Shown: in pieces, positions 1-64,000 of the stretch
Layout of the letters: every line of letters starts with the position of its first letter
How positions within the stretch are numbered: position 1 is the stretch's first letter
Assembly: GCA_020628865.1 (NCBI GenBank)
Contig: JAHDEJ010000002.1
Location: 136,643 to 200,642, forward strand
DNA from: Acidimicrobiales bacterium
GTDB lineage: Bacteria > Actinomycetota > Acidimicrobiia > Acidimicrobiales > SHLQ01
Direction: 5' to 3'
Length of the DNA: 64,000 bases
The notes under the pieces: model-generated
Seen by the model: only the letters and a program-made list of their open reading frames with translations
What the model was told of the DNA's origin: nothing
Database searches by the model: none
Made by a program: the position numbers and the translations under genes

Positions 1-569
1 GCGATCCCCGCCTTCTCGCCGGCGATGTTGCGACGCCAGTCGCCCTCTCCGTCGGTGTGGTCCCGCCCGATGTTGGTCAGCACGGCGACGTCGGCGTTGA
101 TCACGTTCGTGGCATCGAAGCGCCCGAGCACACCGACCTCCACAACCGCGACGTCGACCGCAACCTCCGCGAACCAGCGGTAGGCGACAGCGGTGAGCAG
201 CTCGAAGTAGCTGTTGGGCTGCTCGGTGATCTGGCTGAGCTGTTCGAGGTCGGCGACCTGCGCGGCGAAGTCTTCGCGGCTGATGGGTTCCCCGTCGACC
301 TCGATGCGTTCGGTGATCGAGCTGAGATGGGGGCTGCTGTACCGGCCGACCTTGAGGCCCTTGGTCTGGAGCAGCCGGGCGATCATGGTCGCCGTCGAGC
401 CCTTGCCGTTGGTACCGGTGACGTGGATCGTGCGGTAGGCAAGGTGCGGGTCACCGGAGAGGCCCATCAACGCTTCCATCGCGTTCAGTGAGAGGTCTTC
501 GAAGTACCCGGCCCGGGCCTCCAAGTTGATGTGCTTGTCGAGGAAACGAAGCGCCTCAGAGAAGTTCAT
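1..569 (-). CDS. folC: Folylpolyglutamate synthase / dihydrofolate synthase, N-terminal part (3' end outside window)
   Basis: The minus strand is open from ATG (CAT at 567-569) to the window edge, so the ORF track misses it. Translation MNFSEALRFLDKHINLEARAG...IHVTGTNGKGSTATMIARLL...EVGVLGRFDATNV...TNIGRDH...IAGEKAGI carries the Mur-ligase P-loop and FolC-like blocks. Confidence 0.85.
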   Translation of the reverse strand, partial: MNFSEALRFLDKHINLEARAGYFEDLSLNAMEALMGLSGDPHLAYRTIHVTGTNGKGSTATMIARLLQTKGLKVGRYSSPHLSSITERIEVDGEPISREDFAAQVADLEQLSQITEQPNSYFELLTAVAYRWFAEVAVDVAVVEVGVLGRFDATNVINADVAVLTNIGRDHTDGEGDWRRNIAGEKAGI

Positions 570-623
570 GCCAGAAGCCTAGGGGTCTCAAGGCGGCCCA
601 CCCCGCAAGCCGATCACTCGGCC

Positions 624-1616
624 ATGGGAAAGATTGACAGGGCAATCGAACTCCTCAAAGCAAGCTGGGGAGTCATTCGCAACGACAAGGAACTGCTGGT
701 GCTCCCAGCGATCTCGGGGGTGTGTGCGCTCGGTGTGATCGCGATGTTCGCCTATCCGGTGATCACGATGGTGCTCGCCGCAAACGAGTCGGGCATGGCG
801 GAGGGCGAGGTCAACTACCCGCCGGGAGCGATCGCCCTCGCGTTCGTCGGCTACCTGCTGGTCACGTTCATCGGCATGTTCTTCAACTGTGCGCTCATCC
901 ACGCTGCAAACGAACGCATGGAGGGTGGCGACCCGACGCTTTCGAGCGCGCTGCAGGGTGCCAGCGAGCGGATCGGCCGCATCTTCGTGTGGGCGCTCGT
1001 GGCTTCGACGGTGTCGATCGCCATCAATCAGTTGCAGGAGCGCATGGGCCTGCTCGGCCGTTTCCTGGCGTTCCTGGCCGGTACGGCGTGGGCGGTGGTG
1101 ACCTTCCTGGTGCTGCCGATTCTGGTTCTCGAGAACGTTGGTCCGGTGGAGTCGGTGAAGCGCAGCGCCGCCTTGTTGAAGCGGGCGTGGGGCGAAGGGC
1201 TCGCCGGGCACATCGGTCTCGGCATTCTGAACACGCTCCTGTTCTTCGGTCTCGCCGCGGTCGTGGTGATCTCCGGGCTGGCGAGCCCGACGCTGCTGTG
1301 GGGAACGATTCCGCTCGCCTTGGCGGCGTTCGTGGTGGCACTGATCGTCATGTCGGCGCTGTCGACGGTCTTCCAGACGGCCCTGTATCGACACGCGATG
1401 GGGATGCCCGTCACGGGTTTCGACCAGCAGCTGATGGCGAACGCGTTCACCTTCGGGAAGAACGGGTCGGGCCCGGCTCGGCCGTCGAAGCCGTCGGATC
1501 TGCGATTCCATCAACAACAGATGCAGAACCAACACGGCTACGGCGTGCAACCGCAGGACGCCGACCCCTTCCAGGGCCCCCAGGATTGGTCCAAGCTCCC
1601 CGATCAATGGACCTGA
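624..1616 (+). CDS. Multi-pass membrane protein of unknown function with Q/P-rich C-terminal tail (DUF6159-like from memory)
   Basis: ORF 531..1616, with the likely start at ATG 624 (MGKIDRAIELLKASWGVIRNDKELLVLPAISG...). It has several hydrophobic helices. The antisense and off-frame ORFs in this stretch are Arg/Pro-rich shadows. Confidence 0.6.
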   Translation: MGKIDRAIELLKASWGVIRNDKELLVLPAISGVCALGVIAMFAYPVITMVLAANESGMAEGEVNYPPGAIALAFVGYLLVTFIGMFFNCALIHAANERMEGGDPTLSSALQGASERIGRIFVWALVASTVSIAINQLQERMGLLGRFLAFLAGTAWAVVTFLVLPILVLENVGPVESVKRSAALLKRAWGEGLAGHIGLGILNTLLFFGLAAVVVISGLASPTLLWGTIPLALAAFVVALIVMSALSTVFQTALYRHAMGMPVTGFDQQLMANAFTFGKNGSGPARPSKPSDLRFHQQQMQNQHGYGVQPQDADPFQGPQDWSKLPDQWT

Positions 1617-1622
1617 CTCCCC

Positions 1623-1663
1623 AGGTGCCTGGCACCTAACAACCCCTTAGGTGCCAGGCACCT
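1623..1663. terminator. Bidirectional stem-loop between convergent genes
   Basis: AGGTGCCTGGCACCT (1623-1637) and its exact reverse complement AGGTGCCAGGCACCT (1649-1663) form a 15-bp stem with an 11-nt loop. It lies between the stops at 1616 (+) and 1682 (-). There is no clear U-tract. Confidence 0.5.
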
Positions 1664-1681
1664 CTTGGGGTTAGAAGCGGT

Positions 1682-3718
1682 TCAGATGGTTTGGCAGAGG
1701 CGGCGTGCGTCGTGGATTGCGGCGGCGATTCCCCGGCTCGAAACCGCGTCTCCGACCCGATACAGCGCGAACCCTTCGCGACGATCCGGCTGGGGCTCCG
1801 AGGCCACGAGTGCGTCGAGGTCGACGACCCCTCCGTTCGATGACGCCTCTCGCAAGCTCAGATACGGCTCCGGGTTCGGGACGGCGCCGTGCTCGTAGAT
1901 GACGGCGTCGACCGCACGAACGATCTCCTGACGGGTGAAGACGTTGCGGAGTGTGGCGTCGAGCCCGGTCCCGTTCCGAGCGACGCGCACCAGGAGGTGA
2001 TCTGGCGTCATGGAGACGCCGTTCTTGTACAGCATCTCGAGATAGGCGGGACCCGTTGTCGCCGCCATGTCCTGGCCGACCAGCCGGTCGGGTGTCACGA
2101 GTTCGATGTGCACCCCGTCCCATCCGGCCAGGTACTCGGCCACGGACGGCGCCGGCTCGCCGCCGTGGTCGTCGTAGATCAACACGTCGCCGGACACGCT
2201 CGCATGCCCGGTCAGCACGTCCCACGTGCTGTGGACGAGCTCCTCACCGGCCGTCAGGAAGCTGGGATCGGGGAAACCTCCCGTGGCGGTCACGACGATG
2301 TCGGGTTGTTCGGCCAGTACATCGGCGGCATCGACCGCAGTGTTGAGGCGAACGTCCACCCCAAGATGTCGAAGCTCTTCTTCGAGCCATCCGATGATGC
2401 CGAGCAGCTCGGCCTGGCGTTCGCTGGCTCGCGCAGCGATGACGACCTGGCCGCCGACCCGGTCCTGTGCTTCGAAGAGCACCACGTCGTGGCCGCGCTC
2501 GGCGAGCACGCGGGCGGATTCGAGGCCAGCGGGACCGGCGCCCACGACGACCGCCTTCTTCTGCGGACCGGCCGAGGGTGGAATCAACTGCGGGATGTGT
2601 GTCTCTCGGCCGGTGGCCGGGTTCTGGATGCAGACCGACTCGAGCCCCTGATGCAGCCGGTTGATGCACAGCGAAGCGCCAACGCAGACGCGAATGCGGT
2701 CCGGTTCACCCCGCTCCAGCTTGCGGACGATGTGCGGGTCGGCGATGTGAGCCCGCGTCATGCCGGCGAGGTCGATCAGCCCTTCGCTGATGGCGTGTCG
2801 GGCTGAGCTCAGGTCGGTGATGCGGGCGGCGTGGAGGATGGGCAGGTCGACGTTCGCCTTGATGGCCGCTGCCAGGGGCACGAATGGCATGAGGGGAGTT
2901 CCCGCCGGCGGAATGGCCTTGGACAGCCCCTCCTCCGTCGCCAGCGAGGAGCTCGTCACGTTCATGAAGTCGAGCAGCCCCGACGCAGCCAACCGCAGGG
3001 CGATGTCGGCGCTCTCCTCCGGCTCGAGACCGCCGATCTGCCCTTCGTCGGCGATCAGTCGGATGCCGACGAGCAGGTCGCTTCCGATTGATTCCCGGAT
3101 CGATTGCAGAACCTCGACGGTGAACCGCAGCCGGTTCTCGATCGATCCGCCGTACTCGTCGGTTCGACGGTTGGACAGTGGCGTCCAGAACTGGTCGATG
3201 AGGTGGCTGGTCGCACAGAGCTCGATTCCGTCCAGACCTCCGGCATGGGCGCGGACGGCGGCAGCCCCGAAGTCGGCGACGACTCGCCGGATGTCGCTCT
3301 TCTCCATCTCCTTCGGCCAGCCGCGATGCATCGGTTCACGGATGGGCGAGGGCGCGATCGTCGGCAGCCAATCGCCGTCGTTGGAGACGTTGCGCCGACC
3401 CATGTGGGTGATCTGGCACATGACCGCCGCACCGTGCCGATGGATGCGCTCGGTCATCTCGGCCAGCGGATCGATGATGTCGTCCGACCCAAAGGAGAGC
3501 TGCCCCCACAGCGACGCAGAGTCGGCGGACACGTTGCTCGACCCGCCGATCATCGTCATGCCGATGCCGCCGATGGCCTTCTCCTCGTGGTACGCCATGT
3601 AGCGCTCGTTGGGGCGACCGTCGGTGTTGTAGCCCGGAGCGTGACTGCTCGAGAAGATGCGGTTCTTGAGCGTGAGGTGGCCGAGTTGGAATGGTTCGAG
3701 CAGCGGGTCGGTCGTCAT
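1682..3718 (-). CDS. NADH:flavin oxidoreductase, OYE-type TIM barrel fused to an FAD/NAD(P)-binding domain (2,4-dienoyl-CoA reductase / N-methylproline demethylase-like)
   Basis: The likely start is MTTDPLLEPFQLGHLTLKNRIFSSSHAPGY... at 3718, overlapping the upstream stop as ATGA. The OYE-like N-terminal half is followed by a dinucleotide-binding motif, VVVGAGPAGLESA. Confidence 0.85.
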   Translation of the reverse strand: MTTDPLLEPFQLGHLTLKNRIFSSSHAPGYNTDGRPNERYMAYHEEKAIGGIGMTMIGGSSNVSADSASLWGQLSFGSDDIIDPLAEMTERIHRHGAAVMCQITHMGRRNVSNDGDWLPTIAPSPIREPMHRGWPKEMEKSDIRRVVADFGAAAVRAHAGGLDGIELCATSHLIDQFWTPLSNRRTDEYGGSIENRLRFTVEVLQSIRESIGSDLLVGIRLIADEGQIGGLEPEESADIALRLAASGLLDFMNVTSSSLATEEGLSKAIPPAGTPLMPFVPLAAAIKANVDLPILHAARITDLSSARHAISEGLIDLAGMTRAHIADPHIVRKLERGEPDRIRVCVGASLCINRLHQGLESVCIQNPATGRETHIPQLIPPSAGPQKKAVVVGAGPAGLESARVLAERGHDVVLFEAQDRVGGQVVIAARASERQAELLGIIGWLEEELRHLGVDVRLNTAVDAADVLAEQPDIVVTATGGFPDPSFLTAGEELVHSTWDVLTGHASVSGDVLIYDDHGGEPAPSVAEYLAGWDGVHIELVTPDRLVGQDMAATTGPAYLEMLYKNGVSMTPDHLLVRVARNGTGLDATLRNVFTRQEIVRAVDAVIYEHGAVPNPEPYLSLREASSNGGVVDLDALVASEPQPDRREGFALYRVGDAVSSRGIAAAIHDARRLCQTI

Positions 3719-5226
3719 TGCGTCGCGTCCTTCGGGATCTCGGTCATCCGTCGGGCAACGTAGTCCAGGAGCTCTTCTTCGACCGTGTCGTCCATGGCGG
3801 GCCTCTCGTACTCGGCGAGCAGCGCATCGACCCGCTCGAAGCCGAGCGTCTCGGTGTCCTTCGACCCGGCCTCTTCCCATTGCTCGAAGCTCGTCTGGTC
3901 CATGACCGCCGGCATGTGGAATGCCGAGGTGTAGTTGGCCACGGTGTGGGCGGCTCCCAGATAGTGGCCCTGCGGGCCGACCTCACGAACGGCGTCCATC
4001 GCATCGGAGAAGTCGTCGGTTCGGACTCCCTGGGCGTAGCGGATCCAGCCTGCGGCGATGTCGCTGTCGGTTGCGTACTTGGCGAGGTTGACCGTGAGTC
4101 CGTGTTCCATCCAACCGCCGCAGTGGGTGATGAGATTGATGCCGCCGAGGATCGCGGCATGCATGTTCATGTTGGCCTCGTAGCCGGCCTGGGCATCGAG
4201 GCGTTTCGAGCCGGTGTGCATGCCGACGCTGCGCACGGGCAGTTCGTAGAACCGGGCCAACTGGCCTGCCATCAACAGCAGGTGTGCGAGATCGGGTGTG
4301 CCGGTCATGGGCGAGCCAGTTCGCATGTCGACGATCATCAGGAACATGCCGTAGATCGTCGGCGAGCCGGGGTTGATCGCCTGGGTGAACGCGCATCCGG
4401 CGAGCGCTTCGGCGTTCAGCTGTGCGATGCCGCCGAGCGAACTGGCCGGTGTGTTGGCGCCGGCGAGGGCGAACGGCGAGTAGTACACAGGCTGTCCGGC
4501 GCGGGCGTAGAGGATGGCGGCGCTGAGCATCGATTCGTCCCACACGAGCGGTGAGTTGCCGTTCATGAAGCCGGTGATGACGGCGTTGTTGTCGACGAAC
4601 TCCGCTCCGTGGACGATCTTCGCCATGTCGAGCGTGTCCTGCGCCTGCGCGGCTCCCTGGCACGAACCGATGCTGATCTTGTCGGTGTAGCGCATCGAGT
4701 CGGCGTAGTACGCGAGGTGCCGGTGTGGAATGTCGACGTCCGTTGGCTCGCAGTGGAAACCACCCCCGATGTTGATGGTGGGCAGTTGATGGCTGAGCTT
4801 GATGCACTCGATGTTGTCGGCACGTGTTGCGTACCGTCGCCCCACCTCCCGGTCGAGGAAGAACGGGCTGCCCGAATTCGGCGACATCGCCAGATGCCGG
4901 CCGCCGATCTGGACCGATTGGGCGGGGTTGCGGGCGTGCAGCGTGAACTGGGTGGGAGCCGAAGCGATGAGCTTCATCAGCAGCTCGCGGGGAATTCGCA
5001 CCCGCGTGCCGTCGATGTCGGCACCGGCGTCAGACCAGATCGAGATCGCTTCGTCGTAGCGGAACTCGATGCCGACCTCTTCGAGGATTCCCATCGAGGC
5101 GTCGTGAACCATCTCGACGGTCTCTTGCGGCAAGAGCTCGTAGAGCGGAATGTTCCGATCGAGTGAGAGCGGTGCCCGCGCGTCGACTCTGTCGTGGGCT
5201 CGGCGACGTCCTGTGCGTGACACCAT
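3715..5226 (-). CDS. Trimethylamine methyltransferase (MttB) superfamily protein, non-pyrrolysine type
   Basis: The 503-aa uninterrupted ORF resembles the MttB/MtgB family along its length (ELLPQETVEMVHDASMGILEEVGIEF...GGINLITHCGGWMEHGL...). It has no in-frame TAG. Confidence 0.85.
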   Translation of the reverse strand: MVSRTGRRRAHDRVDARAPLSLDRNIPLYELLPQETVEMVHDASMGILEEVGIEFRYDEAISIWSDAGADIDGTRVRIPRELLMKLIASAPTQFTLHARNPAQSVQIGGRHLAMSPNSGSPFFLDREVGRRYATRADNIECIKLSHQLPTINIGGGFHCEPTDVDIPHRHLAYYADSMRYTDKISIGSCQGAAQAQDTLDMAKIVHGAEFVDNNAVITGFMNGNSPLVWDESMLSAAILYARAGQPVYYSPFALAGANTPASSLGGIAQLNAEALAGCAFTQAINPGSPTIYGMFLMIVDMRTGSPMTGTPDLAHLLLMAGQLARFYELPVRSVGMHTGSKRLDAQAGYEANMNMHAAILGGINLITHCGGWMEHGLTVNLAKYATDSDIAAGWIRYAQGVRTDDFSDAMDAVREVGPQGHYLGAAHTVANYTSAFHMPAVMDQTSFEQWEEAGSKDTETLGFERVDALLAEYERPAMDDTVEEELLDYVARRMTEIPKDATQ

Positions 5227-5256
5227 CAGCTTGCCGACCCTTGGCGGTGCGTCGGC

Positions 5257-6537
<1,281 letters not shown>

Positions 6538-6592
6538 GCTTGGTCTCCCGTTGCTTGTTTCGTTTCGCCTACCGACTGTGTTCTTCGGTTGG

Positions 6593-7231
6593 CTAGTCGA
6601 CAGCCTTGATGGGTCCGGAGGTATCTACGGCTTCCCGGTTGTCGATGACTTCGTCAATGATTCCATACTCTTTGGCTTCACTGGCGGTCATTACGAAATC
6701 ACGGTCCGTGTCGGCGGAGATCCGCTCGGTCGTCTGCCCGGTGTGGAAGGCGAGGACCTCTTCGAGCGACACCTTGAGACGCTGGATCTCGTTGGCGGCG
6801 ATCTCGATGTCGGACACCTGGCCCTGGGCACCGGCGTACGGCTGGTGGATCAGCACACGGCTGTGCTTGAGGGCGAGGCGCTTGCCCGGCGTACCGGCGG
6901 CGAGCAGCACGGCGGCGGCGGAAGCGGCCTGACCGAAGCAGATGGTGGTGATGTCCGGCTTCACGTACTGCATCGTGTCGTAGATGGCGAACAGTGCGTT
7001 GATGTCGCCACCGGGTGAGTTGATGTAGATGTTGATGTCCCGGTCCGGGTTCTCGGACTCGAGGTGCAGCAGCTGGGCGGCGACCAGGTTGGCCACCGTG
7101 TCATCGATCGGCGTGCCGAGGAAGATGATGTTCTCCCGCAGCAGCCGGGAGAAGAGGTCGGAACCGCGTTCGCCGTGGGGCGTCTTCTCGATGACGTTGG
7201 GGACCATGTAGTTGCGTGGATTCACGTTCAC
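6593..7231 (-). CDS. clpP: ATP-dependent Clp protease proteolytic subunit ClpP
   Basis: The translation carries [15 protein letters not shown] (active-site Ser) and LIHQP motifs. The GTG start overlaps the tig stop as GTGA. Confidence 0.95.
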
Positions 7232-8577
7232 TCTTCCTCCGACCCGTGGTCGTGGTCGTGTTCAGGTTGCTTGAGCAGCTCCCGGTCGATCGAATTGCCG
7301 TCTTCATCGACGATTTCGGCTCGATCCATGACCCATTCGAGAGCAGCTCGGATCCGCATGTCGGATCGTATCGCTGACAAACGACCGGCAGCTTCCAATT
7401 GTTCCTTCACATCGGCAAGCGGCTGGTCGAGCTGAGTGGCGAGGTGCATGAGCTCGTGGTCGAGATCTTCGTCGGCGACCTCGATGGACTCGGCCTCGGC
7501 GATGGCACGGAGGGCGAGATCGACCCGGGCGCTCGTCTGGGCCTGCTCACGAAGCTGTTCACGGAACATCTCGGGGCTGGTGCCGGTGATCTGCAGGTAC
7601 TGCTCGAGGCCGATGCCCTGGGCCTGGAGGCGCATGGCCATTTCCTGGGCCCGGTTCTCCATCTCGTCTTCGATGAGGGCGTCGGAGATGTCGTCGGTGA
7701 CGAGCTCGGCGAGGGCGTCGCCGGTCTTCGTCTCGAAGGTCATGACGGCCTGGTTCTGCTTGGACTCTTCGATGCGAGCGGTGAGGTCGGCGCGCAGTTC
7801 GGCGATGGTCTCGAACTCGCTGGCTTCGGCGGCGAACTCGTCGTTGGCTTCGGGGAGCTGGCTCTCCTGGACTTCCTTGACGGAGATCTTGAAGTCGATG
7901 ACGGAGTCGTCGTCTTCGGCCGGGTGGTCGGCGGTGAACTCGAGCGTGGCGCCGGCGGAGGCGCCGCGGAGGTTCTCGTCGATTTCGGCGACGACGGCAC
8001 CGGAGCCGACGACGTAGTCGTAGTCCTCGGCGGTGAGACCGGGGACGGGCTCGCCGTCGATCGTGCCTTCGATGTCGATGCTGACGTGGTCGTCGTCGGC
8101 GGCGGCACGGTCGACCACCTCGAGGGTGGCGTGCTGGCGACGGATGGAGTCGAGGCGGTCCTCGATGTCCTGGTCGGTCACATGGGGTGACAGCGTCTCG
8201 ACCTTGAGACCCTCGTGACCGGAGATGGTGATGACCGGGCGTACCTCGACGACGGCGTCGAAGGTGACGTCGCCTTCTTCTTCGCCGCCGGTGATGTCGA
8301 TCTCCGGTGCGGCGATGACATCGACGTCGTTCTCGGCGATGGCCTGCGAGTAGAAGTTCGGCAGGGCCTGCTGCATGGCCTCTTGGCGAGCCATCGCAGG
8401 ACCGAACTGCTTCTCGATGATCTTGCGGGGCACCTTGCCGGGACGGAAGCCCGGCATGCGGACCTCCTTGGCGATGCGCTTGTATGCGGCTTCGAGCTCC
8501 GGCTCGAACTCCGCTTCTTCGATGGTGACGGACAACTTGACCTTGTTGTCGTCCAGGGTTTCAAGAGTGCTGTTCAC
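7228..8577 (-). CDS. tig: Trigger factor
   Basis: The N-terminus [56 protein letters not shown] is characteristic of trigger factor. It sits in the conserved tig-clpP-clpX order. Confidence 0.95.
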
Positions 8578-8650
8578 AGGGGAGGAAGTGTATTCGTCTC
8601 GCTGGGCAAAACGACGGAAGCCCGGACCGTGGGGTCCGGGCTCCGAGCTG

Positions 8651-8722
8651 AGCGGGTGGGGGTAATCGAAACCCCATCATGAGGTTGGAAACCTCAGGTT
8701 CTAGCCGTTGAACTACACCCGC
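8651..8722 (-). tRNA. tRNA-Gly (anticodon UCC)
   Basis: The reverse complement GCGGGTGTAGTTCAACGGCTAGAACCTGAGGTTTCCAACCTCATGATGGGGTTTCGATTACCCCCACCCGCT folds as a cloverleaf. The acceptor is GCGGGTG/CACCCGC and the anticodon loop is TT-TCC-AA. CCA is not encoded. Confidence 0.9.
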
Positions 8723-8927
8723 AGGTGGTCGATCATCGTAGCGCGACGACTGCAGCTCGCCACACCACGTACCGGCCGTGGTGAGAACGGCCGCTGAGAG
8801 GCCGGCGGCCAACCCGGTCCGCTGGGGGCATATTCCGGAATTGTTCGAAGGTGATCGGTCGTTTCGTTCGCATCAACTGGTGCCCGAGCGAGATCGCTTG
8901 CCGGGCGGACGACGAATGAGGAAGTCC

Positions 8928-10301
8928 ATGTCATCCCCTTCCAACAATGAAGTAGATGTGATCGTGATCGGGCTCGGCCCGGCGGGCGAGTCGGTGGGCG
9001 GCCAGCTGGCCGAGGCTGGTCTGCGAGTTCTGGGTATCGAGGCCAGCCTCGTCGGCGGCGAGTGCCCCTACTGGGGTTGCGTGCCCTCGAAGATGATGAT
9101 TCGGGCGGCGAACACCCTCGCTGAGGCCCGACGGGTGAACGAGATGGCTGGGTCGGCCACGGCGACGCCGGATTGGGCGCCGGTCGCCCGCCGCATTCGG
9201 GAGCAGGCGACGGACACGTGGGACGACACGGTTGCCGTCGATCGCTTCGTCGGCAAGGGCGGCATCTTCGTGCGCGGGTATGGCCGGATCGTCGGCCCGA
9301 ACACGGTCGAGGTCAATGAGGAGACGTGGACGGCGACCCGCGGCATCGTGGTGGCCACCGGCACGCTTGCGGCCGTGCCGCCGATTCCGGGACTGGCGGA
9401 CACGCCGTACTGGACGAATCACGAGATCATCGAGAATGAGGTGTTGCCCGAGTCGATGATCGTGCTCGGCGGCGGCGCGATCGGCGCGGAGCTCAGCCAG
9501 GTGATGCAGCGCTTCGGCGTGCAGGTCACGGTGATCGAGGGTGAGGAGCGGTTGCTTCCTCGCAACGAGCCCGAGGCCGGCGATGCCGTGCGCGAGGTCT
9601 TCGAGGCCGAGGGGATGACCGTGCACACCGGCCAGTTCGCCACCTCGGTCGCCCATTCGGATGCCGACGGCTTCACCGTCACGTTGCAGGACGGCACCGA
9701 GGTGCGGGGCGAGCGTTTGCTCGTGGCCACCGGCCGGCGGACCTTCCTGAAGGAGTTGGGTGTCGCGTCGATCGGCGTGGACGATTCGAAGCCGTTCCTC
9801 GATTCGGACGAGAACATGCAGGTGCAGGATGGCCTGTGGACCGTGGGCGACATCGCCGGCGAAGGCATGTTCACCCACCTCGGCCTGCGGCAGGCGAACG
9901 TGGCCGTGGCACACATCCTCGGTTCGCCGATCGACCCGCTGAACCTCGGTGCCCTGAGCGCCGTCACGTTCACCGACCCGGAGGTCGGATCGGTCGGCAT
10001 GACCGAGGCGGAGGCCCGGGCGGCCGGGATCAACGTGGCGACGGCGTTCAAGCCGGTGGCGCACACCGCTCGTGGTTGGTTGCACCAGCAGGGCAACGAG
10101 GGGTTCATCAAGCTGGTCGTCGACGCCGACCGCGATGTGCTCGTTGGGGCGACGTCTGTTGGGCCGCACGGTGGCGAGGTACTCGGGCATCTGTCGCTCG
10201 CCGTCCACGCGGCGATCCCGATCTCGACCCTGCGGTCGATGATCTACGCCTACCCGACGTTCCACATGGGCATCGAGGACACGCTGAAGGAACTCGACTG
10301 A
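8928..10301 (+). CDS. Class I pyridine nucleotide-disulfide oxidoreductase (dihydrolipoamide dehydrogenase / mycothione / mercuric reductase-like flavoprotein)
   Basis: It has the FAD motif DVIVIGLGPAG, the redox-active disulfide GGECPYWGCVPSK, and a C-terminal His-Glu dyad (YPTFHMGIED). ATG 8928 is preceded by the RBS GAGGAAG; ATG 8916 is an alternative start. Confidence 0.85.
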   Translation: MSSPSNNEVDVIVIGLGPAGESVGGQLAEAGLRVLGIEASLVGGECPYWGCVPSKMMIRAANTLAEARRVNEMAGSATATPDWAPVARRIREQATDTWDDTVAVDRFVGKGGIFVRGYGRIVGPNTVEVNEETWTATRGIVVATGTLAAVPPIPGLADTPYWTNHEIIENEVLPESMIVLGGGAIGAELSQVMQRFGVQVTVIEGEERLLPRNEPEAGDAVREVFEAEGMTVHTGQFATSVAHSDADGFTVTLQDGTEVRGERLLVATGRRTFLKELGVASIGVDDSKPFLDSDENMQVQDGLWTVGDIAGEGMFTHLGLRQANVAVAHILGSPIDPLNLGALSAVTFTDPEVGSVGMTEAEARAAGINVATAFKPVAHTARGWLHQQGNEGFIKLVVDADRDVLVGATSVGPHGGEVLGHLSLAVHAAIPISTLRSMIYAYPTFHMGIEDTLKELD

Positions 10302-10384
10302 CTGCGCTCGGCTGACGGCACTCCCCCACGGTTGCGGCCGACGTCGAGACGACGCTCGGGCCGCAGCTGTGGAAGGATCCGCAG

Positions 10385-11818
10385 ATGGAGACACTTCCCG
10401 ACGAAGGATTGGTTGCGTTCGTCAAGGAGGACTGCCCCACGTGCGTCCTCGTGGCCCCGGTGCTGGCCGAGTTGCGGGCGGCGGGTGAGGACATTGCGGT
10501 CATCACCCAGGACGACCCGGGCTTCCCGGCCGGGCTCGATGCCGTGCACGACGCCGACCTCGGCTTGTCGTGGCACAACGACATCGACACGGTGCCGACG
10601 CTGTTGCGGCGGGGCGGTGGCGCCGAGGCGGACCGCATCGTCGGATGGAGCCGGCCGGCGTGGGAGGAGTTCACGGGCGTCGACGGGCTCGGGGCGAACC
10701 TGCCGGAGCATCGGCCAGGCTGCGGCTCGCTGAGCGTCGACCCGGATCTTGCCGACACGCTCGCCGCCCGTTTCGACGGCACCGGCCTGGTGGCGCGGCG
10801 GGTCGAGTTCGCGTCGCAGGAGGACGAGTTCGAGGCGATGTTCGAGCGGGGCTGGAGCGACGGCCTCCCGCTGGTGCCGCCCACTCCGGAGCGGGTGTTG
10901 CGTATGCTCGCCGGAACCTCTCGTGCGGCCGACGACGTGGTTGCCATCGTTCCACCGGATCTGATCGAGGCCACGGTCGAGAAGGTGGCGATCAATGCGG
11001 TGATGGCCGGCTGTGCGCCCGAGTACCTGCCGGTGGTGATCGCGGCGCTCGAAGCGATCTGCACAGACGAGTTCAACATGCACGGCGTGCTGGCCACGAC
11101 GATGGGTGTTGGTCCGATCCTCATCGTGAACGGACCGATCCGCCACGAGATCGGGATGAACAGCGGCATGAACGTGCTCGGTCAGGGCAACCGGGCCAAC
11201 GCCACCATCGGCCGGGCCGTGCAGCTGTGCGTCCGAAACCTGGGTGGCGGTCGGCCGGGCGAGATCGACCGAGCCACACATGGTGGTCCGGCGAAGTTCG
11301 GCATCTGCTTCGCCGAGGACGAGGAGGGGTCACCCTGGACGTCGTTGGCCGAGTCACGCGGCTTCGATTCGTCGGCGTCCACGGTCACCGCATTCTGCGG
11401 CGAGTCGCCAAGGATCATCTTCGACCAGATGGCTCGCACACCCGAGGCGCTGCTCTCCTCGTTCGTGGCGACGCTGTTGGGCAACGTCCACCCCCGGCTC
11501 ACGGGCATGGACACCACGATCGTCGTGGCCCCAGAACACATGGCCCGCTTCCGGGATGCCGGCTGGGACCGTGCCCGCTTCCTGGAGGAACTCACCAGCC
11601 GGCTCATGGTCGACGTGGACGGCATCCTGCGCGGCGTGGACGGGATCGAGGAGGGCATTCCCCGAGGACTCGGCCTCGAAGGTGCGCAGCTGCCGAAGTT
11701 CCGCGAGATCCTCGTGGTCCACGCCGGCGGGCCCGCCGGGTTGTTCTCTTCCACCTTCGGTGGATGGGTGAGTGGTCCGATGGGTAGTGTGCCGGTCACG
11801 AAGGAGATCACACGATGA
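10385..11818 (+). CDS. Thioredoxin-fold (CPTC) domain fused to a ~350-aa domain I cannot assign to a family
   Basis: The N-terminus METLPDEGLVAFVKEDCPTCVLVAPVL...DTVPTLL is thioredoxin-like with a CxxC motif. The remainder (GWSDGLPLVPPT...AINAVMAGC...) is globular and plausibly coding. The stop overlaps the next start as ATGA. Confidence 0.7.
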   Translation: METLPDEGLVAFVKEDCPTCVLVAPVLAELRAAGEDIAVITQDDPGFPAGLDAVHDADLGLSWHNDIDTVPTLLRRGGGAEADRIVGWSRPAWEEFTGVDGLGANLPEHRPGCGSLSVDPDLADTLAARFDGTGLVARRVEFASQEDEFEAMFERGWSDGLPLVPPTPERVLRMLAGTSRAADDVVAIVPPDLIEATVEKVAINAVMAGCAPEYLPVVIAALEAICTDEFNMHGVLATTMGVGPILIVNGPIRHEIGMNSGMNVLGQGNRANATIGRAVQLCVRNLGGGRPGEIDRATHGGPAKFGICFAEDEEGSPWTSLAESRGFDSSASTVTAFCGESPRIIFDQMARTPEALLSSFVATLLGNVHPRLTGMDTTIVVAPEHMARFRDAGWDRARFLEELTSRLMVDVDGILRGVDGIEEGIPRGLGLEGAQLPKFREILVVHAGGPAGLFSSTFGGWVSGPMGSVPVTKEITR

Positions 11819-12336
11819 GCACGATGACGGTTCTGGATCCCACCGACGAGTCGGTCCCGCAGGAGCGGCCACGTGCTGCCCGGCCCGAGTCGCTGGCCGG
11901 TCTCACGATCGGCCTGCTCGACATCTCCAAACCCCGGGGCAACGTGTTCCTGAACCGGGTCGAGGAACGGTTGAACGGTCTGGACGCATCGGTCATCCGG
12001 TTCCAGAAGCCAACGTTCTCGAAGCCGGCACCGGTGGACCTTCGTCACGAGATCGCCAGCCAGTGCGATGCGGTGATCGAAGCGCTCGCCGATTGAGGTT
12101 CGTGCACGACGTGCAGTGTGCACGACATCACCAACCTCGAGCAGATGGGCCTTCCCGGCGTGTTCGTCGCCTCAGCACCGTTTGTCGATGCCGCCGAGGC
12201 GCAGGCGAACCGACTGGGGTTCGATGCCGCCCGCGTCTTCGTCGAGCATCCGATTCAGGATCGCACCGACGAGGAAATGGTGGCGATCGCCGACGAGGCG
12301 GTCGATGCGCTCATCGAACGGCTGACCGGCCCCTGA
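11815..12336 (+). CDS. UGSC-family selenoprotein (173 aa, selenocysteine at codon 94 encoded by TGA 12094-12096)
   Basis: Track ORFs 11815..12096 and 12118..12336 share one frame and are separated only by a TGA. Read-through gives ...EALAD-U-GSCTTCSVHDITNLEQMGLPGVFV.... A hairpin follows the TGA directly. Confidence 0.75.
12100..12125 (+). promoter_or_regulatory. Candidate bacterial SECIS hairpin
   Basis: TCGTGCAC (12100-12107) pairs with GTGCACGA (12118-12125). Inner pairs A12109-T12117 and C12110-G12116 close a 5-nt apical loop GTGCA. The stem begins 4 nt after the TGA. Confidence 0.45.
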
Positions 12337-12351
12337 GGCCGATGGCCGGAA

Positions 12352-13245
12352 TCAGCCGGCCTTGGCCATCCGACGTTCGAGCTTCTCTGCTCGGGCGATG
12401 AGGTTGCCGGGCATGGCGAGCACGGCCTCGCGCGCTTCGTCGGCTTCCGGGGTGAGGCCTTCGATCGACTCCAGCTTCCAGTCACGCATGACGGTGGTGA
12501 GGACCTTCTCGGCGTGGATGCGCAGGTCGTACACCTGGGCGCGGGCGGCGTAGGCGGCGCGCTTGCGGAAGTTCGGCACGACGGTGCCGGGCATGTTGAA
12601 GTTCTCGTAGACCTTCTTCATGGACAGCACGCACGCCGACGGGTCGTGCTGCATCATCGCCGACACGATGCCCTTGTAGAAGATGAAGTGGTAGTTCTCG
12701 TCGGCCGCCACACGCTTCATGATCTCGTAGGCGACTTCGTCGTCGGCCTTCACACCGGTGTTGCGGTGCGAAACGCGCGTGGCGAGCTCCTGGGCCGAGG
12801 TGTAGACGAAGATGTCGATCGGGTCGGTCCACGGGCTGTCCCAGCCTCGAGTCACGGTCTGCATGCGGGCGTCTTCGAGGGCGACGGGGTCGCAGTTGCG
12901 GCTGGTCATCAGGTAGTCGCGGATGACGATGGCGTGTTGGCCCTCTTCGGCGGTCCAGCGCCGGGTCCATCGGGAGATGGCCGAGTCTTCACCAAAGCCG
13001 CTGGCGATGGCGTAGTGGTAGTAGGGCAGGTTGTCTTCGGTCAGCAGGTTCAGGACGAGTGCTTCGCGCACCTCGGGGCTGATCGTGCACTGCGACTCGT
13101 CCCACGGCTCGTCGTTGTAGTTGCGGCCGATCTCCCATTGCACGAGGTCGTGGGCGTACCAGGTGGGCCGCTTGGCGATGTGGTCCGCCATGAGCGCTTC
13201 GATGTCGCCGTCGATGGCGGCCATGAGGTCGTGTCGCTCAGTCAT
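12352..13245 (-). CDS. Acyl-ACP desaturase (soluble di-iron, DesA-like)
   Basis: The translation MTERHDLMAAIDGDIEALMADHIAKRP...LLTEDNLPYYH...WTAEEGQHAIVIRDYL...AADENYHFIFY carries the EExxH di-iron motifs. The start at 13245 is preceded by a GGAG RBS. Confidence 0.85.
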   Translation of the reverse strand: MTERHDLMAAIDGDIEALMADHIAKRPTWYAHDLVQWEIGRNYNDEPWDESQCTISPEVREALVLNLLTEDNLPYYHYAIASGFGEDSAISRWTRRWTAEEGQHAIVIRDYLMTSRNCDPVALEDARMQTVTRGWDSPWTDPIDIFVYTSAQELATRVSHRNTGVKADDEVAYEIMKRVAADENYHFIFYKGIVSAMMQHDPSACVLSMKKVYENFNMPGTVVPNFRKRAAYAARAQVYDLRIHAEKVLTTVMRDWKLESIEGLTPEADEAREAVLAMPGNLIARAEKLERRMAKAG

Positions 13246-13417
13246 GCAGGTGTCTCCGAAAGGGGCGGCGATGCGGCTGAATCTATCGTACGGTGCCCGA
13301 CTCGGCGCCAATTGGTGTGTGCCGACTGTCGGCGCTGCCAGATCGGCGATGCGCCGATCGGACAATTCGAGGTCCGATGTCCGGCATCGCGCCCATCATG
13401 CGGTACCGTCGTCGAGC

Positions 13418-14032
13418 GTGAACGCAACCCTCATCGGTATCTGTGGAGGCAGCGGCTCGGGCAAGACCCGTTTGGCCAATGACCTCGCCGAGCAGCTCGG
13501 TTCCGACCGGGTGTCGGTTCTCCCGTTCGACGCCTACTACAAGGATCTTCGGCACCTCTCCATGGAGGAGCGGGCGCAGGTGAACTTCGATCACCCGGAT
13601 TCGCTCGACGCCGACCTGTTTGCGAGCCATCTCGAGGGTCTCGCCGATGGTCTCGACGTGTGTGTGCCGGTGTACGACTTCAATCGTCATCAGCGGGCCG
13701 ACGATCTGACGATCCTCCCGGCGAAGGAGATCGTCATCGCCGAGGGAATCCTGCTGTTTACGTTCCCCGAGCTCGTCGACCGGTTCGATCTGCGGGTGTT
13801 CCGCCGGGCGCCGGAGGATCTCCGTCTGTCCCGTCGCATGGATCGGGATGTGCAGGAGCGTGGCCGCTCGCCCGAGAGCGTCACGGCGCAGTTCAACGAG
13901 TCGGTGGCCCCGATGCACGACGAGTTCGTCGAGCCGTCGGCTGCGTGTGCACATCGTGTGGTCGAGCACACCGAGGAGCTGTCGACCGTCGTCGCCGAGC
14001 TCGCCGACAGCATCACGACCGTTCGGGTCTGA
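13418..14032 (+). CDS. udk: Uridine kinase
   Basis: It has the P-loop IGICGGSGSGKT plus NFDHPDSLD and RRMDRDVQERGRS blocks. The in-frame GTG at 13418 gives about 204 aa. The upstream part of track ORF 13121.. overlaps the desaturase gene. Confidence 0.85.
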   Translation: MNATLIGICGGSGSGKTRLANDLAEQLGSDRVSVLPFDAYYKDLRHLSMEERAQVNFDHPDSLDADLFASHLEGLADGLDVCVPVYDFNRHQRADDLTILPAKEIVIAEGILLFTFPELVDRFDLRVFRRAPEDLRLSRRMDRDVQERGRSPESVTAQFNESVAPMHDEFVEPSAACAHRVVEHTEELSTVVAELADSITTVRV

Positions 14033-14094
14033 CCGTTCGACGGGGCGAACCCGTCGATTCGGATGTGGGCGGCCAACGGCCTACGATCGTCCTC

Positions 14095-14382
14095 ATGACG
14101 CAGCGATCCGATTTCCTGGCGCCTGAGCGGCGATTCGTCGCTTCGGCTTCCACGGTGGACACCGATTCGGACACGATCACCCGTCGCGCTCGCATCGACG
14201 AGGGCGACCACGACAAGTTTGCGCACTACGCCCGCAAGAACGAGATCACCGAGGCGATGGTGACCGGCAAGGCCGTCACGGCGATCTGCGGGAAGAAGTG
14301 GGTGCCGACGCGCTCCCCCGACGACTTTCCGGTGTGCCCCGACTGCAAGCGGATCTACGACCAGCTGAAGCCTTCAGGCTGA
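14095..14382 (+). CDS. DUF3039-like small protein with a C-terminal CPDC motif
   Basis: The 95-aa product, MTQRSDF...DHDKFAHYARKNEITEAMVTGKAVTAICGKKWVPTRSPDDFPVCPDCKRIY, matches a conserved actinobacterial pattern from memory. Confidence 0.7.
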   Translation: MTQRSDFLAPERRFVASASTVDTDSDTITRRARIDEGDHDKFAHYARKNEITEAMVTGKAVTAICGKKWVPTRSPDDFPVCPDCKRIYDQLKPSG

Positions 14383-14389
14383 CCGCCGC

Positions 14390-16684
14390 GTGTTCCGTCT
14401 CACGGTCGGTCGGCGAATCGCCCTCGTGGTGGCGCTCGCCATCGGCGCGATCTCTCTGATCCTGCTCCTGGTGCTGCGGGCAAGCAGCAATCGGTCGGTC
14501 GACCGCGTGGCCGTCGATCTCGGCGCGATGTCGGCGTCGTTGGCCGAGGGCATCGAAACCGAGTTGGCTCGTGCCGGTGACCGGCTGGAGTTCGCCGCCC
14601 GAAGCACGAGCGATGCCGAGTTCACGAATGCGATCGAGCGCCTGAGTGCCACGGGGTTCGTGGCGGTCGAGTTGATGGACCCGAACGAGCCGCAGTCGAA
14701 CGTGGAGGTCACGAACAACTTCCTCCAGCGAGCGGCGGAGTCCACGGCCATCGGGTCGACCCGTGTTCTGGACGGTCGGGTCGGTGTGGTGGTTGGTTCG
14801 CCGATTCTCAGCGGAGAGCGGAGTGGCGAGGTGCTGGTCGGGGTGTACGACGCGGCGGACATCCTGTCGACGGTCGGCGCGGCACGGGTCGGCGAGAGCG
14901 GCGAGGCGCTGTTGTCGGTGCGAAACGCCGACGACAACCTGGTGATCTTCTCGCCTTCCCGCCACAACTCGGATGCGCCGATCGGCCGGATCGATGAGGA
15001 GACGGCGGCGTCGATCGAGGAGGCGTTCGAGGCGGAGGAGCCGCTCGTGCTCTCCTCGGCGTCGATCAACGGTCGCAGCTCGGTGAGTGTGCTTCGCGAA
15101 GTCGAGTCGCCCCGGTGGGTGATCCTCGCTTCGATCGACCGCGACGAGGTCCGTGTCGACGCGGTGCCGTGGTGGCTGCTTCCGGCGGTGGCGCTGGTCG
15201 GCGGGCTCGCTCTGATTCCGGTGGTGCTGTTGCGCCGGCGGTTGCGTGAGGTCGTTCGGGCGGCGCAGCAGCTTTCCCGTGGCCGACTCAGCACGGAGAT
15301 CGTCGACACGACCGAGGACGAGATCGGGTTGCTGGCCCGTACCCTGCAGTCGCTCGACGACCGGCTCCAGAGCGACACGGAGCAGCGGGGCCGCTCGGCG
15401 GCAATGCTGCAGCATCGAGCCACCCACGATCCGCTCACCGGTCTGGCGAATCGTGCTCGCCTGGTCGAGGAGCTCACGATCGCGTTGAACAACCGTGATT
15501 CGGTTGCCGTGCTGTTCTGCGACATCGATGACTTCAAGGGGATCAACGATTCGCAGGGTCATGAGGGTGGCGACATCGTCCTGAAGTTCGTTGCCAACCA
15601 GTTGGCGTCGGCCTGCGGTTCGACCGAGCTGATTTCCCGGTTCGGTGGCGACGAGTTCTGTGTGTTGTCCCGGTCGGAGCCGCATGAGGCGAGGGTGCTC
15701 GCGTCGGCGGTGGAGCGGGCGTTGGATGCCACGTGCATCGTCAACGGCAATCAGCAGAAGGTCGGCGGCAGCGTCGGTCTTGCGGTGGCGAAGGTGACGG
15801 ACACGCCCGACTCGTTGTTGAAGAGTGCGGACCTTGCGATGTATCGGGAGAAGGAGCGTCGCCGCGGCCTTCGTCGGGCGCAGCGTCGTGAGGACGATGA
15901 GCCGCAGATCTCTCCGGAGCAGATCCGGTTGGCGTTCCAGCCGGTGGTCGAGCTCGTGGAGAACTCGATCGTGGGTGTGGAGGTGTTGGCCCGCTACATG
16001 CATCCGGAGATGGGCATGCTCGACCCGTCGAGCTTCCTGCCGCCGGGCACCGAGCGGGGCATGTTCGACAAGTTCGACCTGGAGATCATGACCCGGTCGT
16101 TGGAGCAGCTGTCGCAGTGGTTGACCGATGGTGTGGTGGACGAGCGGTTCACGATGTCGCTGAACCTCTCCCCCGACCATGTGTCCGATTCGGATTCGAC
16201 TCGCCAGATCTTCGACATCATCCGGCAGCATCGGGTGCCGGCGTCGATGGTGCAGATCGAGGTGACGGAGCACATGCTGAGCGCCCATGCGGACGATCTG
16301 TTGAACTCGCTGAACCGGCTGCGGGAGAGCGGGTTGAAGGTGGCGATCGACGACTTCGGTGTTGAGGGTTCGAATGTGGATCGCCTGATTCAGATCCCGT
16401 CGGATGTGGTGAAGATCGATCGGTCGTATGTGTCGGACATCGACATCGATGAGCGGGCGGAGGCTCGCCTGAAGGCGATTCTGGACATCGTGGAGACGGA
16501 GGGCCTGCGGGCGATCGCCGAGGGTGTGGAGCGGCAGGGCCAGGCCCGGGTGCTCCGCAAACTGGGTGTCCCCTTCGGTCAGGGCTACCTCTGGCACGCC
16601 CCAATCTCCGCGCTCGCGTTGACGCCGCTCCTGGGAAGAGCAAGCCGATGGAGCCGAAAAAAGCCAGCCCCCCAAACCGACTGA
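14390..16684 (+). CDS. Membrane sensor with HAMP, GGDEF and EAL domains (c-di-GMP turnover)
   Basis: Two TM segments flank a ~230-aa extracytoplasmic domain. A HAMP domain (EDEIGLLARTLQSL), a GGDEF domain (RFGGDEF) and an EAL domain (EVLARY variant, DDFGVEGS) follow. The start codon is GTG. Confidence 0.9.
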   Translation: MFRLTVGRRIALVVALAIGAISLILLLVLRASSNRSVDRVAVDLGAMSASLAEGIETELARAGDRLEFAARSTSDAEFTNAIERLSATGFVAVELMDPNEPQSNVEVTNNFLQRAAESTAIGSTRVLDGRVGVVVGSPILSGERSGEVLVGVYDAADILSTVGAARVGESGEALLSVRNADDNLVIFSPSRHNSDAPIGRIDEETAASIEEAFEAEEPLVLSSASINGRSSVSVLREVESPRWVILASIDRDEVRVDAVPWWLLPAVALVGGLALIPVVLLRRRLREVVRAAQQLSRGRLSTEIVDTTEDEIGLLARTLQSLDDRLQSDTEQRGRSAAMLQHRATHDPLTGLANRARLVEELTIALNNRDSVAVLFCDIDDFKGINDSQGHEGGDIVLKFVANQLASACGSTELISRFGGDEFCVLSRSEPHEARVLASAVERALDATCIVNGNQQKVGGSVGLAVAKVTDTPDSLLKSADLAMYREKERRRGLRRAQRREDDEPQISPEQIRLAFQPVVELVENSIVGVEVLARYMHPEMGMLDPSSFLPPGTERGMFDKFDLEIMTRSLEQLSQWLTDGVVDERFTMSLNLSPDHVSDSDSTRQIFDIIRQHRVPASMVQIEVTEHMLSAHADDLLNSLNRLRESGLKVAIDDFGVEGSNVDRLIQIPSDVVKIDRSYVSDIDIDERAEARLKAILDIVETEGLRAIAEGVERQGQARVLRKLGVPFGQGYLWHAPISALALTPLLGRASRWSRKKPAPQTD

Positions 16685-16776
16685 CGACCCACCAAGCTGA
16701 GCCCAAGGGCTGAGGAAGGTCGCGAGTTCTGGAGCGAAGCGGAAGAACTCGGTGAGCGAACGCAGTGAGCGGCTCG

Positions 16777-16850
16777 TGCCCCCGGCAGGACTCGAACCTG
16801 CAGTCGACGGGATAGAAGCCCGTTGCCTTATCCATTTTGGCCACGGAGGC
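16777..16850 (-). tRNA. tRNA-Arg (anticodon UCU)
   Basis: The reverse complement GCCTCCGTGGCCAAAATGGATAAGGCAACGGGCTTCTATCCCGTCGACTGCAGGTTCGAGTCCTGCCGGGGGCA folds as a cloverleaf. The anticodon loop is CT-TCT-AT and the acceptor holds one G-U pair. Confidence 0.9.
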
Positions 16851-16932
16851 TGGCCGGTTCAGAGTATCGGGTCGGTGCGTTTTGAGTCATTCGACCGTCT
16901 TGGGAAATCGCGGTTTGTGCCGATTGTTTTTT

Positions 16933-19293
16933 GTGCCTCCAAGTTCTGGGCCTCATGCCCTTCCTGCGTCTGCTGAACGCTTTCTCGATGATCATCCGGA
17001 TGCGTTGGTTGTGGTGGTGGATGAGGTCGACTTCACCCGTCAGGAACGCTCGCAGTTCAACTTTCGCCTGAACCAGTTTGTGGAGGGTCCTCGGGTTGAC
17101 CGCCCGGAGACGTTGCGTGATGTGATCGCGGCGATTCGGGGGGCGCAGGAGTCGGGTGAGGCGCACACAGTGTTCCGTCTCGATGGCGTGAAGTGGTTCT
17201 ACTCGGTTGTGGATCTTCCGGGGACGGGTGCGCTCCTCACGATCTTTGATCGTGTGGATGGTTTGGGAGCGCAGGTCCATCGGACCCGAGGTGCCGCCGA
17301 CGCGGTGTTTCGGTTGACATGCGACGGCGCTTCGAACGTCCTCTCGGTGGACGACCGGTTCTGCGAAGCGATTGGAGTGCGGCCGCAGGACCTGTATGGG
17401 CGTCCGGTGCGTCAGATCCTCCATCCCGATTCTCGCGCTGATGGCCTGGAGGGTTGGTTCGAGGCGCTGGAGCATGGAACGGCGACTCGCCGCCTTCTGT
17501 TCGCTTCAGCCACGGAACAGGGCCGCAGTGGCTGGTATCAGGCGACGTGTTCGTTCCGTGATGACTCTCCCGAATCCGAAGTGGACATGGTCCTCGTTGA
17601 TGTGACCGCGGATGTTCGGGCGGCCGAGCAGCTTCGTGAGCGTGAGGCCGATCTGCGGACGATGGCCGCGACGGTCCCGATGGGGATCTTCCGGGCGACC
17701 CGTGACGGCAAGCTGCTCTATCAGAATGCTCGGCTGGCCGAGGTTTTCGGGCTGGATACGAGTGAGTCGATTCCCGTTGATCGTGTTGTCACGCTCGACG
17801 ATGAGCCGGTTCTGGATGCGTTGACTCGGATGTTGTCGGTGTCGCCGGAGGCGGTGTTGGACACGCAGCTGACGGTGGACGACCAGGTTCGGTACGTGCG
17901 ACTGCGGGTGCAGGTTGTCCAGAACACGGCGGGCGAGTTCGACATCGTCGGTTCGGCCGAGGACCTGACGGTGGAGATCGAACGGAAGGTTCGCCTCGAG
18001 TCGGAGGCCTTGACCGATCCGGTGACGGGTGCGGCGAACCGACGGAGCCTGGAGCTCACGTTGGACGAGGCGATTTCCTCCTGGTCTGCGGAAGCGCCGG
18101 TTGCCGTGCTGCTCTGCGACCTCGATGGCTTCAAGCAGGTGAACGATTCTCTGGGCCATGAGGCCGGCGATGCCGTGATCGCCGAAGTGGCGGCTCGTCT
18201 GCAGAAGATGTGCCGCCAGAGCGACCTGGTTGCCCGCCTCGGCGGAGACGAGTTCGTCGTGCTGGCGCGGGAGATGCCGGACTACGACCATGCGATGGAG
18301 TTCGCCGAGCGGATCCTGCCGGCGTTGCGCAAGCCCTTCCATTTCGAGGACAGCATCATCGAACTGTCCGGCAGCATCGGCGTGGCGATGACGTCGCCGG
18401 AATCGACCGTGCTGAGCATTCTCCAGATGGCCGATCACGCCATGTACGAGGCGAAGCGGTCGGGGCGCAACCAGGCCCGCCCGTACCATTCGCCCGACGC
18501 CACCAACGCGTTGTCGCCGCTTGCGCTTCGCCGCGATCTGCGGAAGGCGATCACCGACGATTCGCTCGATCTGGCCTTCCAGCCGATCTATGGCCTCGAC
18601 ACGGACCGGTATCAGTCTGCGGAGGCGCTGCTTCGGTGGAACCATCCGACGCAGGGGTGGATCAGCCCGTCGGTCCTCATCCCGATCGCCGAGCAGAGCG
18701 GTCTGATCCGTGATCTCGGCGACTGGGTGATCTCGACGGCGATCGGTTCTGCGTCGCTCGTGAACAATGGGGCGACGTTCGCCGACGCGATCCGTGTCGG
18801 GGTGAACATCTCGGCCATCCAGTTGGGCCGTCCGGAGCTCATCGATTCGGTGCAGGCTGCGTTGGAGTTCCATGGCGTGCCGCCGCAGTCCATCGCCTTC
18901 GAGCTGACCGAGAGCTACCTGATCGACCAGGTCGACAACGCCAGGGAAACTCTGGATGCCCTGTCGGACCTCGGCATCACCTTGGCGATCGACGACTTCG
19001 GCACCGGCTACGCCACGCTCGACTATCTGCTGTCGATGCCCATCGACGCCGTGAAGATCGACCCGACGTTCACGGAGCGCCTCTCGAACCCGCGGGCACT
19101 CACCATGGTGAAGGGTCTGACGAGTGCCTGCCGGGAGCTCGACATGGAAGTGATCATCGAAGGCGTGGAGAACGAACAGCAGCTCGAGTGGGCTCGGGAA
19201 GCGGGCGCCACCCACGCGCAGGGCTACCACCTCGGCCATCCGGTGAGTATCGACGGACTGCACCGCAACGTCGCCGAACGCAACGTGGCCTGA
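16933..19293 (+). CDS. PAS-PAS-GGDEF-EAL protein (c-di-GMP turnover); start uncertain
   Basis: It has GGDEF (RLGGDEF) and EAL (SAEALLRW, DDFGTGY) motifs. The track start at 16837 lies inside tRNA-Arg on the other strand, and no in-frame ATG follows for over 200 codons. In-frame GTG 16933 or TTG 16882/16900/16915 are the candidate starts. Confidence 0.8.
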   Translation: MPPSSGPHALPASAERFLDDHPDALVVVVDEVDFTRQERSQFNFRLNQFVEGPRVDRPETLRDVIAAIRGAQESGEAHTVFRLDGVKWFYSVVDLPGTGALLTIFDRVDGLGAQVHRTRGAADAVFRLTCDGASNVLSVDDRFCEAIGVRPQDLYGRPVRQILHPDSRADGLEGWFEALEHGTATRRLLFASATEQGRSGWYQATCSFRDDSPESEVDMVLVDVTADVRAAEQLREREADLRTMAATVPMGIFRATRDGKLLYQNARLAEVFGLDTSESIPVDRVVTLDDEPVLDALTRMLSVSPEAVLDTQLTVDDQVRYVRLRVQVVQNTAGEFDIVGSAEDLTVEIERKVRLESEALTDPVTGAANRRSLELTLDEAISSWSAEAPVAVLLCDLDGFKQVNDSLGHEAGDAVIAEVAARLQKMCRQSDLVARLGGDEFVVLAREMPDYDHAMEFAERILPALRKPFHFEDSIIELSGSIGVAMTSPESTVLSILQMADHAMYEAKRSGRNQARPYHSPDATNALSPLALRRDLRKAITDDSLDLAFQPIYGLDTDRYQSAEALLRWNHPTQGWISPSVLIPIAEQSGLIRDLGDWVISTAIGSASLVNNGATFADAIRVGVNISAIQLGRPELIDSVQAALEFHGVPPQSIAFELTESYLIDQVDNARETLDALSDLGITLAIDDFGTGYATLDYLLSMPIDAVKIDPTFTERLSNPRALTMVKGLTSACRELDMEVIIEGVENEQQLEWAREAGATHAQGYHLGHPVSIDGLHRNVAERNVA

Positions 19294-19365
19294 GGCCACG
19301 ATTTCCGGTCTCAGCTATCGTCATCGGCGTCGCCAACCTGTATGGTGAGAGCCGCTTCAAAGCAT

Positions 19366-19443
19366 GGTGGTTGTAGCTCAGTTCGGTAGAGCACCGCGTT
19401 GTGGTCGCGGCGGTCGCGGGTTCAAATCCCGTCAGCCACCCCA
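19366..19443 (+). tRNA. tRNA-His (anticodon GUG), with encoded G-1 and CCA
   Basis: The sequence G-GTGGTTGTAGCTCAGTTCGGTAGAGCACCGCGTTGTGGTCGCGGCGGTCGCGGGTTCAAATCCCGTCAGCCAC-C-CCA folds as a cloverleaf with anticodon loop TT-GTG-GT. The extra 5' G opposite discriminator C is the His identity element. Confidence 0.92.
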
Positions 19444-19495
19444 TGTCACAGAGGGGCATTCCGTCACGGGGTGTACCATCGGGTGACACAATCAA

Positions 19496-19571
19496 GCGCC
19501 TCTAGCTCAATTGGCAGAGCATCGGACTCTTAATCCGCAGGTTCTGGGTTCAAGTCCCAGGGGGCGTACCA
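19496..19571 (+). tRNA. tRNA-Lys (anticodon CUU), CCA encoded; its 3' half is the island attachment site
   Basis: The sequence is GCGCCTCTAGCTCAATTGGCAGAGCATCGGACTCTTAATCCGCAGGTTCTGGGTTCAAGTCCCAGGGGGCGTACCA, with anticodon loop CT-CTT-AA. Position 1:72 is a G-U wobble here. Confidence 0.9.
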
Positions 19572-19625
19572 CGAAAACCCCTGATTTCTCAACGAAAGTT
19601 GAGGGTCAGGGGTTCTTTCGTTTTC
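19527..19625 (+). repeat. attL: 99-bp direct repeat covering the tRNA-Lys anticodon loop to 3' end plus the downstream terminator
   Basis: It matches 28360-28458 at 94 of 99 positions. The first 40 bp (19527-19566) are identical, and all 5 mismatches lie 3' of that. Confidence 0.85.
19576..19625 (+). terminator. Intrinsic terminator after tRNA-Lys
   Basis: AACCCCTGA (19576-19584) pairs with TCAGGGGTT (19606-19614). An inner stem CTCAAC/GTTGAG has a GAAA loop. The sequence CTTTCGTTTTC follows. Confidence 0.7.
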
Positions 19626-19640
19626 GCCAAGCAGGCTCCC

Positions 19641-19664
19641 GTGGTCACGAGGTGGTCACGGGAG
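19641..19664 (+). promoter_or_regulatory. Candidate integrase arm-type site (P' arm), tandem TGGTCACG
   Basis: GTGGTCACGAGGTGGTCACGGGAG lies 16 bp inside the island from attL. It recurs with one mismatch at 28210-28233. Confidence 0.4.
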
Positions 19665-19772
19665 TTCCGTAGGCTCTCAGGCGTTCCTGTGTCAGGCGGC
19701 ACAGCTGGGAGTGGGAATAGACCGCCGTCGATGTTGTTGCGCGGTCCGTCGAAACAACAGGGCTGTGATTAC

Positions 19773-20567
19773 ATGAATGCAATTCTTGACGGCGCACGAC
19801 AGATCAGGGTGCAGCTAGCGACTGGCTACACAGTCCTCCTCTGCGGGTGGATGACCTTGCCAGGTCTTCGCCAGATTGAGGACCCTTTCCTCGTCAGGTT
19901 GGGTGATCTGTTCTCTCAGCTCGGTCCTGCAAGCCGATCTGTCGCGCTCACCTTCCTCGCCTTGTTGATGGGAGGTGCGATCGGGCGGCTTTTTCTGGAC
20001 AGGCTTCTGGATTGGATCGAGCTTCGAATCTGTCCGAGTTGGGATGCCTTCATCCAGATGGCCGTGGATGACGTCTGCGCGCACGACTCCTTCGATATTT
20101 CCAATCAACCGAACACGCAAACCGCTACGGTCACGAAAGTCCCTTCCGGGTTTAGAACACAGGAGATGGGAATCGAAGTGGCGAATCGACGTCGTTCCCG
20201 GTCAGACGCCCGGTTCCGCGTTTCTCTTCTGATTCTCTTGGTGCCCGTGCTGCCGGTAGTGTTGTACGTCGGAGGATTCTTGTCGTCCGCCATCACGGTT
20301 GCGATTGCCCTTCTCCTGCTGGCGGATGTCTACACACTCGGCTCTCGGACAGCCCGCTACATGAACTTGCAGGAGCAAGATCGGATTCGAGAAGCGCTCA
20401 ACCGCTTGAATCGGGATATCGGCCACGCCCGGGATGACGAAAAGAAGGCGAGGATTTCCGCTAGGTGCCAGCAACTGGAAGAAGCAAAATCCTTTCTGGA
20501 GAAGCACCCTCGTGCGGTTGAAACTGGAATCACAACACCCGGTTGTGGTCATCTCCATCATCTGTAG
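19773..20567 (+). CDS. Hypothetical membrane protein (island cargo)
   Basis: The 264-aa product starts at ATG 19773 (MNAILDGARQIRV...) and has hydrophobic helices plus a charged helical C-terminus. The track ORF's upstream extension would run through attL and the terminator. Confidence 0.55.
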   Translation: MNAILDGARQIRVQLATGYTVLLCGWMTLPGLRQIEDPFLVRLGDLFSQLGPASRSVALTFLALLMGGAIGRLFLDRLLDWIELRICPSWDAFIQMAVDDVCAHDSFDISNQPNTQTATVTKVPSGFRTQEMGIEVANRRRSRSDARFRVSLLILLVPVLPVVLYVGGFLSSAITVAIALLLLADVYTLGSRTARYMNLQEQDRIREALNRLNRDIGHARDDEKKARISARCQQLEEAKSFLEKHPRAVETGITTPGCGHLHHL

Positions 20568-20581
20568 ACACGGGAGGGGCG

Positions 20582-21043
20582 ATGGATCCGGAACTCCAAG
20601 CGCTGCTGACAAGACTTGCTGAGGCGAGCGTTCGCAACTTGGCCTCGACGGTCCAAGACAAAATTCGTGCGAGCAAGGCGAAGAACAATTCGGCCGACAC
20701 AATCGCAACCCTTGAGGAGATCATCAACGAGATGCTGGCGGAGCGAGCCGAGCTGCTCCGCGTAGCTCAGGGGCTCGAGAGTGCGCTCGCAGGTCAACGC
20801 CTTTCGGAAGAGGACGTCGAGTTCGTCACGGAGCACCTCCTTCCAATCATTGCCGAGATGACGAATGGCGATGGCGTTCCGCAGTTGGAGGTGCTCCTAT
20901 CGACGGAAGCGCTGACGATCCTGCAGATCGTCGGCTTCAACTACCGCGAAGCGATTGGTAGGCCCCTAACCGAGGTCGTTTCGGCGTATGTTGCGAATCT
21001 CGCACCCGGCAACGCCAAACGGACACAGCAGAAGCGGAAGTAG
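20582..21043 (+). CDS. Hypothetical soluble alpha-helical protein (island cargo)
   Basis: The 153-aa product (MDPELQALLTRLAEASVRNL...) starts at ATG 20582, preceded by the RBS GGGAGGGG, 14 bp after the upstream stop. I recognise no family. Confidence 0.55.
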   Translation: MDPELQALLTRLAEASVRNLASTVQDKIRASKAKNNSADTIATLEEIINEMLAERAELLRVAQGLESALAGQRLSEEDVEFVTEHLLPIIAEMTNGDGVPQLEVLLSTEALTILQIVGFNYREAIGRPLTEVVSAYVANLAPGNAKRTQQKRK

Positions 21044-21055
21044 CTCGGCATCAAT

Positions 21056-22222
21056 TCACTCCAGCAACCCCGCCGCTGCTTCGGCGGCTTGGCGTTGTTG
21101 TCCGGGGAGGACGTGTCCGTAGACCTGGAGGGTGAAGGCGACGTTGGCGTGCCCGAGGCGTTCGCTGACGACTCTCGGGTTGACGCCTGCGGCGAGGAGT
21201 TGGGTGGCGTGGGTGTGTCGGAGTCCGTGGAGGGTGATGTAGGTGATCGGGAGTGTGCGGACGAAGTCCGTGAAGGTGCGGCTGATGTTGTCGGGGTGGT
21301 GGGGTTGGCCGGTGGGGCCGGTGAAGACGTAGTTGCCGGGGTGCCAGGCGTTGCCGACGAGTTCTCGTTGTTGGAACTGGTGGGTGTGGTGGTGTTTGAG
21401 GATGGTGGCGGTTTCGTCGTCGAGGTCGATGACTCGGCGGCTGCGGCGTGATTTGGGTGGGACGGTGGTGGGTTTGCCGTCGATGGTGATGAGCGTTTCG
21501 ATGACTCGGACGGTCTGGTTGATGTGATTGACGTTGTCCCACGTGAGGCCGAGGAGTTCGGCGCGGCGCATGCCGGTGAGGGCGGCGAGTCGGTAGAGGG
21601 CGAAGTGTTCGTGGGTTGCGGCGGCGTCGAGGAAGTGGCGGAGTTCGGTGGGGGTCCAGGCGGGTTTCTCGTTGTCGTCCTGGGCGGTTGAGGGTTTCTG
21701 GGCGAGTCGAGCGGGGTTGCCGATGATGAGGCCTTTGCGTTCGGCGTCGCCGAGGGCTTTACGGATGACTCGGTGGACTCGGATGACGGTGTGGGGCCCG
21801 AGGGGCCGGCCGTGCTGGCCGCCGCGTTCGGTGAGGGTTCGGTAGAGGGCTTCGAGGTGGAGGGGGCTGAGTTTCTGGAGTCGGACGTCGGTCATGTGGG
21901 GTCGGATGTAGCGGCGGATCTCGTTGCGGTAGTCCGAGAGGGTGCGCTCTTTGATGCCGGTGGCGGGGAGGGTGTCAATCCAGTGGTCGAGGTAGGTGAG
22001 GAAGGTCATGCGTTCGGCGTCGAAGTAGTCGCTGCCGGTGGCGATGGTGTTGCGGGCTTTGGCGAGGGCGTCGGCGGCGTCGGCCTGGGTGGCGAATCCT
22101 CGTTTGCGGCGTTGGCGGCGGTTGCCTTGGGCGTAGTCGGTGTGGAGATCGATGATGTATCCCCATCGGGTGTGTCCGGCCTTGGTCGTGTACTTGAAGA
22201 CTCCGGGTTGTTTGCGTGGCAT
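21056..22222 (-). CDS. int: Tyrosine recombinase / phage-type integrase
   Basis: The start MPRKQPGVFKYTTKAGHTRWGY... has a GGAGGA RBS. Catalytic signatures are present: LTGMRRAEL (Arg), HGLRHTHAT (H-x-x-R) and LQVYGHV (Tyr). Confidence 0.9.
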   Translation of the reverse strand: MPRKQPGVFKYTTKAGHTRWGYIIDLHTDYAQGNRRQRRKRGFATQADAADALAKARNTIATGSDYFDAERMTFLTYLDHWIDTLPATGIKERTLSDYRNEIRRYIRPHMTDVRLQKLSPLHLEALYRTLTERGGQHGRPLGPHTVIRVHRVIRKALGDAERKGLIIGNPARLAQKPSTAQDDNEKPAWTPTELRHFLDAAATHEHFALYRLAALTGMRRAELLGLTWDNVNHINQTVRVIETLITIDGKPTTVPPKSRRSRRVIDLDDETATILKHHHTHQFQQRELVGNAWHPGNYVFTGPTGQPHHPDNISRTFTDFVRTLPITYITLHGLRHTHATQLLAAGVNPRVVSERLGHANVAFTLQVYGHVLPGQQRQAAEAAAGLLE

Positions 22223-22400
22223 CAGGTTCCTCCGGTTCGGGGTGGGCCGTCGATGCCATGCCTGCTGCGTTCTTGACCCCGGGGCCGGCGGGGGCAAGTT
22301 GGAGCGCCCGGAGCGGAGCGAGGACGAACGAGCTTGCGGCCGTTGGTCCCGGGGTCCACACTGCGCGCCGGGATCGCCGCCCTCATTCGTTGTCGGATGC

Positions 22401-24794
22401 TCATCGTTCGATACCCATTCGGGGCTGGTGGTCGATGGCGGCGGTCTTGGCCTTCTCCGTGGCGAGGGTGCGATGGAAGTGGGCGGCTCGTTGTGCGAAC
22501 TCGAAGCGGAGTTCGTCGACGACGCTGTAGAGCCGGTTTTCGTTGCGGCCGCGGGAGAGGCCGGTGTAGGCGAGTTCTTTGTAGGTGGCGTCGTTGGCGA
22601 GCAGGAATGCGGAGTCGACGGTTATGCCTTGGGCTTTGTGGACGGTGAGGGCGTAGCCGTGTCCGAGGCGGCCGTTGGCGATGTAGTCGGCGGTGGCGAC
22701 GCGCCGGCTGCCGTCTGCGAGTCGGAGGTGAAGGTGTCCGGTCGGGGTGGCGGATTCGACAGTGGCTCGGGTGCCGTTGAGGAGGTCGTGTTTGTGGTCG
22801 TTGCGAAGCCCGATGACGTGGTCGCCCTGGTGGAAGGTGGCGTCGGGCGTTTCGACGAGCGCGGGGCCGAGTCGGTTGTGTCGGTGGAGGAGGTCTTGGG
22901 CCCGTTGGTTGAGGTCGAGGGCTTCGTGGCGGGTGGCGGTGAGCATGAGCGCGTCGTCACCTTCGAGGAAGCGTTCGCCCCAGTCGGCGACGACCTGGCT
23001 GCGCAGCGCGTCAGCGTTGTTCGAGACGATGGCGCCCCGGTGGTCGAGGAGGAAGGCGGCGTGTTCGAGCTGGTGGGTGCGGATGCTGTGGAGGATGGCG
23101 CGCTCGGTCGGGTTGGATTGCCGGCGGTTCTCTTCGAGGTGGTTGGCGGGGAGCCGGTGGGCGAGGGCGGCGAAGAGGCCGCCGGCGTCGAGTTCGGGGA
23201 GTTGGTGGGGGTCGCCGACGAGGATGAGCTTGCCTCCCGATTCGTGGGCTCGGCTGATGAGTTCGGCGAGTTGGCGGGTGCCGACCATGGCAGCTTCGTC
23301 GATGACGGTCACCGCATTGGGGCGCGGTTTCTGTTCGAGGAGCCGGTGGATGGTCGTGGAGTGGATGCCGCTCGAGTTCTGGAGATTCCTTGCGGCCGTG
23401 GCCGACAGGGCGGCGCCCTGGATGCGTTGGCCGACCGGGAGGCTCTCCCGGATGGCGTCGAGGGCGAAGGTCTTACCGCTACCGGGCGCGCCGATGACGA
23501 TGTCGACCGTGTTCCCGTCGGTGAGGATGCTGCGGACCATCGAAGCTTGTTCGGCGGACAGGCTCGGGCGCTCAGCGATGACGTCGTCGGCGGTTCGAGC
23601 TTCGAGCCGGGCGCTCAGCTCGTGGGTCTTCTTGCGGGCACCGATGCCAGCGACCACGATGTCGACGCTGCGCTGTTCGAGTTCGAGGATCTCCGGGGTC
23701 GTGTAAGTGCGGTCGGCGAGCTGGATGGCGTGTTCGCTGGACAGAAAGCCGGCGGCGGTGGCCATGATCTGGTCGAGCGTTGCCCCGTCGGTGGCTGCGT
23801 GGGCTGCCGCTGCAATGACGTGGCGCCGTTCGAACGTCGATGTCTGTTCGGTGACCGAGACGGCGAGCTGTTCGTTGGTGGGTGCGTAGTGGGGCTGGCG
23901 AGTGACCGTCGGGACGGTGTCGAGGGTGAAGCCGAGTTCGTCGAAGCGTTCGGCCCAGCGGGCTCGCTGGTCCCACGTTTCGACCTCGTCGCCTTTGGCG
24001 GTGCGTGTGGCGAGGGTGGAGACCTGCGCAGCGCGGCTGGTGACCGTGCCGCGCTTGGCCATGTCGCGGGTGATCGCGTGGCGGCGTTGGCTGAACTCGG
24101 CCCGGATCGTCTTGTCGATGCCAACGATTTCTGAGGTGCCGTGGTTGTCGGGCTCGGTGAAGAGCACGCCGAGCCGAGTGGCGAGCTCGTGGCGCAGGAC
24201 CGCTTGGTAGACGGCGTCGGCGGCATAGCGATTGGCGTAGAGCTGTCGGGTGTCGAGGCCAGTAGTGCGGCCGTCGGGGCCGGTCGAGGCGTTGATGATC
24301 AGGTTGTGGTTGTGGAACTGCGGGTCGGCATCATCTGATCGGCTGGTCGTGTGCGTGAACGTCACCACCGCAAGCCCACTGCCAGGGTGGTGGTCGACGC
24401 CGCCTCGCCCACGCCGTACGCCACAGGCCTCGGCTCCGAGGAAGGCGAGCATCGCCGAGTTCGCCGACTCCAGTGCTTCCAGCGCCTCGGCGCGCCGGTG
24501 GCCGGTAGCGGCGGCTTCGAACACCGACACCGACTTCGGTGGACTCGAGGTGACATCGAAGAACGCCCGCTGAACCGCGGTAGCCGTCAACCGATCTCCG
24601 GAGGCTGGGTGACGGCCGGAAAGCAGCGCTTCGGCGTCGCCGCGCTCGAGCGGGCCGGCGAGGCCGAGCTCAGCGGCCAGCGCGCCGGAGGCAATGCCGT
24701 TGTGTTGCTCGTCGACGTAGTAGCCGAGCGGGGTCGGGCCGGTCGGCTCGTTGAGGTAGTAGCCGAGGTCCTGGGGCTTGCCGATCGAAATCAC
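22401..24794 (-). CDS. MobF-family conjugative relaxase (TrwC/TraA-like relaxase domain plus RecD-like helicase/ATPase)
   Basis: The N-terminus ISIGKPQDLGYYL...LGYYVDE holds catalytic Tyr pairs. The His triad is HTTSRSDDADPQFHNHNLI and Walker A is VIGAPGSGKT. The start codon is GTG. Confidence 0.88.
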   Translation of the reverse strand: MISIGKPQDLGYYLNEPTGPTPLGYYVDEQHNGIASGALAAELGLAGPLERGDAEALLSGRHPASGDRLTATAVQRAFFDVTSSPPKSVSVFEAAATGHRRAEALEALESANSAMLAFLGAEACGVRRGRGGVDHHPGSGLAVVTFTHTTSRSDDADPQFHNHNLIINASTGPDGRTTGLDTRQLYANRYAADAVYQAVLRHELATRLGVLFTEPDNHGTSEIVGIDKTIRAEFSQRRHAITRDMAKRGTVTSRAAQVSTLATRTAKGDEVETWDQRARWAERFDELGFTLDTVPTVTRQPHYAPTNEQLAVSVTEQTSTFERRHVIAAAAHAATDGATLDQIMATAAGFLSSEHAIQLADRTYTTPEILELEQRSVDIVVAGIGARKKTHELSARLEARTADDVIAERPSLSAEQASMVRSILTDGNTVDIVIGAPGSGKTFALDAIRESLPVGQRIQGAALSATAARNLQNSSGIHSTTIHRLLEQKPRPNAVTVIDEAAMVGTRQLAELISRAHESGGKLILVGDPHQLPELDAGGLFAALAHRLPANHLEENRRQSNPTERAILHSIRTHQLEHAAFLLDHRGAIVSNNADALRSQVVADWGERFLEGDDALMLTATRHEALDLNQRAQDLLHRHNRLGPALVETPDATFHQGDHVIGLRNDHKHDLLNGTRATVESATPTGHLHLRLADGSRRVATADYIANGRLGHGYALTVHKAQGITVDSAFLLANDATYKELAYTGLSRGRNENRLYSVVDELRFEFAQRAAHFHRTLATEKAKTAAIDHQPRMGIER

Positions 24795-24936
24795 CGGACC
24801 GCTCCCCCAGCTCTGGCGTGTGGGGTTGGGTTAGCGGCGACCTCACTCGCACCGATGGTGCATTGGTGTGAATGACCATCAGACCTGCGTGAGCACAGGC
24901 ATGAGGTCAAAGTCGTGAGGTCGGCCGTGAGGCCGA

Positions 24937-25158
24937 TCAACGCTCCGAATCGGATGGCAGATCGAGCTGCGTCATCCGCTCGAGTACAGCCAGCGGGACG
25001 CGCAGCGACCCACCGATCTTGATGTTCGGCAACCCCGCCTGCCCGCCGCTGTCCCGATACTGCTTCGCCGCCTCATACGCCGCATTGCGGGAAATCCGCA
25101 GCCGTTCCCCAGCCTCCGGGATCGTCAGAAACTGGTCGTCATCAATCGTGACCGCCAT
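24937..25158 (-). CDS. xis: Excisionase-family helix-turn-helix DNA-binding protein
   Basis: The 73-aa product contains FLTIPEAGERLRISRNAAYEAAK...IKIGGSLRVP, an HTH_17/excisionase-like pattern. The RBS is GAGGAGG, and the gene sits next to the relaxase and integrase. Confidence 0.7.
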   Translation of the reverse strand: MAVTIDDDQFLTIPEAGERLRISRNAAYEAAKQYRDSGGQAGLPNIKIGGSLRVPLAVLERMTQLDLPSDSER

Positions 25159-25351
25159 CGGTCCTCCTCAATCGTGGTCTTCCGCCACGAGTGGAGAAGC
25201 AGAGATTGCGACGTCGGCGCATGCCCTGACCCTGATCCACTGCAAGTGGTGTGTTGGTGTCGGCGCAAGTACGCACAAGCGCGTCGGCTCAGCTTGCGCA
25301 GCGAGGATCACCTGAGCGAGCCAGTGACGGCGATGCGGCTACCGTTGGCGC

Positions 25352-26026
25352 ATGACGCAATGGCGGCGGCAGGCACACGTCGAGCAGGCGCTTCAGGTGG
25401 CTCGATCCGGCGAGGTACCGACTCAGCCGCTTCGCTTGAGTCGACGGAACCGCTCGATCGTCCTGGACGCCGACTTCCTGGATGACCGGATCGCAACCGT
25501 GTGGATCGTGCGCCGTGGACAGATCGGTGAGCCCACCGACGTGTATGTGCGCCTCGGGCAAGAAGGTGGTCAATGGGCTGTTCTCGGTGGTGGGAGCAGC
25601 AGTCCAGGGCAAGACCTCGACTGGCGTCCAAGTCTTGCTGAGGCGGAAGCCATGCAACGGGGGCGAGCTCAGTGGAAGAGCTGTCCGTTCGGTGTCGTCG
25701 GAGGCGGATCGCAAGGGACTCTCAGTTGCGAGGCCAACACCATCTACTTGACGTTGGCAAGCGAGGTGGCAGAGCTTCGGTTCTCCGATCGCGATCCGAA
25801 GAGGGCGCCGCATCACGGCCGAATCGTGTTCCTTAGCTACGGAAACCGTGAGCCGGAGATGACAGCGTTCGACGCCGAGGGCACGAGCCTCGGGACCTAC
25901 AAGCCAAGCGAGTACTGGAAGGATTCGCCTCCACGCTTCGGGCCGCATCGATGGTGGTGGATACGACGCCGTGGGCGTCGAGGCTGGTTCACCTACGGAG
26001 CGAGAGCCCGGCTTCAAGAGGACTAG
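25352..26026 (+). CDS. Hypothetical protein (island cargo)
   Basis: The plus-strand 224-aa ORF has balanced composition and G/C-rich third positions. The overlapping minus ORF 25289..26047 is Ser/Pro/Arg-rich. The RBS is weak. Confidence 0.4.
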   Translation: MTQWRRQAHVEQALQVARSGEVPTQPLRLSRRNRSIVLDADFLDDRIATVWIVRRGQIGEPTDVYVRLGQEGGQWAVLGGGSSSPGQDLDWRPSLAEAEAMQRGRAQWKSCPFGVVGGGSQGTLSCEANTIYLTLASEVAELRFSDRDPKRAPHHGRIVFLSYGNREPEMTAFDAEGTSLGTYKPSEYWKDSPPRFGPHRWWWIRRRGRRGWFTYGARARLQED

Positions 26027-26118
26027 ATTTTCTGACGACTTCCACAACGCTGACGACCGGTCGAATCCGTTGCGTTTATTTCGTTTAGGTCGTACGGTTG
26101 GATGCCGAAGGAGGAGTC

Positions 26119-26544
26119 ATGGAAACAACTGTCGAGCCTGGCTCGTTGGATCAATCTGATATCGACAAGCTGATCGCGGGTCTCGACGCCGTAGGCGAAA
26201 CGCCGCGGCTGGTCGGACCCGACGGGGCTTCGGTTGAGCTGCCTGTCGAGATCCATGGGGTACTGCTTCGAGTCGTTGAAGAACTCCGTGCTGGAAACGG
26301 AATCTCCGTTGTTCCGGTCGAGACGGTGTTGACGACTGCGCAGGCAGCAGAGCTGCTCAACGTCAGTCGCCCGCACCTGGTCAAGCTTCTCGAGCAAGGA
26401 GCTCTGCCGCACCACATGGCGGGGTCCCACCGCCGGATCAAGTTCGGTGACCTGATGGCCTTCCGCGACCAACGGGTGCAGGAGCGGGAAGACGCTCTCG
26501 CGAAGATGCACGCGATTGCTGATGAATCGGGGATGGACCTGTAG
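26119..26544 (+). CDS. Excisionase-type HTH antitoxin
   Basis: ATG 26119 follows a strong RBS, AAGGAGGAG. The HTH is LTTAQAAELLNVSRPHLVKLLEQGALPH...RRIKFGDL. A PIN gene lies 11 bp downstream. Confidence 0.7.
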   Translation: METTVEPGSLDQSDIDKLIAGLDAVGETPRLVGPDGASVELPVEIHGVLLRVVEELRAGNGISVVPVETVLTTAQAAELLNVSRPHLVKLLEQGALPHHMAGSHRRIKFGDLMAFRDQRVQEREDALAKMHAIADESGMDL

Positions 26545-26555
26545 GTTCGGCGCAC

Positions 26556-27122
26556 GTGGCGGTCTTTCCAGTCATCCTCGACGCGAACGTCCTCTTCGGC
26601 ATCTTCCCAACCGACCTGCTCATCACGCTCGCCGGGCGACGCCTGTACCGTGCGCACTGGACAGAGGAAATCCTCGAAGAGGCACGACGGAACGTGATTG
26701 CCGAAAGGCCCGACCTTGATCCATCGGCTGTCAAGCGCCGTTTCGAGGCGATGAAGGCAGCGATGCCCGAAGCAATGCTCGACCCACCTCCACGCAACAT
26801 CGTTGCGTCGATGCCGAACGATGAGGGTGACCGACATGTGCTCGCCGCGGCCGTCATGGCTCGGGCTGAGGTCATTGTCACGGAAAACATCAGCGACTTC
26901 TCGCCGCAGGCGTGCAGCCCCTTCGGCGTTGAGGCTCAGACACTCGATCAGTTTCTCGGCTTCCTCGTCTCGCTCGATTCGGCTGAGGTGTGGAGCGCCA
27001 TCGAAGAGATGTCCCGACGTCGAACGAGGCCGCCAATGGCCCTTGACGACGTTGTTGCAACGCTCGAGCGGTATGCGCCGGCTGCGATGGGGCAGCTTCA
27101 AGAGACCCAGCGCATCTTGTGA
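26556..27122 (+). CDS. PIN-domain toxin (PIN_3-like)
   Basis: The translation VILDANVLFG...DEGDRHVLAAAVMARAEVIVTENISDF carries the acidic PIN residues. The start codon is GTG. Confidence 0.7.
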   Translation: MAVFPVILDANVLFGIFPTDLLITLAGRRLYRAHWTEEILEEARRNVIAERPDLDPSAVKRRFEAMKAAMPEAMLDPPPRNIVASMPNDEGDRHVLAAAVMARAEVIVTENISDFSPQACSPFGVEAQTLDQFLGFLVSLDSAEVWSAIEEMSRRRTRPPMALDDVVATLERYAPAAMGQLQETQRIL

Positions 27123-28162
27123 AGGGAATGCTGTCTATGTTGGAAATTCGAGGTCTGGCGGCAGCGGTGCTGCTTGCTGTCTTCATGAGCGGATGTGGTG
27201 GATCAACAACGGCCGATGAGTTGGTGACGCCAACGACCCAGCCACCCGAGCAGGGCGCTGGCGCCTCACCCGAGCCCACGACGACCTTCACCTCAAGCGT
27301 TGCGCCTGCGGAGACGACGACCACGACCACACAACCCGCCGTCGCGACAACCGCTGCAGTCACCACCACGTCCCTGAAGCTCGATGAGCTGCCAGTTCCT
27401 GGTGATGCGATCGAGCAGCTCGCAGGTCTCGTTGACGCCACGCTCGCCGTCCAGCGGCGATCGTTCAGTCTTACGTCGACGCGGATCGTCGACGCGGGTG
27501 AGACAGAGACGGTCATGGTCCGGAATGGGGCCTTCGACGCCGAGACGCAGACAGGTGAGGGAACCCTGTTCAACGTCGCTGATGGAGAAGCCTCGATGGT
27601 CGAAACCCGCCTTCTCCTCGGACAGGAGCACTGGTTCGGCAACGGTTCGTCGAACCCAGTTCAGTGGACCGGCATGAGCCTCAACGACGCACTCCAGCTC
27701 GCCAGTCACGACCTGATTGGCGAAATGACGGGAGACGTGTATCTGCAGGCCATTCGGACTGCGACGACCGCCGTCGAACGGATTGGTGTTGCCGCCGACG
27801 GGTCGGAACGCTGGTTCGTGTCCGTTGAGGCGGATCGAATGATCGACGTATTCGCTGCAAGCGACTTCTTCGCGACCTCTCTTCGGGCCAGAGGGGCCGA
27901 TGACACAGGCGTTACGCTGCTGCTTACCGTGGGAGTTGAACGGGGTCGGATCAAGTCGATCAGCGGTGACTTCAGCCCGTGGTGGTCCGAGGCATACGCA
28001 AAGCTCGTCGCCGGAAGCCTGTCGGCCACCTCCGACGGAAGCGAGCAGGGCTATCTCGAGCTGGCCTTTTCAGCTATCGACGGCCCAGTCCTCGTGAATC
28101 GACCGTGCAACGATCCTGTTGGTAGCACGGCGAACGACTCGATCAGCGTTCTGATCTGTTGA
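27119..28162 (+). CDS. Secreted lipoprotein, unknown function (island cargo)
   Basis: The signal peptide has the lipobox LAVFMSGC and is followed by a Thr/Pro-rich linker. The start overlaps the PIN stop as GTGA; ATG 27128 and 27137 are alternatives. Confidence 0.6.
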   Translation: MKGMLSMLEIRGLAAAVLLAVFMSGCGGSTTADELVTPTTQPPEQGAGASPEPTTTFTSSVAPAETTTTTTQPAVATTAAVTTTSLKLDELPVPGDAIEQLAGLVDATLAVQRRSFSLTSTRIVDAGETETVMVRNGAFDAETQTGEGTLFNVADGEASMVETRLLLGQEHWFGNGSSNPVQWTGMSLNDALQLASHDLIGEMTGDVYLQAIRTATTAVERIGVAADGSERWFVSVEADRMIDVFAASDFFATSLRARGADDTGVTLLLTVGVERGRIKSISGDFSPWWSEAYAKLVAGSLSATSDGSEQGYLELAFSAIDGPVLVNRPCNDPVGSTANDSISVLIC

Positions 28163-28209
28163 GCCACCCGCTGAAGTGCGCTTGAGGAACAACGCGAGGC
28201 GTGAGGCTC

Positions 28210-28233
28210 GTGGTCACGAGATGGTCACGGGAG
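28210..28233 (+). promoter_or_regulatory. Candidate integrase arm-type site (P arm)
   Basis: GTGGTCACGAGATGGTCACGGGAG lies 127 bp inside the island from attR, in the same orientation as 19641-19664. Confidence 0.4.
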
Positions 28234-28359
28234 ATCCGTGATTCGCCGAAACTAGCGGCAATCGGACGTGACGATCCGGTACAGGAAATCCGCCCTGGGG
28301 GTTGATAATTCAATGATTTTCGGGACCCGACAGGACCAGCCGGGATGGCGAGGCCGTCG

Positions 28360-28458
28360 CTCTTAATCCGCAGGTTCTGGGTTCAAGTCCCAGGGGGCGC
28401 ACCACGAAAACCCCTGATTTCTAAGCGAAGGTTGAGGGTCGGGGGTTCTTTCGTTTTC
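28360..28458 (+). repeat. attR: duplicated 3' part of tRNA-Lys plus terminator
   Basis: It matches 19527-19625 at 94 of 99 positions. There is no 5' acceptor or D-arm upstream, so it is a fragment rather than a tRNA gene. This copy carries C at the position that would restore a G1:C72 pair. Confidence 0.85.
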
Positions 28459-28559
28459 CCGGCAGGCGGCCAGAATCCAACGTGATTCCTAAAGCGGTGC
28501 TCAACTGGTGCGGGAAGCGCAACAGGAACCAGATGGAATCCACCAACGTAGAACCATTC

Positions 28560-29150
28560 ATGAATCAGCTCAGCCGGCTTCGTCTTCTGTCGCTCGCCGT
28601 GGTGGTGGGGCTTGCCGGCTGCGGCGGGACGACATCAGAGGCCGATACAGGCGAATCCGGCCCCGCCGACGATCCCGTAGTCCAAGCCGAAACGGACGCG
28701 TCAGATGTGCTGGACATGGAGGATGTCGACCCGTTCGGCCGCCTGAGGGTCTTCATGATTGAGAACGCGCCGAGCAGCTCGCTCTTTGACAGCATCGACT
28801 TGGTTCCCGCGCTCGACAACGGCCGACGCATCCTCGTCTCCGTCTTTTAGCAGCCTGACGGCTCCGATGCCTACGTTCTGAGCTTCCTCTACAAGCCGAG
28901 TTGCTCGCACATTCCAGGAGTACTCACGCCCGCTGGCAGCAACAGCTTCGTTTGGACCGAGGGAAGGCCAGAGGCCGGCGGAATCGAGCATGAATCGATC
29001 CACTGCCCTCCCGACTGGCAGTTCGAACCAACGCTTGACGGTCGCCCGACCGAGCTTGAAATCTCGGTTGACGAGTATGAGGCCGATGCGCTCACCTTGA
29101 CGATCGACGGTTCAACCGAACGATGGACGATCACGACTGACGGCGGCTAG
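28560..29150 (+). pseudogene. Lipoprotein gene interrupted by an in-frame TAG at 28848-28850
   Basis: The translation MNQLSRLRLLSLAVVVGLAGCGG...RILVSVF-TAG-QPDGSDAYVLSFLYKPSCSHIPGVL...TERWTITTDGG-TAG is in one frame (coordinates = 0 mod 3). The 99 codons after the TAG are open and protein-like but have no start codon of their own. Confidence 0.55.
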
Positions 29151-29231
29151 CTCATCCCGAAGCCTCGATCATGCAGGTCGTCGCTACGACGCGGTTCTGC
29201 AGTCATCACCACAAGGCTCTGACCGGGACGC

Positions 29232-30302
29232 TCACCCGAGGAGTTCGGTGACGAACGTCCGCATGGCCGCTGAGGCTTCGTCGGGGACTTCGAGCTGGAA
29301 GAAGTGGTTGCCGTCGAGGAATTGGACCCGGCCGTCGGTGACGAAGTCGGGCGTGTTCTCGTACTCCTCAACGTGCTGGCCGGGATCGAGCCGCCCCTGC
29401 AAGAACAGCACCGGCATCGTCATCTTCGCAAACAGCGTGTCGTGACGGTCGGCCAACTCTTGCTCGAGGCTCGTGTGGTCGAACTGTCGGGGTGACGCCT
29501 CGGCCACACCGTTGAACTTCACCTCGTGGTCCAGGCGGTCGAGCACCTCCTTGCTGATGCCCTCCACCCGGTAGCCGCCGGCCGCATAGGAAACCCGGGG
29601 AAAGCCGGTCCACTTCATCAGCTTCGAGAACCACGGCTGAGCGAAGATCTCGTGTGGCGGCTTCGGGTCGCCGTGGGGCTCGTTGGCCGACTGCTGCATA
29701 CGCACGTAGCGCAGCACCCGCTCCTCCATCCCGTCGACGTTCAGCAGGTGGTCGGAGATGACGGAGCCTCGGTCGTGCCCGCCAAGGTTGAACCGGTCCA
29801 CGCCGATGGTGTCCAGCAGCGCTCCGAGTGACTCGGCGATGGCCGAGTAGCGGTAGTCGAGGTCGAGTCGCTTGTCGCTCTGGCCGTTGCCAAGTGTGTC
29901 CACGGCGATGCAGTAGAACTCGTCGGCCAGATCGCGCATTTGGTTGTGGAACGTGAACCAGCTCTCCGGGAACCCGTGCACCAGCACGAACGGCTCGTTG
30001 CTCGGGTCGCCGGTCGTGACGAAGTGCCAGGTGACGCCGTCGGCGTCGGCATACCAGTGCGTCGCTTCGACATCGCCGATCATCTCGATCTCGCCGTGGG
30101 CATTCTCTGCGCCGATCGGATACTCGGCCGGCTGCGGATACCGGAGGTTGTCGGCGATCGGGGCCGTGCCCGGCACTCCCCCTTCACGAACGTTCGTCAG
30201 CGTGAGATCCTCCTTCGACAGGTACTCGAGCCGCGGGAGGGTCTGCGGCGAGAGCATCTTGATCAGCTTGACGATCTCTTTGGCGTCGGTCGGATTCGGC
30301 AT
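29232..30302 (-). CDS. Alpha/beta hydrolase (epoxide hydrolase / haloalkane dehalogenase-like)
   Basis: The translation carries PFVLVHGFPESWFTFHNQ and the nucleophile-elbow region LGGHDRGS. The start MPNPTDAKE has an AAGGAG RBS. Confidence 0.8.
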   Translation of the reverse strand: MPNPTDAKEIVKLIKMLSPQTLPRLEYLSKEDLTLTNVREGGVPGTAPIADNLRYPQPAEYPIGAENAHGEIEMIGDVEATHWYADADGVTWHFVTTGDPSNEPFVLVHGFPESWFTFHNQMRDLADEFYCIAVDTLGNGQSDKRLDLDYRYSAIAESLGALLDTIGVDRFNLGGHDRGSVISDHLLNVDGMEERVLRYVRMQQSANEPHGDPKPPHEIFAQPWFSKLMKWTGFPRVSYAAGGYRVEGISKEVLDRLDHEVKFNGVAEASPRQFDHTSLEQELADRHDTLFAKMTMPVLFLQGRLDPGQHVEEYENTPDFVTDGRVQFLDGNHFFQLEVPDEASAAMRTFVTELLG

Positions 30303-30421
30303 GGTCGCTCCTTGGCGATTGTCGGTTCTGTGAACCGGATGGACTTCGAGTGGATCGATGGAGCCGCATAGGATCGGCCCCACCGAGCACCGTACGAATC
30401 GCCCGTCGGGCCGGCCGCGCC

Positions 30422-31474
30422 ATGGACGACAACAACAGGACCGTTCACGCCAACCCGCCCGAGTCGTCGATGCTGGCCAGCCTCATGACGGTGGCTGCGG
30501 CCTACGCCGTGCAGCGAAAGATCCCGCTCGAAGAGGTCGCCGACGCTGCCGGGCTCGAGCCGCATGCGCTCCTCGCTCCAGTCGATCGGGTTCCAGAAGA
30601 TGCCGTCTCCCGGATTCTCGGGATGCTGCAACAGCGTTTTCCCGACGAGGCCGTGGCGGTCGACATGGTGGCCGCAGCGCCGGTCCACTTCCTCGGGCCG
30701 CTGGAGCCCATCGCACGAATCGTCCCGACGCTCAAAGCCGGAATCGAGCTGTTCGTCTACTACCGCAGCGTGCTCGCCACCAGCGCACTGCTCGAGTTCC
30801 TGAGCGATCCTCCGGGACCGCTGTTGCGGCTCGAACATCCCAACGACGAGGAGTTCGGGTCGGTCAATGCCGAGATGGGCCTCGCGATGGGGACCCGAGC
30901 CGTCGTCGAAGTACTGGGCGTTCCCGATGCCCTCCGCGGCGTGTGGATCGCCCACACCCCGGCCGGACCGCCCGAGCGGTACGCCGAGTTCTTCGGCGTT
31001 CCCGTGCGGTTCGACGCACCCGACAACGCCCTGCTCTTCCACGCACATCGGCTCGACGACCCGGTCGACCCCGACGCCGGGGCACGATTACGGGTGCTCC
31101 GCGCCCACCTGGACATCGTCCGCTCGCAGCTCCACCAGGCCAACGAGTCCGACGAGTTGCGGCTCATTCGCGACGCTGCAGCGCAGAACGCAGCCAACGG
31201 CGAGTTCACGGCGGACGCGCTCGCCAACCGGCTCGGCCTCGGCCTTCGCACCCTGCAACGCCGAACCGACGACCTCGGCACCTCCGCGAGCGAAATCATC
31301 GACGGCCTCCGGGAGGCCACCGCCCGTCAGCTCCTGGCCGACGCAGACATGAGCACCTTCGAAATCGCGATCGCCCTCGGCTACTCGACCGACAGCACAT
31401 TCCGCCGCGCCTTTCGCCGATGGACCGGCCAGAGCCCCACGCAGTTCCGACAGTCACCCACCAGCACCGGCTGA
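30422..31474 (+). CDS. AraC-family transcriptional regulator
   Basis: The C-terminal HTH is FEIAIALGYSTDSTFRRAFRRWTGQSPTQFR. The gene is divergent from the hydrolase gene. Confidence 0.8.
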   Translation: MDDNNRTVHANPPESSMLASLMTVAAAYAVQRKIPLEEVADAAGLEPHALLAPVDRVPEDAVSRILGMLQQRFPDEAVAVDMVAAAPVHFLGPLEPIARIVPTLKAGIELFVYYRSVLATSALLEFLSDPPGPLLRLEHPNDEEFGSVNAEMGLAMGTRAVVEVLGVPDALRGVWIAHTPAGPPERYAEFFGVPVRFDAPDNALLFHAHRLDDPVDPDAGARLRVLRAHLDIVRSQLHQANESDELRLIRDAAAQNAANGEFTADALANRLGLGLRTLQRRTDDLGTSASEIIDGLREATARQLLADADMSTFEIAIALGYSTDSTFRRAFRRWTGQSPTQFRQSPTSTG

Positions 31475-31555
31475 CGATGTAGCGATTGCTCGTACGGGGC
31501 ACGATCTAGGCAGCCGAGGCCCGTTGGCCACTTCTGCCCACCGTCCAACCGTGCC

Positions 31556-32410
31556 TCACCCAGCAGCGGACAGAATGTCGATCCGCTCGTCATCGATGGC
31601 GATCAGATCGGAGCGAAGCGCCTCCATATCATCCGAACTCACGTGCAGGGCCTCTCGCAGCGCCACCCGAACCTGATGCGTCCACACCTTGTGGTCCAGC
31701 ACATGATCGCCGGCTGCAAGCGCCACAATCTCCTTCACCGGTGGGTAGTTTGCGGGCGCGCCATCGATGGCTCGGAAGCCCTCGAGTCTGTCCTTCAACA
31801 TCATTCTGGCGACCAACGCATTCGCCTGGAGATGACTCTGGAGCTCGGCGAACTTCTTGGCTGCGACATCCACCGACACGTACAGCACATCGGTACCATC
31901 GTCGGCCGCCTCCGCTCCGTCGACCCACAGCAGCAACTCGCCCGAGAGCGCAGCCACCGCAGATGCGGTGCGTAGCGACGACACCAGCGGTTCCCGGAGC
32001 TCGGCGATCTCGCTCAACCTCGCCCGCTCGGCGCTGTGGACGGGAAGAGCGTTCGTCCGACGGTCCATCTCCGCACCGAGCTGCGCACGGGCAAGTTCGA
32101 CGCCATGAGACTCCTCCTGCAACAGTCGAAGGCGGTCCTGGTCGACAAGCTGCCGGGCTTCGTTCGCGCCGATGAGGGCGTCGAGCCGATCGAGCTCAGG
32201 GCCGTCGGCTCCGCCACTGCCTCGGTTTCGGACGAACACGCCTCGCACTCCCTTGGACCGAGCAATCCTCCGGGCGACCTCGGCTCGTTCGGCCGTGAGT
32301 TCAACGATCTCTGCGTCGAGCGCCGCAAGGGATCGCTGCAAGTCGGCTGCTTCCGCAGCAGCACGGCTCTTCTCTCTCGCCTCGACGAGCACATCCGCAA
32401 ATTCCACCAT
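31556..32410 (-). CDS. Hypothetical protein, N-terminal coiled-coil-like
   Basis: The 284-aa product starts at MVEFADVLVEAREKSRAAAEAADLQRSLAALDAEIVELTAERAEV.... I recognise no family. It lies 62 bp downstream of the macrodomain gene. Confidence 0.55.
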   Translation of the reverse strand: MVEFADVLVEAREKSRAAAEAADLQRSLAALDAEIVELTAERAEVARRIARSKGVRGVFVRNRGSGGADGPELDRLDALIGANEARQLVDQDRLRLLQEESHGVELARAQLGAEMDRRTNALPVHSAERARLSEIAELREPLVSSLRTASAVAALSGELLLWVDGAEAADDGTDVLYVSVDVAAKKFAELQSHLQANALVARMMLKDRLEGFRAIDGAPANYPPVKEIVALAAGDHVLDHKVWTHQVRVALREALHVSSDDMEALRSDLIAIDDERIDILSAAG

Positions 32411-32471
32411 CGCATCAGTGTGAACGGCAGACCACACGCCCGCAATGAGGATCTCGACTCGAGTCTGCGGA

Positions 32472-32954
32472 CTACAAGTCGTACACAACCGTCTCGATCT
32501 GTTCGGCAATCAGCGTTCGGTCGATGATCTGCTCGACCAACACCCAATCCCCACCGGCCAGACCACAACCGATGCGCGGCATATGCACGGAAGCATTGAG
32601 CGCAAGTGCTTCCTCGGCAAGATCCGCCAAGCCAGCCTCGATCGCCCAGTACCGAACCGGAGCGTCTCCGCCGCTATTGGAACGGATATCTCTCTGCCCG
32701 ATGAGGTTCGCCACATACAAATCTCCCGGGAGCGAAACGAGCTGCACTGACCCGAGCTCGAAGTCATTCGTCTCCCGGTCGCGGTACCAAGAGCGGTAGG
32801 CGGCTTCTGGTTCGCTCCAGCGACGAGACAAGGCCAGAACGAATCCTCGCCCCCACCCTCCAACGTCGTTGCAGACGTGCGCAATGATCTTCGGCCCATC
32901 ACCAATTGGTTGTGTCGCGTCTCCCTGCACGTATTGAATTTGAGAATCAGTCAT
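32472..32954 (-). CDS. Macro-domain protein (ADP-ribose binding/hydrolase fold, TARG1/Poa1p-like)
   Basis: The 160-aa product contains IIAHVCNDVGGWGRGFVLALSRRW...HMPRIGCGLAGGDW, the typical macrodomain glycine-rich loops. Confidence 0.75.
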   Translation of the reverse strand: MTDSQIQYVQGDATQPIGDGPKIIAHVCNDVGGWGRGFVLALSRRWSEPEAAYRSWYRDRETNDFELGSVQLVSLPGDLYVANLIGQRDIRSNSGGDAPVRYWAIEAGLADLAEEALALNASVHMPRIGCGLAGGDWVLVEQIIDRTLIAEQIETVVYDL

Positions 32955-33003
32955 CTTGCAACCAACGCTAACCGGTTTCCCAAGGTGCACCTGGCCGACT
33001 ACG

Positions 33004-33795
33004 TCAGCTGAAAGCGCTGGACCGAGTCGCCTGAACTCCCGCCACCCAGTCGACGAAGTCGGGATCCTGCAACCGGATCTCCGAACGACGCGCGGACTCC
33101 CCCACCGGGACCACATGAGAAACGAAGCCATCGCCGGTGAAGGCATGGAGGCTGAATGCCGGCGGTTCCGACGTTTGCGCCGGCTCGTGCTGCGGATCGA
33201 GATCCCCGGCCACGGCCGCAGATGTCGACGGACACACCCAGAGGGCGCAACCGCCCCAGTTGGCCGAAATCGATCGGTGGACATGACCGCTCAGCACCTT
33301 GACCACCTGCGGGTGACGCCGCACCACCTCCTCGACAAGTTCCTTCCCCTCGAGCCCCACACAATCCATCCACCAGATGCCCGTCTCGAACGGCGGGTGG
33401 TGCATGGCCACAACAGTCGACGTGTCCGGGTGGGAGCCGAGCTCCCGATCGAGCCACTCTGCATCATCGACGGAGAACGTCTCGCTGCTCGTATCGAGCA
33501 GGACCAGCCGCAGCGGACCCGCCGGCATCGAGCGATGGCCGGCCAGCTCCGCGACGCTGCCGTCGTGGTTCCCGTTGATGGCCTCCCACGGAACCGACAG
33601 CACCTCCAGGCGCCGCTTCACCTCTGCCCACTCGTCAGCGCTCGAGTTGTGCGTGTTGTCCCCTGTCAACAACACCAGGTCCGGCTGGCGCGCCATGCCG
33701 TTGATCTCGTCGAGAGCAAGCGAGAACCGTTCGGCACTCCCCTCGTTCGGACCACCAACGTGGATGTCGGACAACTGCGCGATCACATAGACCAT
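33004..33795 (-). CDS. Calcineurin-like metallophosphoesterase (CpdA-type cyclic-nucleotide phosphodiesterase-like)
   Basis: The motifs are LSDIHVG, LTGDNTH, INGNHD, AMHHPP and SGHVH. Confidence 0.8.
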   Translation of the reverse strand: MVYVIAQLSDIHVGGPNEGSAERFSLALDEINGMARQPDLVLLTGDNTHNSSADEWAEVKRRLEVLSVPWEAINGNHDGSVAELAGHRSMPAGPLRLVLLDTSSETFSVDDAEWLDRELGSHPDTSTVVAMHHPPFETGIWWMDCVGLEGKELVEEVVRRHPQVVKVLSGHVHRSISANWGGCALWVCPSTSAAVAGDLDPQHEPAQTSEPPAFSLHAFTGDGFVSHVVPVGESARRSEIRLQDPDFVDWVAGVQATRSSAFS

Positions 33796-33871
33796 GCGCC
33801 CAGCTTCGCACGACTGCCGCACAGCTCGCGTTGACGCAATCCGCACGGACCTTGGCATTGGCCACGCTTGG

Positions 33872-35212
33872 CTATGACTGGGCGGCGATGAAGGTGGTGA
33901 GCGCGGCAGCCTCGGCGGTGAGCGTCGTGGTGTCGACAAGGTCACCAGCGTCGGCGGCGAGCAGATCCGACCAGTCGGCGATCGTCGAGGCTGCCGTTCC
34001 GCTGGTGAACAGGCGCTCGGTCAGCTCGGTCGTCTTCGTGTTGCAGAGCTCGACGAACTCGGCGTTCGCCATGAATCGGTCGACCAGCACGTTCGACCCG
34101 CCGCCGCCCGGGCCCGTCGCGCCGGGGCCCGGCAGCGCACCGGCGTCAGCTCCAGGAGCCACACGTTCGGGTCGGGCGCCTCCACCCGGGCGATCGCCCC
34201 GACCACCGGCAGCAGCAACGTCGCCGCCGACACCACCGGGGCCTCCCCCGCCACCCACGTTGGCCGTGTTGAAGGCAAGGTTCAGATCCCAGCTCACCAC
34301 GGTGAACTGCTCGCTCTCGTAGTCGTAGTGCAGGTAGGAGTTGTTGCCCCGACCGTCGATGTCGTCGGCGTTGCCGATCAGGTCCTGGAACGCCAGGTAC
34401 GTGGCGAACGCGTCGAGATCCAGACGATCGGCGAGCTCTGCGTTGAAGGTGGCGTCGTCGCTGTTGTTGACGAAGTCGAGGAAGGAGATCAACGGTTCGT
34501 AGTCGTCGTCGCCGGCCTTCTGCCCGAAGACCTCTTCGTACGCCTCGGGGTCGTCACCGCGGTAGCTGTAGTCGCCCTCGCTGTCCGCCTTGTAAAGCAC
34601 GCCGTCATCGTCGTCGAAGTTCGCATCGTCCCAGACGTCGTCCGGGTGCTCGACCGCGAGGCGCAGCTCGGTTTCGCCGCCGTTCACGGTGAACGCCGTG
34701 GCGATCGGATCCTGATTCGCAAGGCCGGCAACGGCCAGCAACTCCTGAGCGACCGCCTCGTTCAACGCGGTTTCGGTCGAGTTCGAGCGAATCACGATGT
34801 CCGTGTAGCCCTGATGGTCGACATCGTCGATGTACTTGTCGAGACGGATCAGCCACGGCAGATCCTCCGGGTTCCCGGCCGTCGAGCTGTTCAGCCCGAA
34901 CAGCGACGAGTTGCCCTTCAACCGAATGCCGGCGTCCTCGAAGGTGGTCCCGTCGATCACGACCGTCGCCGCAATCCAGCTCTTCTCCCCGGTCTCGACG
35001 TAGTCGGCGATCAGCTGGTCGTAGTCCGCATCGTCGAACGTCACGTCGATCCCGTGCAGGACCGCACTGTCGAACAGTGCGACCTGTCCGTCCAGCTCCG
35101 CTTCGAGATCGGCCGCCGTGGCGCTGGCGAAGGAACAGCCGGCGAGCAGAGCCGCGCTGGCAGCGATGGCTGTGAGCGCCTGCACGAATCGGGATGCGGT
35201 GGGGTGGGCCAT
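33872..35212 (-). CDS. CotH-family protein (atypical kinase fold) with lipoprotein signal and a Gly/Pro-rich insert
   Basis: The lipobox is LLAGCS. CotH-like blocks are present (RLKGNSS, NSYLHYDYESEQFTVVSWDLNLAF). A low-complexity insert, GGGGGPGGVGG...GPGATGPGGGGS, is encoded at about 34090-34290. Confidence 0.75.
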   Translation of the reverse strand: MAHPTASRFVQALTAIAASAALLAGCSFASATAADLEAELDGQVALFDSAVLHGIDVTFDDADYDQLIADYVETGEKSWIAATVVIDGTTFEDAGIRLKGNSSLFGLNSSTAGNPEDLPWLIRLDKYIDDVDHQGYTDIVIRSNSTETALNEAVAQELLAVAGLANQDPIATAFTVNGGETELRLAVEHPDDVWDDANFDDDDGVLYKADSEGDYSYRGDDPEAYEEVFGQKAGDDDYEPLISFLDFVNNSDDATFNAELADRLDLDAFATYLAFQDLIGNADDIDGRGNNSYLHYDYESEQFTVVSWDLNLAFNTANVGGGGGPGGVGGDVAAAGGRGDRPGGGARPERVAPGADAGALPGPGATGPGGGGSNVLVDRFMANAEFVELCNTKTTELTERLFTSGTAASTIADWSDLLAADAGDLVDTTTLTAEAAALTTFIAAQS

Positions 35213-35423
35213 GACAGCGCCTTTCAAGGGAGGGATGTCATGAGCAAACACGGCCTCCTTCCGATTGGCCGTGGAGCTTTCTGGGAGTTCCCTGTGGATC
35301 CGTTTGGCCCGCCGAATCAGCAGAGACTCCGAAGCAACTCCACACCAAACTCACAAACTCGATTGCTTTGATGACCCTCGTACCAACCAGCCGACCGTCT
35401 CGTCGGCCATCCAAGGAGTCACC

Positions 35424-36038
35424 ATGTCGCAATCCGCCCTCGTCGCCGCAGACGTCATCGCCATCGCCGTGCTCGTCTTTGCGCTCTACTTCCCTCGATA
35501 CGGGCGACGAGACATGGTCGTCGCCATCCTCGGCCTGAACATTGGCGTCCTCGCCGTGGCCACCACGCTCTCCACCGCCCAGGTGAGCGCCGGGCTCGGT
35601 CTCGGGCTCTTCGGCGTGCTCTCCATCATCCGCCTCCGCTCCTCCGAACTCGAGCAGGAAGAGGTGGCCTACTACTTCACCGCCCTCGCCCTCGGGCTGC
35701 TCGGCGGCATCTCCGTGGCGCCGGCATGGGTCTCGCCGGCGCTCATGTCCATCATCGTGCTCGCCATGTACATCGGCGATCACCCGCGACTCTTCGCCAC
35801 CAGCCGCCACCAGGTCGTCACCCTCGACCAGGCGATCATGGACGAGCGGGTCCTCGTCGCCCGGCTCGAATCGGTGCTCGGCGGCACGGTCACCCGGCTC
35901 AAGGTGAAGAAGGTCGACCTCGTCAACGACTCGACCGTCGTCGATGTCCGCTTCCGCACACACGCCACCCCTGCTGCGCTGAACGACACCCATGTCGGCA
36001 CGCAGGCCGCGGCCGGAGCGATGGCGGGTCGGCGATGA
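35424..36038 (+). CDS. DUF4956-like membrane protein
   Basis: The translation runs MSQSALVAADVIAIAVLVFALYFPRYGRRDM...GLFGVLSIIRLRS.... The RBS is AAGGAG. The stop overlaps the next start as ATGA. Confidence 0.7.
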   Translation: MSQSALVAADVIAIAVLVFALYFPRYGRRDMVVAILGLNIGVLAVATTLSTAQVSAGLGLGLFGVLSIIRLRSSELEQEEVAYYFTALALGLLGGISVAPAWVSPALMSIIVLAMYIGDHPRLFATSRHQVVTLDQAIMDERVLVARLESVLGGTVTRLKVKKVDLVNDSTVVDVRFRTHATPAALNDTHVGTQAAAGAMAGRR

Positions 36039-36823
36039 GCACGACGACACTTCCTCCAGAGACCCTTCCAGCCCTCGAGCATTTGGAGGCGATCTCGCTC
36101 GACGCGCTCAACGAGGTGGCCGCACTCCAGACCCGGACCGACCGCAAATACATCTTGGGTCCGGCCGAGCTCGCCGCACTCCTCGGCCAGCTCCCCGACT
36201 CGATTCGGGTGCTCGAGATCGGCGGCCAACGAAGCTTCGGCTACGAATCGACCTACTTCGACACGCCCGACCACGCCTCCTACCGCAGCGCCGCCCACCG
36301 CCGCCGGCAACGATGGAAGGTCCGAATTCGAAGCTACGAAACGTCGCCCGACGCCATGCTCGAGATCAAGACCAAGGACGGGCGGGGCCACACCGTGAAG
36401 ACCCGAACCGGATGCGGCCATGGCGAACGCCACACGCTCGACCGAGCGGCCCGGAGCTTCGTGGCCGAGACCATCGGCGATGCCAACGCCAGCGGCCGGC
36501 TCGTCCCGTCGCTCACGACTTCCTACCGACGCTCGACGTTCGTCGACCTCGCCGACGCCTCCCGCCTCACCATTGACCGCGACCTCGTCTGCACCGGATG
36601 GACCGGCAACCGGGCCTCCATCGGCGAGCAGGCAATCATCGAGACGAAGTCCTCCGGCAGCCCCAGCGCAACCGACCGGTGGCTGTGGAGCCACGGCCTC
36701 CGCCCCACGAAGGTGAGCAAGTACTGCACCGGACTCGCCGCCCTGCACCCCGAACTCCCCCACAACAAATGGAACCGAGTGTTGCAACGGCACTGGACCG
36801 TGTCCGGCCCGGCCGCGAAGTGA
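36035..36823 (+). CDS. VTC-domain (polyphosphate polymerase-like) protein
   Basis: The translation contains RTDRKYILGP...STYFDTPD...RRRQRWKVRIRSY...LEIKTKD. It is translationally coupled to the DUF4956-like gene. Confidence 0.7.
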   Translation: MSTTTLPPETLPALEHLEAISLDALNEVAALQTRTDRKYILGPAELAALLGQLPDSIRVLEIGGQRSFGYESTYFDTPDHASYRSAAHRRRQRWKVRIRSYETSPDAMLEIKTKDGRGHTVKTRTGCGHGERHTLDRAARSFVAETIGDANASGRLVPSLTTSYRRSTFVDLADASRLTIDRDLVCTGWTGNRASIGEQAIIETKSSGSPSATDRWLWSHGLRPTKVSKYCTGLAALHPELPHNKWNRVLQRHWTVSGPAAK

Positions 36824-36895
36824 CCGGACGGTAACCGGACGGCTCCCGTCGGGCCGGGTACCATCCGACACTGCCCCCACCCTCCGGATTCACCG

Positions 36896-37663
36896 TTGCC
36901 ACTCCTCAAATACTCCGAGGACCGCCTCCCTGTCACGGTCTTCTTCACGATCACCGCGATCGACTTCGCGGTCTACTTCCTCGTCGGTCAGCCGTGGATG
37001 GTCGTCGCCTACTTCCTTGCGATGATCCCGATCAAGGCGCTCGTGAGTGCGTGGAACCATCACCATCAACACGTCCCGATGTTCCACTCGCGGGCCCTGA
37101 ACCGAGTACTCGAGATGTCGTTCGCGCTGCAGACCGGCGCGTCAACACACGCGTGGACGCTCCACCACGTGCACGGTCACCACAAGAACTACCTGGACCA
37201 GGAGAAGGACGAGAGCCGCTGGCGCCGCCCATCGGGTGAGACCTACGGGTTCGTCACCTATGCACTGTGGACCGCCACGACCGCCTACCCGCGGGCGTAC
37301 CGCGTCGGCCAGTCGCTCCCACGCATCCAACGAGCGTTCGTGGGCTACGGCCTGCTGACCCTCGCGATCATCGTCGGCCTCGTGGCGTTCAAGCCGCTCA
37401 ACGGCTTCCTCATCTTTGCGATGCAGCCAGTCATTTCGCTGGTGATCACCGTGGCCGCCACCTACCTGCACCACTCCGGCTTGGACACCGACGATCCACT
37501 CGAAGCCTCGCGCAACTACACGGGCCGCATCCGCAACGCCCTCACCGGCAACCTCGGCTTCCACACCGCACACCACTACCGGCAGGGGCTGCACTGGTCG
37601 AAGCTCCCCGAGCTCCACGCCACGCTCGAAGACCGCATCCCCGCCGACCAGATCCGACACTGA
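36896..37663 (+). CDS. Membrane fatty-acid desaturase-family protein (three His boxes)
   Basis: The His boxes are WNHHHQH, HHVHGHH and HTAHH, set among TM helices. The TTG start is uncertain. Confidence 0.65.
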   Translation: MPLLKYSEDRLPVTVFFTITAIDFAVYFLVGQPWMVVAYFLAMIPIKALVSAWNHHHQHVPMFHSRALNRVLEMSFALQTGASTHAWTLHHVHGHHKNYLDQEKDESRWRRPSGETYGFVTYALWTATTAYPRAYRVGQSLPRIQRAFVGYGLLTLAIIVGLVAFKPLNGFLIFAMQPVISLVITVAATYLHHSGLDTDDPLEASRNYTGRIRNALTGNLGFHTAHHYRQGLHWSKLPELHATLEDRIPADQIRH

Positions 37664-37672
37664 CTCACCCGC

Positions 37673-37775
37673 GGGTGAAGGGGTCGCGTCTCACTTTCAC
37701 CCGTTTGGGTGTGGGTGAAGGGGTCGCGTCTCACTTTCACCCGTTTGGGTGAAAGTGAGACCTGACCCCTTCACC
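37673..37775. repeat. Palindromic repeat cluster A (2 forward units plus 1 inverted unit)
   Basis: The 38-nt sequence GGGTGAAGGGGTCGCGTCTCACTTTCACCCGTTTGGGT occurs twice in tandem (37673-37710 and 37713-37750, period 40 bp). The second unit pairs with 37747-37775 as a 29-bp stem with 2 mismatches around a GTTT loop. Confidence 0.85.
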
Positions 37776-37790
37776 GATGCAACCGGTCTC

Positions 37791-38579
37791 TCAGCGGACC
37801 TCGGCTTCGGAGTACCGCAAGGCGGGTTCGAAGCCGAGCCGTTCGTACACGGCGCGTGCAGCGAGGTTCTCCTCGGCCACGTTCAACCCAATGACGTTGG
37901 CTCGTCCGACAACGCGGCCAACAACGCCCGCCGTCACCGCACGCCCCAGGCCGCGACCGCGGTGGCTCGGCACGGTGTAGACAGCGCCGATGGCAGCACA
38001 GCGGTGGCGTACCGACACAACGTGCGTGCCAGCGGCAGCCACCAGCCGACCGTCCTCGTACACACCGACGAACGTCTCATCCTCGACCATGTGCGGCAGG
38101 AAGAACGCAGCCCCGGGTTCGGTCGCATACAGCTCGGCGAGATCCGGCACATGCGACGGATCGAGTGGTCGCACGTCGAAATCGCCCTCGCCCGCTGTCG
38201 CCATCTCGGAAGAGCGCAGAACGTAGCGGACGTGCGGACCTTCCCACTCGATCTCCCGCGAGAGTCGAAGCGCTCCGCCAAGACCGACCGGCCCGGTCAC
38301 AAGCGTGCCCGCAGGCAGCCGCGAGGCCGTGTCGCCCAGGAGAACCAACGTGGCTTCCGGGTCCCGCGTCGACACGGCGTACACCGTGATCGCGTCGCTG
38401 TCCGGCAACCGAACCAAACCGACAACGGCATCGCCTCGACGGATCCACGTACTCGGCTCCCAATACGGAGCCTCCAGATCGGCCAGGGCATACACATGGA
38501 CATCCGGATGGTCGCTGAAGAACGCCACGAGCTCCTCCGGATCGTCCACCGTCGTGGCGTCCGCCGGAACGATCGTCAC
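37791..38579 (-). CDS. GNAT-family N-acetyltransferase
   Basis: The C-terminal acetyl-CoA motif is VYTVPSHRGRGLGRAVTAGVV...ARAVYERLGF. It lies 1 nt downstream of the ABC ATPase gene. Confidence 0.8.
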   Translation of the reverse strand: MTIVPADATTVDDPEELVAFFSDHPDVHVYALADLEAPYWEPSTWIRRGDAVVGLVRLPDSDAITVYAVSTRDPEATLVLLGDTASRLPAGTLVTGPVGLGGALRLSREIEWEGPHVRYVLRSSEMATAGEGDFDVRPLDPSHVPDLAELYATEPGAAFFLPHMVEDETFVGVYEDGRLVAAAGTHVVSVRHRCAAIGAVYTVPSHRGRGLGRAVTAGVVGRVVGRANVIGLNVAEENLAARAVYERLGFEPALRYSEAEVR

Positions 38580-38580
38580 T

Positions 38581-39348
38581 TCACAGCCGTCCGGCTTCGA
38601 TCACCCGGGCCAGGAACTGCTTGGTCCGGTCATGTTGCGGCGCGCCGAACAACTCTGCCGGAGGCGCTGCTTCGAGCACCCGCCCCTCGTGCAGGAAGCA
38701 GACTCGACTGGCGACATCACGGGCGAACCCCATTTCGTGTGTGGCCAACACCATCGTCAAGCCACGGTCGGCCAGGTCACGAATCACCGAGAGCACCTCG
38801 CCCACCAGTTCCGGATCAAGCGCCGAAGTCACCTCGTCGAGCAACAGGATCTCCGGGTCGCCCATGAGCGACCGGACAATCGCCGCCCGCTGGTTCTGTC
38901 CACCCGACATCCGATTCGGATAGTCGTTCGCCTTGTCCGCAAGCCCGAACCGCTCCAGCAGCTCCATGGCACGAGCTTCTGCCTCGGCGCGCTCGATTCC
39001 GAGTGCCCGCCGGGGTCCCAGCGTCACGTTGTCGAGCACGCTCATGTGTGGAAACAGGTTGTAGGACTGAAACACGATGCCGATGCGGCGGCGCACCTCG
39101 TTCGCATCGACACCCCTGGCAGTGATCGCCTCGCCATCGAGACGAATCTCGCCGCCGTTGATCGGATCGAGCAGATCCACACATCGCAACAGGGTCGACT
39201 TCCCGCAGCCGCTCGGACCGATCAGGCAGATGACCTCCTGGTCGGCGATCGACAAGTCGATGCCGTTCAGCACGCGCTTGTCTCCATACGACTTGTGCAC
39301 GTCATCCAGCTCGAGCTTCGGACCGACGTGAGCTTCCGAGCCGCTCAT
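38581..39348 (-). CDS. Polar amino-acid ABC transporter ATP-binding protein
   Basis: It has Walker A GPSGCGKST, the signature MSGGQNQR and Walker B LLLDE. Confidence 0.92.
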   Translation of the reverse strand: MSGSEAHVGPKLELDDVHKSYGDKRVLNGIDLSIADQEVICLIGPSGCGKSTLLRCVDLLDPINGGEIRLDGEAITARGVDANEVRRRIGIVFQSYNLFPHMSVLDNVTLGPRRALGIERAEAEARAMELLERFGLADKANDYPNRMSGGQNQRAAIVRSLMGDPEILLLDEVTSALDPELVGEVLSVIRDLADRGLTMVLATHEMGFARDVASRVCFLHEGRVLEAAPPAELFGAPQHDRTKQFLARVIEAGRL

Positions 39349-40241
39349 ATCTGGCTCTGCGATCGTTCCGCCCGATCACGGGCCGTGTAGTAGTCCACGA
39401 ACCTGGTGAGCGGGATACTGATCGCAAGGAAGAGCAGCGTTGCCACGATGTACGACGTGTAGTTGAACGTCCTCGTCTTGTAGATCTCCGCCTCGCGAAC
39501 CGCGTCTCGAATCCCGAGGATCGAGATGAGGGCCACGTCCTTCTGCAGGCTGACCACCGTGTTCATCAACGCCGGAACCACGTTTCGTACGGCCTGCGGG
39601 AGCACGGCGAAACGCATCGACTGCCACTGCGTCAGGCCGATCGCGCGTGCCGACGATCGCTGGCTCTCTGGCACGGCGTCGATGCCGGACCGGTAGATCT
39701 CCGCGGTGTAGGCCGAGTAGCTGAGGGACAGGGCCGCGATGCCCCAAAACGCTGCGCTTGTCGGCAGCCCACCGAGTTGCAACGCCGGCACGCCGAATCC
39801 GAGCACCACGATCAGCAGGTACAGCGGAATGCCGCGGAATAGATCCGTGTAAACCACTGCCAGGATTCGCAACGGCATGAACGCCGGACCACGCAGGCTG
39901 CGCATGACGGCAATCGCCAGGGCCAGCACCGGGATGATCAGCATCGCCCAGAAGAACAGCTGGATGTTGAGCCAGAACCCTTCCAACACGTCCGGAGCAC
40001 TGGCCGAGAAGTCGTCCGGATTGAAGAACTGGTCCCGGACGGACGGCCAGTTCGCGCTACGCGAAATGAGAACCGCAGCGCCCCCGAAGAAGAAGATCGT
40101 CGACGCAACCGCCACCGCGCCGGCCTTGGCGCCCTCCTCAGCAAAGAACTCGGACACGCCAGCGAACAGGCGCCGTCGGGGCACCTGTTCGCCATTCGTG
40201 TCCGGCCCCGTCCCGCGAGACGGGGGTCCGTGCAAGCTCAT
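39345..40241 (-). CDS. Amino-acid ABC transporter permease
   Basis: It is a multi-TM protein with an EAA-like loop (ARAIGLTQWQSMRFAVLPQA). The stop and start overlap the ATPase gene. The N-terminal extent is uncertain. Confidence 0.85.
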   Translation of the reverse strand: MSLHGPPSRGTGPDTNGEQVPRRRLFAGVSEFFAEEGAKAGAVAVASTIFFFGGAAVLISRSANWPSVRDQFFNPDDFSASAPDVLEGFWLNIQLFFWAMLIIPVLALAIAVMRSLRGPAFMPLRILAVVYTDLFRGIPLYLLIVVLGFGVPALQLGGLPTSAAFWGIAALSLSYSAYTAEIYRSGIDAVPESQRSSARAIGLTQWQSMRFAVLPQAVRNVVPALMNTVVSLQKDVALISILGIRDAVREAEIYKTRTFNYTSYIVATLLFLAISIPLTRFVDYYTARDRAERSQSQI

Positions 40242-40280
40242 CTACTCAGAGGTTCCGTCCAGCCGGGCAGGGCGCCCGCA

Positions 40281-41141
40281 TCAGTTGGAAATCGAGGTGA
40301 CCGAGCCACCCTGGTTCAGCCACTCGTCCTCGAGCGCCTCGATGGTGCCGTTGGACACCAGCGTGGCAAGTGCGTCGTTCACACACGGGACGAGAGGGCT
40401 GCCCTCTTCAAACAACATGCCGAGTTCCTCGGGCTCCCCGTCGCGGGGCAACACGCCAATGATCGAAGCGTCCGTGATCTCGACGGCGGTGATGAAGTAG
40501 GCGGTCGGCAGGTCGAACACGATGCCGTCAACCTGGCCGGCGTCGAACGCCGACTTCGCTGCAGCGTTGTCGTCGTACACCTGGGCCTTGTCGTCGGGCT
40601 CGATGACGTTGTCGATGTAGTCGAGGCTCGTCGTGCCGAGCGCAGCGCCGAGGCGGAGCGGCTTGAGCTCGTCGATCGTGCTCGCTGACGCAGCCGGGCT
40701 GTCCGCCGGGCCGATGATGGCCTGCTCCACCTGGTAGTAGCCGTCGGAGAAGTCGACGACCTCGTCACGTTCGGCGGTGATGGAGTACTGCTGGATGTTG
40801 AAGTCCCAGTCCTTGGCTCCCGGGGCGATGGCTGCGTCGAAACCGGTCCGCACGAAGGTCACGGCATCGTTGGCAAAGCCAAGCTCTTCGGCGAGCGCGA
40901 ACACGAGCGCACCCTCAAAACCGGTGCCCGTTGACGGATCGTCGAAGTCATCGGCGCCGGCACCCATCCAGGGCGGGAACACCGTTTCGCCGGTCGCGAC
41001 GGTGAGCACACCTTCAGTCTTGGTGGTCACTTCGTCACAGCTGCCCGAATCGCTGGATCCGGAGTCGGTGGACTCGCTGCCGCAAGCGGCTGCAAGCATG
41101 GCGAGCGCCAACAGCGCCGCCAGGATCGTCGTCTTCTTCAT
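40281..41141 (-). CDS. Amino-acid ABC transporter substrate-binding lipoprotein
   Basis: The start is MKKTTILAALLALAMLAAACGS (lipobox) with a GGAGGG RBS. The remainder is family-3 SBP-like. Confidence 0.85.
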   Translation of the reverse strand: MKKTTILAALLALAMLAAACGSESTDSGSSDSGSCDEVTTKTEGVLTVATGETVFPPWMGAGADDFDDPSTGTGFEGALVFALAEELGFANDAVTFVRTGFDAAIAPGAKDWDFNIQQYSITAERDEVVDFSDGYYQVEQAIIGPADSPAASASTIDELKPLRLGAALGTTSLDYIDNVIEPDDKAQVYDDNAAAKSAFDAGQVDGIVFDLPTAYFITAVEITDASIIGVLPRDGEPEELGMLFEEGSPLVPCVNDALATLVSNGTIEALEDEWLNQGGSVTSISN

Positions 41142-41319
41142 GGTCCCTCCAGAGGACGTCATGCAGACGGAGCGTTCGCCCCGCCCGTGGTCTCCCACCG
41201 GGAGCCTAGGTCGGCTCGATCGGCCATGCGTCGGCAACCCGCCGTCACGTCGGTCACGCGGCGACATACATCCGGACGTTCGGATGAATCACGCCGGGCT
41301 CGCTTGCGACGACGGCGCT

Positions 41320-41492
41320 GGCACTCCCCGGGTGAACAGGGGGTCGCGTCTCACTTTGGCACTCCCCGGGTGAACAGGGGGTCAGGTCTCACTTTTGAAC
41401 AGGGGGTCAGGTCTCACTTTCACCCGTTTGGGTGAAAGTGAGACGCGACCCCCTCACCCGTTTGGGCGAAAGTGAGACGCGACCCCTTCACC
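41320..41492. repeat. Palindromic repeat cluster B (3 forward plus 2 inverted units of the same family as cluster A)
   Basis: Two 38-bp units lie at 41320-41357 and 41358-41395, with a partial third at 41396-41425. After a GTTT loop come inverted units at 41430-41459 and 41464-41492. The shared core is GGGGTC(GC/AG)GTCTCACTTTCACCC. Confidence 0.85.
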
Positions 41493-41508
41493 TGACCCCT
41501 TCGCCGGG

Positions 41509-41970
41509 TCAGAACTCGAAGATGAGGCCGTCCACCGGGAGGTCGTCTCGGTCGATTGCGACGATGATGCGGTGCGAGCTCTCATCGGTGGTGCATTCCC
41601 CGCCGCCGAGCACATCGAGTACGGGCTGCAGCTCAGCGGTCTCCTCGTCGACCTCCACCGCCTTGAGCGGTCCGAACGGACACGAACCAGACTCGCTCAG
41701 GTCGAAGACGACAAGCACTTCGTGGTCGAAATCAACCATCGAAGAGAGGTCGTTCACCGAGGTCTCGAAACCTGCCAGCTGCTCGCTCGACGAGATCACC
41801 TGCGTGAGCGGAAGCGTGTCCGTCCCCTCAGAGAGGTCCTCGACGATGAGCCGGTGTGACACCCGGTCGCTCGTGAACGGATTCCAACCGACGGCAACGC
41901 TCACCATGCCGAAGAGGCCGACGGCGAGCCCGATCAGGATCCACCGGAGCGCCCGGCCGGCGGGGTTCAC
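41509..41970 (-). CDS. Small membrane-anchored hypothetical protein
   Basis: The GTG start at 41970 overlaps the pip stop as GTGA. The N-terminal TM is ALRWILIGLAVGLFGMVSVAV, followed by a ~120-aa acidic domain. Confidence 0.5.
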   Translation of the reverse strand: MNPAGRALRWILIGLAVGLFGMVSVAVGWNPFTSDRVSHRLIVEDLSEGTDTLPLTQVISSSEQLAGFETSVNDLSSMVDFDHEVLVVFDLSESGSCPFGPLKAVEVDEETAELQPVLDVLGGGECTTDESSHRIIVAIDRDDLPVDGLIFEF

Positions 41971-42959
41971 GATTCGGTACCCAGCAAGGGTGAGCCGGTG
42001 TCTCGGATTCGGTTGGTGGCGGCGATGAGTTCGTGGCGGGTGCCGGGTTCGTGGCTCGAATGGCCAGCGTCGGGCACGATGATCAACTCGGCCTCGGGCC
42101 AGTTGGCGGCCAGGTCGGTTGCGTTCTTCACCGGGCAGACCATGTCGTACCGGCCGTGCACGATCACCGTCGGAATGTGTCGGATCAGATCGACATTGCG
42201 GATCAGCTGATCCTCCGGTTCGAAACCGCCGGTGGAGAAGTAGTGCGACTCGAGGATCGCCACCGCCCTCGCCACCTCCGGATCGTCGAAGTGGGCGGCA
42301 AACTCCGGATTCGGATGGAGCGTGCAGCACGCAGCCTCGTACGTTGCCCACCGCTGCGCCGCGGCATCGACCACCGCCGGGTCGTCCGACGCCAACCGGG
42401 ACCGGTAGGCCGACAGCAGGTCACCGCGCTCCGCCTCGGGAATGTGTTCGGCGAACGTCGCCCACGTCTCCGGCAGCACGAACCGCAGCGTGTAGAGCCA
42501 CCACTCGATCTCTTCGGGCCGCAACATCCAGATCCCCCGCAACACGAGGCTGCGCACGGCTTCGGGATGGCACTGCGCGTAGTGGAGCGACAGCGTGCTC
42601 CCCCACGAACCACCGAACACGTGCCACGTCTCGATTCCGAGCTCGACTCGCAGCGCTTCGATGTCGGCCACCAGATCATCGATCGTGTTGTTGCTCAGTT
42701 CCTCCAGCGGTGTCGACCGGCCGCAACCCCGCTGGTCGAACAGGACCACCCGGAAATGCGACGGGTCGAAGAACCGACGGTCGCTCTCGGTGGCTCCGGC
42801 GCCCGGCCCACCATGGACGAACAGCATCGGTTCGCCGTCCGGCACACCGACCTGCTCCCAATGGAGCTCGTGGGGCGGCGAAACCGCAAGGGTTCCCGAT
42901 GCAAACGGATCGGCCTCTAGCCACCAGTCCAACATCGCGCCAGTGTTGCACAGCCACAC
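41967..42959 (-). CDS. pip: Prolyl aminopeptidase (proline iminopeptidase)
   Basis: The motifs are MLFVHGGPGAG, LFDQRGCGRS and GGSWGSTL (nucleophile elbow). ATG 42935 is an alternative start. Confidence 0.88.
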   Translation of the reverse strand: MWLCNTGAMLDWWLEADPFASGTLAVSPPHELHWEQVGVPDGEPMLFVHGGPGAGATESDRRFFDPSHFRVVLFDQRGCGRSTPLEELSNNTIDDLVADIEALRVELGIETWHVFGGSWGSTLSLHYAQCHPEAVRSLVLRGIWMLRPEEIEWWLYTLRFVLPETWATFAEHIPEAERGDLLSAYRSRLASDDPAVVDAAAQRWATYEAACCTLHPNPEFAAHFDDPEVARAVAILESHYFSTGGFEPEDQLIRNVDLIRHIPTVIVHGRYDMVCPVKNATDLAANWPEAELIIVPDAGHSSHEPGTRHELIAATNRIRDTGSPLLGTES

Positions 42960-43016
42960 CGCCGGCCAACGCCTGAGGCTCGCCCCACCGGCGGGCAGCG
43001 CGTACCCTCAGGTGCC

Positions 43017-44420
43017 ATGACCACGACCGAGCCCATCCCCACCACGGACCTCGCCGCCATCCCCGCCGAGGTCGACCGGCTGCGCGTCGCTGTCCGACAA
43101 GGCGTCACCCGACCGATCGAATGGCGCGAAGCCCAACTCGACGGGATCATTCGCTTCGCCAAGGAACACACGGACGCGCTGATCGACGCCATGGAGGCCG
43201 ACCTCGGCCGCCCCCGCATCGAAGGCTGGCTGGCCGATGTGAGCTCGGCCATCACTGAAGCCGAATACGTTCGCAAGCACGTCCGGAAGTGGGCCAAGCC
43301 CCGCCGCGCCAAACTCCCCCTCAACGCCTTGCCGGGCTCCGCCCGAATCGTCCCCGAACCGCTCGGCGTTGCCCTGATCATCTCGCCGTGGAACTACCCC
43401 GTGAACCTCGTGCTCGAGCCGATGACGGCGGCCCTCGCTGCCGGCAACGCCGTGGCGCTGAAGCCGTCGGAGCTCGCCCCCGCCACAAGCAGCCTCATCG
43501 CCCGCGTGCTGCCCCGCTACCTCGACGAGCGGGCATTCGCCGTCTTCGAAGGTGGCGTCGACGTCTCGACCGCCGTGCTCAAGGAACAGTTCGACCACAT
43601 CTTCTTCACCGGCTCCACGGCCGTCGGGCGGGTCGTCATGCGGGCAGCGGCGGAACACCTCACGCCGGTCACGCTCGAACTCGGAGGCAAGTCCCCGGTC
43701 ATCGTCGCCGACGACGCCGACCTCGACGTCGCTGCAACCCGGATCGCCTGGGGGAAGACCTTCAACGCCGGGCAGACCTGCATCGCCCCGGACTACGTCC
43801 TCGCTTCGGCAAAGGTCCGAGACCAGCTCGTCGAAAGGATCGCCGCAGCGTGGACCACGTTTTTCGGCGACGATGCCGCCGCCAGCCCCGACCTCGGCCG
43901 CATCGTCAATGGCCGTCATCACCAGCGACTGGTCGACCTCCTCGATGGACAGCCGGTCGCCGTCGGCGGCAGCCACGACGCCAGTGCACGGTTCCTCGAG
44001 CCGACCATCGTCGTCGACCCGGACCCCACCTCGCCGCTCATGACCGACGAGATCTTCGGCCCGATCCTGCCCGTGCTGACCGTGGAATCGATCGACGAAG
44101 CGATCAACTTCGTGAACGACCGACCAAAGCCCCTCGCCCTCTACGCCTTCACCTCGGACGATGAACTCTCCGGGAAGATCATGGGCAGCACGTCGTCCGG
44201 AGGCGGCTGCATCAACCACACCCTCCTCCACTTCACCCCGCACGAGCTTCCCTTCGGTGGTGTCGGGCCCTCCGGCATGGGCCGCTATCACGGGCAAGCC
44301 GGCTTCGACACGTTCTCCAACCTGCGCGGCATTCTCCGCAAGCCGACGGCCATCGATCCGCCGCTGCTGTACCCGCCCTACACAGACCGCAAAGTGGCAG
44401 CACTCAAGAAGCTGACCTGA
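43017..44420 (+). CDS. Aldehyde dehydrogenase (class 3-like)
   Basis: The motifs are ISPWNYP, FTGSTAVG, LELGGKSP and the catalytic Cys region NAGQTCIAPDY. Confidence 0.9.
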   Translation: MTTTEPIPTTDLAAIPAEVDRLRVAVRQGVTRPIEWREAQLDGIIRFAKEHTDALIDAMEADLGRPRIEGWLADVSSAITEAEYVRKHVRKWAKPRRAKLPLNALPGSARIVPEPLGVALIISPWNYPVNLVLEPMTAALAAGNAVALKPSELAPATSSLIARVLPRYLDERAFAVFEGGVDVSTAVLKEQFDHIFFTGSTAVGRVVMRAAAEHLTPVTLELGGKSPVIVADDADLDVAATRIAWGKTFNAGQTCIAPDYVLASAKVRDQLVERIAAAWTTFFGDDAAASPDLGRIVNGRHHQRLVDLLDGQPVAVGGSHDASARFLEPTIVVDPDPTSPLMTDEIFGPILPVLTVESIDEAINFVNDRPKPLALYAFTSDDELSGKIMGSTSSGGGCINHTLLHFTPHELPFGGVGPSGMGRYHGQAGFDTFSNLRGILRKPTAIDPPLLYPPYTDRKVAALKKLT

Positions 44421-44571
44421 GCCCTCCGGCCGCTCGTCGACCACGTCGAAAAAGAAAATTCACGAATCCGGGAGGGTTTCCTTCCTTCGGTTGCACCTAC
44501 CACCCAGAACAACGAACTGGGTGGTGGTCAACGGACCGCCCCGGAAACGAGGAGCAGTGTTGGCAGGGGTG

Positions 44572-45147
44572 ATGGAACCAAACAAGCAGACCGAACCATC
44601 GGTGTTGCTCGAGCGGGCGAAACAACAACAGGACGAGGCGGTCATTGCGCTGATCGAACGGTGCCAGTCGCGCATCGTCTCGGCGATCGAGATCGCCGGC
44701 GTGCCTCGATACGACGCCGACTTCGAGGATGCACAGAACCAGGCGCTCCTCGAGATCTGGCGTCAGTTTCCGACGCTGCAGAAGAACGCCTCGGTGTGCT
44801 TCTGGATGCACGGGGTCACCCGTCGAGTCACCGCCAGCCGATTCATCGACCCGGCCATCCGCCGTCGTCGCCGCACCGAAAAGTACGGCACCCAGGTCGT
44901 CGCCACCTCGTCACCCGAGGAAGGCCCCGGCGATCGCATCGCCGACCGCGACCTGCTCGGCCGGGTACTCGAAGGGCTCTCGCCCGAACATCGTGAGGTA
45001 CTCGTCCTGCGCTACCTGGAGGGCTTCTCCGAAGAAGAGACCGCACAGCTTCTGGGCATCGCCACCAAAACTGTCAGCAGCCGGACCAGCCGCGCCAAGC
45101 GCGCCGCCATCGACCTGGTCAACACCCTCGAAGGAGACGCAGCATGA
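44572..45147 (+). CDS. ECF-type RNA polymerase sigma factor
   Basis: A region 2-like segment is followed by region 4, LSPEHREVLVLRYLEGFSEEETAQLLGIATKTVSSRTSRAK. The start is uncertain (ATG 44572 or upstream TTG 44491). Confidence 0.8.
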   Translation: MEPNKQTEPSVLLERAKQQQDEAVIALIERCQSRIVSAIEIAGVPRYDADFEDAQNQALLEIWRQFPTLQKNASVCFWMHGVTRRVTASRFIDPAIRRRRRTEKYGTQVVATSSPEEGPGDRIADRDLLGRVLEGLSPEHREVLVLRYLEGFSEEETAQLLGIATKTVSSRTSRAKRAAIDLVNTLEGDAA

Positions 45148-46958
45148 GCGACAACGACACCCTCACCACCGAAGAAGAAGCCCGCTTCAACGAGCTCTTC
45201 GCCCCGACCGATCGCCTCCAGCTCACCCACGATTGGAAGCGCATGCTCGACGACGCCATCGTCGCCGAGCGCCTCGCAACCGGCAGCCCGGTCGACGTCG
45301 CTGGAACCGTCGACGGTTTCGACGCCGACATCGTCGATCTGACCAGCGAACGAGAGCGCCGCCGCAACCCGGTCCGGATGCTCGCCATCGCCGCCGCCGG
45401 CGTGCTCATCGCCGGCCTCGCTGCCTTCGTCGCGATCAACGCGGCGTCCACCGACACCGACGGCGTGCAGGAACTCGCCCTCCTCGGCCCGGACCGCGAG
45501 ATCGCTCCGCCGCAGGCCGCCACAAGCGCACTGCCGGAGAACACCACGCTCGTTGTCGAAGACGACGACACGTTTGCGCTCAGCGAGGCCGACGGAACCA
45601 CGACGCTCCTGCGCAGCAGCGACGGGAACGACTGGACCGAAGTCAGCACAGCCGACGTCGTCGACGCAGTCTTCGCCATCGACGGAGACCGCATGGCGAT
45701 CGCCGGAGCGGCCCCCGCCGGTCTGGTCGACCAGCCCGGTGTTCCCGGCGTCCAGATCGCGACCGAGCTGGTCGTGTTCGTCAGCGATGACGCCGGTTCG
45801 ACCTGGACCTCGCTCGACGTTGCGCTGCCCGATGCCGCCTTCCCGAACGCGACGGAGGACGTCCCCGAGGGAGCGTTCATGGCCGCCGACGACGTGACCG
45901 TTGCCGTCCACGAAGGCCGCACCGTCGTCAGCTACACCACGGCGCTGCAGTACGACTTCACGCCGGCAGCCCGCGAACTCGGCCTCATTGGCCCGAACGA
46001 TCGGATCGTCCGCATCAACGACGGCGTCACGAACTTCACGACCTTCGGCGTCGGCCCCGACACCTTCGGGCTCGTCGACATCCAGCCGGAGGACATCGGC
46101 CTCCCCCGCCACGCCTACGACGACCTGATCCTGGCCCCCGACCACCCACTGAGCCACGTGCAGGTCTCGATCGACGGCGCTGCGTTTGCGCCCGTCGCCG
46201 ACCTCGAAGCGGAACGGCACCTCAACCCGACGGTTTCGTCCGACGAGCAGGGCTTCTACTACGTCGGCTCCACCAGCTGGGTCCGGGTGTACCGGTCCGA
46301 GGATGGCACCAACTGGGAGCTCATCAATGTCGAAGACCTGGTCGAGGCGTTGGGTGAGACCTTCGAAGTGACCACGGACTGGTCCGTCGCCTACGACGTC
46401 GGAACACGGCAGGTCTCACAGTCGCTCGACGGCGGTTCCTTCCGGCCGGTCCCCGTCCCGGACACCGGTCTCCTGGCCGCCGACGTCGTCGAGACCGAAT
46501 TCGGCGCCGCTGTGGTCTGGCAGGACATCAACGCTGCGGCGAACGCCATCGCCCCCGCCGTCATCGAACGGGACGGGTTCACGATTGAACAGAACTTCCA
46601 GGGTTCCTTCACGGTCACCGACCCGAACGGCAACGTCCTGATCGAGGAGCGGGGCCAGACCGTCACCCCGACCGGTGGTGTCGTCATCGATGCCGTCGGC
46701 TCGATGCAGGTGTTCGACGACCGCGGCGAGCGGGTCCTGCTCGTGCCGGACACCGAGCTGTTCGGCCGGCCGCTCCTCGCAGCCAGCACGCACTACGTGG
46801 GCTGGTCCACGGATGGCGAGGACTGGAAGTTCGCCGAGCTCGAGATTCCCGCCGGCCCCTGGGTCTTCAACGATGCGCCGCAGGGCCTCATCGGCGTCAA
46901 CCTCCTCGACCTCGAGGAAGCGGTGATCATCGACTGGCCGGCCGAACTGGACGGCTGA
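45144..46958 (+). CDS. Putative anti-sigma factor: single-pass membrane protein with an Asp-box (BNR)-containing extracytoplasmic domain
   Basis: Its start overlaps the sigma gene stop as ATGA. The TM is MLAIAAAGVLIAGLAAFVAI. Repeated S-x-D-x-G-x-x-W motifs occur (SSDGNDWTE, SDDAGSTWT, SEDGTNWE, STDGEDWK). Confidence 0.6.
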   Translation: MSDNDTLTTEEEARFNELFAPTDRLQLTHDWKRMLDDAIVAERLATGSPVDVAGTVDGFDADIVDLTSERERRRNPVRMLAIAAAGVLIAGLAAFVAINAASTDTDGVQELALLGPDREIAPPQAATSALPENTTLVVEDDDTFALSEADGTTTLLRSSDGNDWTEVSTADVVDAVFAIDGDRMAIAGAAPAGLVDQPGVPGVQIATELVVFVSDDAGSTWTSLDVALPDAAFPNATEDVPEGAFMAADDVTVAVHEGRTVVSYTTALQYDFTPAARELGLIGPNDRIVRINDGVTNFTTFGVGPDTFGLVDIQPEDIGLPRHAYDDLILAPDHPLSHVQVSIDGAAFAPVADLEAERHLNPTVSSDEQGFYYVGSTSWVRVYRSEDGTNWELINVEDLVEALGETFEVTTDWSVAYDVGTRQVSQSLDGGSFRPVPVPDTGLLAADVVETEFGAAVVWQDINAAANAIAPAVIERDGFTIEQNFQGSFTVTDPNGNVLIEERGQTVTPTGGVVIDAVGSMQVFDDRGERVLLVPDTELFGRPLLAASTHYVGWSTDGEDWKFAELEIPAGPWVFNDAPQGLIGVNLLDLEEAVIIDWPAELDG

Positions 46959-46983
46959 CCCGGCCCACAACCGAATCGGCTGC

Positions 46984-47017
46984 ATCGGCCCCGACGCCAC
47001 CCGGCGTCGGGGCCGAT
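46984..47017 (+). terminator. Strong stem-loop after the anti-sigma gene
   Basis: ATCGGCCCCGACGCC (46984-46998) pairs perfectly with GGCGTCGGGGCCGAT (47003-47017) around a 4-nt loop ACCC. There is no U-tract. Confidence 0.5.
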
Positions 47018-47062
47018 CGCTGTCCGGGTTCACACGGCCGGCATCCTCGCCGATGGGAACCG

Positions 47063-48292
47063 ATGAGACTGCTCTCCGCCACCGTCGCGCTCCTGCTCAG
47101 CCTCGCCGCCTGCAGTTCGGACGGAAGCTCGACGCCGGGCTCCGACTCCGCAGCCGGCGAAGCCACCACGACCACGACGACGACCACCGTGGTCGCTTCC
47201 GATGGTGGCACCGAAGCCGACGCTCCGCAGAGCCTTGCGCTGGCCGATCCGGTCAAGGCCGCCGACCCGTCCGCTGTCGAACTCGACGAGGACATCACGA
47301 TCGACACCACCGTCTTCTCGCTCGTCCTGGAGCCGGGAACCGATGGCGAACTTCCCCTGCACATCGCCGTACCGACCGGCTGGTCGTGGGACGCCGACAG
47401 CACCAGCTTCCGTAGCGGTGACGCGTCGCTGCGTCTCGAGACCGGATGCTCGAACGGCTGCCAGACCACCGCGTGGGAGGTCGTCCTGACGCAGGACGGT
47501 GAGCTGCTCGCCGATCCCTTCGCCGACCTCGAGGCCGGCGGAAGCGAAGGATTCAGCTCCGCATCCGGTCTGGGCGGCGGGACGCTCAGCCGAAGCCGGA
47601 CCTTCGATGACGGCTCCGGCCGCTCGGTCACTGCCCTCTTTCATCATCGAGCCGGCCGATGGCTCGGCTGCACGGCCGACACGACATCCGCCACCGACGT
47701 TCCGCTCGAGATCCTCGGCGACCTGTGCGAATCCATCGCCGCTGACTGGACAACCGTCATCGCGAACACGACGGTCTCCACCATCGAGGAGACCGTCACC
47801 GACAGCGTTGCTGCAATCCTCGACAAGCCCACCATCAACCAGCCGCTGCAGGTGGTCCCGCTCGACGAGGAAGGCGAACACAACGTGAGCATGCAGGTTC
47901 CCGCGGACACAACCGTTGACGTCGACGGCTTCTTCGGCACCGAACTGATGCTGGGAGGCGACTACTCGATCTTCACCGACATCGAGCTCAATGCATCCTG
48001 CGACGGCATCTGCGAAGCGCAGGATTGGGGCAGCAAGCTCAACAGCACCGACGGCGAACTCGGCCGGACCCGGGCCTCCATCGAGCCGCAGAACGACACA
48101 CCCATCGATGCCGGGTGGCTCCTCTCCGGGCCGAACCTCGACGACGACGGCGCGACGGTGCTCGTTGTCCGATGGGACGACACGGCCCGGCGCTACTTCA
48201 GCTGCACGATCGAAATCGACGAGTCCGACGTCGACCGATCCGATGAGCTCCTCACCATCTGCCTGACCGCCGAACCCCTCTGGTTCGGCTGA
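47063..48292 (+). CDS. Secreted lipoprotein, unknown function
   Basis: The start MRLLSATVALLLSLAACSS has a lipobox and is followed by a Thr-rich linker. Confidence 0.65.
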   Translation: MRLLSATVALLLSLAACSSDGSSTPGSDSAAGEATTTTTTTTVVASDGGTEADAPQSLALADPVKAADPSAVELDEDITIDTTVFSLVLEPGTDGELPLHIAVPTGWSWDADSTSFRSGDASLRLETGCSNGCQTTAWEVVLTQDGELLADPFADLEAGGSEGFSSASGLGGGTLSRSRTFDDGSGRSVTALFHHRAGRWLGCTADTTSATDVPLEILGDLCESIAADWTTVIANTTVSTIEETVTDSVAAILDKPTINQPLQVVPLDEEGEHNVSMQVPADTTVDVDGFFGTELMLGGDYSIFTDIELNASCDGICEAQDWGSKLNSTDGELGRTRASIEPQNDTPIDAGWLLSGPNLDDDGATVLVVRWDDTARRYFSCTIEIDESDVDRSDELLTICLTAEPLWFG

Positions 48293-48324
48293 CCTCGCCG
48301 CTGCGCGTCGGCTAGAACGGCGCC

Positions 48325-48963
48325 ATGGCACCGTTCCCTCCGCTCGACCATCTCGTCATCGCTGCACCCTCGCTTGCCGAGCTCTCGGCCTGGTGGAACG
48401 ATGCGCTGGGCGCACCCGCGGCAGAAGGCGGAGCACACACCGGCCTCGGCACCCGCAACGAACTCGCCGGCCTCGACGAGACCACCTACGTCGAGCTGAT
48501 CGGCCCCGACCCCGATCAGCCGACGCCACCGATGCCGCGTCCGTTCGGGATCGACGAGCTCACCTCGCGGCGGCTCGTCACCTTCGCCGTGGCCGTTGAC
48601 GACCTCGACCGCGCCTGTGCTGCAGTCCGCGCCGCCGGCATCGACCCGGGCGAACCCCGAGCCATGGAACGGCGTCGCCCCGATGGGGTGTTGCTCGCCT
48701 GGAGGCTCGCCTTCCCGCCGGATCCTGCACTCGCCGGCGTGATGCCCTTCCTCATCGAGTGGGGCGAAACCGCCCACCCGGCCGCGTCGCTCGAGCCTGC
48801 GGCGGCGCTCCAGAAGCTGACCCTTCAGCATCCGCACGGCGACCAGATCGCCGGGGCCATCGAGGCCGCAACCGGCCATCATCTCGAGGTGAAATCCGGC
48901 CCGGCCCGCCTCGTCGCCGAGCTCTCCACGCCTCGCGGAACAACCCTCGAAGTGGCTTCCTGA
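48325..48963 (+). CDS. VOC/glyoxalase-like domain protein
   Basis: The translation LDHLVIAAPSLAELSAWWNDALG...YVELIGPDP... fits the glyoxalase-like fold pattern. Confidence 0.6.
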   Translation: MAPFPPLDHLVIAAPSLAELSAWWNDALGAPAAEGGAHTGLGTRNELAGLDETTYVELIGPDPDQPTPPMPRPFGIDELTSRRLVTFAVAVDDLDRACAAVRAAGIDPGEPRAMERRRPDGVLLAWRLAFPPDPALAGVMPFLIEWGETAHPAASLEPAAALQKLTLQHPHGDQIAGAIEAATGHHLEVKSGPARLVAELSTPRGTTLEVAS

Positions 48964-49111
48964 CGGTACGTGCCGCTCCTTTGCCGTTTCAGGGCATAGG
49001 CTTGGCCTCGAAGTGTCACAACCTGATGAGCACCCGTTGAGCATCCGGTTTCCGCCACCGGGCAGGCTCGACGACTCGTGGTGAGGCTTCAGTACAGAAA
49101 AAGAGAAGCAA

Positions 49112-49315
49112 GTGTCAACCACCGGTACAGTCAAGTTCTTCAACGCAGAGAAGGGCTACGGCTTCATCTCTCGTGACGACGGCGACGACGTGTTCGTCCA
49201 CTACTCCAACATTCAGGGTGAGGGCTACCGCTCCCTGGACGAAGGCCAGGCAGTCGAGTTCGACATCGCCCCCGGCCGCAAGGGCGAAGAAGCCCAGAAC
49301 GTTCGCGTCGTCTGA
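49112..49315 (+). CDS. csp: Cold-shock protein (CspA family)
   Basis: The translation [30 protein letters not shown] carries the RNP1 and RNP2 motifs. The start is GTG, and a ~150-nt untranslated leader lies upstream. Confidence 0.95.
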
Positions 49316-49333
49316 TCGACATGAACTGAGCGG

Positions 49334-49368
49334 TGCCGCCAGCCTCGGCTGGCGGCATTGTCATTTTT
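49334..49368. terminator. Terminator shared by convergent csp and surface-protein genes
   Basis: TGCCGCCAGC (49334-49343) pairs with GCTGGCGGCA (49348-49357), followed by TTGTCATTTTTGT. Confidence 0.7.
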
Positions 49369-50656
49369 GTCGAAGCACCGCTGGAGCCATCCAGCGTTCG
49401 ACAAGCAACAGCATCGAGCCGGCCACGATGCAGATGAGCGCGGCCAGAACCAAGAGCCGGTCCTCAGCTCCAGTGAGCGCCAGAACCGGCTCCACGTCCT
49501 GGTTCGGTTGCGCCACGTCCGCCGGCGACACCGCCTGACGAGGCACCTCGTTCGGATCCACCCCGCCTGCGTCCGCCCCCTCAACCTCGTCGAAGGGTTC
49601 GTCGGGCAGGTCCCCTGGCTCGGAGGCGATCGCCGCGGATTCCACTGCGCTCTCCGGGTCGGTCGGGTCGGCAACCGTCGGATCCGGATCCCCGGCGCCA
49701 TCAGTGGATGGCGCGTCGTCCTCGACGCCATCGGGAGCCGGGCCCCCGATCGAAAGCGTCGCCACGGCCTCCATCGCGGGATCGTCCGGTTCGAAGCCAT
49801 CACCGTTCGGCATCGCCCCCGTCGATCGCACATCTGCGAACGTGGCGGTGACCTCATGGGGCCCGGGCCCGGTCACCTCGAGCTGCAGCGAGAGCGAGGC
49901 CGTGATGCCGGGGCGCAGGACGTCCACGGCCAGATGACGAAGCAGACCTCCCTGCTTCACTTGCTCCCAATCCGGGTCGGCCAGCGTCAGCGCATCATCC
50001 ATCTCGACCTGAACGATCAGCGAATGCGCATTGAGCGTGCCGACGTTCGACACGCCGAGGTCGAGTACGAGCAGGTCACCCACAGCCAGATCGGCCGTCT
50101 CCTCCGCCGCAAGCGACAGGGCCAGGTCGAAGACCGGACGGTGACATCCGAAGTCGAGCGTGCCATCCACCGGGTTGCCGGCCGACACCACGACCGGGCC
50201 GCCGATGATGCCCACTCCCGGGAGTTCGAAGCCGTTGTCGTCCCCGTCGACTCCATCGCCTGCGTCCGGCGTCGTCGGCGCGCTCGACACGCAGCCCCGC
50301 AGCGCGCCTCCGGCCGCCCAGTTCTCCACCGGTAGACGAACCGCATAGCTGCCGTCCGACAGGCCCACGAAACGCCACGAGCCGTCGGCCGCGCTCACCG
50401 CCGACTGCAGCAGCGGCCCGTCGGGTGCGCCGTCGAGGTTCTCATCGGCGAAGAGTTCGACCACCACGCCGGAGACGCCGGGCTCCTCGGCATCGACGCG
50501 GCCGTTGTCGTTGTCGTCGAACCAGACGAGGTCCCCGATCTCCCCGGTCGTCTGCGCGGCCGCCCCGGATGGGCTCACCTGCGTCAGTGTCAGCAGAACG
50601 GCGCCCAGCACCAAAAGACACGTGCCGGCGATGCGTCGCCGGTCGGAGATGGGCAT
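49361..50656 (-). CDS. Cell-wall-anchored surface protein (SdrD B-like and DUF11-like repeats) with an LAxTG sorting signal
   Basis: It has a signal peptide and an SdrD-B-like segment, GDLVWFDDNDNGRVDAEEPGVSGVVVEL. The C-terminus is LALTG plus a hydrophobic helix plus RQK. Confidence 0.75.
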   Translation of the reverse strand: MPISDRRRIAGTCLLVLGAVLLTLTQVSPSGAAAQTTGEIGDLVWFDDNDNGRVDAEEPGVSGVVVELFADENLDGAPDGPLLQSAVSAADGSWRFVGLSDGSYAVRLPVENWAAGGALRGCVSSAPTTPDAGDGVDGDDNGFELPGVGIIGGPVVVSAGNPVDGTLDFGCHRPVFDLALSLAAEETADLAVGDLLVLDLGVSNVGTLNAHSLIVQVEMDDALTLADPDWEQVKQGGLLRHLAVDVLRPGITASLSLQLEVTGPGPHEVTATFADVRSTGAMPNGDGFEPDDPAMEAVATLSIGGPAPDGVEDDAPSTDGAGDPDPTVADPTDPESAVESAAIASEPGDLPDEPFDEVEGADAGGVDPNEVPRQAVSPADVAQPNQDVEPVLALTGAEDRLLVLAALICIVAGSMLLLVERWMAPAVLRQK

Positions 50657-50752
50657 TGGGGTGGACGTCCTCGGGTCGGGCAGCACAAAGCTGCAGGGAC
50701 CGCCCGAAGACCCGATGCCGATCGTACGCGGGCCGCGCGACCGACCGGGGGA

Positions 50753-51544
50753 TCAGTCGTCGCCGGCGGCCGGCTCGAAGAACGTGTCCACCAGCGCCTC
50801 GACGCACGCACCGATCAGGAGCGTCGGTTCGTCCCCGTCCTCGGCCGGAAAGAGCGGTTTGTCCAGCTCGAGTTCCGGGAGAATCGCATGGCGCATGCCG
50901 ATCCCCTCCACCAGCGCTGCGGCCGCGATTCCGAAGAGCGTGTACGCACGATCGCCGTACTGCGGGCGGGGCTTGCGACCGAGCAGCTCCCCCATTGGCT
51001 TGTAGGTGTCTTCGATTCTCGCGTTCCGGTTCGACATCTCGCCGATGCGGAGCCACTCGAGCATCTCTTCATCGCGGTCGGTATGTGGCTGCGACGCGAT
51101 CGCATGGCGAATCGCCATGTCGGTGGACAGGTAGTCGCCCTCATCAACGGCGAGATCGTCGTCCAGGTTCAGCCCCTCGACGAAGGCTGCCTGAATCGCC
51201 ACCCGGATGATCTCGGAGCCCGTGAGCGCCTCGCCCTTTCGCTCCAGCGCGTCGGCCACCGCAGCGTGCGACGCGCTCGCGAACATGGTGTCCTCGCGGT
51301 CCGACAGCCACGCCCGCACGACCGCCCGCTGGAACATCGCCTGCGGTGCGAACTCCTCATCGATCGACCAGGCGGCATGACTCGAGCTGCGCGGCACACC
51401 GGTGCTCGCACACGCCGCTTCCAACGTCACGTGGTCCATGCCGACCTGCAGGCCGCGCTCTTGAAGCTGCCGAAGCCCTTCGGCCACGAGCACTTCTCTC
51501 GTCTCCTCGGCGGATCGTCGGACCCGCGACTTCTTCGCGACCAT
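50753..51544 (-). CDS. TetR-family transcriptional regulator
   Basis: The N-terminal HTH region is RRSAEETREVLVAEGLRQLQERGL...VTLEAACASTGVPRSSSHAAW. Confidence 0.65.
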   Translation of the reverse strand: MVAKKSRVRRSAEETREVLVAEGLRQLQERGLQVGMDHVTLEAACASTGVPRSSSHAAWSIDEEFAPQAMFQRAVVRAWLSDREDTMFASASHAAVADALERKGEALTGSEIIRVAIQAAFVEGLNLDDDLAVDEGDYLSTDMAIRHAIASQPHTDRDEEMLEWLRIGEMSNRNARIEDTYKPMGELLGRKPRPQYGDRAYTLFGIAAAALVEGIGMRHAILPELELDKPLFPAEDGDEPTLLIGACVEALVDTFFEPAAGDD

Positions 51545-51565
51545 GTTCCTGCTGACCGTAACGGA

Positions 51566-51602
51566 AATCGGGAGTCCCCGGTGCAACCGAAGACTCCCGA
51601 TT
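51566..51602. promoter_or_regulatory. Inverted repeat upstream of the TetR gene (candidate operator)
   Basis: AATCGGGAGTC (51566-51576) and GACTCCCGATT (51592-51602) form an 11-bp perfect inverted repeat starting 22 bp upstream of the TetR start. A second inverted repeat, CTGTGAA/TTCACAG, lies at 51616-51638. Confidence 0.35.
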
Positions 51603-51733
51603 CTGACCCGCCTTTCTGTGAAAACCCACCATTCACAGAACTGCGAAAACCGTTGACCTGTTGTTTGGACCCAAAACCCAAAGTAGCGGGATGGACGGCC
51701 GTCGTCCAGCCGAAGTCCCGACGCAGACGAGTA

Positions 51734-53416
51734 TCAGGCCGCCGCAGATGTGAGGTCCGGCACCATCAGGCGCTCGAAGCGATCCAGCGGCATCGGCCGG
51801 TGATAGAGCCAACCCTGTGCCTCCTCACACCCGATCGCCATCAGCGCAGCAGCTTCCTCCTGCGTCTCCACGCCTTCGGCCACCACCGAAAGGCCAAGAC
51901 CGTTCGACATCGCCAAGACCCCCTCGACGATCGCACGCGTCCGCGCATCGTGCGGCAGGGCAGACGTGAACGAACGGTCGATCTTCACGAAGTCCATGGG
52001 AAACTCGTTGAGGTGCGCCAGCGACGAGAAGCCGGTTCCGAAGTCGTCGAGCGCGACCCGGGCGCCGTGCTCCCGCAACCGTGAGAGGTTGATCATCGTC
52101 GCACTCGGATCGGTGAGCACCGACGTCTCGGTCAGCTCGATCACGAGGTTCGACAGGTCCCGGCCGTGGCGATCCGCCGCAGCGAGCACGGCGTCGGCGA
52201 ATCCCGACTCGACGATGCGGGAGGCCGAGATGTTCACGCCGAGCTGTGTTCCACAGCGCTCGGCCAAGCCGCTGAGCGCCACATCGAGCATCAGTTCGTC
52301 GATCGTCGAGATCAGCCCAGTCTCCTCGGCAACGGGGACGAAATGTGCCGGAGCCCGGAGCGTTCCGTCCGGCATCTGCATGCGCACGAGGAGCTCCGCC
52401 CCGTAGACGATGCTCGGATCCTCGATGCGAACGATCGGTTGGGCGTACGCCACGAGCCGGTGGTCGGCGAGCGCGGCGCGAAGATCCGCCTCCTGGGTGA
52501 GGCGCTCGGCCGCCTGCTTTCGCATCTCCTCGTCGAACACCACCACGGTCCCCCGACCGGCCGCCTTGGCCCGGTACACCGCCGTGTCGGCTTCGCCGAG
52601 AAGCTGCTCGGCCGAGCGGTCGTCGCTCCCCGTCGAGAGGGCGATGCCGACACTCATTCCCACATGCAATCGCTTCCCACCGAGGTCGAAGGGTTCCGTC
52701 GCCAGATCGCGCACACGCTGCGCCAGCGAAAGGGCGTCGGCCCGATCCCCGCCCCGGATGAACATCACGAATTCATCGCCACCGATCCGTCCCATGGCGA
52801 CCCGCGAGTCGTCGTGGACCGTGCGCAAACGCTCCCCCAGCGCCGCAAGCAGATCGTCGCCGGCGGCATGGCCCAGCGAATCGTTGACCACCTTGAACCG
52901 ATCGAGGTCGCAGAAGAGCACCGCGAGTCGCTCGTCCGCGCCGGCCTCATCGAGCGCGGCCAGAAAGCGCTGGCGGGTCCAGAGACCGGTCAGCGGATCC
53001 GTTTCCGCCCGCACGCGAAGCCGCTCGCTCAGTTCGACTTCGGCGGTCACGTCTCGCCCGACCAGCACGATCGCATCCTCGTCGACGTCATGCACCATCG
53101 TCGTCTGCACCCAGTGGTACCGATCTCGTCCGAGAAGGACCCGGCCCTGCCAGGTGGACCGTCCGACGTCCCGCGCCTTCTCCACTGCGGCCAGCGAGGC
53201 CGATCGGTCCTCCGGATGGATGAAGCTGCCGATCGGTCGCCGGGCCACCTGCTCGGCATTCGTGCCGATGCCTCGGTAGACCGATGGATTGACCCGCCTG
53301 ATGCGAAAATCGAACCCGAACACCACGAGATAGTCGTCGGCGAGATCGAAGAACCGGTCGCTGTCCCGCAGACGCTGCGGGTCCACATCCCGCTGGCGAA
53401 TTTCCATGCGTGCCAT
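51734..53416 (-). CDS. PAS-GGDEF-EAL protein (c-di-GMP turnover)
   Basis: It has GGDEF (RIGGDEF) and EAL (AELLVRM variant, DDFGTGFS) motifs. The start is ATG 53416 or 53407. Confidence 0.88.
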   Translation of the reverse strand: MARMEIRQRDVDPQRLRDSDRFFDLADDYLVVFGFDFRIRRVNPSVYRGIGTNAEQVARRPIGSFIHPEDRSASLAAVEKARDVGRSTWQGRVLLGRDRYHWVQTTMVHDVDEDAIVLVGRDVTAEVELSERLRVRAETDPLTGLWTRQRFLAALDEAGADERLAVLFCDLDRFKVVNDSLGHAAGDDLLAALGERLRTVHDDSRVAMGRIGGDEFVMFIRGGDRADALSLAQRVRDLATEPFDLGGKRLHVGMSVGIALSTGSDDRSAEQLLGEADTAVYRAKAAGRGTVVVFDEEMRKQAAERLTQEADLRAALADHRLVAYAQPIVRIEDPSIVYGAELLVRMQMPDGTLRAPAHFVPVAEETGLISTIDELMLDVALSGLAERCGTQLGVNISASRIVESGFADAVLAAADRHGRDLSNLVIELTETSVLTDPSATMINLSRLREHGARVALDDFGTGFSSLAHLNEFPMDFVKIDRSFTSALPHDARTRAIVEGVLAMSNGLGLSVVAEGVETQEEAAALMAIGCEEAQGWLYHRPMPLDRFERLMVPDLTSAAA

Positions 53417-53519
53417 TCGGGAATCTCGCCGCCGGCATGAGCCGAACGGCCCACGCGACACATTGCAACTTGATGACGACAACTGCCCTCGATCTGGTCG
53501 CGTTGACTAACGTCGCCGC

Positions 53520-54581
53520 ATGCTCGTCGAAACTCTCCTGCCGCTCGGAAAGCTCGACCCCGGCCTTCGTGAGCCGGACACACCGCTCCACATCGGCGAG
53601 TTCGCCGAAGGCGCCCGCCTGGCCGAATCCGTGGGCCTCGACGCAGTGCTCGTGGAAGAGACGAAGGACGACCCGTACCAGCTCCTCGCCCTCGGCGCAG
53701 CGGCGACCACGACACTCGGTCTCGGTACCTCGGTTGCGATGGCGTTCCCGCGCAGCCCCACCATCACCGCAATGTCTGCATGGTCGCTCCAGAAGCTCTC
53801 CGGAGGCCGCTTCGTGCTCGGGCTCGGCTCACAGGTCCGGGCCCACGTCCAACGCCGATTCGGGATGGACTGGCACGCTCCTGCCCCCTGGATGCGCGAC
53901 TACATCCGGGCCATGCGAGCGGTGTGGCACACCTGGCAGACCGGTGAACGGCTCCACTTCGAAAGCGATCACTACACGTTGGACCTCATGGTCCCGCTCT
54001 TCGACCCCGGGCCGATCGACCACCCGCACATCCCCGTCCACGTGGCAGCGATCGGGCCCAACATGTGTGCCGTGGCCGGCGAGGTCGCCGATGGCGTGCG
54101 CCTGCACCCGGTGTGCCCGCCACGGTTCATCGACGAGGAGGTCCTGCCCTCACTCGCCCGTGGCGCCGCCCGCTCGGACCGCGACGTGGACGAGGTGGAC
54201 GTGTGCATGAAGCCGCTGATCGGCACAGCGGCGAACGACGAGGAGCTCGAACGGGTCGTTCACACGGTGCGGGCACGCGTCGCCTTCTACCTGTCGACGC
54301 CGTCCTACCGACGCACCTTCGCGCTTCACGGCTGGGAGGACATCGCCCGCCAGGCCAGCGAACTCTCCCGTCAGAACCGTTGGGAGGAGCTCCCGGATCT
54401 CGTCCACGACGAGATGCTCCACACGGTCGCCACCATCGGAACGCACGACCAGATCGGCGACCGGCTGGTCGAGCGCTATGCGGGCCGGATCGACCGCATC
54501 GAGTTCTCGATACCCGTGAAGTCCGAAGGCGACGCCGAGGTGCTCGGCAACGTCATCGAACAGCTTCACGCCGCCGGCTGA
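53520..54581 (+). CDS. Luciferase-like monooxygenase family, probable F420-dependent oxidoreductase
   Basis: The LLM-fold pattern includes GLDAVLVEE and RFVLGLGSQVRAHVQRRFGMDW. The cofactor assignment comes from family memory only. Confidence 0.75.
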   Translation: MLVETLLPLGKLDPGLREPDTPLHIGEFAEGARLAESVGLDAVLVEETKDDPYQLLALGAAATTTLGLGTSVAMAFPRSPTITAMSAWSLQKLSGGRFVLGLGSQVRAHVQRRFGMDWHAPAPWMRDYIRAMRAVWHTWQTGERLHFESDHYTLDLMVPLFDPGPIDHPHIPVHVAAIGPNMCAVAGEVADGVRLHPVCPPRFIDEEVLPSLARGAARSDRDVDEVDVCMKPLIGTAANDEELERVVHTVRARVAFYLSTPSYRRTFALHGWEDIARQASELSRQNRWEELPDLVHDEMLHTVATIGTHDQIGDRLVERYAGRIDRIEFSIPVKSEGDAEVLGNVIEQLHAAG

Positions 54582-54590
54582 CGCCCTCCC

Positions 54591-55682
54591 CTACACGTCG
54601 TCGAACACGATCACGCTGCGCGTGACCCGTCCGGCGAGCATGGCGTCGAACGCGTCGTTGATGTCGTCGAGGGCGATCCGCTTCGTGATCATCTCGTCGA
54701 GCGGCAGCGTTCCGCCCAGGTACCGGTCGACCAGGCTCGGCATGTCGACCCGGAACCGATTCGACCCCATGTTCGAGCCGCGCAACGTCTTCTCGTAGAG
54801 CAGCTCCGACGCGTTGATCTCCAGCGTCTGATCCTCCGGCACCATGCCGATGATCGTCGCATCGCCGCCGGCGCGGAGCATGCGGAAGCACTGCTCCGAC
54901 GTCTCCTTCCGACCGAGTGCTTCGAAGGAGTACTCGACGCCACCGGCCGTCAACTCGATCACCGCCTCGACCGGGTCCACCTCGGTGGCATTGACCGTGT
55001 GCGTGGCACCCAGCTCAACAGCCTTTGCGAGCTTCTGCTCGGTCACGTCGACCGCGATGATCATTCCCGCACCCGCTGCGACCGCACCGAGAACGGCCGA
55101 CAGCCCAACGCCACCACAGCCGACGACGGCGACGGAATCGCCCACCTGCACCCGGGCGGTGTTCGTGACCGCCCCGAAGCCGGTCAGAACGGCGCACCCG
55201 ATCAGCGCCGCCCGATCCAGCGGCATGTCCTTGCGGATCTTGACCGCGGCCCGTTCCGAAACGAGCATCTGTTCGGCGTAGGAGGACAGATGATAGAGCT
55301 GGCCGATCGCCTCGCCTGCCTGATGCAGCCGGGGCGGAGCGTCAGCCGCACGATCCGCATTGTTGGTCTCGCAGAGATGACCTCGACCGGTCACGCACAG
55401 CTTGCACTGGCCACAGAACACCGACATGCAGGTGATCACGTGATCGCCCGGCACGACGTGGGTGACTCCCTCGCCGACTGCGTCCACCACGCCGGCTGAT
55501 TCGTGTCCCGGCACCACCGGAAGCTCCGTGGCATACGTGCCGTTCATGAAGTGCAGATCGCTGTGGCACACACCCACTGCAGCGGTGCGAATCCGGACCT
55601 CGTAGGGACCCGGATCGTCGACCTCGATGTCCTCGATCGTGAGGGGTGAACCAACCTGTCGGAGTACTGCGGCGCGCACCAT
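54591..55682 (-). CDS. Zinc-dependent alcohol dehydrogenase (class III / formaldehyde dehydrogenase-like)
   Basis: The motifs are GVCHSDLH, GHESAG, the structural zinc cysteines CGQCKLCVTGRGHLC, and the NAD motif GCGGVG. Confidence 0.9.
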   Translation of the reverse strand: MVRAAVLRQVGSPLTIEDIEVDDPGPYEVRIRTAAVGVCHSDLHFMNGTYATELPVVPGHESAGVVDAVGEGVTHVVPGDHVITCMSVFCGQCKLCVTGRGHLCETNNADRAADAPPRLHQAGEAIGQLYHLSSYAEQMLVSERAAVKIRKDMPLDRAALIGCAVLTGFGAVTNTARVQVGDSVAVVGCGGVGLSAVLGAVAAGAGMIIAVDVTEQKLAKAVELGATHTVNATEVDPVEAVIELTAGGVEYSFEALGRKETSEQCFRMLRAGGDATIIGMVPEDQTLEINASELLYEKTLRGSNMGSNRFRVDMPSLVDRYLGGTLPLDEMITKRIALDDINDAFDAMLAGRVTRSVIVFDDV

Positions 55683-55712
55683 GGCGGCACGCTATCGCAG
55701 CATGCCGAGCGC

Positions 55713-57248
55713 TCAGTGACCGGCGCCGACCTTGCCCGTGGTCTTCGAGTGCAGGTTCTCGGCGTGCTTGTTCAAGCCGACAAGATGTGCCTCGATGCCG
55801 CGTTCCGCGAACTTGGCGACGACGGCGTCGAGCGCAACGACCGAGGACGAGTCCCAGATGCGGGCGTTGCTGAGGTCGATCTCGACCCGCTTGACCTTCA
55901 CTGCGTCGTAGTCGAACGCGTGCACGAGATCGTTGGTCGAGGCGAAGAAGAGCTCACCCGACACGGCGAAGAGTCGCTCCGTGTTGTCCGGATCGACCAC
56001 GCTGGTCACGCGGACCACGTGGGACACGTGACGGACGAAGAACACGGCGGACAGCACCACACCCGCACCGACGCCGTAGGCGAGGTTGTGGGTGAACACG
56101 GTGATCAGCACCGTGGCGACCATGACGGCGGTCTCGGTGCGCGGCAGCGACCGCAGCATGTCCGGCTTGACCGAGCTCCAGTCGAACGTGCCGATCGAAA
56201 CCATGATCATGACGGCAACCAGTGCCGCCATCGGAATGCGGGCAACCCAGTCGCCGAGCACGAGGATCAGGACGAGCAGAAACACGCCCGATGCCAGCGT
56301 GGAGAGGCGGGTTCGGCCACCGGACCGGAAGTTGATCATGGACTGGCCGATCATGGCGCAACCGGCCATGCCGCCCAGGAAACCGGTGGCGATGTTCGCA
56401 ACGCCCTGGCCGCGAGACTCGAGGTTCTTGTCGGAGTCCGTGTCGGTCAGGTCGTCGAGCAGCTGTGCGGTGAGCAGGCTCTCAAGCAAGCCGACGAGCG
56501 CCAGCGTGATGGCGTACGGCAGGATGATCTGGAAGGTCTCGAGCGTGAAGGGAACGTCCGGCAGCGCCACCCAGGGAAGGGCATCCGGCAGCTCGCCCAT
56601 ATCGCCCACGGTCGGCAGGTCGATGCCGAAGCCGACGGCGATGCCGGCCAGGACCACGATCGCCACGAGCGGCGAGGGCACGGCGCTGGTGATGCGGGGA
56701 AGGCCGTAGATGATCGCCAGACCGGCGGCGATGAAGATCAGGTTCATGGTGAGCTGATCGCGGGGTGCGCCGTCCTCGTTGAGGAGGATGTGCGGCACCT
56801 GCGCCAGGAAGATGAGGATCGCCAACGCGTTCACGAAGCCGATCATCACGGTGCGCGGGACGAACCGCATGAGCTCGCCGACACCGAGCCAACCGAGCGC
56901 GACCTGCAGGATGCCGGCCAGGATCGTGGCGGCGAACAGGAAGCCGATGCCGTGCTCGGCGACAAGCGACACGACAACGAGTGCCATGGCGCCGGTCGCC
57001 GCGGAGATCATGCCCGGCCGACCACCGGTGAACGAGATCAGAATGGCGATCGAGAACGAGGCGTACAGGCCGACCTTCGGGTCGACGCCGGCGATGATCG
57101 AGAACGAAATCGCCTCGGGAATCAGTGCCAGGGCGACGACGAGGCCGGACAGCAGGTTGGCCTTCGGGTTCGAGAGCCATGCGGCTCGATCGAACACGCC
57201 ACCGCGCGCGCTCGCAGCAGTTTCTGCCGGTTTCTGCGTCGTTGTCAT
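55713..57248 (-). CDS. SulP-family anion transporter with a C-terminal STAS domain
   Basis: The start is MTTTQKPAE.... It is a multi-TM protein with SulP signatures ([14 protein letters not shown]) and a STAS-like tail. Confidence 0.9.
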
Positions 57249-57381
57249 GACAACCCTTCGAATCGTGAGCCCAACTTCACCCACGGACAAAAGGGCGCTT
57301 GGTCATCATGCTATGTCGGCGCATCGGAGGGCCGGGTGTAGCTCCGGTCACACCGTGTGACAAATGCCCGGTTCGATCCGT

Positions 57382-58872
57382 TCAGATCGTGCCGTCGGCC
57401 AGCTTGGCCCGGACCTCGACCGCCCGCTCCCGGACCGCGTCGAGATCGGCCAGCCGACGCATGCCGGCCAGCTGCTGTCCCATCCGATGGTTGCCGCGGA
57501 GCGCGTCCTCGTTGCGGGCGAGGAAGTCCCAGTAGAGCGTGGTCAGCGGGCAGGCGTCCTCGCCGACTCGCTTCTTCGGGTTGTACCGGCATCCGGAGCA
57601 GTGATCGCTCATGCGATGGACGTAGGCCCCACCGGCCGCGTAGGGCTTCGTGGCCATCATTCCGCCATCGGCGTGCAGCGCCATGCCGACGACGTTCGGC
57701 AGCATGACCCACTCGGCCCCGTCGACGAACGTGGCCCACATCCACTGCGTCATCGCCTGGGGATCCACACCCGCAGTGAGCGCCAGGTTGCCGAGCACCA
57801 TCAGCCGCTCGATGTGGTGCGCGTAGCCGTTGTCGTGAACGTGGCGCATCACGCTCGAGAGACAGGCCATCTGCGTCTCGGCCTCGCCGGTGAACGCTGG
57901 GGGTACAGCCGCGTCCGCCGCGAGCTCGTTCATCGTGCGGTAGTCCGGCATCCACAGCCAGTAGACGCCCCACACGTACTCCCGCCAGCCCATCACCTGG
58001 CGGATGAAGCCCTCGACGCTGTTGATCGGCGCGTCGCCACGATGGAACGCCGCTTCTGCCGCCCGGACAACCTCCAGAGGCTCCAGAAGGCCGAGGTTCA
58101 TCGATGCGGCGAGCGTCGAATGCGCGAGCTTCCACTCGGCGTCGAGCATCGCATCCTCGTGCGCACCGAACGGGGCCAACCCGGTGCTGATGAATTCGTC
58201 GAGGCGCTGCAACGCCTGAGCGCGGGTCACCGGCCACTTCCCCGCCGGCGCCGCTCCCCACGTGTTCTCCATGCCTGCGAGCACGTCCTCGTCGATCGCA
58301 TCGAGTTCGAAGGAGGTGATGGCCGGCCAGGCCCGTCCGTCCTTCGGCGGGGGTTCCCGGTTGTCGTGGTCGAAGTTCCAGGCGCCAGCGACCGGTTCCG
58401 CGCCATCCATCAGGATGTCGTAGCGAGTTCGTTGCCAACGATAGAAGTGCTCCATCGTGAGGCGCTTGCGCCCCTCGGCCCACTCCGCGAACTCGCTCGG
58501 ATGGCAGAGAAACTGGTTGTTCCGAGTGACCTCGACCCCCAACCGCTCCAGCATCTCTCGACCGTCCCAGCTCATCGGCTCCATGGCGATCACCTGGTCG
58601 ACGTCGAACTCGGCGACATGCGCACGGACGCCGGCGGGGAGCGTCGCAGCGACGCGATGGTCGACCTCGAATCCCTCGGCGCGGAGTTCCTCGGCGAAGT
58701 GCCGCATCGCAGACAGCACGAGATGCAGACGCTGCACGTGCCAGCGCTTCGACGCCCGCTTGGCGGTGCTCTCGACGAGCAGAATGCGACAGTCCTCGGG
58801 CGTCCGATCCGCCAACGGGGCGATTGAACGGTTGAGTTGATCGCCGAGAATCCAGATCGTTGGCCGTGTCAT
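57382..58872 (-). CDS. Cryptochrome/photolyase family protein of the FeS-BCP (CryB/PhrB, (6-4) photolyase-like) type
   Basis: The start is MTRPTIWILGDQLN.... Cysteines at QMACLS and HCSGCRYNPKKRVGEDAC give C...C-x2-C-x12-C spacing, consistent with the [4Fe-4S] ligands of this family (from memory). Confidence 0.82.
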   Translation of the reverse strand: MTRPTIWILGDQLNRSIAPLADRTPEDCRILLVESTAKRASKRWHVQRLHLVLSAMRHFAEELRAEGFEVDHRVAATLPAGVRAHVAEFDVDQVIAMEPMSWDGREMLERLGVEVTRNNQFLCHPSEFAEWAEGRKRLTMEHFYRWQRTRYDILMDGAEPVAGAWNFDHDNREPPPKDGRAWPAITSFELDAIDEDVLAGMENTWGAAPAGKWPVTRAQALQRLDEFISTGLAPFGAHEDAMLDAEWKLAHSTLAASMNLGLLEPLEVVRAAEAAFHRGDAPINSVEGFIRQVMGWREYVWGVYWLWMPDYRTMNELAADAAVPPAFTGEAETQMACLSSVMRHVHDNGYAHHIERLMVLGNLALTAGVDPQAMTQWMWATFVDGAEWVMLPNVVGMALHADGGMMATKPYAAGGAYVHRMSDHCSGCRYNPKKRVGEDACPLTTLYWDFLARNEDALRGNHRMGQQLAGMRRLADLDAVRERAVEVRAKLADGTI

Positions 58873-58915
58873 CGTGGCCGACGGTAGCCAAGGCCGGCCC
58901 AAGGCGAAGGACCGA

Positions 58916-60049
58916 TCAGTCGCCGAGCATCCGATCGGCGTACCAATGGGCGAACCGGGCCACGCTCGGTTCGAGGTGGCTGAACCGCCCTGCGGTTGCG
59001 AATGGGGACGCCAACCCCCGCTGTTGTGCCTCGAGCACCGGAATGTCCTCGCCGATCGCCACGTCGAAGCGTTCGTAGTAGGACCCGACCTTGGCGGCGA
59101 AGTCCGGCTTTGCGATGGTCTCGGGCGGAAAGGCGACGACCTGCGCACAGCGGCAGCGATCGGGTCCGTCCGGATACACCTCGTACATCCACATGCACTC
59201 GACGCCCAGTGCGGCCACGATGTTCGGGAACAACCACGTGTAGCGAACGCCCTCGGCTTCCCGACCGACCAGCTCAGGCATCAACGGCAGCGCATCGCCT
59301 CGGTGGGTGTCGAGCAGACCGGCCGTCCCGGTGGTGACGCCGAACTGGGTGGCGAACGCACCAGCCACGGCTTCCGGCTCATCCGGATCCTCGTAGCTGT
59401 CGTCGATGCTGCCGGGGTGCACATACGGCAGGTGGTAGTACTCGTTGAAGACCTCGGCAAAGGCCTTCCAGTTGCAGTCCACCGTGAATTCACGGCGGCG
59501 GGTCGTGACCAGGTCCGCGACCGGCCAGGGGGCATGGATCTGCGGAAACCCGGACAACCAGTCGTCGATCGGTGGCGGGTTCGACGCCAGGCTGACGAAC
59601 ACGAACCCGTGGCGTTCGTCGATCGAGAAGCGATGCAGGCCGTGCTCCTCCCGGTCGAAGTCCACCGTGTGGTGCATCTGCGGCGCACCGACCAGGCGAC
59701 CCTCCAGGTCGTAGGTCCAGGCATGGAACGGGCACCGGAAACGTGCGCACTCCTCCGACCCCGCCAACAACTCCGCGCCCCGATGCCGGCAGACGTTCGC
59801 CATTGCCGAGAGCACCCCGGTTTCGGTGCGGCTGACGAGCACCGAGACGGACCCGATCCTCTCGCTCGTGACCGATCCCGGAGCGAAACGATCCGACCGC
59901 CCCACGCCGACCCATCCACCTCGGAAGATCCGCTCGTCCTCCTGCGCATGACGCTTCGGGTCCGTGTAGTACTCCGGCGGAATCGACCACGCCTCCAACG
60001 CGTCGGCACGACATGCGTCCAACGAGCGGTGGCGGTCGGGCGATGACAT
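58916..60049 (-). CDS. Rieske [2Fe-2S] aromatic-ring-hydroxylating oxygenase, alpha subunit-like
   Basis: The Rieske motif is CRHRGAEL...CPFHAWTY. The catalytic-domain pattern is NEYYHLPYVHP. Confidence 0.85.
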   Translation of the reverse strand: MSSPDRHRSLDACRADALEAWSIPPEYYTDPKRHAQEDERIFRGGWVGVGRSDRFAPGSVTSERIGSVSVLVSRTETGVLSAMANVCRHRGAELLAGSEECARFRCPFHAWTYDLEGRLVGAPQMHHTVDFDREEHGLHRFSIDERHGFVFVSLASNPPPIDDWLSGFPQIHAPWPVADLVTTRRREFTVDCNWKAFAEVFNEYYHLPYVHPGSIDDSYEDPDEPEAVAGAFATQFGVTTGTAGLLDTHRGDALPLMPELVGREAEGVRYTWLFPNIVAALGVECMWMYEVYPDGPDRCRCAQVVAFPPETIAKPDFAAKVGSYYERFDVAIGEDIPVLEAQQRGLASPFATAGRFSHLEPSVARFAHWYADRMLGD

Positions 60050-60094
60050 GGGCGAATGGTAGATGCGGGCGCCGGCGACGGTCCACGCCGCCAC

Positions 60095-61084
60095 TCAGCC
60101 GGGTGCGGCCGCCCAATCGAACTCGTGCACGTGTTGGGTGCCGACGACGCCCTTCAACTGCACCGGCTGCGGTTCGCCGAAGGTGAGATCCCCTCGAGCC
60201 GCCGTGATCTCGCGGACGATCGACGACACGAGCACCTGCGCGCCCTCCGCCAGGTTCGCCACCCGAGCGGCGATGATCACGTGCCGACCGAACAGGTCGC
60301 CCGAGGCATCGTGGATGGCCTCACCGGTGTGGCAGCCGATTCGGACACGAATCGCCCGCTGCGGATCCACGGCTTCGTGCCCCTGGAGATCCGCCTGCAC
60401 CCCGGCCGCACACAGCAGGGCGCGCCGAGCACTGCCGAAGGTGACCATGTACCCGTCGCCCTGGTTCTTGATGATCCGTCCGCCGTGTCGCTGCACCTGC
60501 TGTTCGAAGATCCGGTTGTGGTGCCCGAGCACGTCCATCCAGGCCACATCACCCATCGCCAACGCCTTCTCCGTGGACGATTCGATGTCGCTGAACATGA
60601 TCGTGACCGTGTCGTCGGCACCCATCGCCTGCTGAATTGCGTCCGAGTCGGAGGTGGCGACGTCCATCGCCACGTTCTCGATGCTGGTGCGACGAATGTC
60701 CTCGGTGCCGGCGGACGGGCGGACCGGCCGGACCACGTCGGCCGCACCGATCATGGTGTCGCGAGGATTCGGCACGACTTTGGTGTCGCGTCCCACCGGT
60801 ACCCGGTGGAGCGTGATCACGGTGCTTCCCAACTCGATCCGTGAGCTGGAGAGGAGCGCCACAGGTGCGCCGATGCGCTGCCCGTCGAGGAACGTCCCGT
60901 TGCTCGAGCCCAGGTCGGTCACGATGAGCCGGCCGTGTTCGTTGCGGATCTCCAGATGCCGGCGGGACACACGTTCGTCGACGAGGAGCAGGCCGTCACA
61001 TTCACGACCGATGTCGAGCACGTCGTCCACGAGCACATAGAGGGGCTTGCGTCCCTCCTGTTGCACGACGATCACGTTGTCCAT
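60095..61084 (-). CDS. FHA domain fused to a class III adenylate/guanylate cyclase
   Basis: The FHA region is IGRECDGLLLVDERVSRRHLEI...VTDLGSSNGTFLDG. The cyclase region is TIMFSDIESST...GDGYMVTF...ARV. ATG 61093 is an alternative start. Confidence 0.85.
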   Translation of the reverse strand: MDNVIVVQQEGRKPLYVLVDDVLDIGRECDGLLLVDERVSRRHLEIRNEHGRLIVTDLGSSNGTFLDGQRIGAPVALLSSSRIELGSTVITLHRVPVGRDTKVVPNPRDTMIGAADVVRPVRPSAGTEDIRRTSIENVAMDVATSDSDAIQQAMGADDTVTIMFSDIESSTEKALAMGDVAWMDVLGHHNRIFEQQVQRHGGRIIKNQGDGYMVTFGSARRALLCAAGVQADLQGHEAVDPQRAIRVRIGCHTGEAIHDASGDLFGRHVIIAARVANLAEGAQVLVSSIVREITAARGDLTFGEPQPVQLKGVVGTQHVHEFDWAAAPG

Positions 61085-61177
61085 CGACCGCACCTCTCCC
61101 GTCCCACGCCAGACGCCCTGGCAGTGGGCCGCCCACGACGCAACCCTAGTCGGGGTGGCTCGGGTGGCCGAATGCGG

Positions 61178-61927
61178 TCAGCCGCGCTGTGCCAGCGCCT
61201 CGCGCTCCCGAACCTGACCGGGAAGATGCGCACGAGCGAAGTCGATGTCGTGCTGCAGCACGATGTCAAGAAGTTCCATACGGTCGTCGGTCTGCTTCCA
61301 CGGGACCGGCACGTAGATCGGCAGCTCGAATCGGCGAAGCTGGTCGAGTCCGCTGTAGATCAGCTTCTGGTACTCGTAGCGCTCCGACCATTCCCAGTGC
61401 GCCGGGGCGAAGCCGGTACCCGGATCGAGGTAGCAGCGGTCGCGGAGCCCGAACCGTTCCATCTCCACGAGACGCTCGCCGAACCACGACACCATCACCT
61501 CGACGGGGTCGCCTTCCACGTGCTTCAGGTGGCGGGGATCCGGCCCCAACATGAACGGCAGCACCACCGGGCACTCCCGTTCAGCAGCGAACCGCAGCAT
61601 CTCCTCGTCCTGCAGCGCGTCCGCGGCATTGAGGACGGACGCACCGGCGTCGAACGCCCGGCGAGCCGTCTCCACCTGCCAGGTGTCGACCGAAACCGTC
61701 ACGCCAAGCTCGAGCAGGCCGAGCAGCGGGCCCTCGAGAATCGCCCACTCCTCGTCGGGAGTGACCATCGCCGCGTCGCCGTGACTGGCCTGCCCACCGA
61801 GGTCGAGGTGGTTCGCACCATCGTCGAGCAGTTGCTGTCCGAGCGCCTTTGCGTCTTCACGTGTCGTCGCCACCGAAAAGTCGGCGAGCGAGTCCGGGGA
61901 TGCGTTGACCACGCCAAAGATCTCCAT
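61178..61927 (-). CDS. Dihydropteroate synthase-like (pterin-binding) protein
   Basis: The translation GVVNASPDSLADFS...HLDLGGQAS... fits the DHPS TIM-barrel pattern but diverges at canonical motifs. No other folate genes are adjacent. Confidence 0.65.
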   Translation of the reverse strand: MEIFGVVNASPDSLADFSVATTREDAKALGQQLLDDGANHLDLGGQASHGDAAMVTPDEEWAILEGPLLGLLELGVTVSVDTWQVETARRAFDAGASVLNAADALQDEEMLRFAAERECPVVLPFMLGPDPRHLKHVEGDPVEVMVSWFGERLVEMERFGLRDRCYLDPGTGFAPAHWEWSERYEYQKLIYSGLDQLRRFELPIYVPVPWKQTDDRMELLDIVLQHDIDFARAHLPGQVREREALAQRG

Positions 61928-62007
61928 CGCAGAAACCCTACGACTACGTCACCGGCTGTCGCGGACCAAACCGGTCCATTGTGTGAACAGGTGTCACAGC
62001 GGTTGGA

Positions 62008-62817
62008 TCAGCGCGAGCCGTCCCACCCGATCGCTTGTGCAATGGCCTTGCGGGCGCCGATCGGGTCTTCGATCGGCATGAAGTGCCCGATCTTGTCCAT
62101 GCGGATGACGCTCTTGTTCTCCACGGCATCGACCAGGTCGCCCGACGCCCGGATCGGCGTCATCTTGTCTTCCGTGCCCAGCACGAAGGTGACCGGAACC
62201 GTGAGCTTGCCGGCCGCTTCAACCGCACCGGTGTAAGCGTTGCAGGCAGCCATGTCGTGGCCCAGCGCATTCTCCGGCGAACGGTCCACCAACGCAGTGG
62301 CCGCACCGATCAACCACGTTCCCGGAGACGGGTGACCGCCCCGATGGGCACGGGCCCCGATGCCCCACGACGTCATCAGGCGACTGGCGTGCGGGATGTC
62401 GTCGTATGCGCTGGTCAGCAGTTCGGGATGTACCGGCATGGTCGCCGCCGTGCCGATCAGGACGAGCGAGGCAGCGCAGCTCGGGTCGTGTGCTGCCGCT
62501 TCGAGCGCCACGTAGGTCCCGAGCGAGAAGCCGACAAGGTGCGCCGGCCCGAGCCCGAGGTGCGAGATCAGACCTGCGGTCCAAACTCCCATCTCCTCGA
62601 TCGTCTCGAGCGGCGGGCCGTCCGTGGAGCCGTGCCCCGGGAGGTCGATGGCCGCCACCCGATAGCCGTGGTGGGCGAGCCACCGATTCTGGAGCTGCCA
62701 GGTGGTCCGGTCCATGCCGGATCCGTGGAGCAGCACGACCGCAGGCTTGGACGCGTCGGAGTGGTCCCGTCCGCCCGTGGCAATCGTGACCGAGCGACCG
62801 TCGTAGTCGACCTTCAT
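62008..62817 (-). CDS. Alpha/beta hydrolase
   Basis: The motifs are VVLLHGSGMD and the nucleophile elbow VGFSLGT. Confidence 0.8.
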   Translation of the reverse strand: MKVDYDGRSVTIATGGRDHSDASKPAVVLLHGSGMDRTTWQLQNRWLAHHGYRVAAIDLPGHGSTDGPPLETIEEMGVWTAGLISHLGLGPAHLVGFSLGTYVALEAAAHDPSCAASLVLIGTAATMPVHPELLTSAYDDIPHASRLMTSWGIGARAHRGGHPSPGTWLIGAATALVDRSPENALGHDMAACNAYTGAVEAAGKLTVPVTFVLGTEDKMTPIRASGDLVDAVENKSVIRMDKIGHFMPIEDPIGARKAIAQAIGWDGSR

Positions 62818-62828
62818 GTCCTGTCCCC

Positions 62829-64000
62829 CTATCGCTGCGACGCTTTGAGCGCCCGAGCCAGATCGTCGATGATGTCCCGTTCGTCCTCGAGGCCGACCGA
62901 CAGCCGGACGAGGTCCTCCCCCACACCGGCGGCCTCCAACGCCTCAGCCGACATCTGCTGATGCGTGGTGGAGGCCGGATGCACGACGAGCGTGCGGGCA
63001 TCGCCCACGTTGGCGAGGTGCGAGGCGAGCTTCACGTTCTCGATGAACTTGCGACCCGCGTCGCGGCCGCCCTTCACTCCGAAACTCAGGATCGCTCCGG
63101 CACCGTCCGGGTAGAGGCGCTTGGCGAGCTCGTGGTCCGGATGCGAGGGCGCCGTCGGGTGCTGCACCCAGCTCACGGCATCGTGCTCCACCAGCATGTT
63201 CACCACGGCGTTCGCGTTGGACACGTGCTGGCGCATGCGCAGCGGAAGCGTCTCGATGCCCTGGATGATCTGGAACGCATTCATCGGGCTGATCGACGCT
63301 CCGAAGTCGCGCAGACCCTCAGCCCGAGCCCGGGTGATGAAGGCAGCCGGACCGAACTCCTCGGCAAACGAAAGGCCGTGGTAGCCGGCGTACGGCTCGG
63401 TGAGGGTGGGGAACTTGCCGCTCGCTTCCCAGTCGAAGTGCCCGCCATCGACCAGCACACCGCCGAGGGCGACGCCATGACCGGCGAGGAACTTCGTCAT
63501 CGAGTGCATGACGATGTCGGCCCCGTGTTCGATCGGCTTGATCAGGTACGGCGTGGCGAACGTGGAGTCGACCATCAGCGGCAGACCGTTGCGATGCGCG
63601 ACGTCGGCGATCGCCTCGATGTCCATCACCTCGATCCCCGGGTTGCCGAGCGTCTCGCCGTAGATCAGCCGGGTGTCTTCGGTGATCGCCGCCTCGAATG
63701 CCGCCGGATCACGCGGATCGACGAACGTGGTGGTGATGCCGAACCGCGGCAACGTCTGCACGAGGATGTTGGCCGTGCCGCCGTAGAGGTTGCGGGCCGC
63801 AACGATGTGGCCGCCCTGCCCCATCAGCGTTGCCACGCCGAGATGGAAGGCCGCCATGCCGGAGGCCGTCGCCACCGCACCGACACCACCCTCGAGCGCC
63901 GCCACCCGCTCCTCGAGCACCGCCGTCGTCGGGTTGGAAATGCGGGAGTAGATGTGGCCCGGGATCTCCATGTTGAACAGGCCTGCAGCGTGATCCGTGT
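62829..64000 (-). CDS. metY: O-acetylhomoserine aminocarboxypropyltransferase/sulfhydrylase (5' end outside window)
   Basis: The motifs are YSRISNPT and the PLP-lysine region HSMTKFLAGHG. The frame stays open upstream of the internal Met at 63971 (..TDHAAGLFNMEIPG..), so the true start lies beyond the window. Confidence 0.9.
   Translation of the reverse strand, partial: TDHAAGLFNMEIPGHIYSRISNPTTAVLEERVAALEGGVGAVATASGMAAFHLGVATLMGQGGHIVAARNLYGGTANILVQTLPRFGITTTFVDPRDPAAFEAAITEDTRLIYGETLGNPGIEVMDIEAIADVAHRNGLPLMVDSTFATPYLIKPIEHGADIVMHSMTKFLAGHGVALGGVLVDGGHFDWEASGKFPTLTEPYAGYHGLSFAEEFGPAAFITRARAEGLRDFGASISPMNAFQIIQGIETLPLRMRQHVSNANAVVNMLVEHDAVSWVQHPTAPSHPDHELAKRLYPDGAGAILSFGVKGGRDAGRKFIENVKLASHLANVGDARTLVVHPASTTHQQMSAEALEAAGVGEDLVRLSVGLEDERDIIDDLARALKASQR

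Follow-up and report, generated by a model that had tools for sequence, protein, structure and literature searches.

A near-obligate gene pair of a UGSC-family selenoprotein and a thioredoxin-fused partner of apparently new fold in an Acidimicrobiales bacterium

In the 64,000-nucleotide stretch of DNA analysed in this study (the window), a gene for a thioredoxin-fused protein (G2) and a gene for a selenoprotein of the UGSC family (G3) form a tightly coupled functional pair, and the unit consists of two genes, not three. The large domain of G2, here called X, and UGSC make up a widespread two-protein selenium-dependent redox module, while the upstream flavoprotein gene (G1) is only a neighbour in one lineage. 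We suspect, with a probability of roughly 0.55, that G2 and G3 together are a thiol-driven two-subunit selenoenzyme reductase. New in this study are the near-obligate pairing of UGSC and X, their three subfamilies of gene order and motif, the thioredoxin fusion of the partner and a weak link to GrdB/PrdB. The three genes lie where a previous sequence-only reading of this DNA had placed them, and all that it stated at the level of the sequence holds. The features are:

8928 to 10301, plus strand: G1, class I FAD/NAD(P)H pyridine-nucleotide disulfide oxidoreductase, 457 aa (Pfam, translation)
9063 to 9080, plus strand: redox-active disulfide motif CPYWGC (CxxxxC) of G1, within GGECPYWGC (translation)
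10385 to 11818, plus strand: G2, 477 aa, thioredoxin domain, flexible linker and X domain (translation, AlphaFold2)
10385 to 10699, plus strand: thioredoxin-fold domain of G2, residues ~1-105 (PDB profile search, Foldseek, invariant residues)
10721 to 10723, plus strand: Cys113 of G2, in the linker motif RPGCGS (invariant column C113 in alignment A1 of thioredoxin-fused forms)
10787 to 11815, plus strand: X domain of G2, unannotated, enzyme-like, residues ~135-477 (~345 aa), conserved partner of UGSC (AlphaFold2, alignments A2 and A5)
11012 to 11014, plus strand: Cys210 of G2, in the motif NAVMAGC (invariant in the X alignments)
11815 to 12336, plus strand: G3, UGSC-family selenoprotein, 173 aa including Sec94 (NCBIfam NF041046, Pfam PF24696)
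12094 to 12096, plus strand: UGA selenocysteine codon, the U of D-U-G-S-C-T-T-C (translation, orthologue conservation)
12108 to 12126, plus strand: bacterial SECIS-type hairpin, 8-bp stem with a GUG apical loop, after an 11-nt spacer from the UGA (covariation)

The stop codon of G2 and the start codon of G3 overlap as ATGA (11815-11818), with an AAGGAG Shine-Dalgarno sequence 9 nt upstream, and this arrangement is common elsewhere, since the overlap of 4 nt is found in 34 of 71 loci and the distance is at most 30 nt in 60 of the 71. Across several phyla, 76 of 80 species loci have UGSC next to the homologue of G2, and three of the four remaining loci are cut by a contig end, which bears out the tight coupling that had been read from the overlap. 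Where X is encoded by a stand-alone gene (~350 aa), UGSC is its neighbour, before or after it, in 60 of 80 distant metagenome loci (in 56 within 300 bp); some stand-alone X genes have UGSC 2-3 kb downstream, with mobile or restriction-modification genes inserted between. Natural single-chain UGSC-X fusions also exist, in the Cys form (P0264 and P0270) and as proteins truncated at the Sec codon (P0169, P0351, P0368 and P0229). Gene order matches the motif class of UGSC exactly (UGSC-then-X with W in 17 cases, X-then-UGSC with C in 24 or G in 19), which indicates co-evolution of the two proteins. Since UGSC is absent nearby in 11 of the 80 stand-alone X loci, all with adequate flanks, and tandem X-X proteins are present, X may also work without UGSC.

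Clustering of the ORFs from 80 + 82 loci gave no recurrent, conserved third gene, be it for a reductase, a transporter or an enzyme of a pathway. Clusters near the pair, namely a flavin reductase (18 loci), a MutY-like protein (20), oligopeptidase B (16), SufB (14) and an SDR (9), were judged to be lineage synteny. A functional link to the upstream MttB and FMN-oxidoreductase genes was dropped, as neither recurs near the pair in related loci. Most X/UGSC members have no thioredoxin domain and no reductase gene nearby, and their electron donor is assumed.

The sequence-only reading had proposed a dedicated three-part relay encoded in one operon, in which electrons pass from NAD(P)H to the G1 flavoprotein, then to the thioredoxin domain of G2 and finally to the selenoprotein G3. 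This is the best-surviving alternative, and we find it unlikely. The three genes are co-directional with minus-strand genes on both sides, the gap between G1 and G2 is 83 nt with no terminator-like site, and the trio recurs in the clade of the window (L001, L085 and L087); in both match lists, moreover, at least nine pairs of G1 and G2 homologues have equal lengths of their longest contig, which suggests that they sit on shared contigs. However, G1 adjoins G2-G3 only in that clade, and within 6 kb of the pair it is missing from 79 of 80 species loci and from all 80 distant loci, so the relay failed the synteny test. In L086 two genes are inserted between G1 and G2, an SBP gene in opposite orientation and an EAL gene, and orthologues of G1 with 72-73% identity occur in unrelated surroundings. 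The clade of the window keeps the entire neighbourhood (clpX-clpP-tig ... desaturase-PRK), therefore inherited synteny explains the adjacency of G1. The promoter scan of the locus found no sigma-70-like site, terminator-like matches inside G2 are at chance level, and the sequencing runs holding the region are DNA only, from algae-associated and marine metagenomes, with no RNA run among them.

G1 belongs to a subgroup of the 'dihydrolipoyl dehydrogenase family' with a conserved GGECPYWGC, which is invariant across 17 orthologues (alignment A6, with C50 and C55 both invariant). Like the class I flavoprotein disulfide reductases (LpdA, the MerA core, mycothione/glutathione reductase), it has two Rossmann domains and a dimerisation domain (Pfam Pyr_redox_2 with 159.5 bits, Pyr_redox, and Pyr_redox_dim with 90.3 bits), the CxxxxC redox disulfide, and the C-terminal His...Glu, here in YPTFHxGIED, of which HxGIED is conserved together with CPYWGC. 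Unlike the named reductases, it carries the unusual CPYWGC motif, is genomically independent of X/UGSC outside one clade, and scores below every NCBIfam equivalog cut-off (LpdA, MerA, Mtr, Gor, RclA and others), the top scores being 288 for MerA (cut-off 454) and 286 for LpdA (cut-off 409), with the rest lower. An assignment as MerA was rejected, as G1 lacks the C-terminal Cys pair of MerA and its score is under the cut-off; the NmerA domain is missing as well. High-Mr thioredoxin reductases reach their protein substrates via an extra C-terminal redox centre; G1 has no such centre (GCUG, GCCG or a CxxxxC tail), its C-terminus ...YPTFHMGIEDTLKELD being without Cys or Sec, and the TGR model gives 78.5 against a cut-off of 476. 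This lack also speaks against the relay.

Neither Pfam nor NCBIfam has a model that matched the full G2, and among its homologues (more than 8000 clusters) a Pfam domain is found in none. The N-terminal domain of G2 nevertheless has a thioredoxin fold. Thioredoxins are matched in the PDB profile search (best E 1.4e-4) and by Foldseek (probability 1.00, TM 0.6-0.65), and Foldseek of the full G2 model against the PDB gave thioredoxin matches only, while the Pfam Thioredoxin model is reached weakly (E 0.022, by 4 of 47 diverse members). The domain shows the beta-alpha-beta fold with the CxxC at the N-terminus of helix 1 (CPTC at 10433-10444, with the modelled helix 18-32 directly after it) and the cis-Pro loop TVPT (residues 69-72); CPTC and TVPT are invariant in the alignment of thioredoxin-fused forms, and C17, C20 and P71 are invariant in alignment A1. 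The full AlphaFold2 model has a pLDDT of 80, with values below 50 in the linker segments 116-127 and 138-161. Cys113 borders this low-confidence linker (pLDDT is below 50 from residue 116 on), and it is a candidate shuttle cysteine.

Some thioredoxin-dependent reductases carry a fused thioredoxin domain, an example being the fused MsrA/B-Trx proteins. G2 resembles them in that a CxxC thioredoxin domain is fused to an enzyme that it presumably recycles, which implies a thiol/selenol-disulfide cascade. It differs from them in that its presumed catalytic domain is of an unplaced fold and family, and the redox Sec is on a separate, translationally coupled subunit.

This domain, X, has 5857 representative clusters of homologues at E<=1e-3 and could not be placed in any family, as had been stated from the sequence. 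There was no Pfam or NCBIfam family match (G2 and 47 diverse members, E<=10 and E<=1) and no match to PDB sequence profiles, and Foldseek of the X-only model (pLDDT 91.2, pTM 0.91) against the PDB returned nothing below E 1e-2, with a best probability of 0.38. The top matches, class I fumarase, Toblerone-fold amidohydrolases and RidA, all had a probability <=0.38 and were treated as non-matches. Judging by the predicted structure, X apparently has a new fold. Alignments A2 and A5 contain the conserved motifs GWxDGLPxxPPT, NAVMAGC, GxGxRANxTIGRA and PEH and many invariant polar residues and glycines. A confidently folded domain with so many invariants of this kind is what would be expected of an enzyme, and X may have a catalytic role.

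By its sequence, G3 is a member of the UGSC family, with 154 bits for NCBIfam NF041046 (cut-off 125) and 150 bits for Pfam PF24696 (cut-off 25, residues 5-171 of 173); it shares the D-U-G-S-C motif, the TGA-coded Sec and the SECIS hairpin and differs from the family in nothing at family level. The selenoprotein is therefore not undescribed, although the sequence-only reading had put it in a candidate undescribed system, since UGSC, named 'UGSC-containing protein' by Zhang and Gladyshev, has been in their selenoproteome surveys since 2007-2008 (PMC1976440, PMC2398784) and has models in both databases. In ocean and freshwater metagenomes its abundance places it among the top five selenoprotein families (PMC2398784), and that survey records it as abundant in aquatic metagenomes and already fused to an 'Unknown_1' domain, which is very probably X. 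In a 2026 review UGSC is still uncharacterised (PMC13188914), and the PDB holds no solved UGSC relatives.

The in-frame TGA of G3 is a genuine selenocysteine codon. Of 76 loci with tblastn alignments across this codon, 75 have TGA and one has TAG, and in 80 more distant loci TGA is present in 62 of 62 copies with a stop there, beside one Cys form. Cys thus takes the place of Sec in 1 of 63 sequences here, and in the earlier survey Sec and Cys forms numbered 255 and 21 (PMC2398784); that Cys almost never replaces Sec points to an essential catalytic selenol. The conserved hairpin has 95% of cells paired, and one of its pairs is GC in 47, GU in 8 and AU in 5 sequences with 0 mispairs. The copy in the window has one A.A mismatch in the stem, and its own minimum-free-energy fold is a slightly shifted register of the same palindromic hairpin sequence. 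With the TGA conserved far beyond chance and the hairpin 11 nt downstream, the claim that G3 is a real selenoprotein is confirmed. The UxxCxxC label given to it needs to be narrowed: the window has UGSCTTC, but this spacing is specific to one of three subfamilies, the other two having W or G in place of the third Cys, and D-U-G-S-C alone is universal (the UGSC motif is conserved in ~138 orthologues).

A likeness to glycine and proline reductases had also been proposed, and it holds in part, since 16 of 19 UGSC proteins weakly match the GrdB/GrdF models around Sec (best E 8.5e-6), with scores below the family cut-offs. G3 reaches 16.7 bits for TIGR01917 (cut-off 602) and 11.6 for TIGR01918 (cut-off 65.45), and does not match PF07355. 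Residues 80-134 of UGSC align to model positions 333-385, so that Sec94 falls near position 347, and the Sec of GrdB lies at about residue 350. The similarity to selenoprotein B (GrdB, GrdF, GrdH, PrdB) is consistent over ~55 residues centred on Sec, and the UxxCxxC spacing of the subfamily in the window is of the GrdB type, while family-wide only the PrdB-type UxxC is universal. Both systems combine a small Sec subunit and a larger partner, presumably with thioredoxin as reductant. In contrast, UGSC covers only the C-terminal third of GrdB, and the host context of X/UGSC is aerobic.

It could be hypothesized from this that X and UGSC are a true Grd/Prd-type enzyme for reductive cleavage of C-N (or C-X) bonds, in which UGSC would be a minimal protein B and X would activate the substrate in the role of GrdE/PrdA, perhaps with an electrophilic cofactor that it generates itself. 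The strong preference for Sec over Cys and the invariant Cys in X would agree with this, together with the Sec-region similarity and the spacing in the window. Nevertheless, we regard it as quite improbable, because X is unrelated to GrdE/PrdA, and neither G2 nor the 47 X-domain proteins match any Grd/Prd model. Neither in sequence nor in fold does X resemble any Grd/Prd component or any PDB entry. In addition, the third Cys is not conserved family-wide, protein B scores are far under the cut-offs, and no GrdE/PrdA, GrdA, GrdC, GrdD or PrdC genes were found on the flanks of the pair in the window or at 160 related loci.

Similarly poor prospects are given to the idea that the pair is not a metabolic reductase but serves redox defence or repair (peroxidase- or Msr-like), or carries sulfur or selenium, with X as scaffold or target. 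UGSC was grouped with thiol-oxidoreductase-like selenoproteins and a Trx-like fold was suggested (PMC2398784), the neighbours are of a housekeeping kind (tig, clpP, clpX, mutY-like, sufB), and no conserved substrate-specific transporter or pathway genes are nearby. However, X is large, highly conserved and enzyme-like, its Arg/Asn/Asp/Glu invariants would suit a small polar ligand, and the known peroxidase or Msr folds, expected from Foldseek or Pfam in such a case, were not found. Finally, although gene callers in public records split G3 into 11815-12096 and 12118-12336, it is next to impossible that the TGA is a true stop between two unrelated small ORFs, as protein similarity runs unbroken across the conserved TGA in the ~138 orthologues, the SECIS hairpin follows it, both halves are covered by the family model and full-length Cys-containing homologues exist.

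For the thiol-driven selenoenzyme reductase that we favour, the following mechanism can be proposed. G2 and G3 would be co-produced by translational coupling, most likely as one two-subunit selenoenzyme, in which X may be the large substrate-binding or catalytic subunit, with the invariant Cys210 of NAVMAGC and the Arg/Asn-rich GxGxRANxTIGR motif, and UGSC the small redox subunit whose selenocysteine performs the chemistry. On turnover, a selenenylsulfide would form between Sec and the Cys three positions after it, and in the lineage of the window the fused CPTC thioredoxin domain, standing in for free thioredoxin, would reduce it again. A cellular disulfide reductase would then recharge the thioredoxin domain from NAD(P)H, a role that G1, itself no member of the conserved system, may have taken on in the clade of the window. 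Overall, this would amount to a thiol-driven reduction, in aerobic bacteria of aquatic and soil habitats, of a substrate that is probably a small molecule.

In its furthest form, which we advance tentatively and consider unlikely, the pair of X and UGSC would stand for a new class of selenoenzymes with two subunits, widespread in aerobic bacteria. X would provide a fold and an active site that are both new, perhaps with a cofactor that is novel or self-generated, for a thioredoxin-driven, Grd/Prd-like reductive cleavage of an unrecognised abundant metabolite. If this is true, an orphan selenoprotein family that is among the most abundant in aquatic metagenomes would gain a function. With an almost constant unannotated partner, the thioredoxin built into it in Acidimicrobiia-type bacteria and a protein B-like Sec region, the orphan UGSC becomes a defined, testable two-protein system, and its reductant is also predicted. 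The system further offers a reason why aerobic Actinomycetota, Myxococcota, Chloroflexota and Alphaproteobacteria of freshwater, the sea and soil retain selenium.

The three plus-strand open reading frames that the sequence-only reading had placed in this part of the window are present as it had them, and they are listed here with a hairpin that lies inside the third.

Main features of the locus (window positions)
8928-10301, plus strand: G1, class I pyridine-nucleotide disulfide oxidoreductase (Pyr_redox_2, Pyr_redox and Pyr_redox_dim domains)
10385-11818, plus strand: G2, fusion of a thioredoxin (Trx) domain to an unannotated domain, X; 477 aa, no Pfam or NCBIfam model matched
11815-12336, plus strand: G3, 18-kDa UGSC selenoprotein; in-frame TGA at 12094-12096 in D-U-G-S-C-T-T-C
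12108-12126, plus strand: hairpin after the UGA; 8-bp stem, GUG loop, start 11 nt past the UGA

The G2 stop and the G3 start overlap as ATGA, with an AAGGAG Shine-Dalgarno sequence ahead of G3, and the three genes are flanked by minus-strand genes (upstream tRNA-Gly, tig, clpP, clpX and MttB; downstream an acyl-ACP desaturase). Between the G3 stop (12336) and the convergent desaturase stop (12352) there is a gap of 15 nt (12337-12351), and GC-rich inverted repeats, GATGGCC...GGCCATC, lie across this junction, which may be a bidirectional terminator shared by both genes. The desaturase gene (FA_desaturase_2, 12352-13365, minus strand) also carries on its antisense strand a match to ASdes, a mycobacterial sRNA family of Rfam (12878-12945, plus strand; 48.6 bits, gathering score 40), which suggests that either an antisense RNA or a coding motif has been conserved in an Acidimicrobiia-type genome.

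G3 is a real selenoprotein. It scores 154 bits against the NCBIfam model NF041046, "UGSC family (seleno)protein" (cut-off 125), and exceeds the cut-off of Pfam PF24696 as well. The U codon is TGA in 75 of the 76 orthologues adjoining G2 homologues and in 62/62 copies of a more distant set, which holds one Cys form besides. Synonymous sites are conserved over the 33 nt 3' of the UGA, and across 60 sequences the hairpin pairing is kept in 95% of cells, one pair being GC in 47, GU in 8 and AU in 5, with no mispair. The single TAG (L041, the isolate genome of Candidatus Blastococcus massiliensis AP3, NZ_HG931175.1) reads GAT-TAG-GGC against GAT-TGA-GGC in all other orthologues, and the SECIS sequence 3' of it is intact; either an inversion in the assembly or base calling, or loss of gene activity, could explain this.

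The redox system had been put forward as a candidate undescribed one, yet its selenoprotein is not new: the "UGSC-containing protein" has been listed in surveys since 2007-2008 as a selenoprotein without known function, and GOS samples have it among their most abundant selenoproteins (255 Sec versus 21 Cys forms) (PMC1976440, PMC2398784). In these surveys some UGSC sequences carry a fused unknown domain, "Unknown_1" (PMC1976440, PMC2398784). Hyphomonas neptunium is one carrier of UGSC (PMC1976440). A 2026 review still lists UGSC as uncharacterised (PMC13188914), and no functional study of it was found in the literature.

X and UGSC together make up what is conserved, and the pair is a genuine, coupled selenium redox module. 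UGSC lies directly downstream of the G2 homologue in 76 of 80 GTDB species loci (Acidimicrobiia and other Actinomycetota, Myxococcota, Alphaproteobacteria, Chloroflexota, Acidobacteriota and others), and three of the four remaining loci are contig ends. The two genes overlap by 4 nt in 34/71 loci and are at most 30 nt apart in 60/71. Of 80 distant metagenome loci selected for stand-alone X, 60 have an adjacent UGSC, on either side, and 56 have it within 300 bp. Gene order splits perfectly by the residue three positions past the UGSC Cys: it is W in 17/17 loci of the order UGSC-then-X, and also in the Cys-form single-chain fusions P0264 and P0270, while the order X-then-UGSC has C in 24 and G in 19. 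Trx-fused X is confined to the C class, and most X proteins of this class have no Trx domain; the fusion is thus a derived feature.

No third gene family recurring around the pair was found in the species or metagenome loci. Of the loci L001-L080, 18 of Acidimicrobiia type have a flavin-reductase-like cluster on the opposite strand some 1 kb upstream, and a Flavin_Reduct (PF01613) gene stands just upstream of X on a Tectomicrobia contig (L084, 4836-5534); this is the sole recurring redox-related neighbour, at a frequency too low to call it a partner. In one Chloroflexota and one Tectomicrobia genome (L081-L084) the X and UGSC genes are split by inserted mobile DNA, a transposase in one case and, in the other, a BglII-type restriction-modification system.

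The N-terminal ~105 residues of G2 are a thioredoxin domain, with invariant CPTC and TVPT cis-Pro loop, thioredoxin matches in the PDB profile search and a Foldseek probability of 1.0. An invariant Cys113 (RPGCGS) stands directly ahead of a low-confidence linker (pLDDT below 50 from residue 116), and X follows at residues ~135-477. X had been described as a large domain that could not be placed in a family, and this was borne out: it has no match in Pfam, NCBIfam or PDB sequences and no credible PDB structural neighbour (best Foldseek probability 0.38). Modelled alone it reaches pLDDT 91 and pTM 0.91, and with over 8000 clusters at 90% identity and 5857 representatives at E<=1e-3 it is a very widespread domain. 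Its invariants include one Cys (Cys210, NAVMAGC) and the motifs GWxDGLPxxPPT and GxGxRANxTIGRA, a pattern that looks enzyme-like.

X also occurs as stand-alone proteins of ~350 aa, as tandem X-X proteins of ~713 aa (P0183 by sequence; P0149, P0172, P0180 and P0198 by length and match pattern) and fused C-terminal to a UGSC domain (CGSCTSW in P0264 and P0270). In further UGSC-X fusions, gene callers end the protein at the Sec codon. The "Unknown_1" fusion of 2008 is very probably this UGSC-X fusion. Some loci hold two adjacent X paralogues (L091, L106, L113, L132), and at L091 the pair is flanked by one UGSC gene per side; tandem proteins and paired paralogues hint at a dimer or pseudo-dimer as the working form of X.

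G1 stands outside this unit. The proposed three-gene relay fails on synteny, as a G1-like gene is present no more than 6 kb from the pair in 1/80 species and 0/80 distant loci. It adjoins the pair in the window's own clade (L001, L085, L087), where the entire clpX-clpP-tig ... desaturase-PRK neighbourhood has been preserved; in L086, G1 and G2 are separated by an SBP gene of opposite orientation and an EAL gene, and G1 orthologues of 72-73% identity sit in unrelated contexts. G1 has GGECPYWGC and a C-terminal YPTFHxGIED, and falls below the cut-off of every specific NCBIfam equivalog (MerA, LpdA, mycothione and glutathione reductases, RclA). Large thioredoxin reductases act on protein substrates through an extra C-terminal redox centre; the G1 sequence has none. 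G1 may have been recruited as the local NAD(P)H entry point, with low probability.

The upstream MttB-family methyltransferase (within 1682-5226, minus strand; 503 aa, full-length PF06253 match) has no in-frame stop, which makes it an apparent non-pyrrolysine member of its family. It adjoins a 732-aa Oxidored_FMN plus Pyr_redox protein of the trimethylamine-dehydrogenase/dienoyl-CoA-reductase type; their longest ORFs share 166 nt, and the start codon of one of them is therefore probably more internal. Neither gene recurs beside the X/UGSC pair in related loci.

The suggested likeness to glycine and proline reductases (Grd/Prd) holds in part. Around the Sec, UGSC weakly but reproducibly resembles GrdB, GrdF, GrdH and the PrdB family, with 16/19 members matching these models (best E 8.5e-6; UGSC residues 80-134 aligned to model positions 333-385). 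Strict membership fails, because scores stay below family cut-offs, X is unrelated to GrdE/PrdA, no GrdA, GrdC or GrdD genes accompany X/UGSC, and the third Cys of the motif is limited to one UGSC subfamily.

The strong preference for Sec over Cys, the near-obligate large partner, the fused Trx and the absence of further conserved genes all point in the same direction. On the best reading of these sequences, X and UGSC would form a thiol-driven selenoenzyme of two subunits. Substrate binding would fall to X. The selenol of UGSC would react with the substrate and finish as a Sec-Cys selenenylsulfide, and thioredoxin, here built into G2, would recycle this selenenylsulfide.

Overall, the three reading frames and a coupled selenium redox pair stand, but the relay is not conserved and the selenoprotein family was catalogued already. 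Beyond that known family, the X partner family, which has no annotation and no known fold, is newly defined here. Also new are the near-obligate pairing of X with UGSC, the co-evolution of the two, and the fusion of X to Trx, which points to the reductant.

Follow-up and report, generated by a model that had tools for sequence, protein, structure and literature searches.

A probable MobF-type integrative mobilizable element in the tRNA-Lys(CUU) gene of a marine Acidimicrobiales bacterium

Positions 19527–28458 of the analyzed window (the whole stretch of 64,000 nt, from a marine, alga-associated Acidimicrobiales bacterium) very probably represent a canonical integrative mobilizable element (IME) in a tRNA-Lys gene, and this assessment extends to the account of integration, repeat mismatches, and transfer given below. 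A preliminary description, made from the sequence alone, had proposed that an integrative element is inserted in the tRNA-Lys(CUU) gene, in its 3′ half, and the repeats, the tRNA prediction by ARAGORN, and the gene content all agree with it. The repeat unit comprises 8,833 bp and the unique DNA 8,734 bp. The result is a cleanly bounded MobF-type mobilizable island, together with a family of such elements in the Acidimicrobiales, an order of uncultured bacteria from sea and soil for which descriptions of mobile elements are scarce. The island alters no open biological question and adds to a known kind of element. With the att core, the arm sites, and an oriT candidate delimited, the system is open to in vitro work.

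Repeat structure and target gene

ARAGORN predicted a tRNA-Lys(CTT) gene at 19496–19571, with a tRNA-His gene at 19367–19443 as its neighbor. A repeat search of the window returned the same pair of 99-nt direct repeats that had been described before, with 94 of 99 identities and a spacing of 8833. The 99 nt begin with the first anticodon-loop base (tRNA position 32) and cover the rest of the tRNA, its CCA end included, plus a hairpin of 54 nt. The 5′ 31 nt of the tRNA gene are chromosomal, and everything from position 32 onward lies inside the attL copy, which completes the gene.

19496..19571 (+): tRNA-Lys(CUU), integration target (ARAGORN and sequence)
19527..19625 (+): attL repeat copy; spans the tRNA from anticodon loop to CCA and a perfectly paired terminator hairpin of 54 nt (−28.1 kcal/mol)
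28360..28458 (+): attR repeat copy, promoterless 3′ tRNA fragment and weakened hairpin (−21.1 kcal/mol)
attL/attR mismatches: 19567/28400 T/C; 19590/28423 C/A; 19592/28425 A/G; 19597/28430 A/G; 19608/28441 A/G

The core 27-mer occurs exactly twice in the 64 kb when up to 3 mismatches are allowed (0 expected from 100 shuffles), and blastn-short yielded no third repeat copy in the window. The mismatches lie at repeat positions 41, 64, 66, 71, and 82, which confirmed that the first 40 bp are identical and that all five differences are 3′ of them. If five mismatches fell at random over 99 bp, the probability that the first 40 bp would be spared is about 7%, and therefore the asymmetry alone is not significant.

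Gene content and element class

Between the repeats, the matches in Pfam and NCBIfam agreed with the gene content proposed before: genes for a tyrosine integrase, a relaxase-helicase of the MobF type, and a small HTH protein as well as an HTH/PIN pair were identified, along with four ORFs that match no family.

19773..20567 (+): cargo ORF, 264 aa, predicted membrane protein, no family, in a low-GC (56–57%) slot
20582..21043 (+): cargo ORF, about 153 aa, no family, convergent with int
21056..22297 (−): tyrosine integrase (int), probable start Met at 22222
22401..24794 (−): relaxase of the MobF class (TrwC-type) with a fused SF1B helicase
24937..25158 (−): 73-aa HTH_17 protein (gene termed xis below), upstream of the relaxase, position conserved
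25352..26026 (+): ORF, 224 aa, no family
26098..26544 (+): HTH_17/excisionase-family DNA-binding protein, putative antitoxin, probable start 26119
26556..27122 (+): PIN_3 domain protein, putative toxin
27119..28162 (+): 347-aa predicted lipoprotein, no family, signal peptide and lipobox (...FMSGC), overlapping the PIN stop codon

The integrase contains an arm-binding domain (Arm-DNA-bind_4, PF14657, 3.8e-9), a SAM-like domain (SAM_3), and the catalytic Phage_integrase domain of Pfam, and it matches the PHROG 1 integrase at 6e-73. All catalytic residues of a site-specific recombinase of this type (R, K, HxxR, H, Y) were found by reading the sequence. The element's own relaxase matches TrwC (2.6e-61), AAA_30, and UvrD_C_2 in Pfam and reaches 177.7 bits with the NCBIfam MobF model NF041492 (cut-off 100). 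It has the motifs of the MOBF class (TrwC/TraI), whose members combine an N-terminal HUH fold with, in most cases, an SF1B helicase at the C terminus, namely the tyrosine pairs LGYY...LGYY, the three-histidine motif H-x10-DPQFHNH (H..D..HxH), and Walker A/B.

The 73-aa protein matches Pfam HTH_17 at 3.3e-5 with 24.5 bits, under the gathering score of 27, and is 58–69% identical in the family members L135–L138, L140, and L176; it is a candidate for an excisionase (RDF) or for a relaxosome accessory protein. The putative antitoxin matches HTH_17 at 2.8e-12 and TIGR01764 with 54.4 bits (cut-off 28.8). The putative toxin matches Pfam PIN_3 with 34.7 bits (above 27), and the RSP_2648-family PIN model of NCBIfam with 91.5 bits, under its cut-off of 170. 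The two genes are 11 bp apart, with the DNA-binding gene first, and from position, conservation, and family they form a putative type II toxin-antitoxin pair. In a relative from another metagenome (X10), the region 25197–26067 is swapped for 35 nt (joint 25196 to 26068), and therefore the 224-aa ORF is dispensable cargo. The 347-aa lipoprotein ORF is also absent from this relative, and a contig of the same run is about 97% identical across 19542–20221.

In the ORFs of at least 50 aa that were judged to be coding, scans with Pfam, NCBIfam, and PHROG, in which four ORFs remained without a family, revealed no VirD4, VirB4, FtsK, or TcpA family and thus neither a coupling protein nor mating-pore genes, as is typical of canonical IMEs. 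An actinobacterial host and the presence of a relaxase would also fit a self-transmissible ICE, in particular an actinomycete AICE, and a prophage or satellite was considered as well. These readings appear extremely improbable, as none of the ORFs matched an FtsK/TraB translocase, Rep, VirD4, VirB4, capsid, portal, or terminase family and the size is just 8.8 kb. AICE membership was rejected for the same reason, because this class is defined by an FtsK/SpoIIIE-type Tra together with Rep. The AICEs pSAM2, SLP1, and pMEA300 have an FtsK-like Tra and Rep and carry lambda-type integrases at tRNA genes. In these elements the att identity extends from the anticodon loop past the 3′ end of the tRNA, the integrases have an arm-binding domain, and arm-type repeats lie on both sides of the core. 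In att extent, arm-binding domain, and arm repeats the present element resembles them, whereas it has neither the FtsK-like Tra nor Rep.

Attachment arms and a candidate oriT

Three non-coding blocks of the element are conserved within the family.

19640..19670 (+): P′ arm, tandem GTGGTCACG GAG GTGGTCACG, then GTTCCGT; possible arm-type sites of the integrase
28209..28239 (+): P arm, tandem GTGGTCACG AG ATGGTCACG, then GATCCGT; same orientation as the P′ arm
24849..24880 (+): oriT candidate, hairpin GCACC-GAT-GGTGC, then ATTGGTGTGAATG

The P′ motif is unchanged and equally far from the core in 11 members of the family, and the P motif is unchanged in seven attR sides. Invariant tandem TGGTCAC sites thus flank the core on both sides, the arrangement of heterobivalent systems, and these repeats are candidate arm-type binding sites of the integrase. 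In an alignment of six elements, no non-coding sequence between xis and the relaxase gene was conserved other than the block at 24849–24880. Its position, its conservation, and its likeness to IR2 of R388 make it a candidate oriT.

Origin of the five repeat mismatches

The strand exchange had been placed at 19527–19566 from the mismatches between attL and attR. This argument fails without attP and attB copies from outside: the mismatch pattern cannot locate the crossover. The 40 identical core bases are the same in nearly all sampled Acidimicrobiales tRNA-Lys(CUU) genes. Contigs from other metagenomes (X4/X5, X29, and X10) served as the outside reference. At the five mismatch sites, T,C,G,A,A is found in the copies linked to host flanks (X4/X5 and X29). 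The element-linked copy of X10, the single clear case, has T,C,A,A,A, identical to the window attL, and C,A,G,G,G is the state of the window attR. Site 19592/28425 is therefore A in the element-linked copies (window attL, X10) and G in the flank-linked copies (window attR, X4/X5, X29). In addition, attL and attR are alike for just 43 bp in L135 and in L140 with L065, where the tRNA-side copy is element-type, lacks the CCA, and is contiguous with the P′ arm, and the far copy has a host-type CCA end.

These results support the earlier proposal that the distal part of attL is derived from the element and that of attR is chromosomal; for the window copy the polarity is read from one informative site in five copies, and X4 and X5 are possibly one data set. 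We infer that strands are exchanged no farther than 43 bp into the repeat and, in the window copy, left of repeat position 66. The opposite polarity, with a crossover at the repeat 3′ end, a chromosomal attL distal part, and an attR distal part from the element, seems very improbable. The agreement of attL with the flank-linked copies of the relatives at four of the five sites would fit it, but the same four sites also agree with the element-linked X10 copy, the discriminating site 19592 shows the opposite, and the tRNA-side copies of L135 and L140/L065 are clearly of the element type.

The attR distal part had also been called ancestral, and this did not hold, as four of its five differences are private. 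The proposed comparison with relatives lacking the insertion (X4/X5) upheld the polarity at 28425 (G), but the other four attR states, including C72, were not matched there, nor in X29 or X10. From the sequences, attP and attB probably differed at one of the 99 bases at the time of integration (19592 A/28425 G). The four other mismatches look like later changes in the unexpressed attR copy, because they are private to attR and have weakened its hairpin by 7 kcal/mol compared with that of attL: one pair is broken, two wobbles were made, and the GAAA loop is altered. Alternatively, they could be lineage-specific changes that arose in the native gene before integration.

Were all five mismatches original differences between attP and attB, the element would have replaced a native C72 and a weaker hairpin by its own U72 and a better hairpin. 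The family crossover at the 5′ end of the repeat and the occurrence of C72 in 22 of 93 species are compatible with this, and so is the frequency of 4 differences in 59 bp (7%), which is near the divergence of the flanks from the nearest relatives (6% in coding regions, higher in the intergenic right flank). However, the flank-linked hairpins of X4/X5 and X29 are unchanged relative to each other, and therefore a functional copy of the hairpin is constrained, they have T72, C, A, A where attR has C, A, G, G, and the attR changes are of the damaging kind described above. This reading is thus regarded as unlikely, and later decay of attR is preferred for the four private sites.

Repeat position 41 corresponds to tRNA position 72, and it was correctly described before that the expressed gene has a G1-U72 pair and the attR copy a C. 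As an argument for polarity, this difference does not stand. G1-U72 is the state in 71 of the 93 sampled species, in 62 of 80 species without an arm of the element family downstream of the tRNA, and in the nearest relatives. By this sampling, it is the native majority state and not an oddity imported by the element. For the study of such elements it follows that mismatches between attL and attR alone give neither the crossover site nor the ancestral copy, that attB and attP from outside are required, and that a dead attR copy decays.

Element family and mobility

Integrases with 59–66% identity adjoin tRNA-Lys(CUU) in at least 8 Acidimicrobiales MAGs. The xis-relaxase-integrase module is present in L135–L138, L140, and L176 with the order kept, and this module, the TGGTCAC arm sites, and the R388-like hairpin of the oriT candidate characterize the family. 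Both att copies were found in L138 (11.2 kb), L141 (12.25 kb), and L135.

In each of the three source-sample runs, the element had about the same depth as its flanks, and therefore most or all cells carry the element. Neither an excised circle nor an empty site was seen among the contigs of these runs, whose k of 31 is too short to cross the identical core of 40 bp. The equal depth and the four substitutions accumulated in attR would also be expected for a fixed, immobile remnant that is now inherited vertically only. Such a remnant is quite unlikely, given that int, xis, and the relaxase gene have uninterrupted frames with the catalytic residues in place and that neither the two arms nor the first 40 bp of either core are damaged. 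Furthermore, the element modules are 91–99% (X10), 92–97% (X30), and up to 98.7% (X29) identical, with values of 95–99% in runs where the contigs matching the host flanks are only 82–89% identical; metagenome contigs were assigned to one organism by depth only. No element sequence was found in X4/X5, the nearest relatives, which match the flanks at about 94% identity.

Proposed mechanism

The observations can be combined to the following model of a mobile IME. The lambda-type integrase would use its N-terminal arm-binding domain to bridge the TGGTCAC arms and the anticodon-loop core of tRNA-Lys(CUU), in an attP with arm sites about 150 bp left and about 115 bp right of the core. Because the crossover would lie near the repeat 5′ end, the last 45 nt of the tRNA and its terminator at attL would come from the element, and the displaced chromosomal 3′ end would stay behind as a dead attR copy. 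The 73-aa HTH protein may work as excisionase, as relaxosome accessory factor, or as both. The MobF relaxase would nick the excised circle in the interval that separates xis from its own gene, at GCACC-GAT-GGTGC/ATTGGTGTG. As no coupling-protein or pore gene was recognized in the element, export is expected to depend on a mating pore provided by some other, conjugative element. The HTH/PIN pair could serve as an addiction module, and the interval between int and attL may be the cargo slot of the family.

A further possibility, which we consider doubtful, is that the family rewrites the 3′ end of the host tRNA-Lys(CUU) at each landing. Landing would swap position 72, sometimes drop the encoded CCA (L135, L136, L140, L141), and replace the terminator, and occasional RecA-type excision across the long repeat would copy host sequence back to attP. 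If true, element traffic and not point mutation would be behind much of the acceptor-stem and CCA polymorphism across the Acidimicrobiales, and the repeats of 99 bp in some members and 43 bp in others would be accounted for.

Relation to known systems

Canonical IMEs in tRNA genes include NBU1 in tRNA-Leu and IME_Sag2603_tRNAlys (PMC5704250). The present element shares with them the single tyrosine integrase, the insertion in the 3′ part of a tRNA gene, the gene-restoring repeat, an own relaxase without coupling protein or pore, the toxin-antitoxin pair (putative here), few unknown cargo genes, and a size of about 9 kb. In contrast to the canonical IMEs of a 2017 review, which listed no MobF relaxase among them and one IME only in Actinobacteria (PMC5704250), it has a MobF relaxase, an Acidimicrobiales host, and a 99-bp att repeat that includes the tRNA terminator.

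MOBF-carrying IMEs of the traACD type have been described in Mesorhizobium, and in some of them the RDF gene is part of the relaxase operon, suggesting that excision and transfer are coupled (PMC8627217). Like these, the present element is chromosomal, encodes a MOBF relaxase, and adjoins tRNA genes; unlike these, it has xis, relaxase, and int on one strand, no TraC/TraD homologues, and another phylum and integration site. The relaxase agrees with R388 TrwC (PMC4176350) in its two pairs of tyrosines, its 3-His motif, and its helicase at the C terminus. Its best matches are the TrwC/TraA_Ti domain models, without traACD synteny.

The full R388 25-mer of the IR2/nic site has the single-stranded part GTATTGTCT. 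The oriT candidate differs from it in this part (ATTGGTGTG), in a loop of 3 nt instead of 4, and in its site between the accessory gene and the relaxase gene. Nevertheless, it resembles IR2/nic of R388 in having the 5-nt arms GCACC/GGTGC, followed on the 3′ side by a single-stranded stretch that begins with ATTG (PMC4176350).

The attachment repeats and the gene content of the island

A repeat search of the window recovered two direct repeats of 99 nt, 19527-19625 (attL) and 28360-28458 (attR), which are identical at 94 of 99 positions and have a spacing of 8833. Reading of both copies showed that each extends from the first base of the anticodon loop through the CCA end and a 54-nt hairpin, and the repeats are thus confirmed as they had been described preliminarily. 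The five mismatches are at repeat positions 41, 64, 66, 71, and 82. Position 41 corresponds to tRNA position 72, which is a T in the expressed gene, resulting in a G1-U72 pair, and a C in the far copy. The window contains exactly two copies of the att core, and none would be expected by chance. A tandem array within the window, with another, decayed att copy farther right, was ruled out, as blastn-short yielded no third copy.

The tRNA genes and the ORFs of the island are:

19367-19443: tRNA-His (ARAGORN)
19496-19571: tRNA-Lys(CTT) (ARAGORN)
19773-20567, + strand: ORF without family
about 20582-21043, + strand: ORF without family
21056-22297, - strand: tyrosine integrase (int) with Arm-DNA-bind_4, SAM-like, and catalytic domains
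22401-24794, - strand: TrwC relaxase fused to an SF1B helicase (NCBIfam MobF, 177.7 bits, cut-off 100)
24937-25158, - strand: 73-aa HTH_17 protein
25352-26026, + strand: ORF without family
26098-26544, + strand: HTH_17/excisionase-family protein
26556-27122, + strand: PIN_3 protein
27119-28162, + strand: ORF without family

The Pfam and NCBIfam scans bore out the gene list read from the sequence earlier, i.e., integrase, MobF relaxase, HTH protein, HTH/PIN pair, and hypothetical ORFs. The integrase has all of the residues R, K, HxxR, H, and Y, and the relaxase has two YY pairs, the His triad, and the Walker A/B motifs. The 73-aa HTH protein is a candidate excisionase (xis), and the HTH/PIN pair a putative toxin-antitoxin module. 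The four cargo ORFs without family had no match in Pfam, NCBIfam, PHROGs, and PADLOC, and the family scans detected no coupling protein, pore, FtsK-like translocase, Rep, or phage structural families among the island ORFs. The G+C content is mosaic: the attL-int slot has 56-57%, int and the relaxase gene have 64-68%, and the rightward part has 59-63%.

Polarity of the insertion and position of the crossover

The crossover had been placed within the first 40 bp on the basis of the asymmetry of the mismatches. This does not follow, because any difference between attP and attB reappears between attL and attR, irrespective of the crossover point, and att references from outside are needed. The first 40 bp are the same in nearly all sampled tRNA-Lys(CUU) genes of Acidimicrobiales, and the chance that five mismatches all miss the first 40 of 99 positions is about 7%.

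Two related loci from Acidimicrobiales MAGs served as references. At L135, the tRNA-side and the middle copies end with ...GCGCACTC, without CCA; the last copy adjoins host DNA and has the end ...GCGCACCACG. The tRNA-side copy of the ABC1.26 MAG (L140) has the end ...GCGTACAGCAAG and is directly continuous with the P' arm; its sequence is very similar to those of the tRNA-side copies of L136 and L141, whose hosts have unrelated upstream sequences. A further copy on the same contig (L065), 18.2 kb off, has the P arm upstream, the end ...GCGTACCACAATCG, and a different hairpin. In both L135 and L140/L065 the identity between the copies is just 43 bp, and therefore, the exchange took place within the first 43 bp and the tRNA 3' end was supplied by the element.

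The states of the five mismatch sites were compared with contigs from other public metagenome runs. For X4/X5, X29, and X10, the states were deduced by aligning one and the same contig to attL and to attR and counting the differing letters in each case; metagenome contigs were assigned to one organism by depth, and X4 and X5 possibly represent a single data set.

States at the mismatch sites, in the order 19567, 19590, 19592, 19597, 19608
Element side, window attL, linked to the P' arm: T, C, A, A, A
Element side, X10 contig of 709 nt with about 97% identity over 19542-20221, linked to the P' arm and the first cargo gene: T, C, A, A, A
Flank side, X4/X5 contigs, linked to a homologue of the window right flank: T, C, G, A, A
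Flank side, X29 contig of 757 nt, linked to a right-flank homologue (28 of 30 bases past the repeat): T, C, G, A, A
Flank side, window attR, linked to the right flank: C, A, G, G, G

The X10 spacer between tRNA-His and tRNA-Lys differs from that of the window at 12 bases and by 3 indels, showing that the two hosts are different. The sole site that splits the element type from the host type is 19592/28425. By this comparison attL would be of the element type and attR of the host type, which agrees with the rule seen in the family. The proposal that the distal part of attL is element-derived and that of attR chromosomal is thus supported by this site and by the pattern at L135 and L140/L065.

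Probable decay of attR and the G1-U72 pair

The further claim that the distal part of attR is ancestral could be retained only for 19592/28425, where attR is of the host type. The other four differences, C72 included, are private to the window attR. They convert one pair to A-G and two pairs to wobble pairs and alter the GAAA loop, and the predicted hairpin energy changes from -28.1 kcal/mol (attL) to -21.1 kcal/mol (attR). These changes are most simply read as the decay of a copy that has nothing left to terminate.

The expressed gene indeed has G1-U72 and attR has a C, but the wobble is no burden brought in by the element. When full-length genes with the T-arm/acceptor pattern were counted, T72 was found in 71 of 93 species and C72 in 22. 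The downstream arm of the island family was present in 2 of the 82 species with enough downstream sequence, and the remaining 80 comprised 62 species with T72 and 18 with C72. As T72 prevails without the family arm downstream, G1-U72 is the usual native state of the lineage. At L135, L136, L140, and L141, the element-supplied tRNA-Lys 3' end has no encoded CCA (…GCGTACAGC / …GCGCACTC), whereas the displaced host copy has it, and thus, the tRNA relies on the CCA-adding enzyme after integration.

A family of elements at tRNA-Lys(CUU) in Acidimicrobiales

Integrase relatives with 59-66% identity were found in at least eight Acidimicrobiales MAGs, all adjoining tRNA-Lys(CUU) and with the int 3' end toward the tRNA. 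The same-strand order xis, relaxase, int recurs at L135-L138, L140, and L176, but the remaining island genes do not. Paired att copies are visible at L138 (11.2 kb apart), L141 (12.25 kb), and L135. The arm alignments revealed an invariant motif, a tandem CGTGGTCAC-nn-GGTGGTCAC followed by TCCG. On the tRNA side it lies about 115 nt past the start of the core, and on the far side about 150 nt ahead of the core:

19640-19670: arm motif, P' arm
28209-28239: arm motif, P arm

Tandem motifs on both sides of the core fit an integrase with an arm-binding domain. The int-attL slot varies from 0.15 to 3.2 kb across the family and contains insertion sequences, a TIR-like effector, or an NsnA/GmrSD-like defence gene in relatives. 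The defence gene is at 12052-13128 of L138 (PADLOC, 228 bits), and at 11667-18416 of L135 the TIR-like effector gene lies between two IS transposase copies.

A relative of the left-flank GGDEF-EAL protein, with 71% amino acid identity, is encoded in an Acidimicrobiales MAG (L001), but this contig stops 19 nt into the core and was unusable as an attB reference. Exact-pattern scans of genome and metagenome contig collections for the tRNA end joined to the island hairpin gave zero matches.

A collection scan (L017-L134) revealed 25 promoterless 3' fragments of tRNA-Lys(CUU), all starting at CTCTTAA. Their left junctions are of at least five unrelated kinds, and several contigs carry two or three fragments. 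The tRNA-Lys(CUU) anticodon loop is a general integration hot spot, and in Acidimicrobiales it is targeted by several integrase families.

A candidate oriT and comparison with known elements

Between xis and the relaxase gene, one block is kept in six of six aligned elements:

24849-24880, + strand: oriT candidate, GCACC GAT GGTGC ATTGGTGTGAATG

As an oligonucleotide, the region reads GCACCGATGGTGCATTGGTGTGAATGACC. The full R388 25-mer has the arms GCACC/GGTGC, to which the hairpin arms of the block are identical. Within the family, conservation of the block is highest in the proximal arm and in the bases that follow. At the R388 nic site, the hairpin has arms of five bases and the loop GAAA; the subsequent single-stranded stretch includes GGTGCGTATTGTCT and extends as far as the cut, and the proximal arm with the adjoining bases was found to be essential (PMC4176350). 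The parts essential in R388 are thus the most conserved parts in the island family, and the hairpin block is a candidate oriT. Three direct copies of (A/G)TGAGG(T/C)C are located at 24899-24935, between the candidate and the xis stop codon; this triple GTGAGG repeat was rejected as oriT because, unlike the hairpin block, it is unconserved in the family alignment.

In its structure and inferred mechanism, the island is a canonical IME. It resembles the canonical IMEs of a review that knew of one IME in Actinobacteria (PMC5704250), but its relaxase is of the MobF class, which is absent from the canonical IMEs of that review. MOBF IMEs adjoining tRNA genes were catalogued later in Mesorhizobium (PMC8627217), and the island is like these in having a MobF relaxase at a tRNA gene. 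What is new is therefore an additional IME family member in a poorly studied order; the kind of element was already known.

Mobility and variation between metagenomes

The source runs X1-X3, three alga-metagenome runs of 2021, were available as Logan contigs with k=31, which is shorter than the 40-bp identical core, so that attB and attP have no diagnostic words in these contigs. The depths of element and flank were similar, with ratios of 0.8-1.1, in which a minority empty site would be lost in the noise. In three other runs, the identities of element modules and of contigs matching the host flank were as follows:

X10: element modules 91-99%; host flank 82-86%
X30: element modules 92-97%; host flank 84-87%
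X29: toxin-antitoxin module 98.7%; host flank 85-89%

Indirect evidence of this kind favours the view that the island has moved recently. The X4/X5 relative, which shares about 94% identity with the window on the left flank, has none of the element. The X10 relative is devoid of 25197-26067 and of everything left of 28211, and in X29 a second element, unrelated to the first, seems to be arrayed in tandem with it.

A 433-nt contig of X10 with a depth of 22 joins 19569 to 24847, so that a tRNA-Lys 3' end appears to lie within about 70 nt of the oriT/xis block. The int and relaxase pieces of X10 have depths of 3-7, and the contig may represent a derivative that kept oriT, xis, and the toxin-antitoxin pair without integrase and relaxase. 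In X1-X3, a minor contig (depth about 13, versus about 330 for the main strain) joins 19569 to 28341 and 28396 to 29152, and thus combines short pieces of the tRNA end, the left junction of attR, and the region at 29152. Within the sample, it may stem from another strain or from a related element. The left half of the island, 19641-25179 (cargo, int, relaxase), has in each of the three source runs a contig depth about 20-25% below that of the right half (25150-27070) and the flanks, which could be due to composition bias or population heterogeneity.

The right flank of the island

Just right of the island, an alpha/beta hydrolase is encoded (29232-30302, - strand). Its relatives have 75-88% amino acid identity and are from MAGs labelled Actinomycetota, Chloroflexota, Bacteroidota, Myxococcota, and Spirochaetales, many of them from one sample series. 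An exact look-up of the protein gave matches in the source sample only. The distribution of the relatives over the phyla points to recent cross-phylum transfer or mis-binning. As none of the relatives found adjoins tRNA-Lys and the identity is that high in several phyla, the hydrolase was rejected as a synteny marker. The region between attR and the hydrolase (28459-29165, 708 nt) has a lower GC content and holds an ORF. The X5 relative has 308 nt in its place, and only the first approximately 50 nt and 29166-29264 are common to both.
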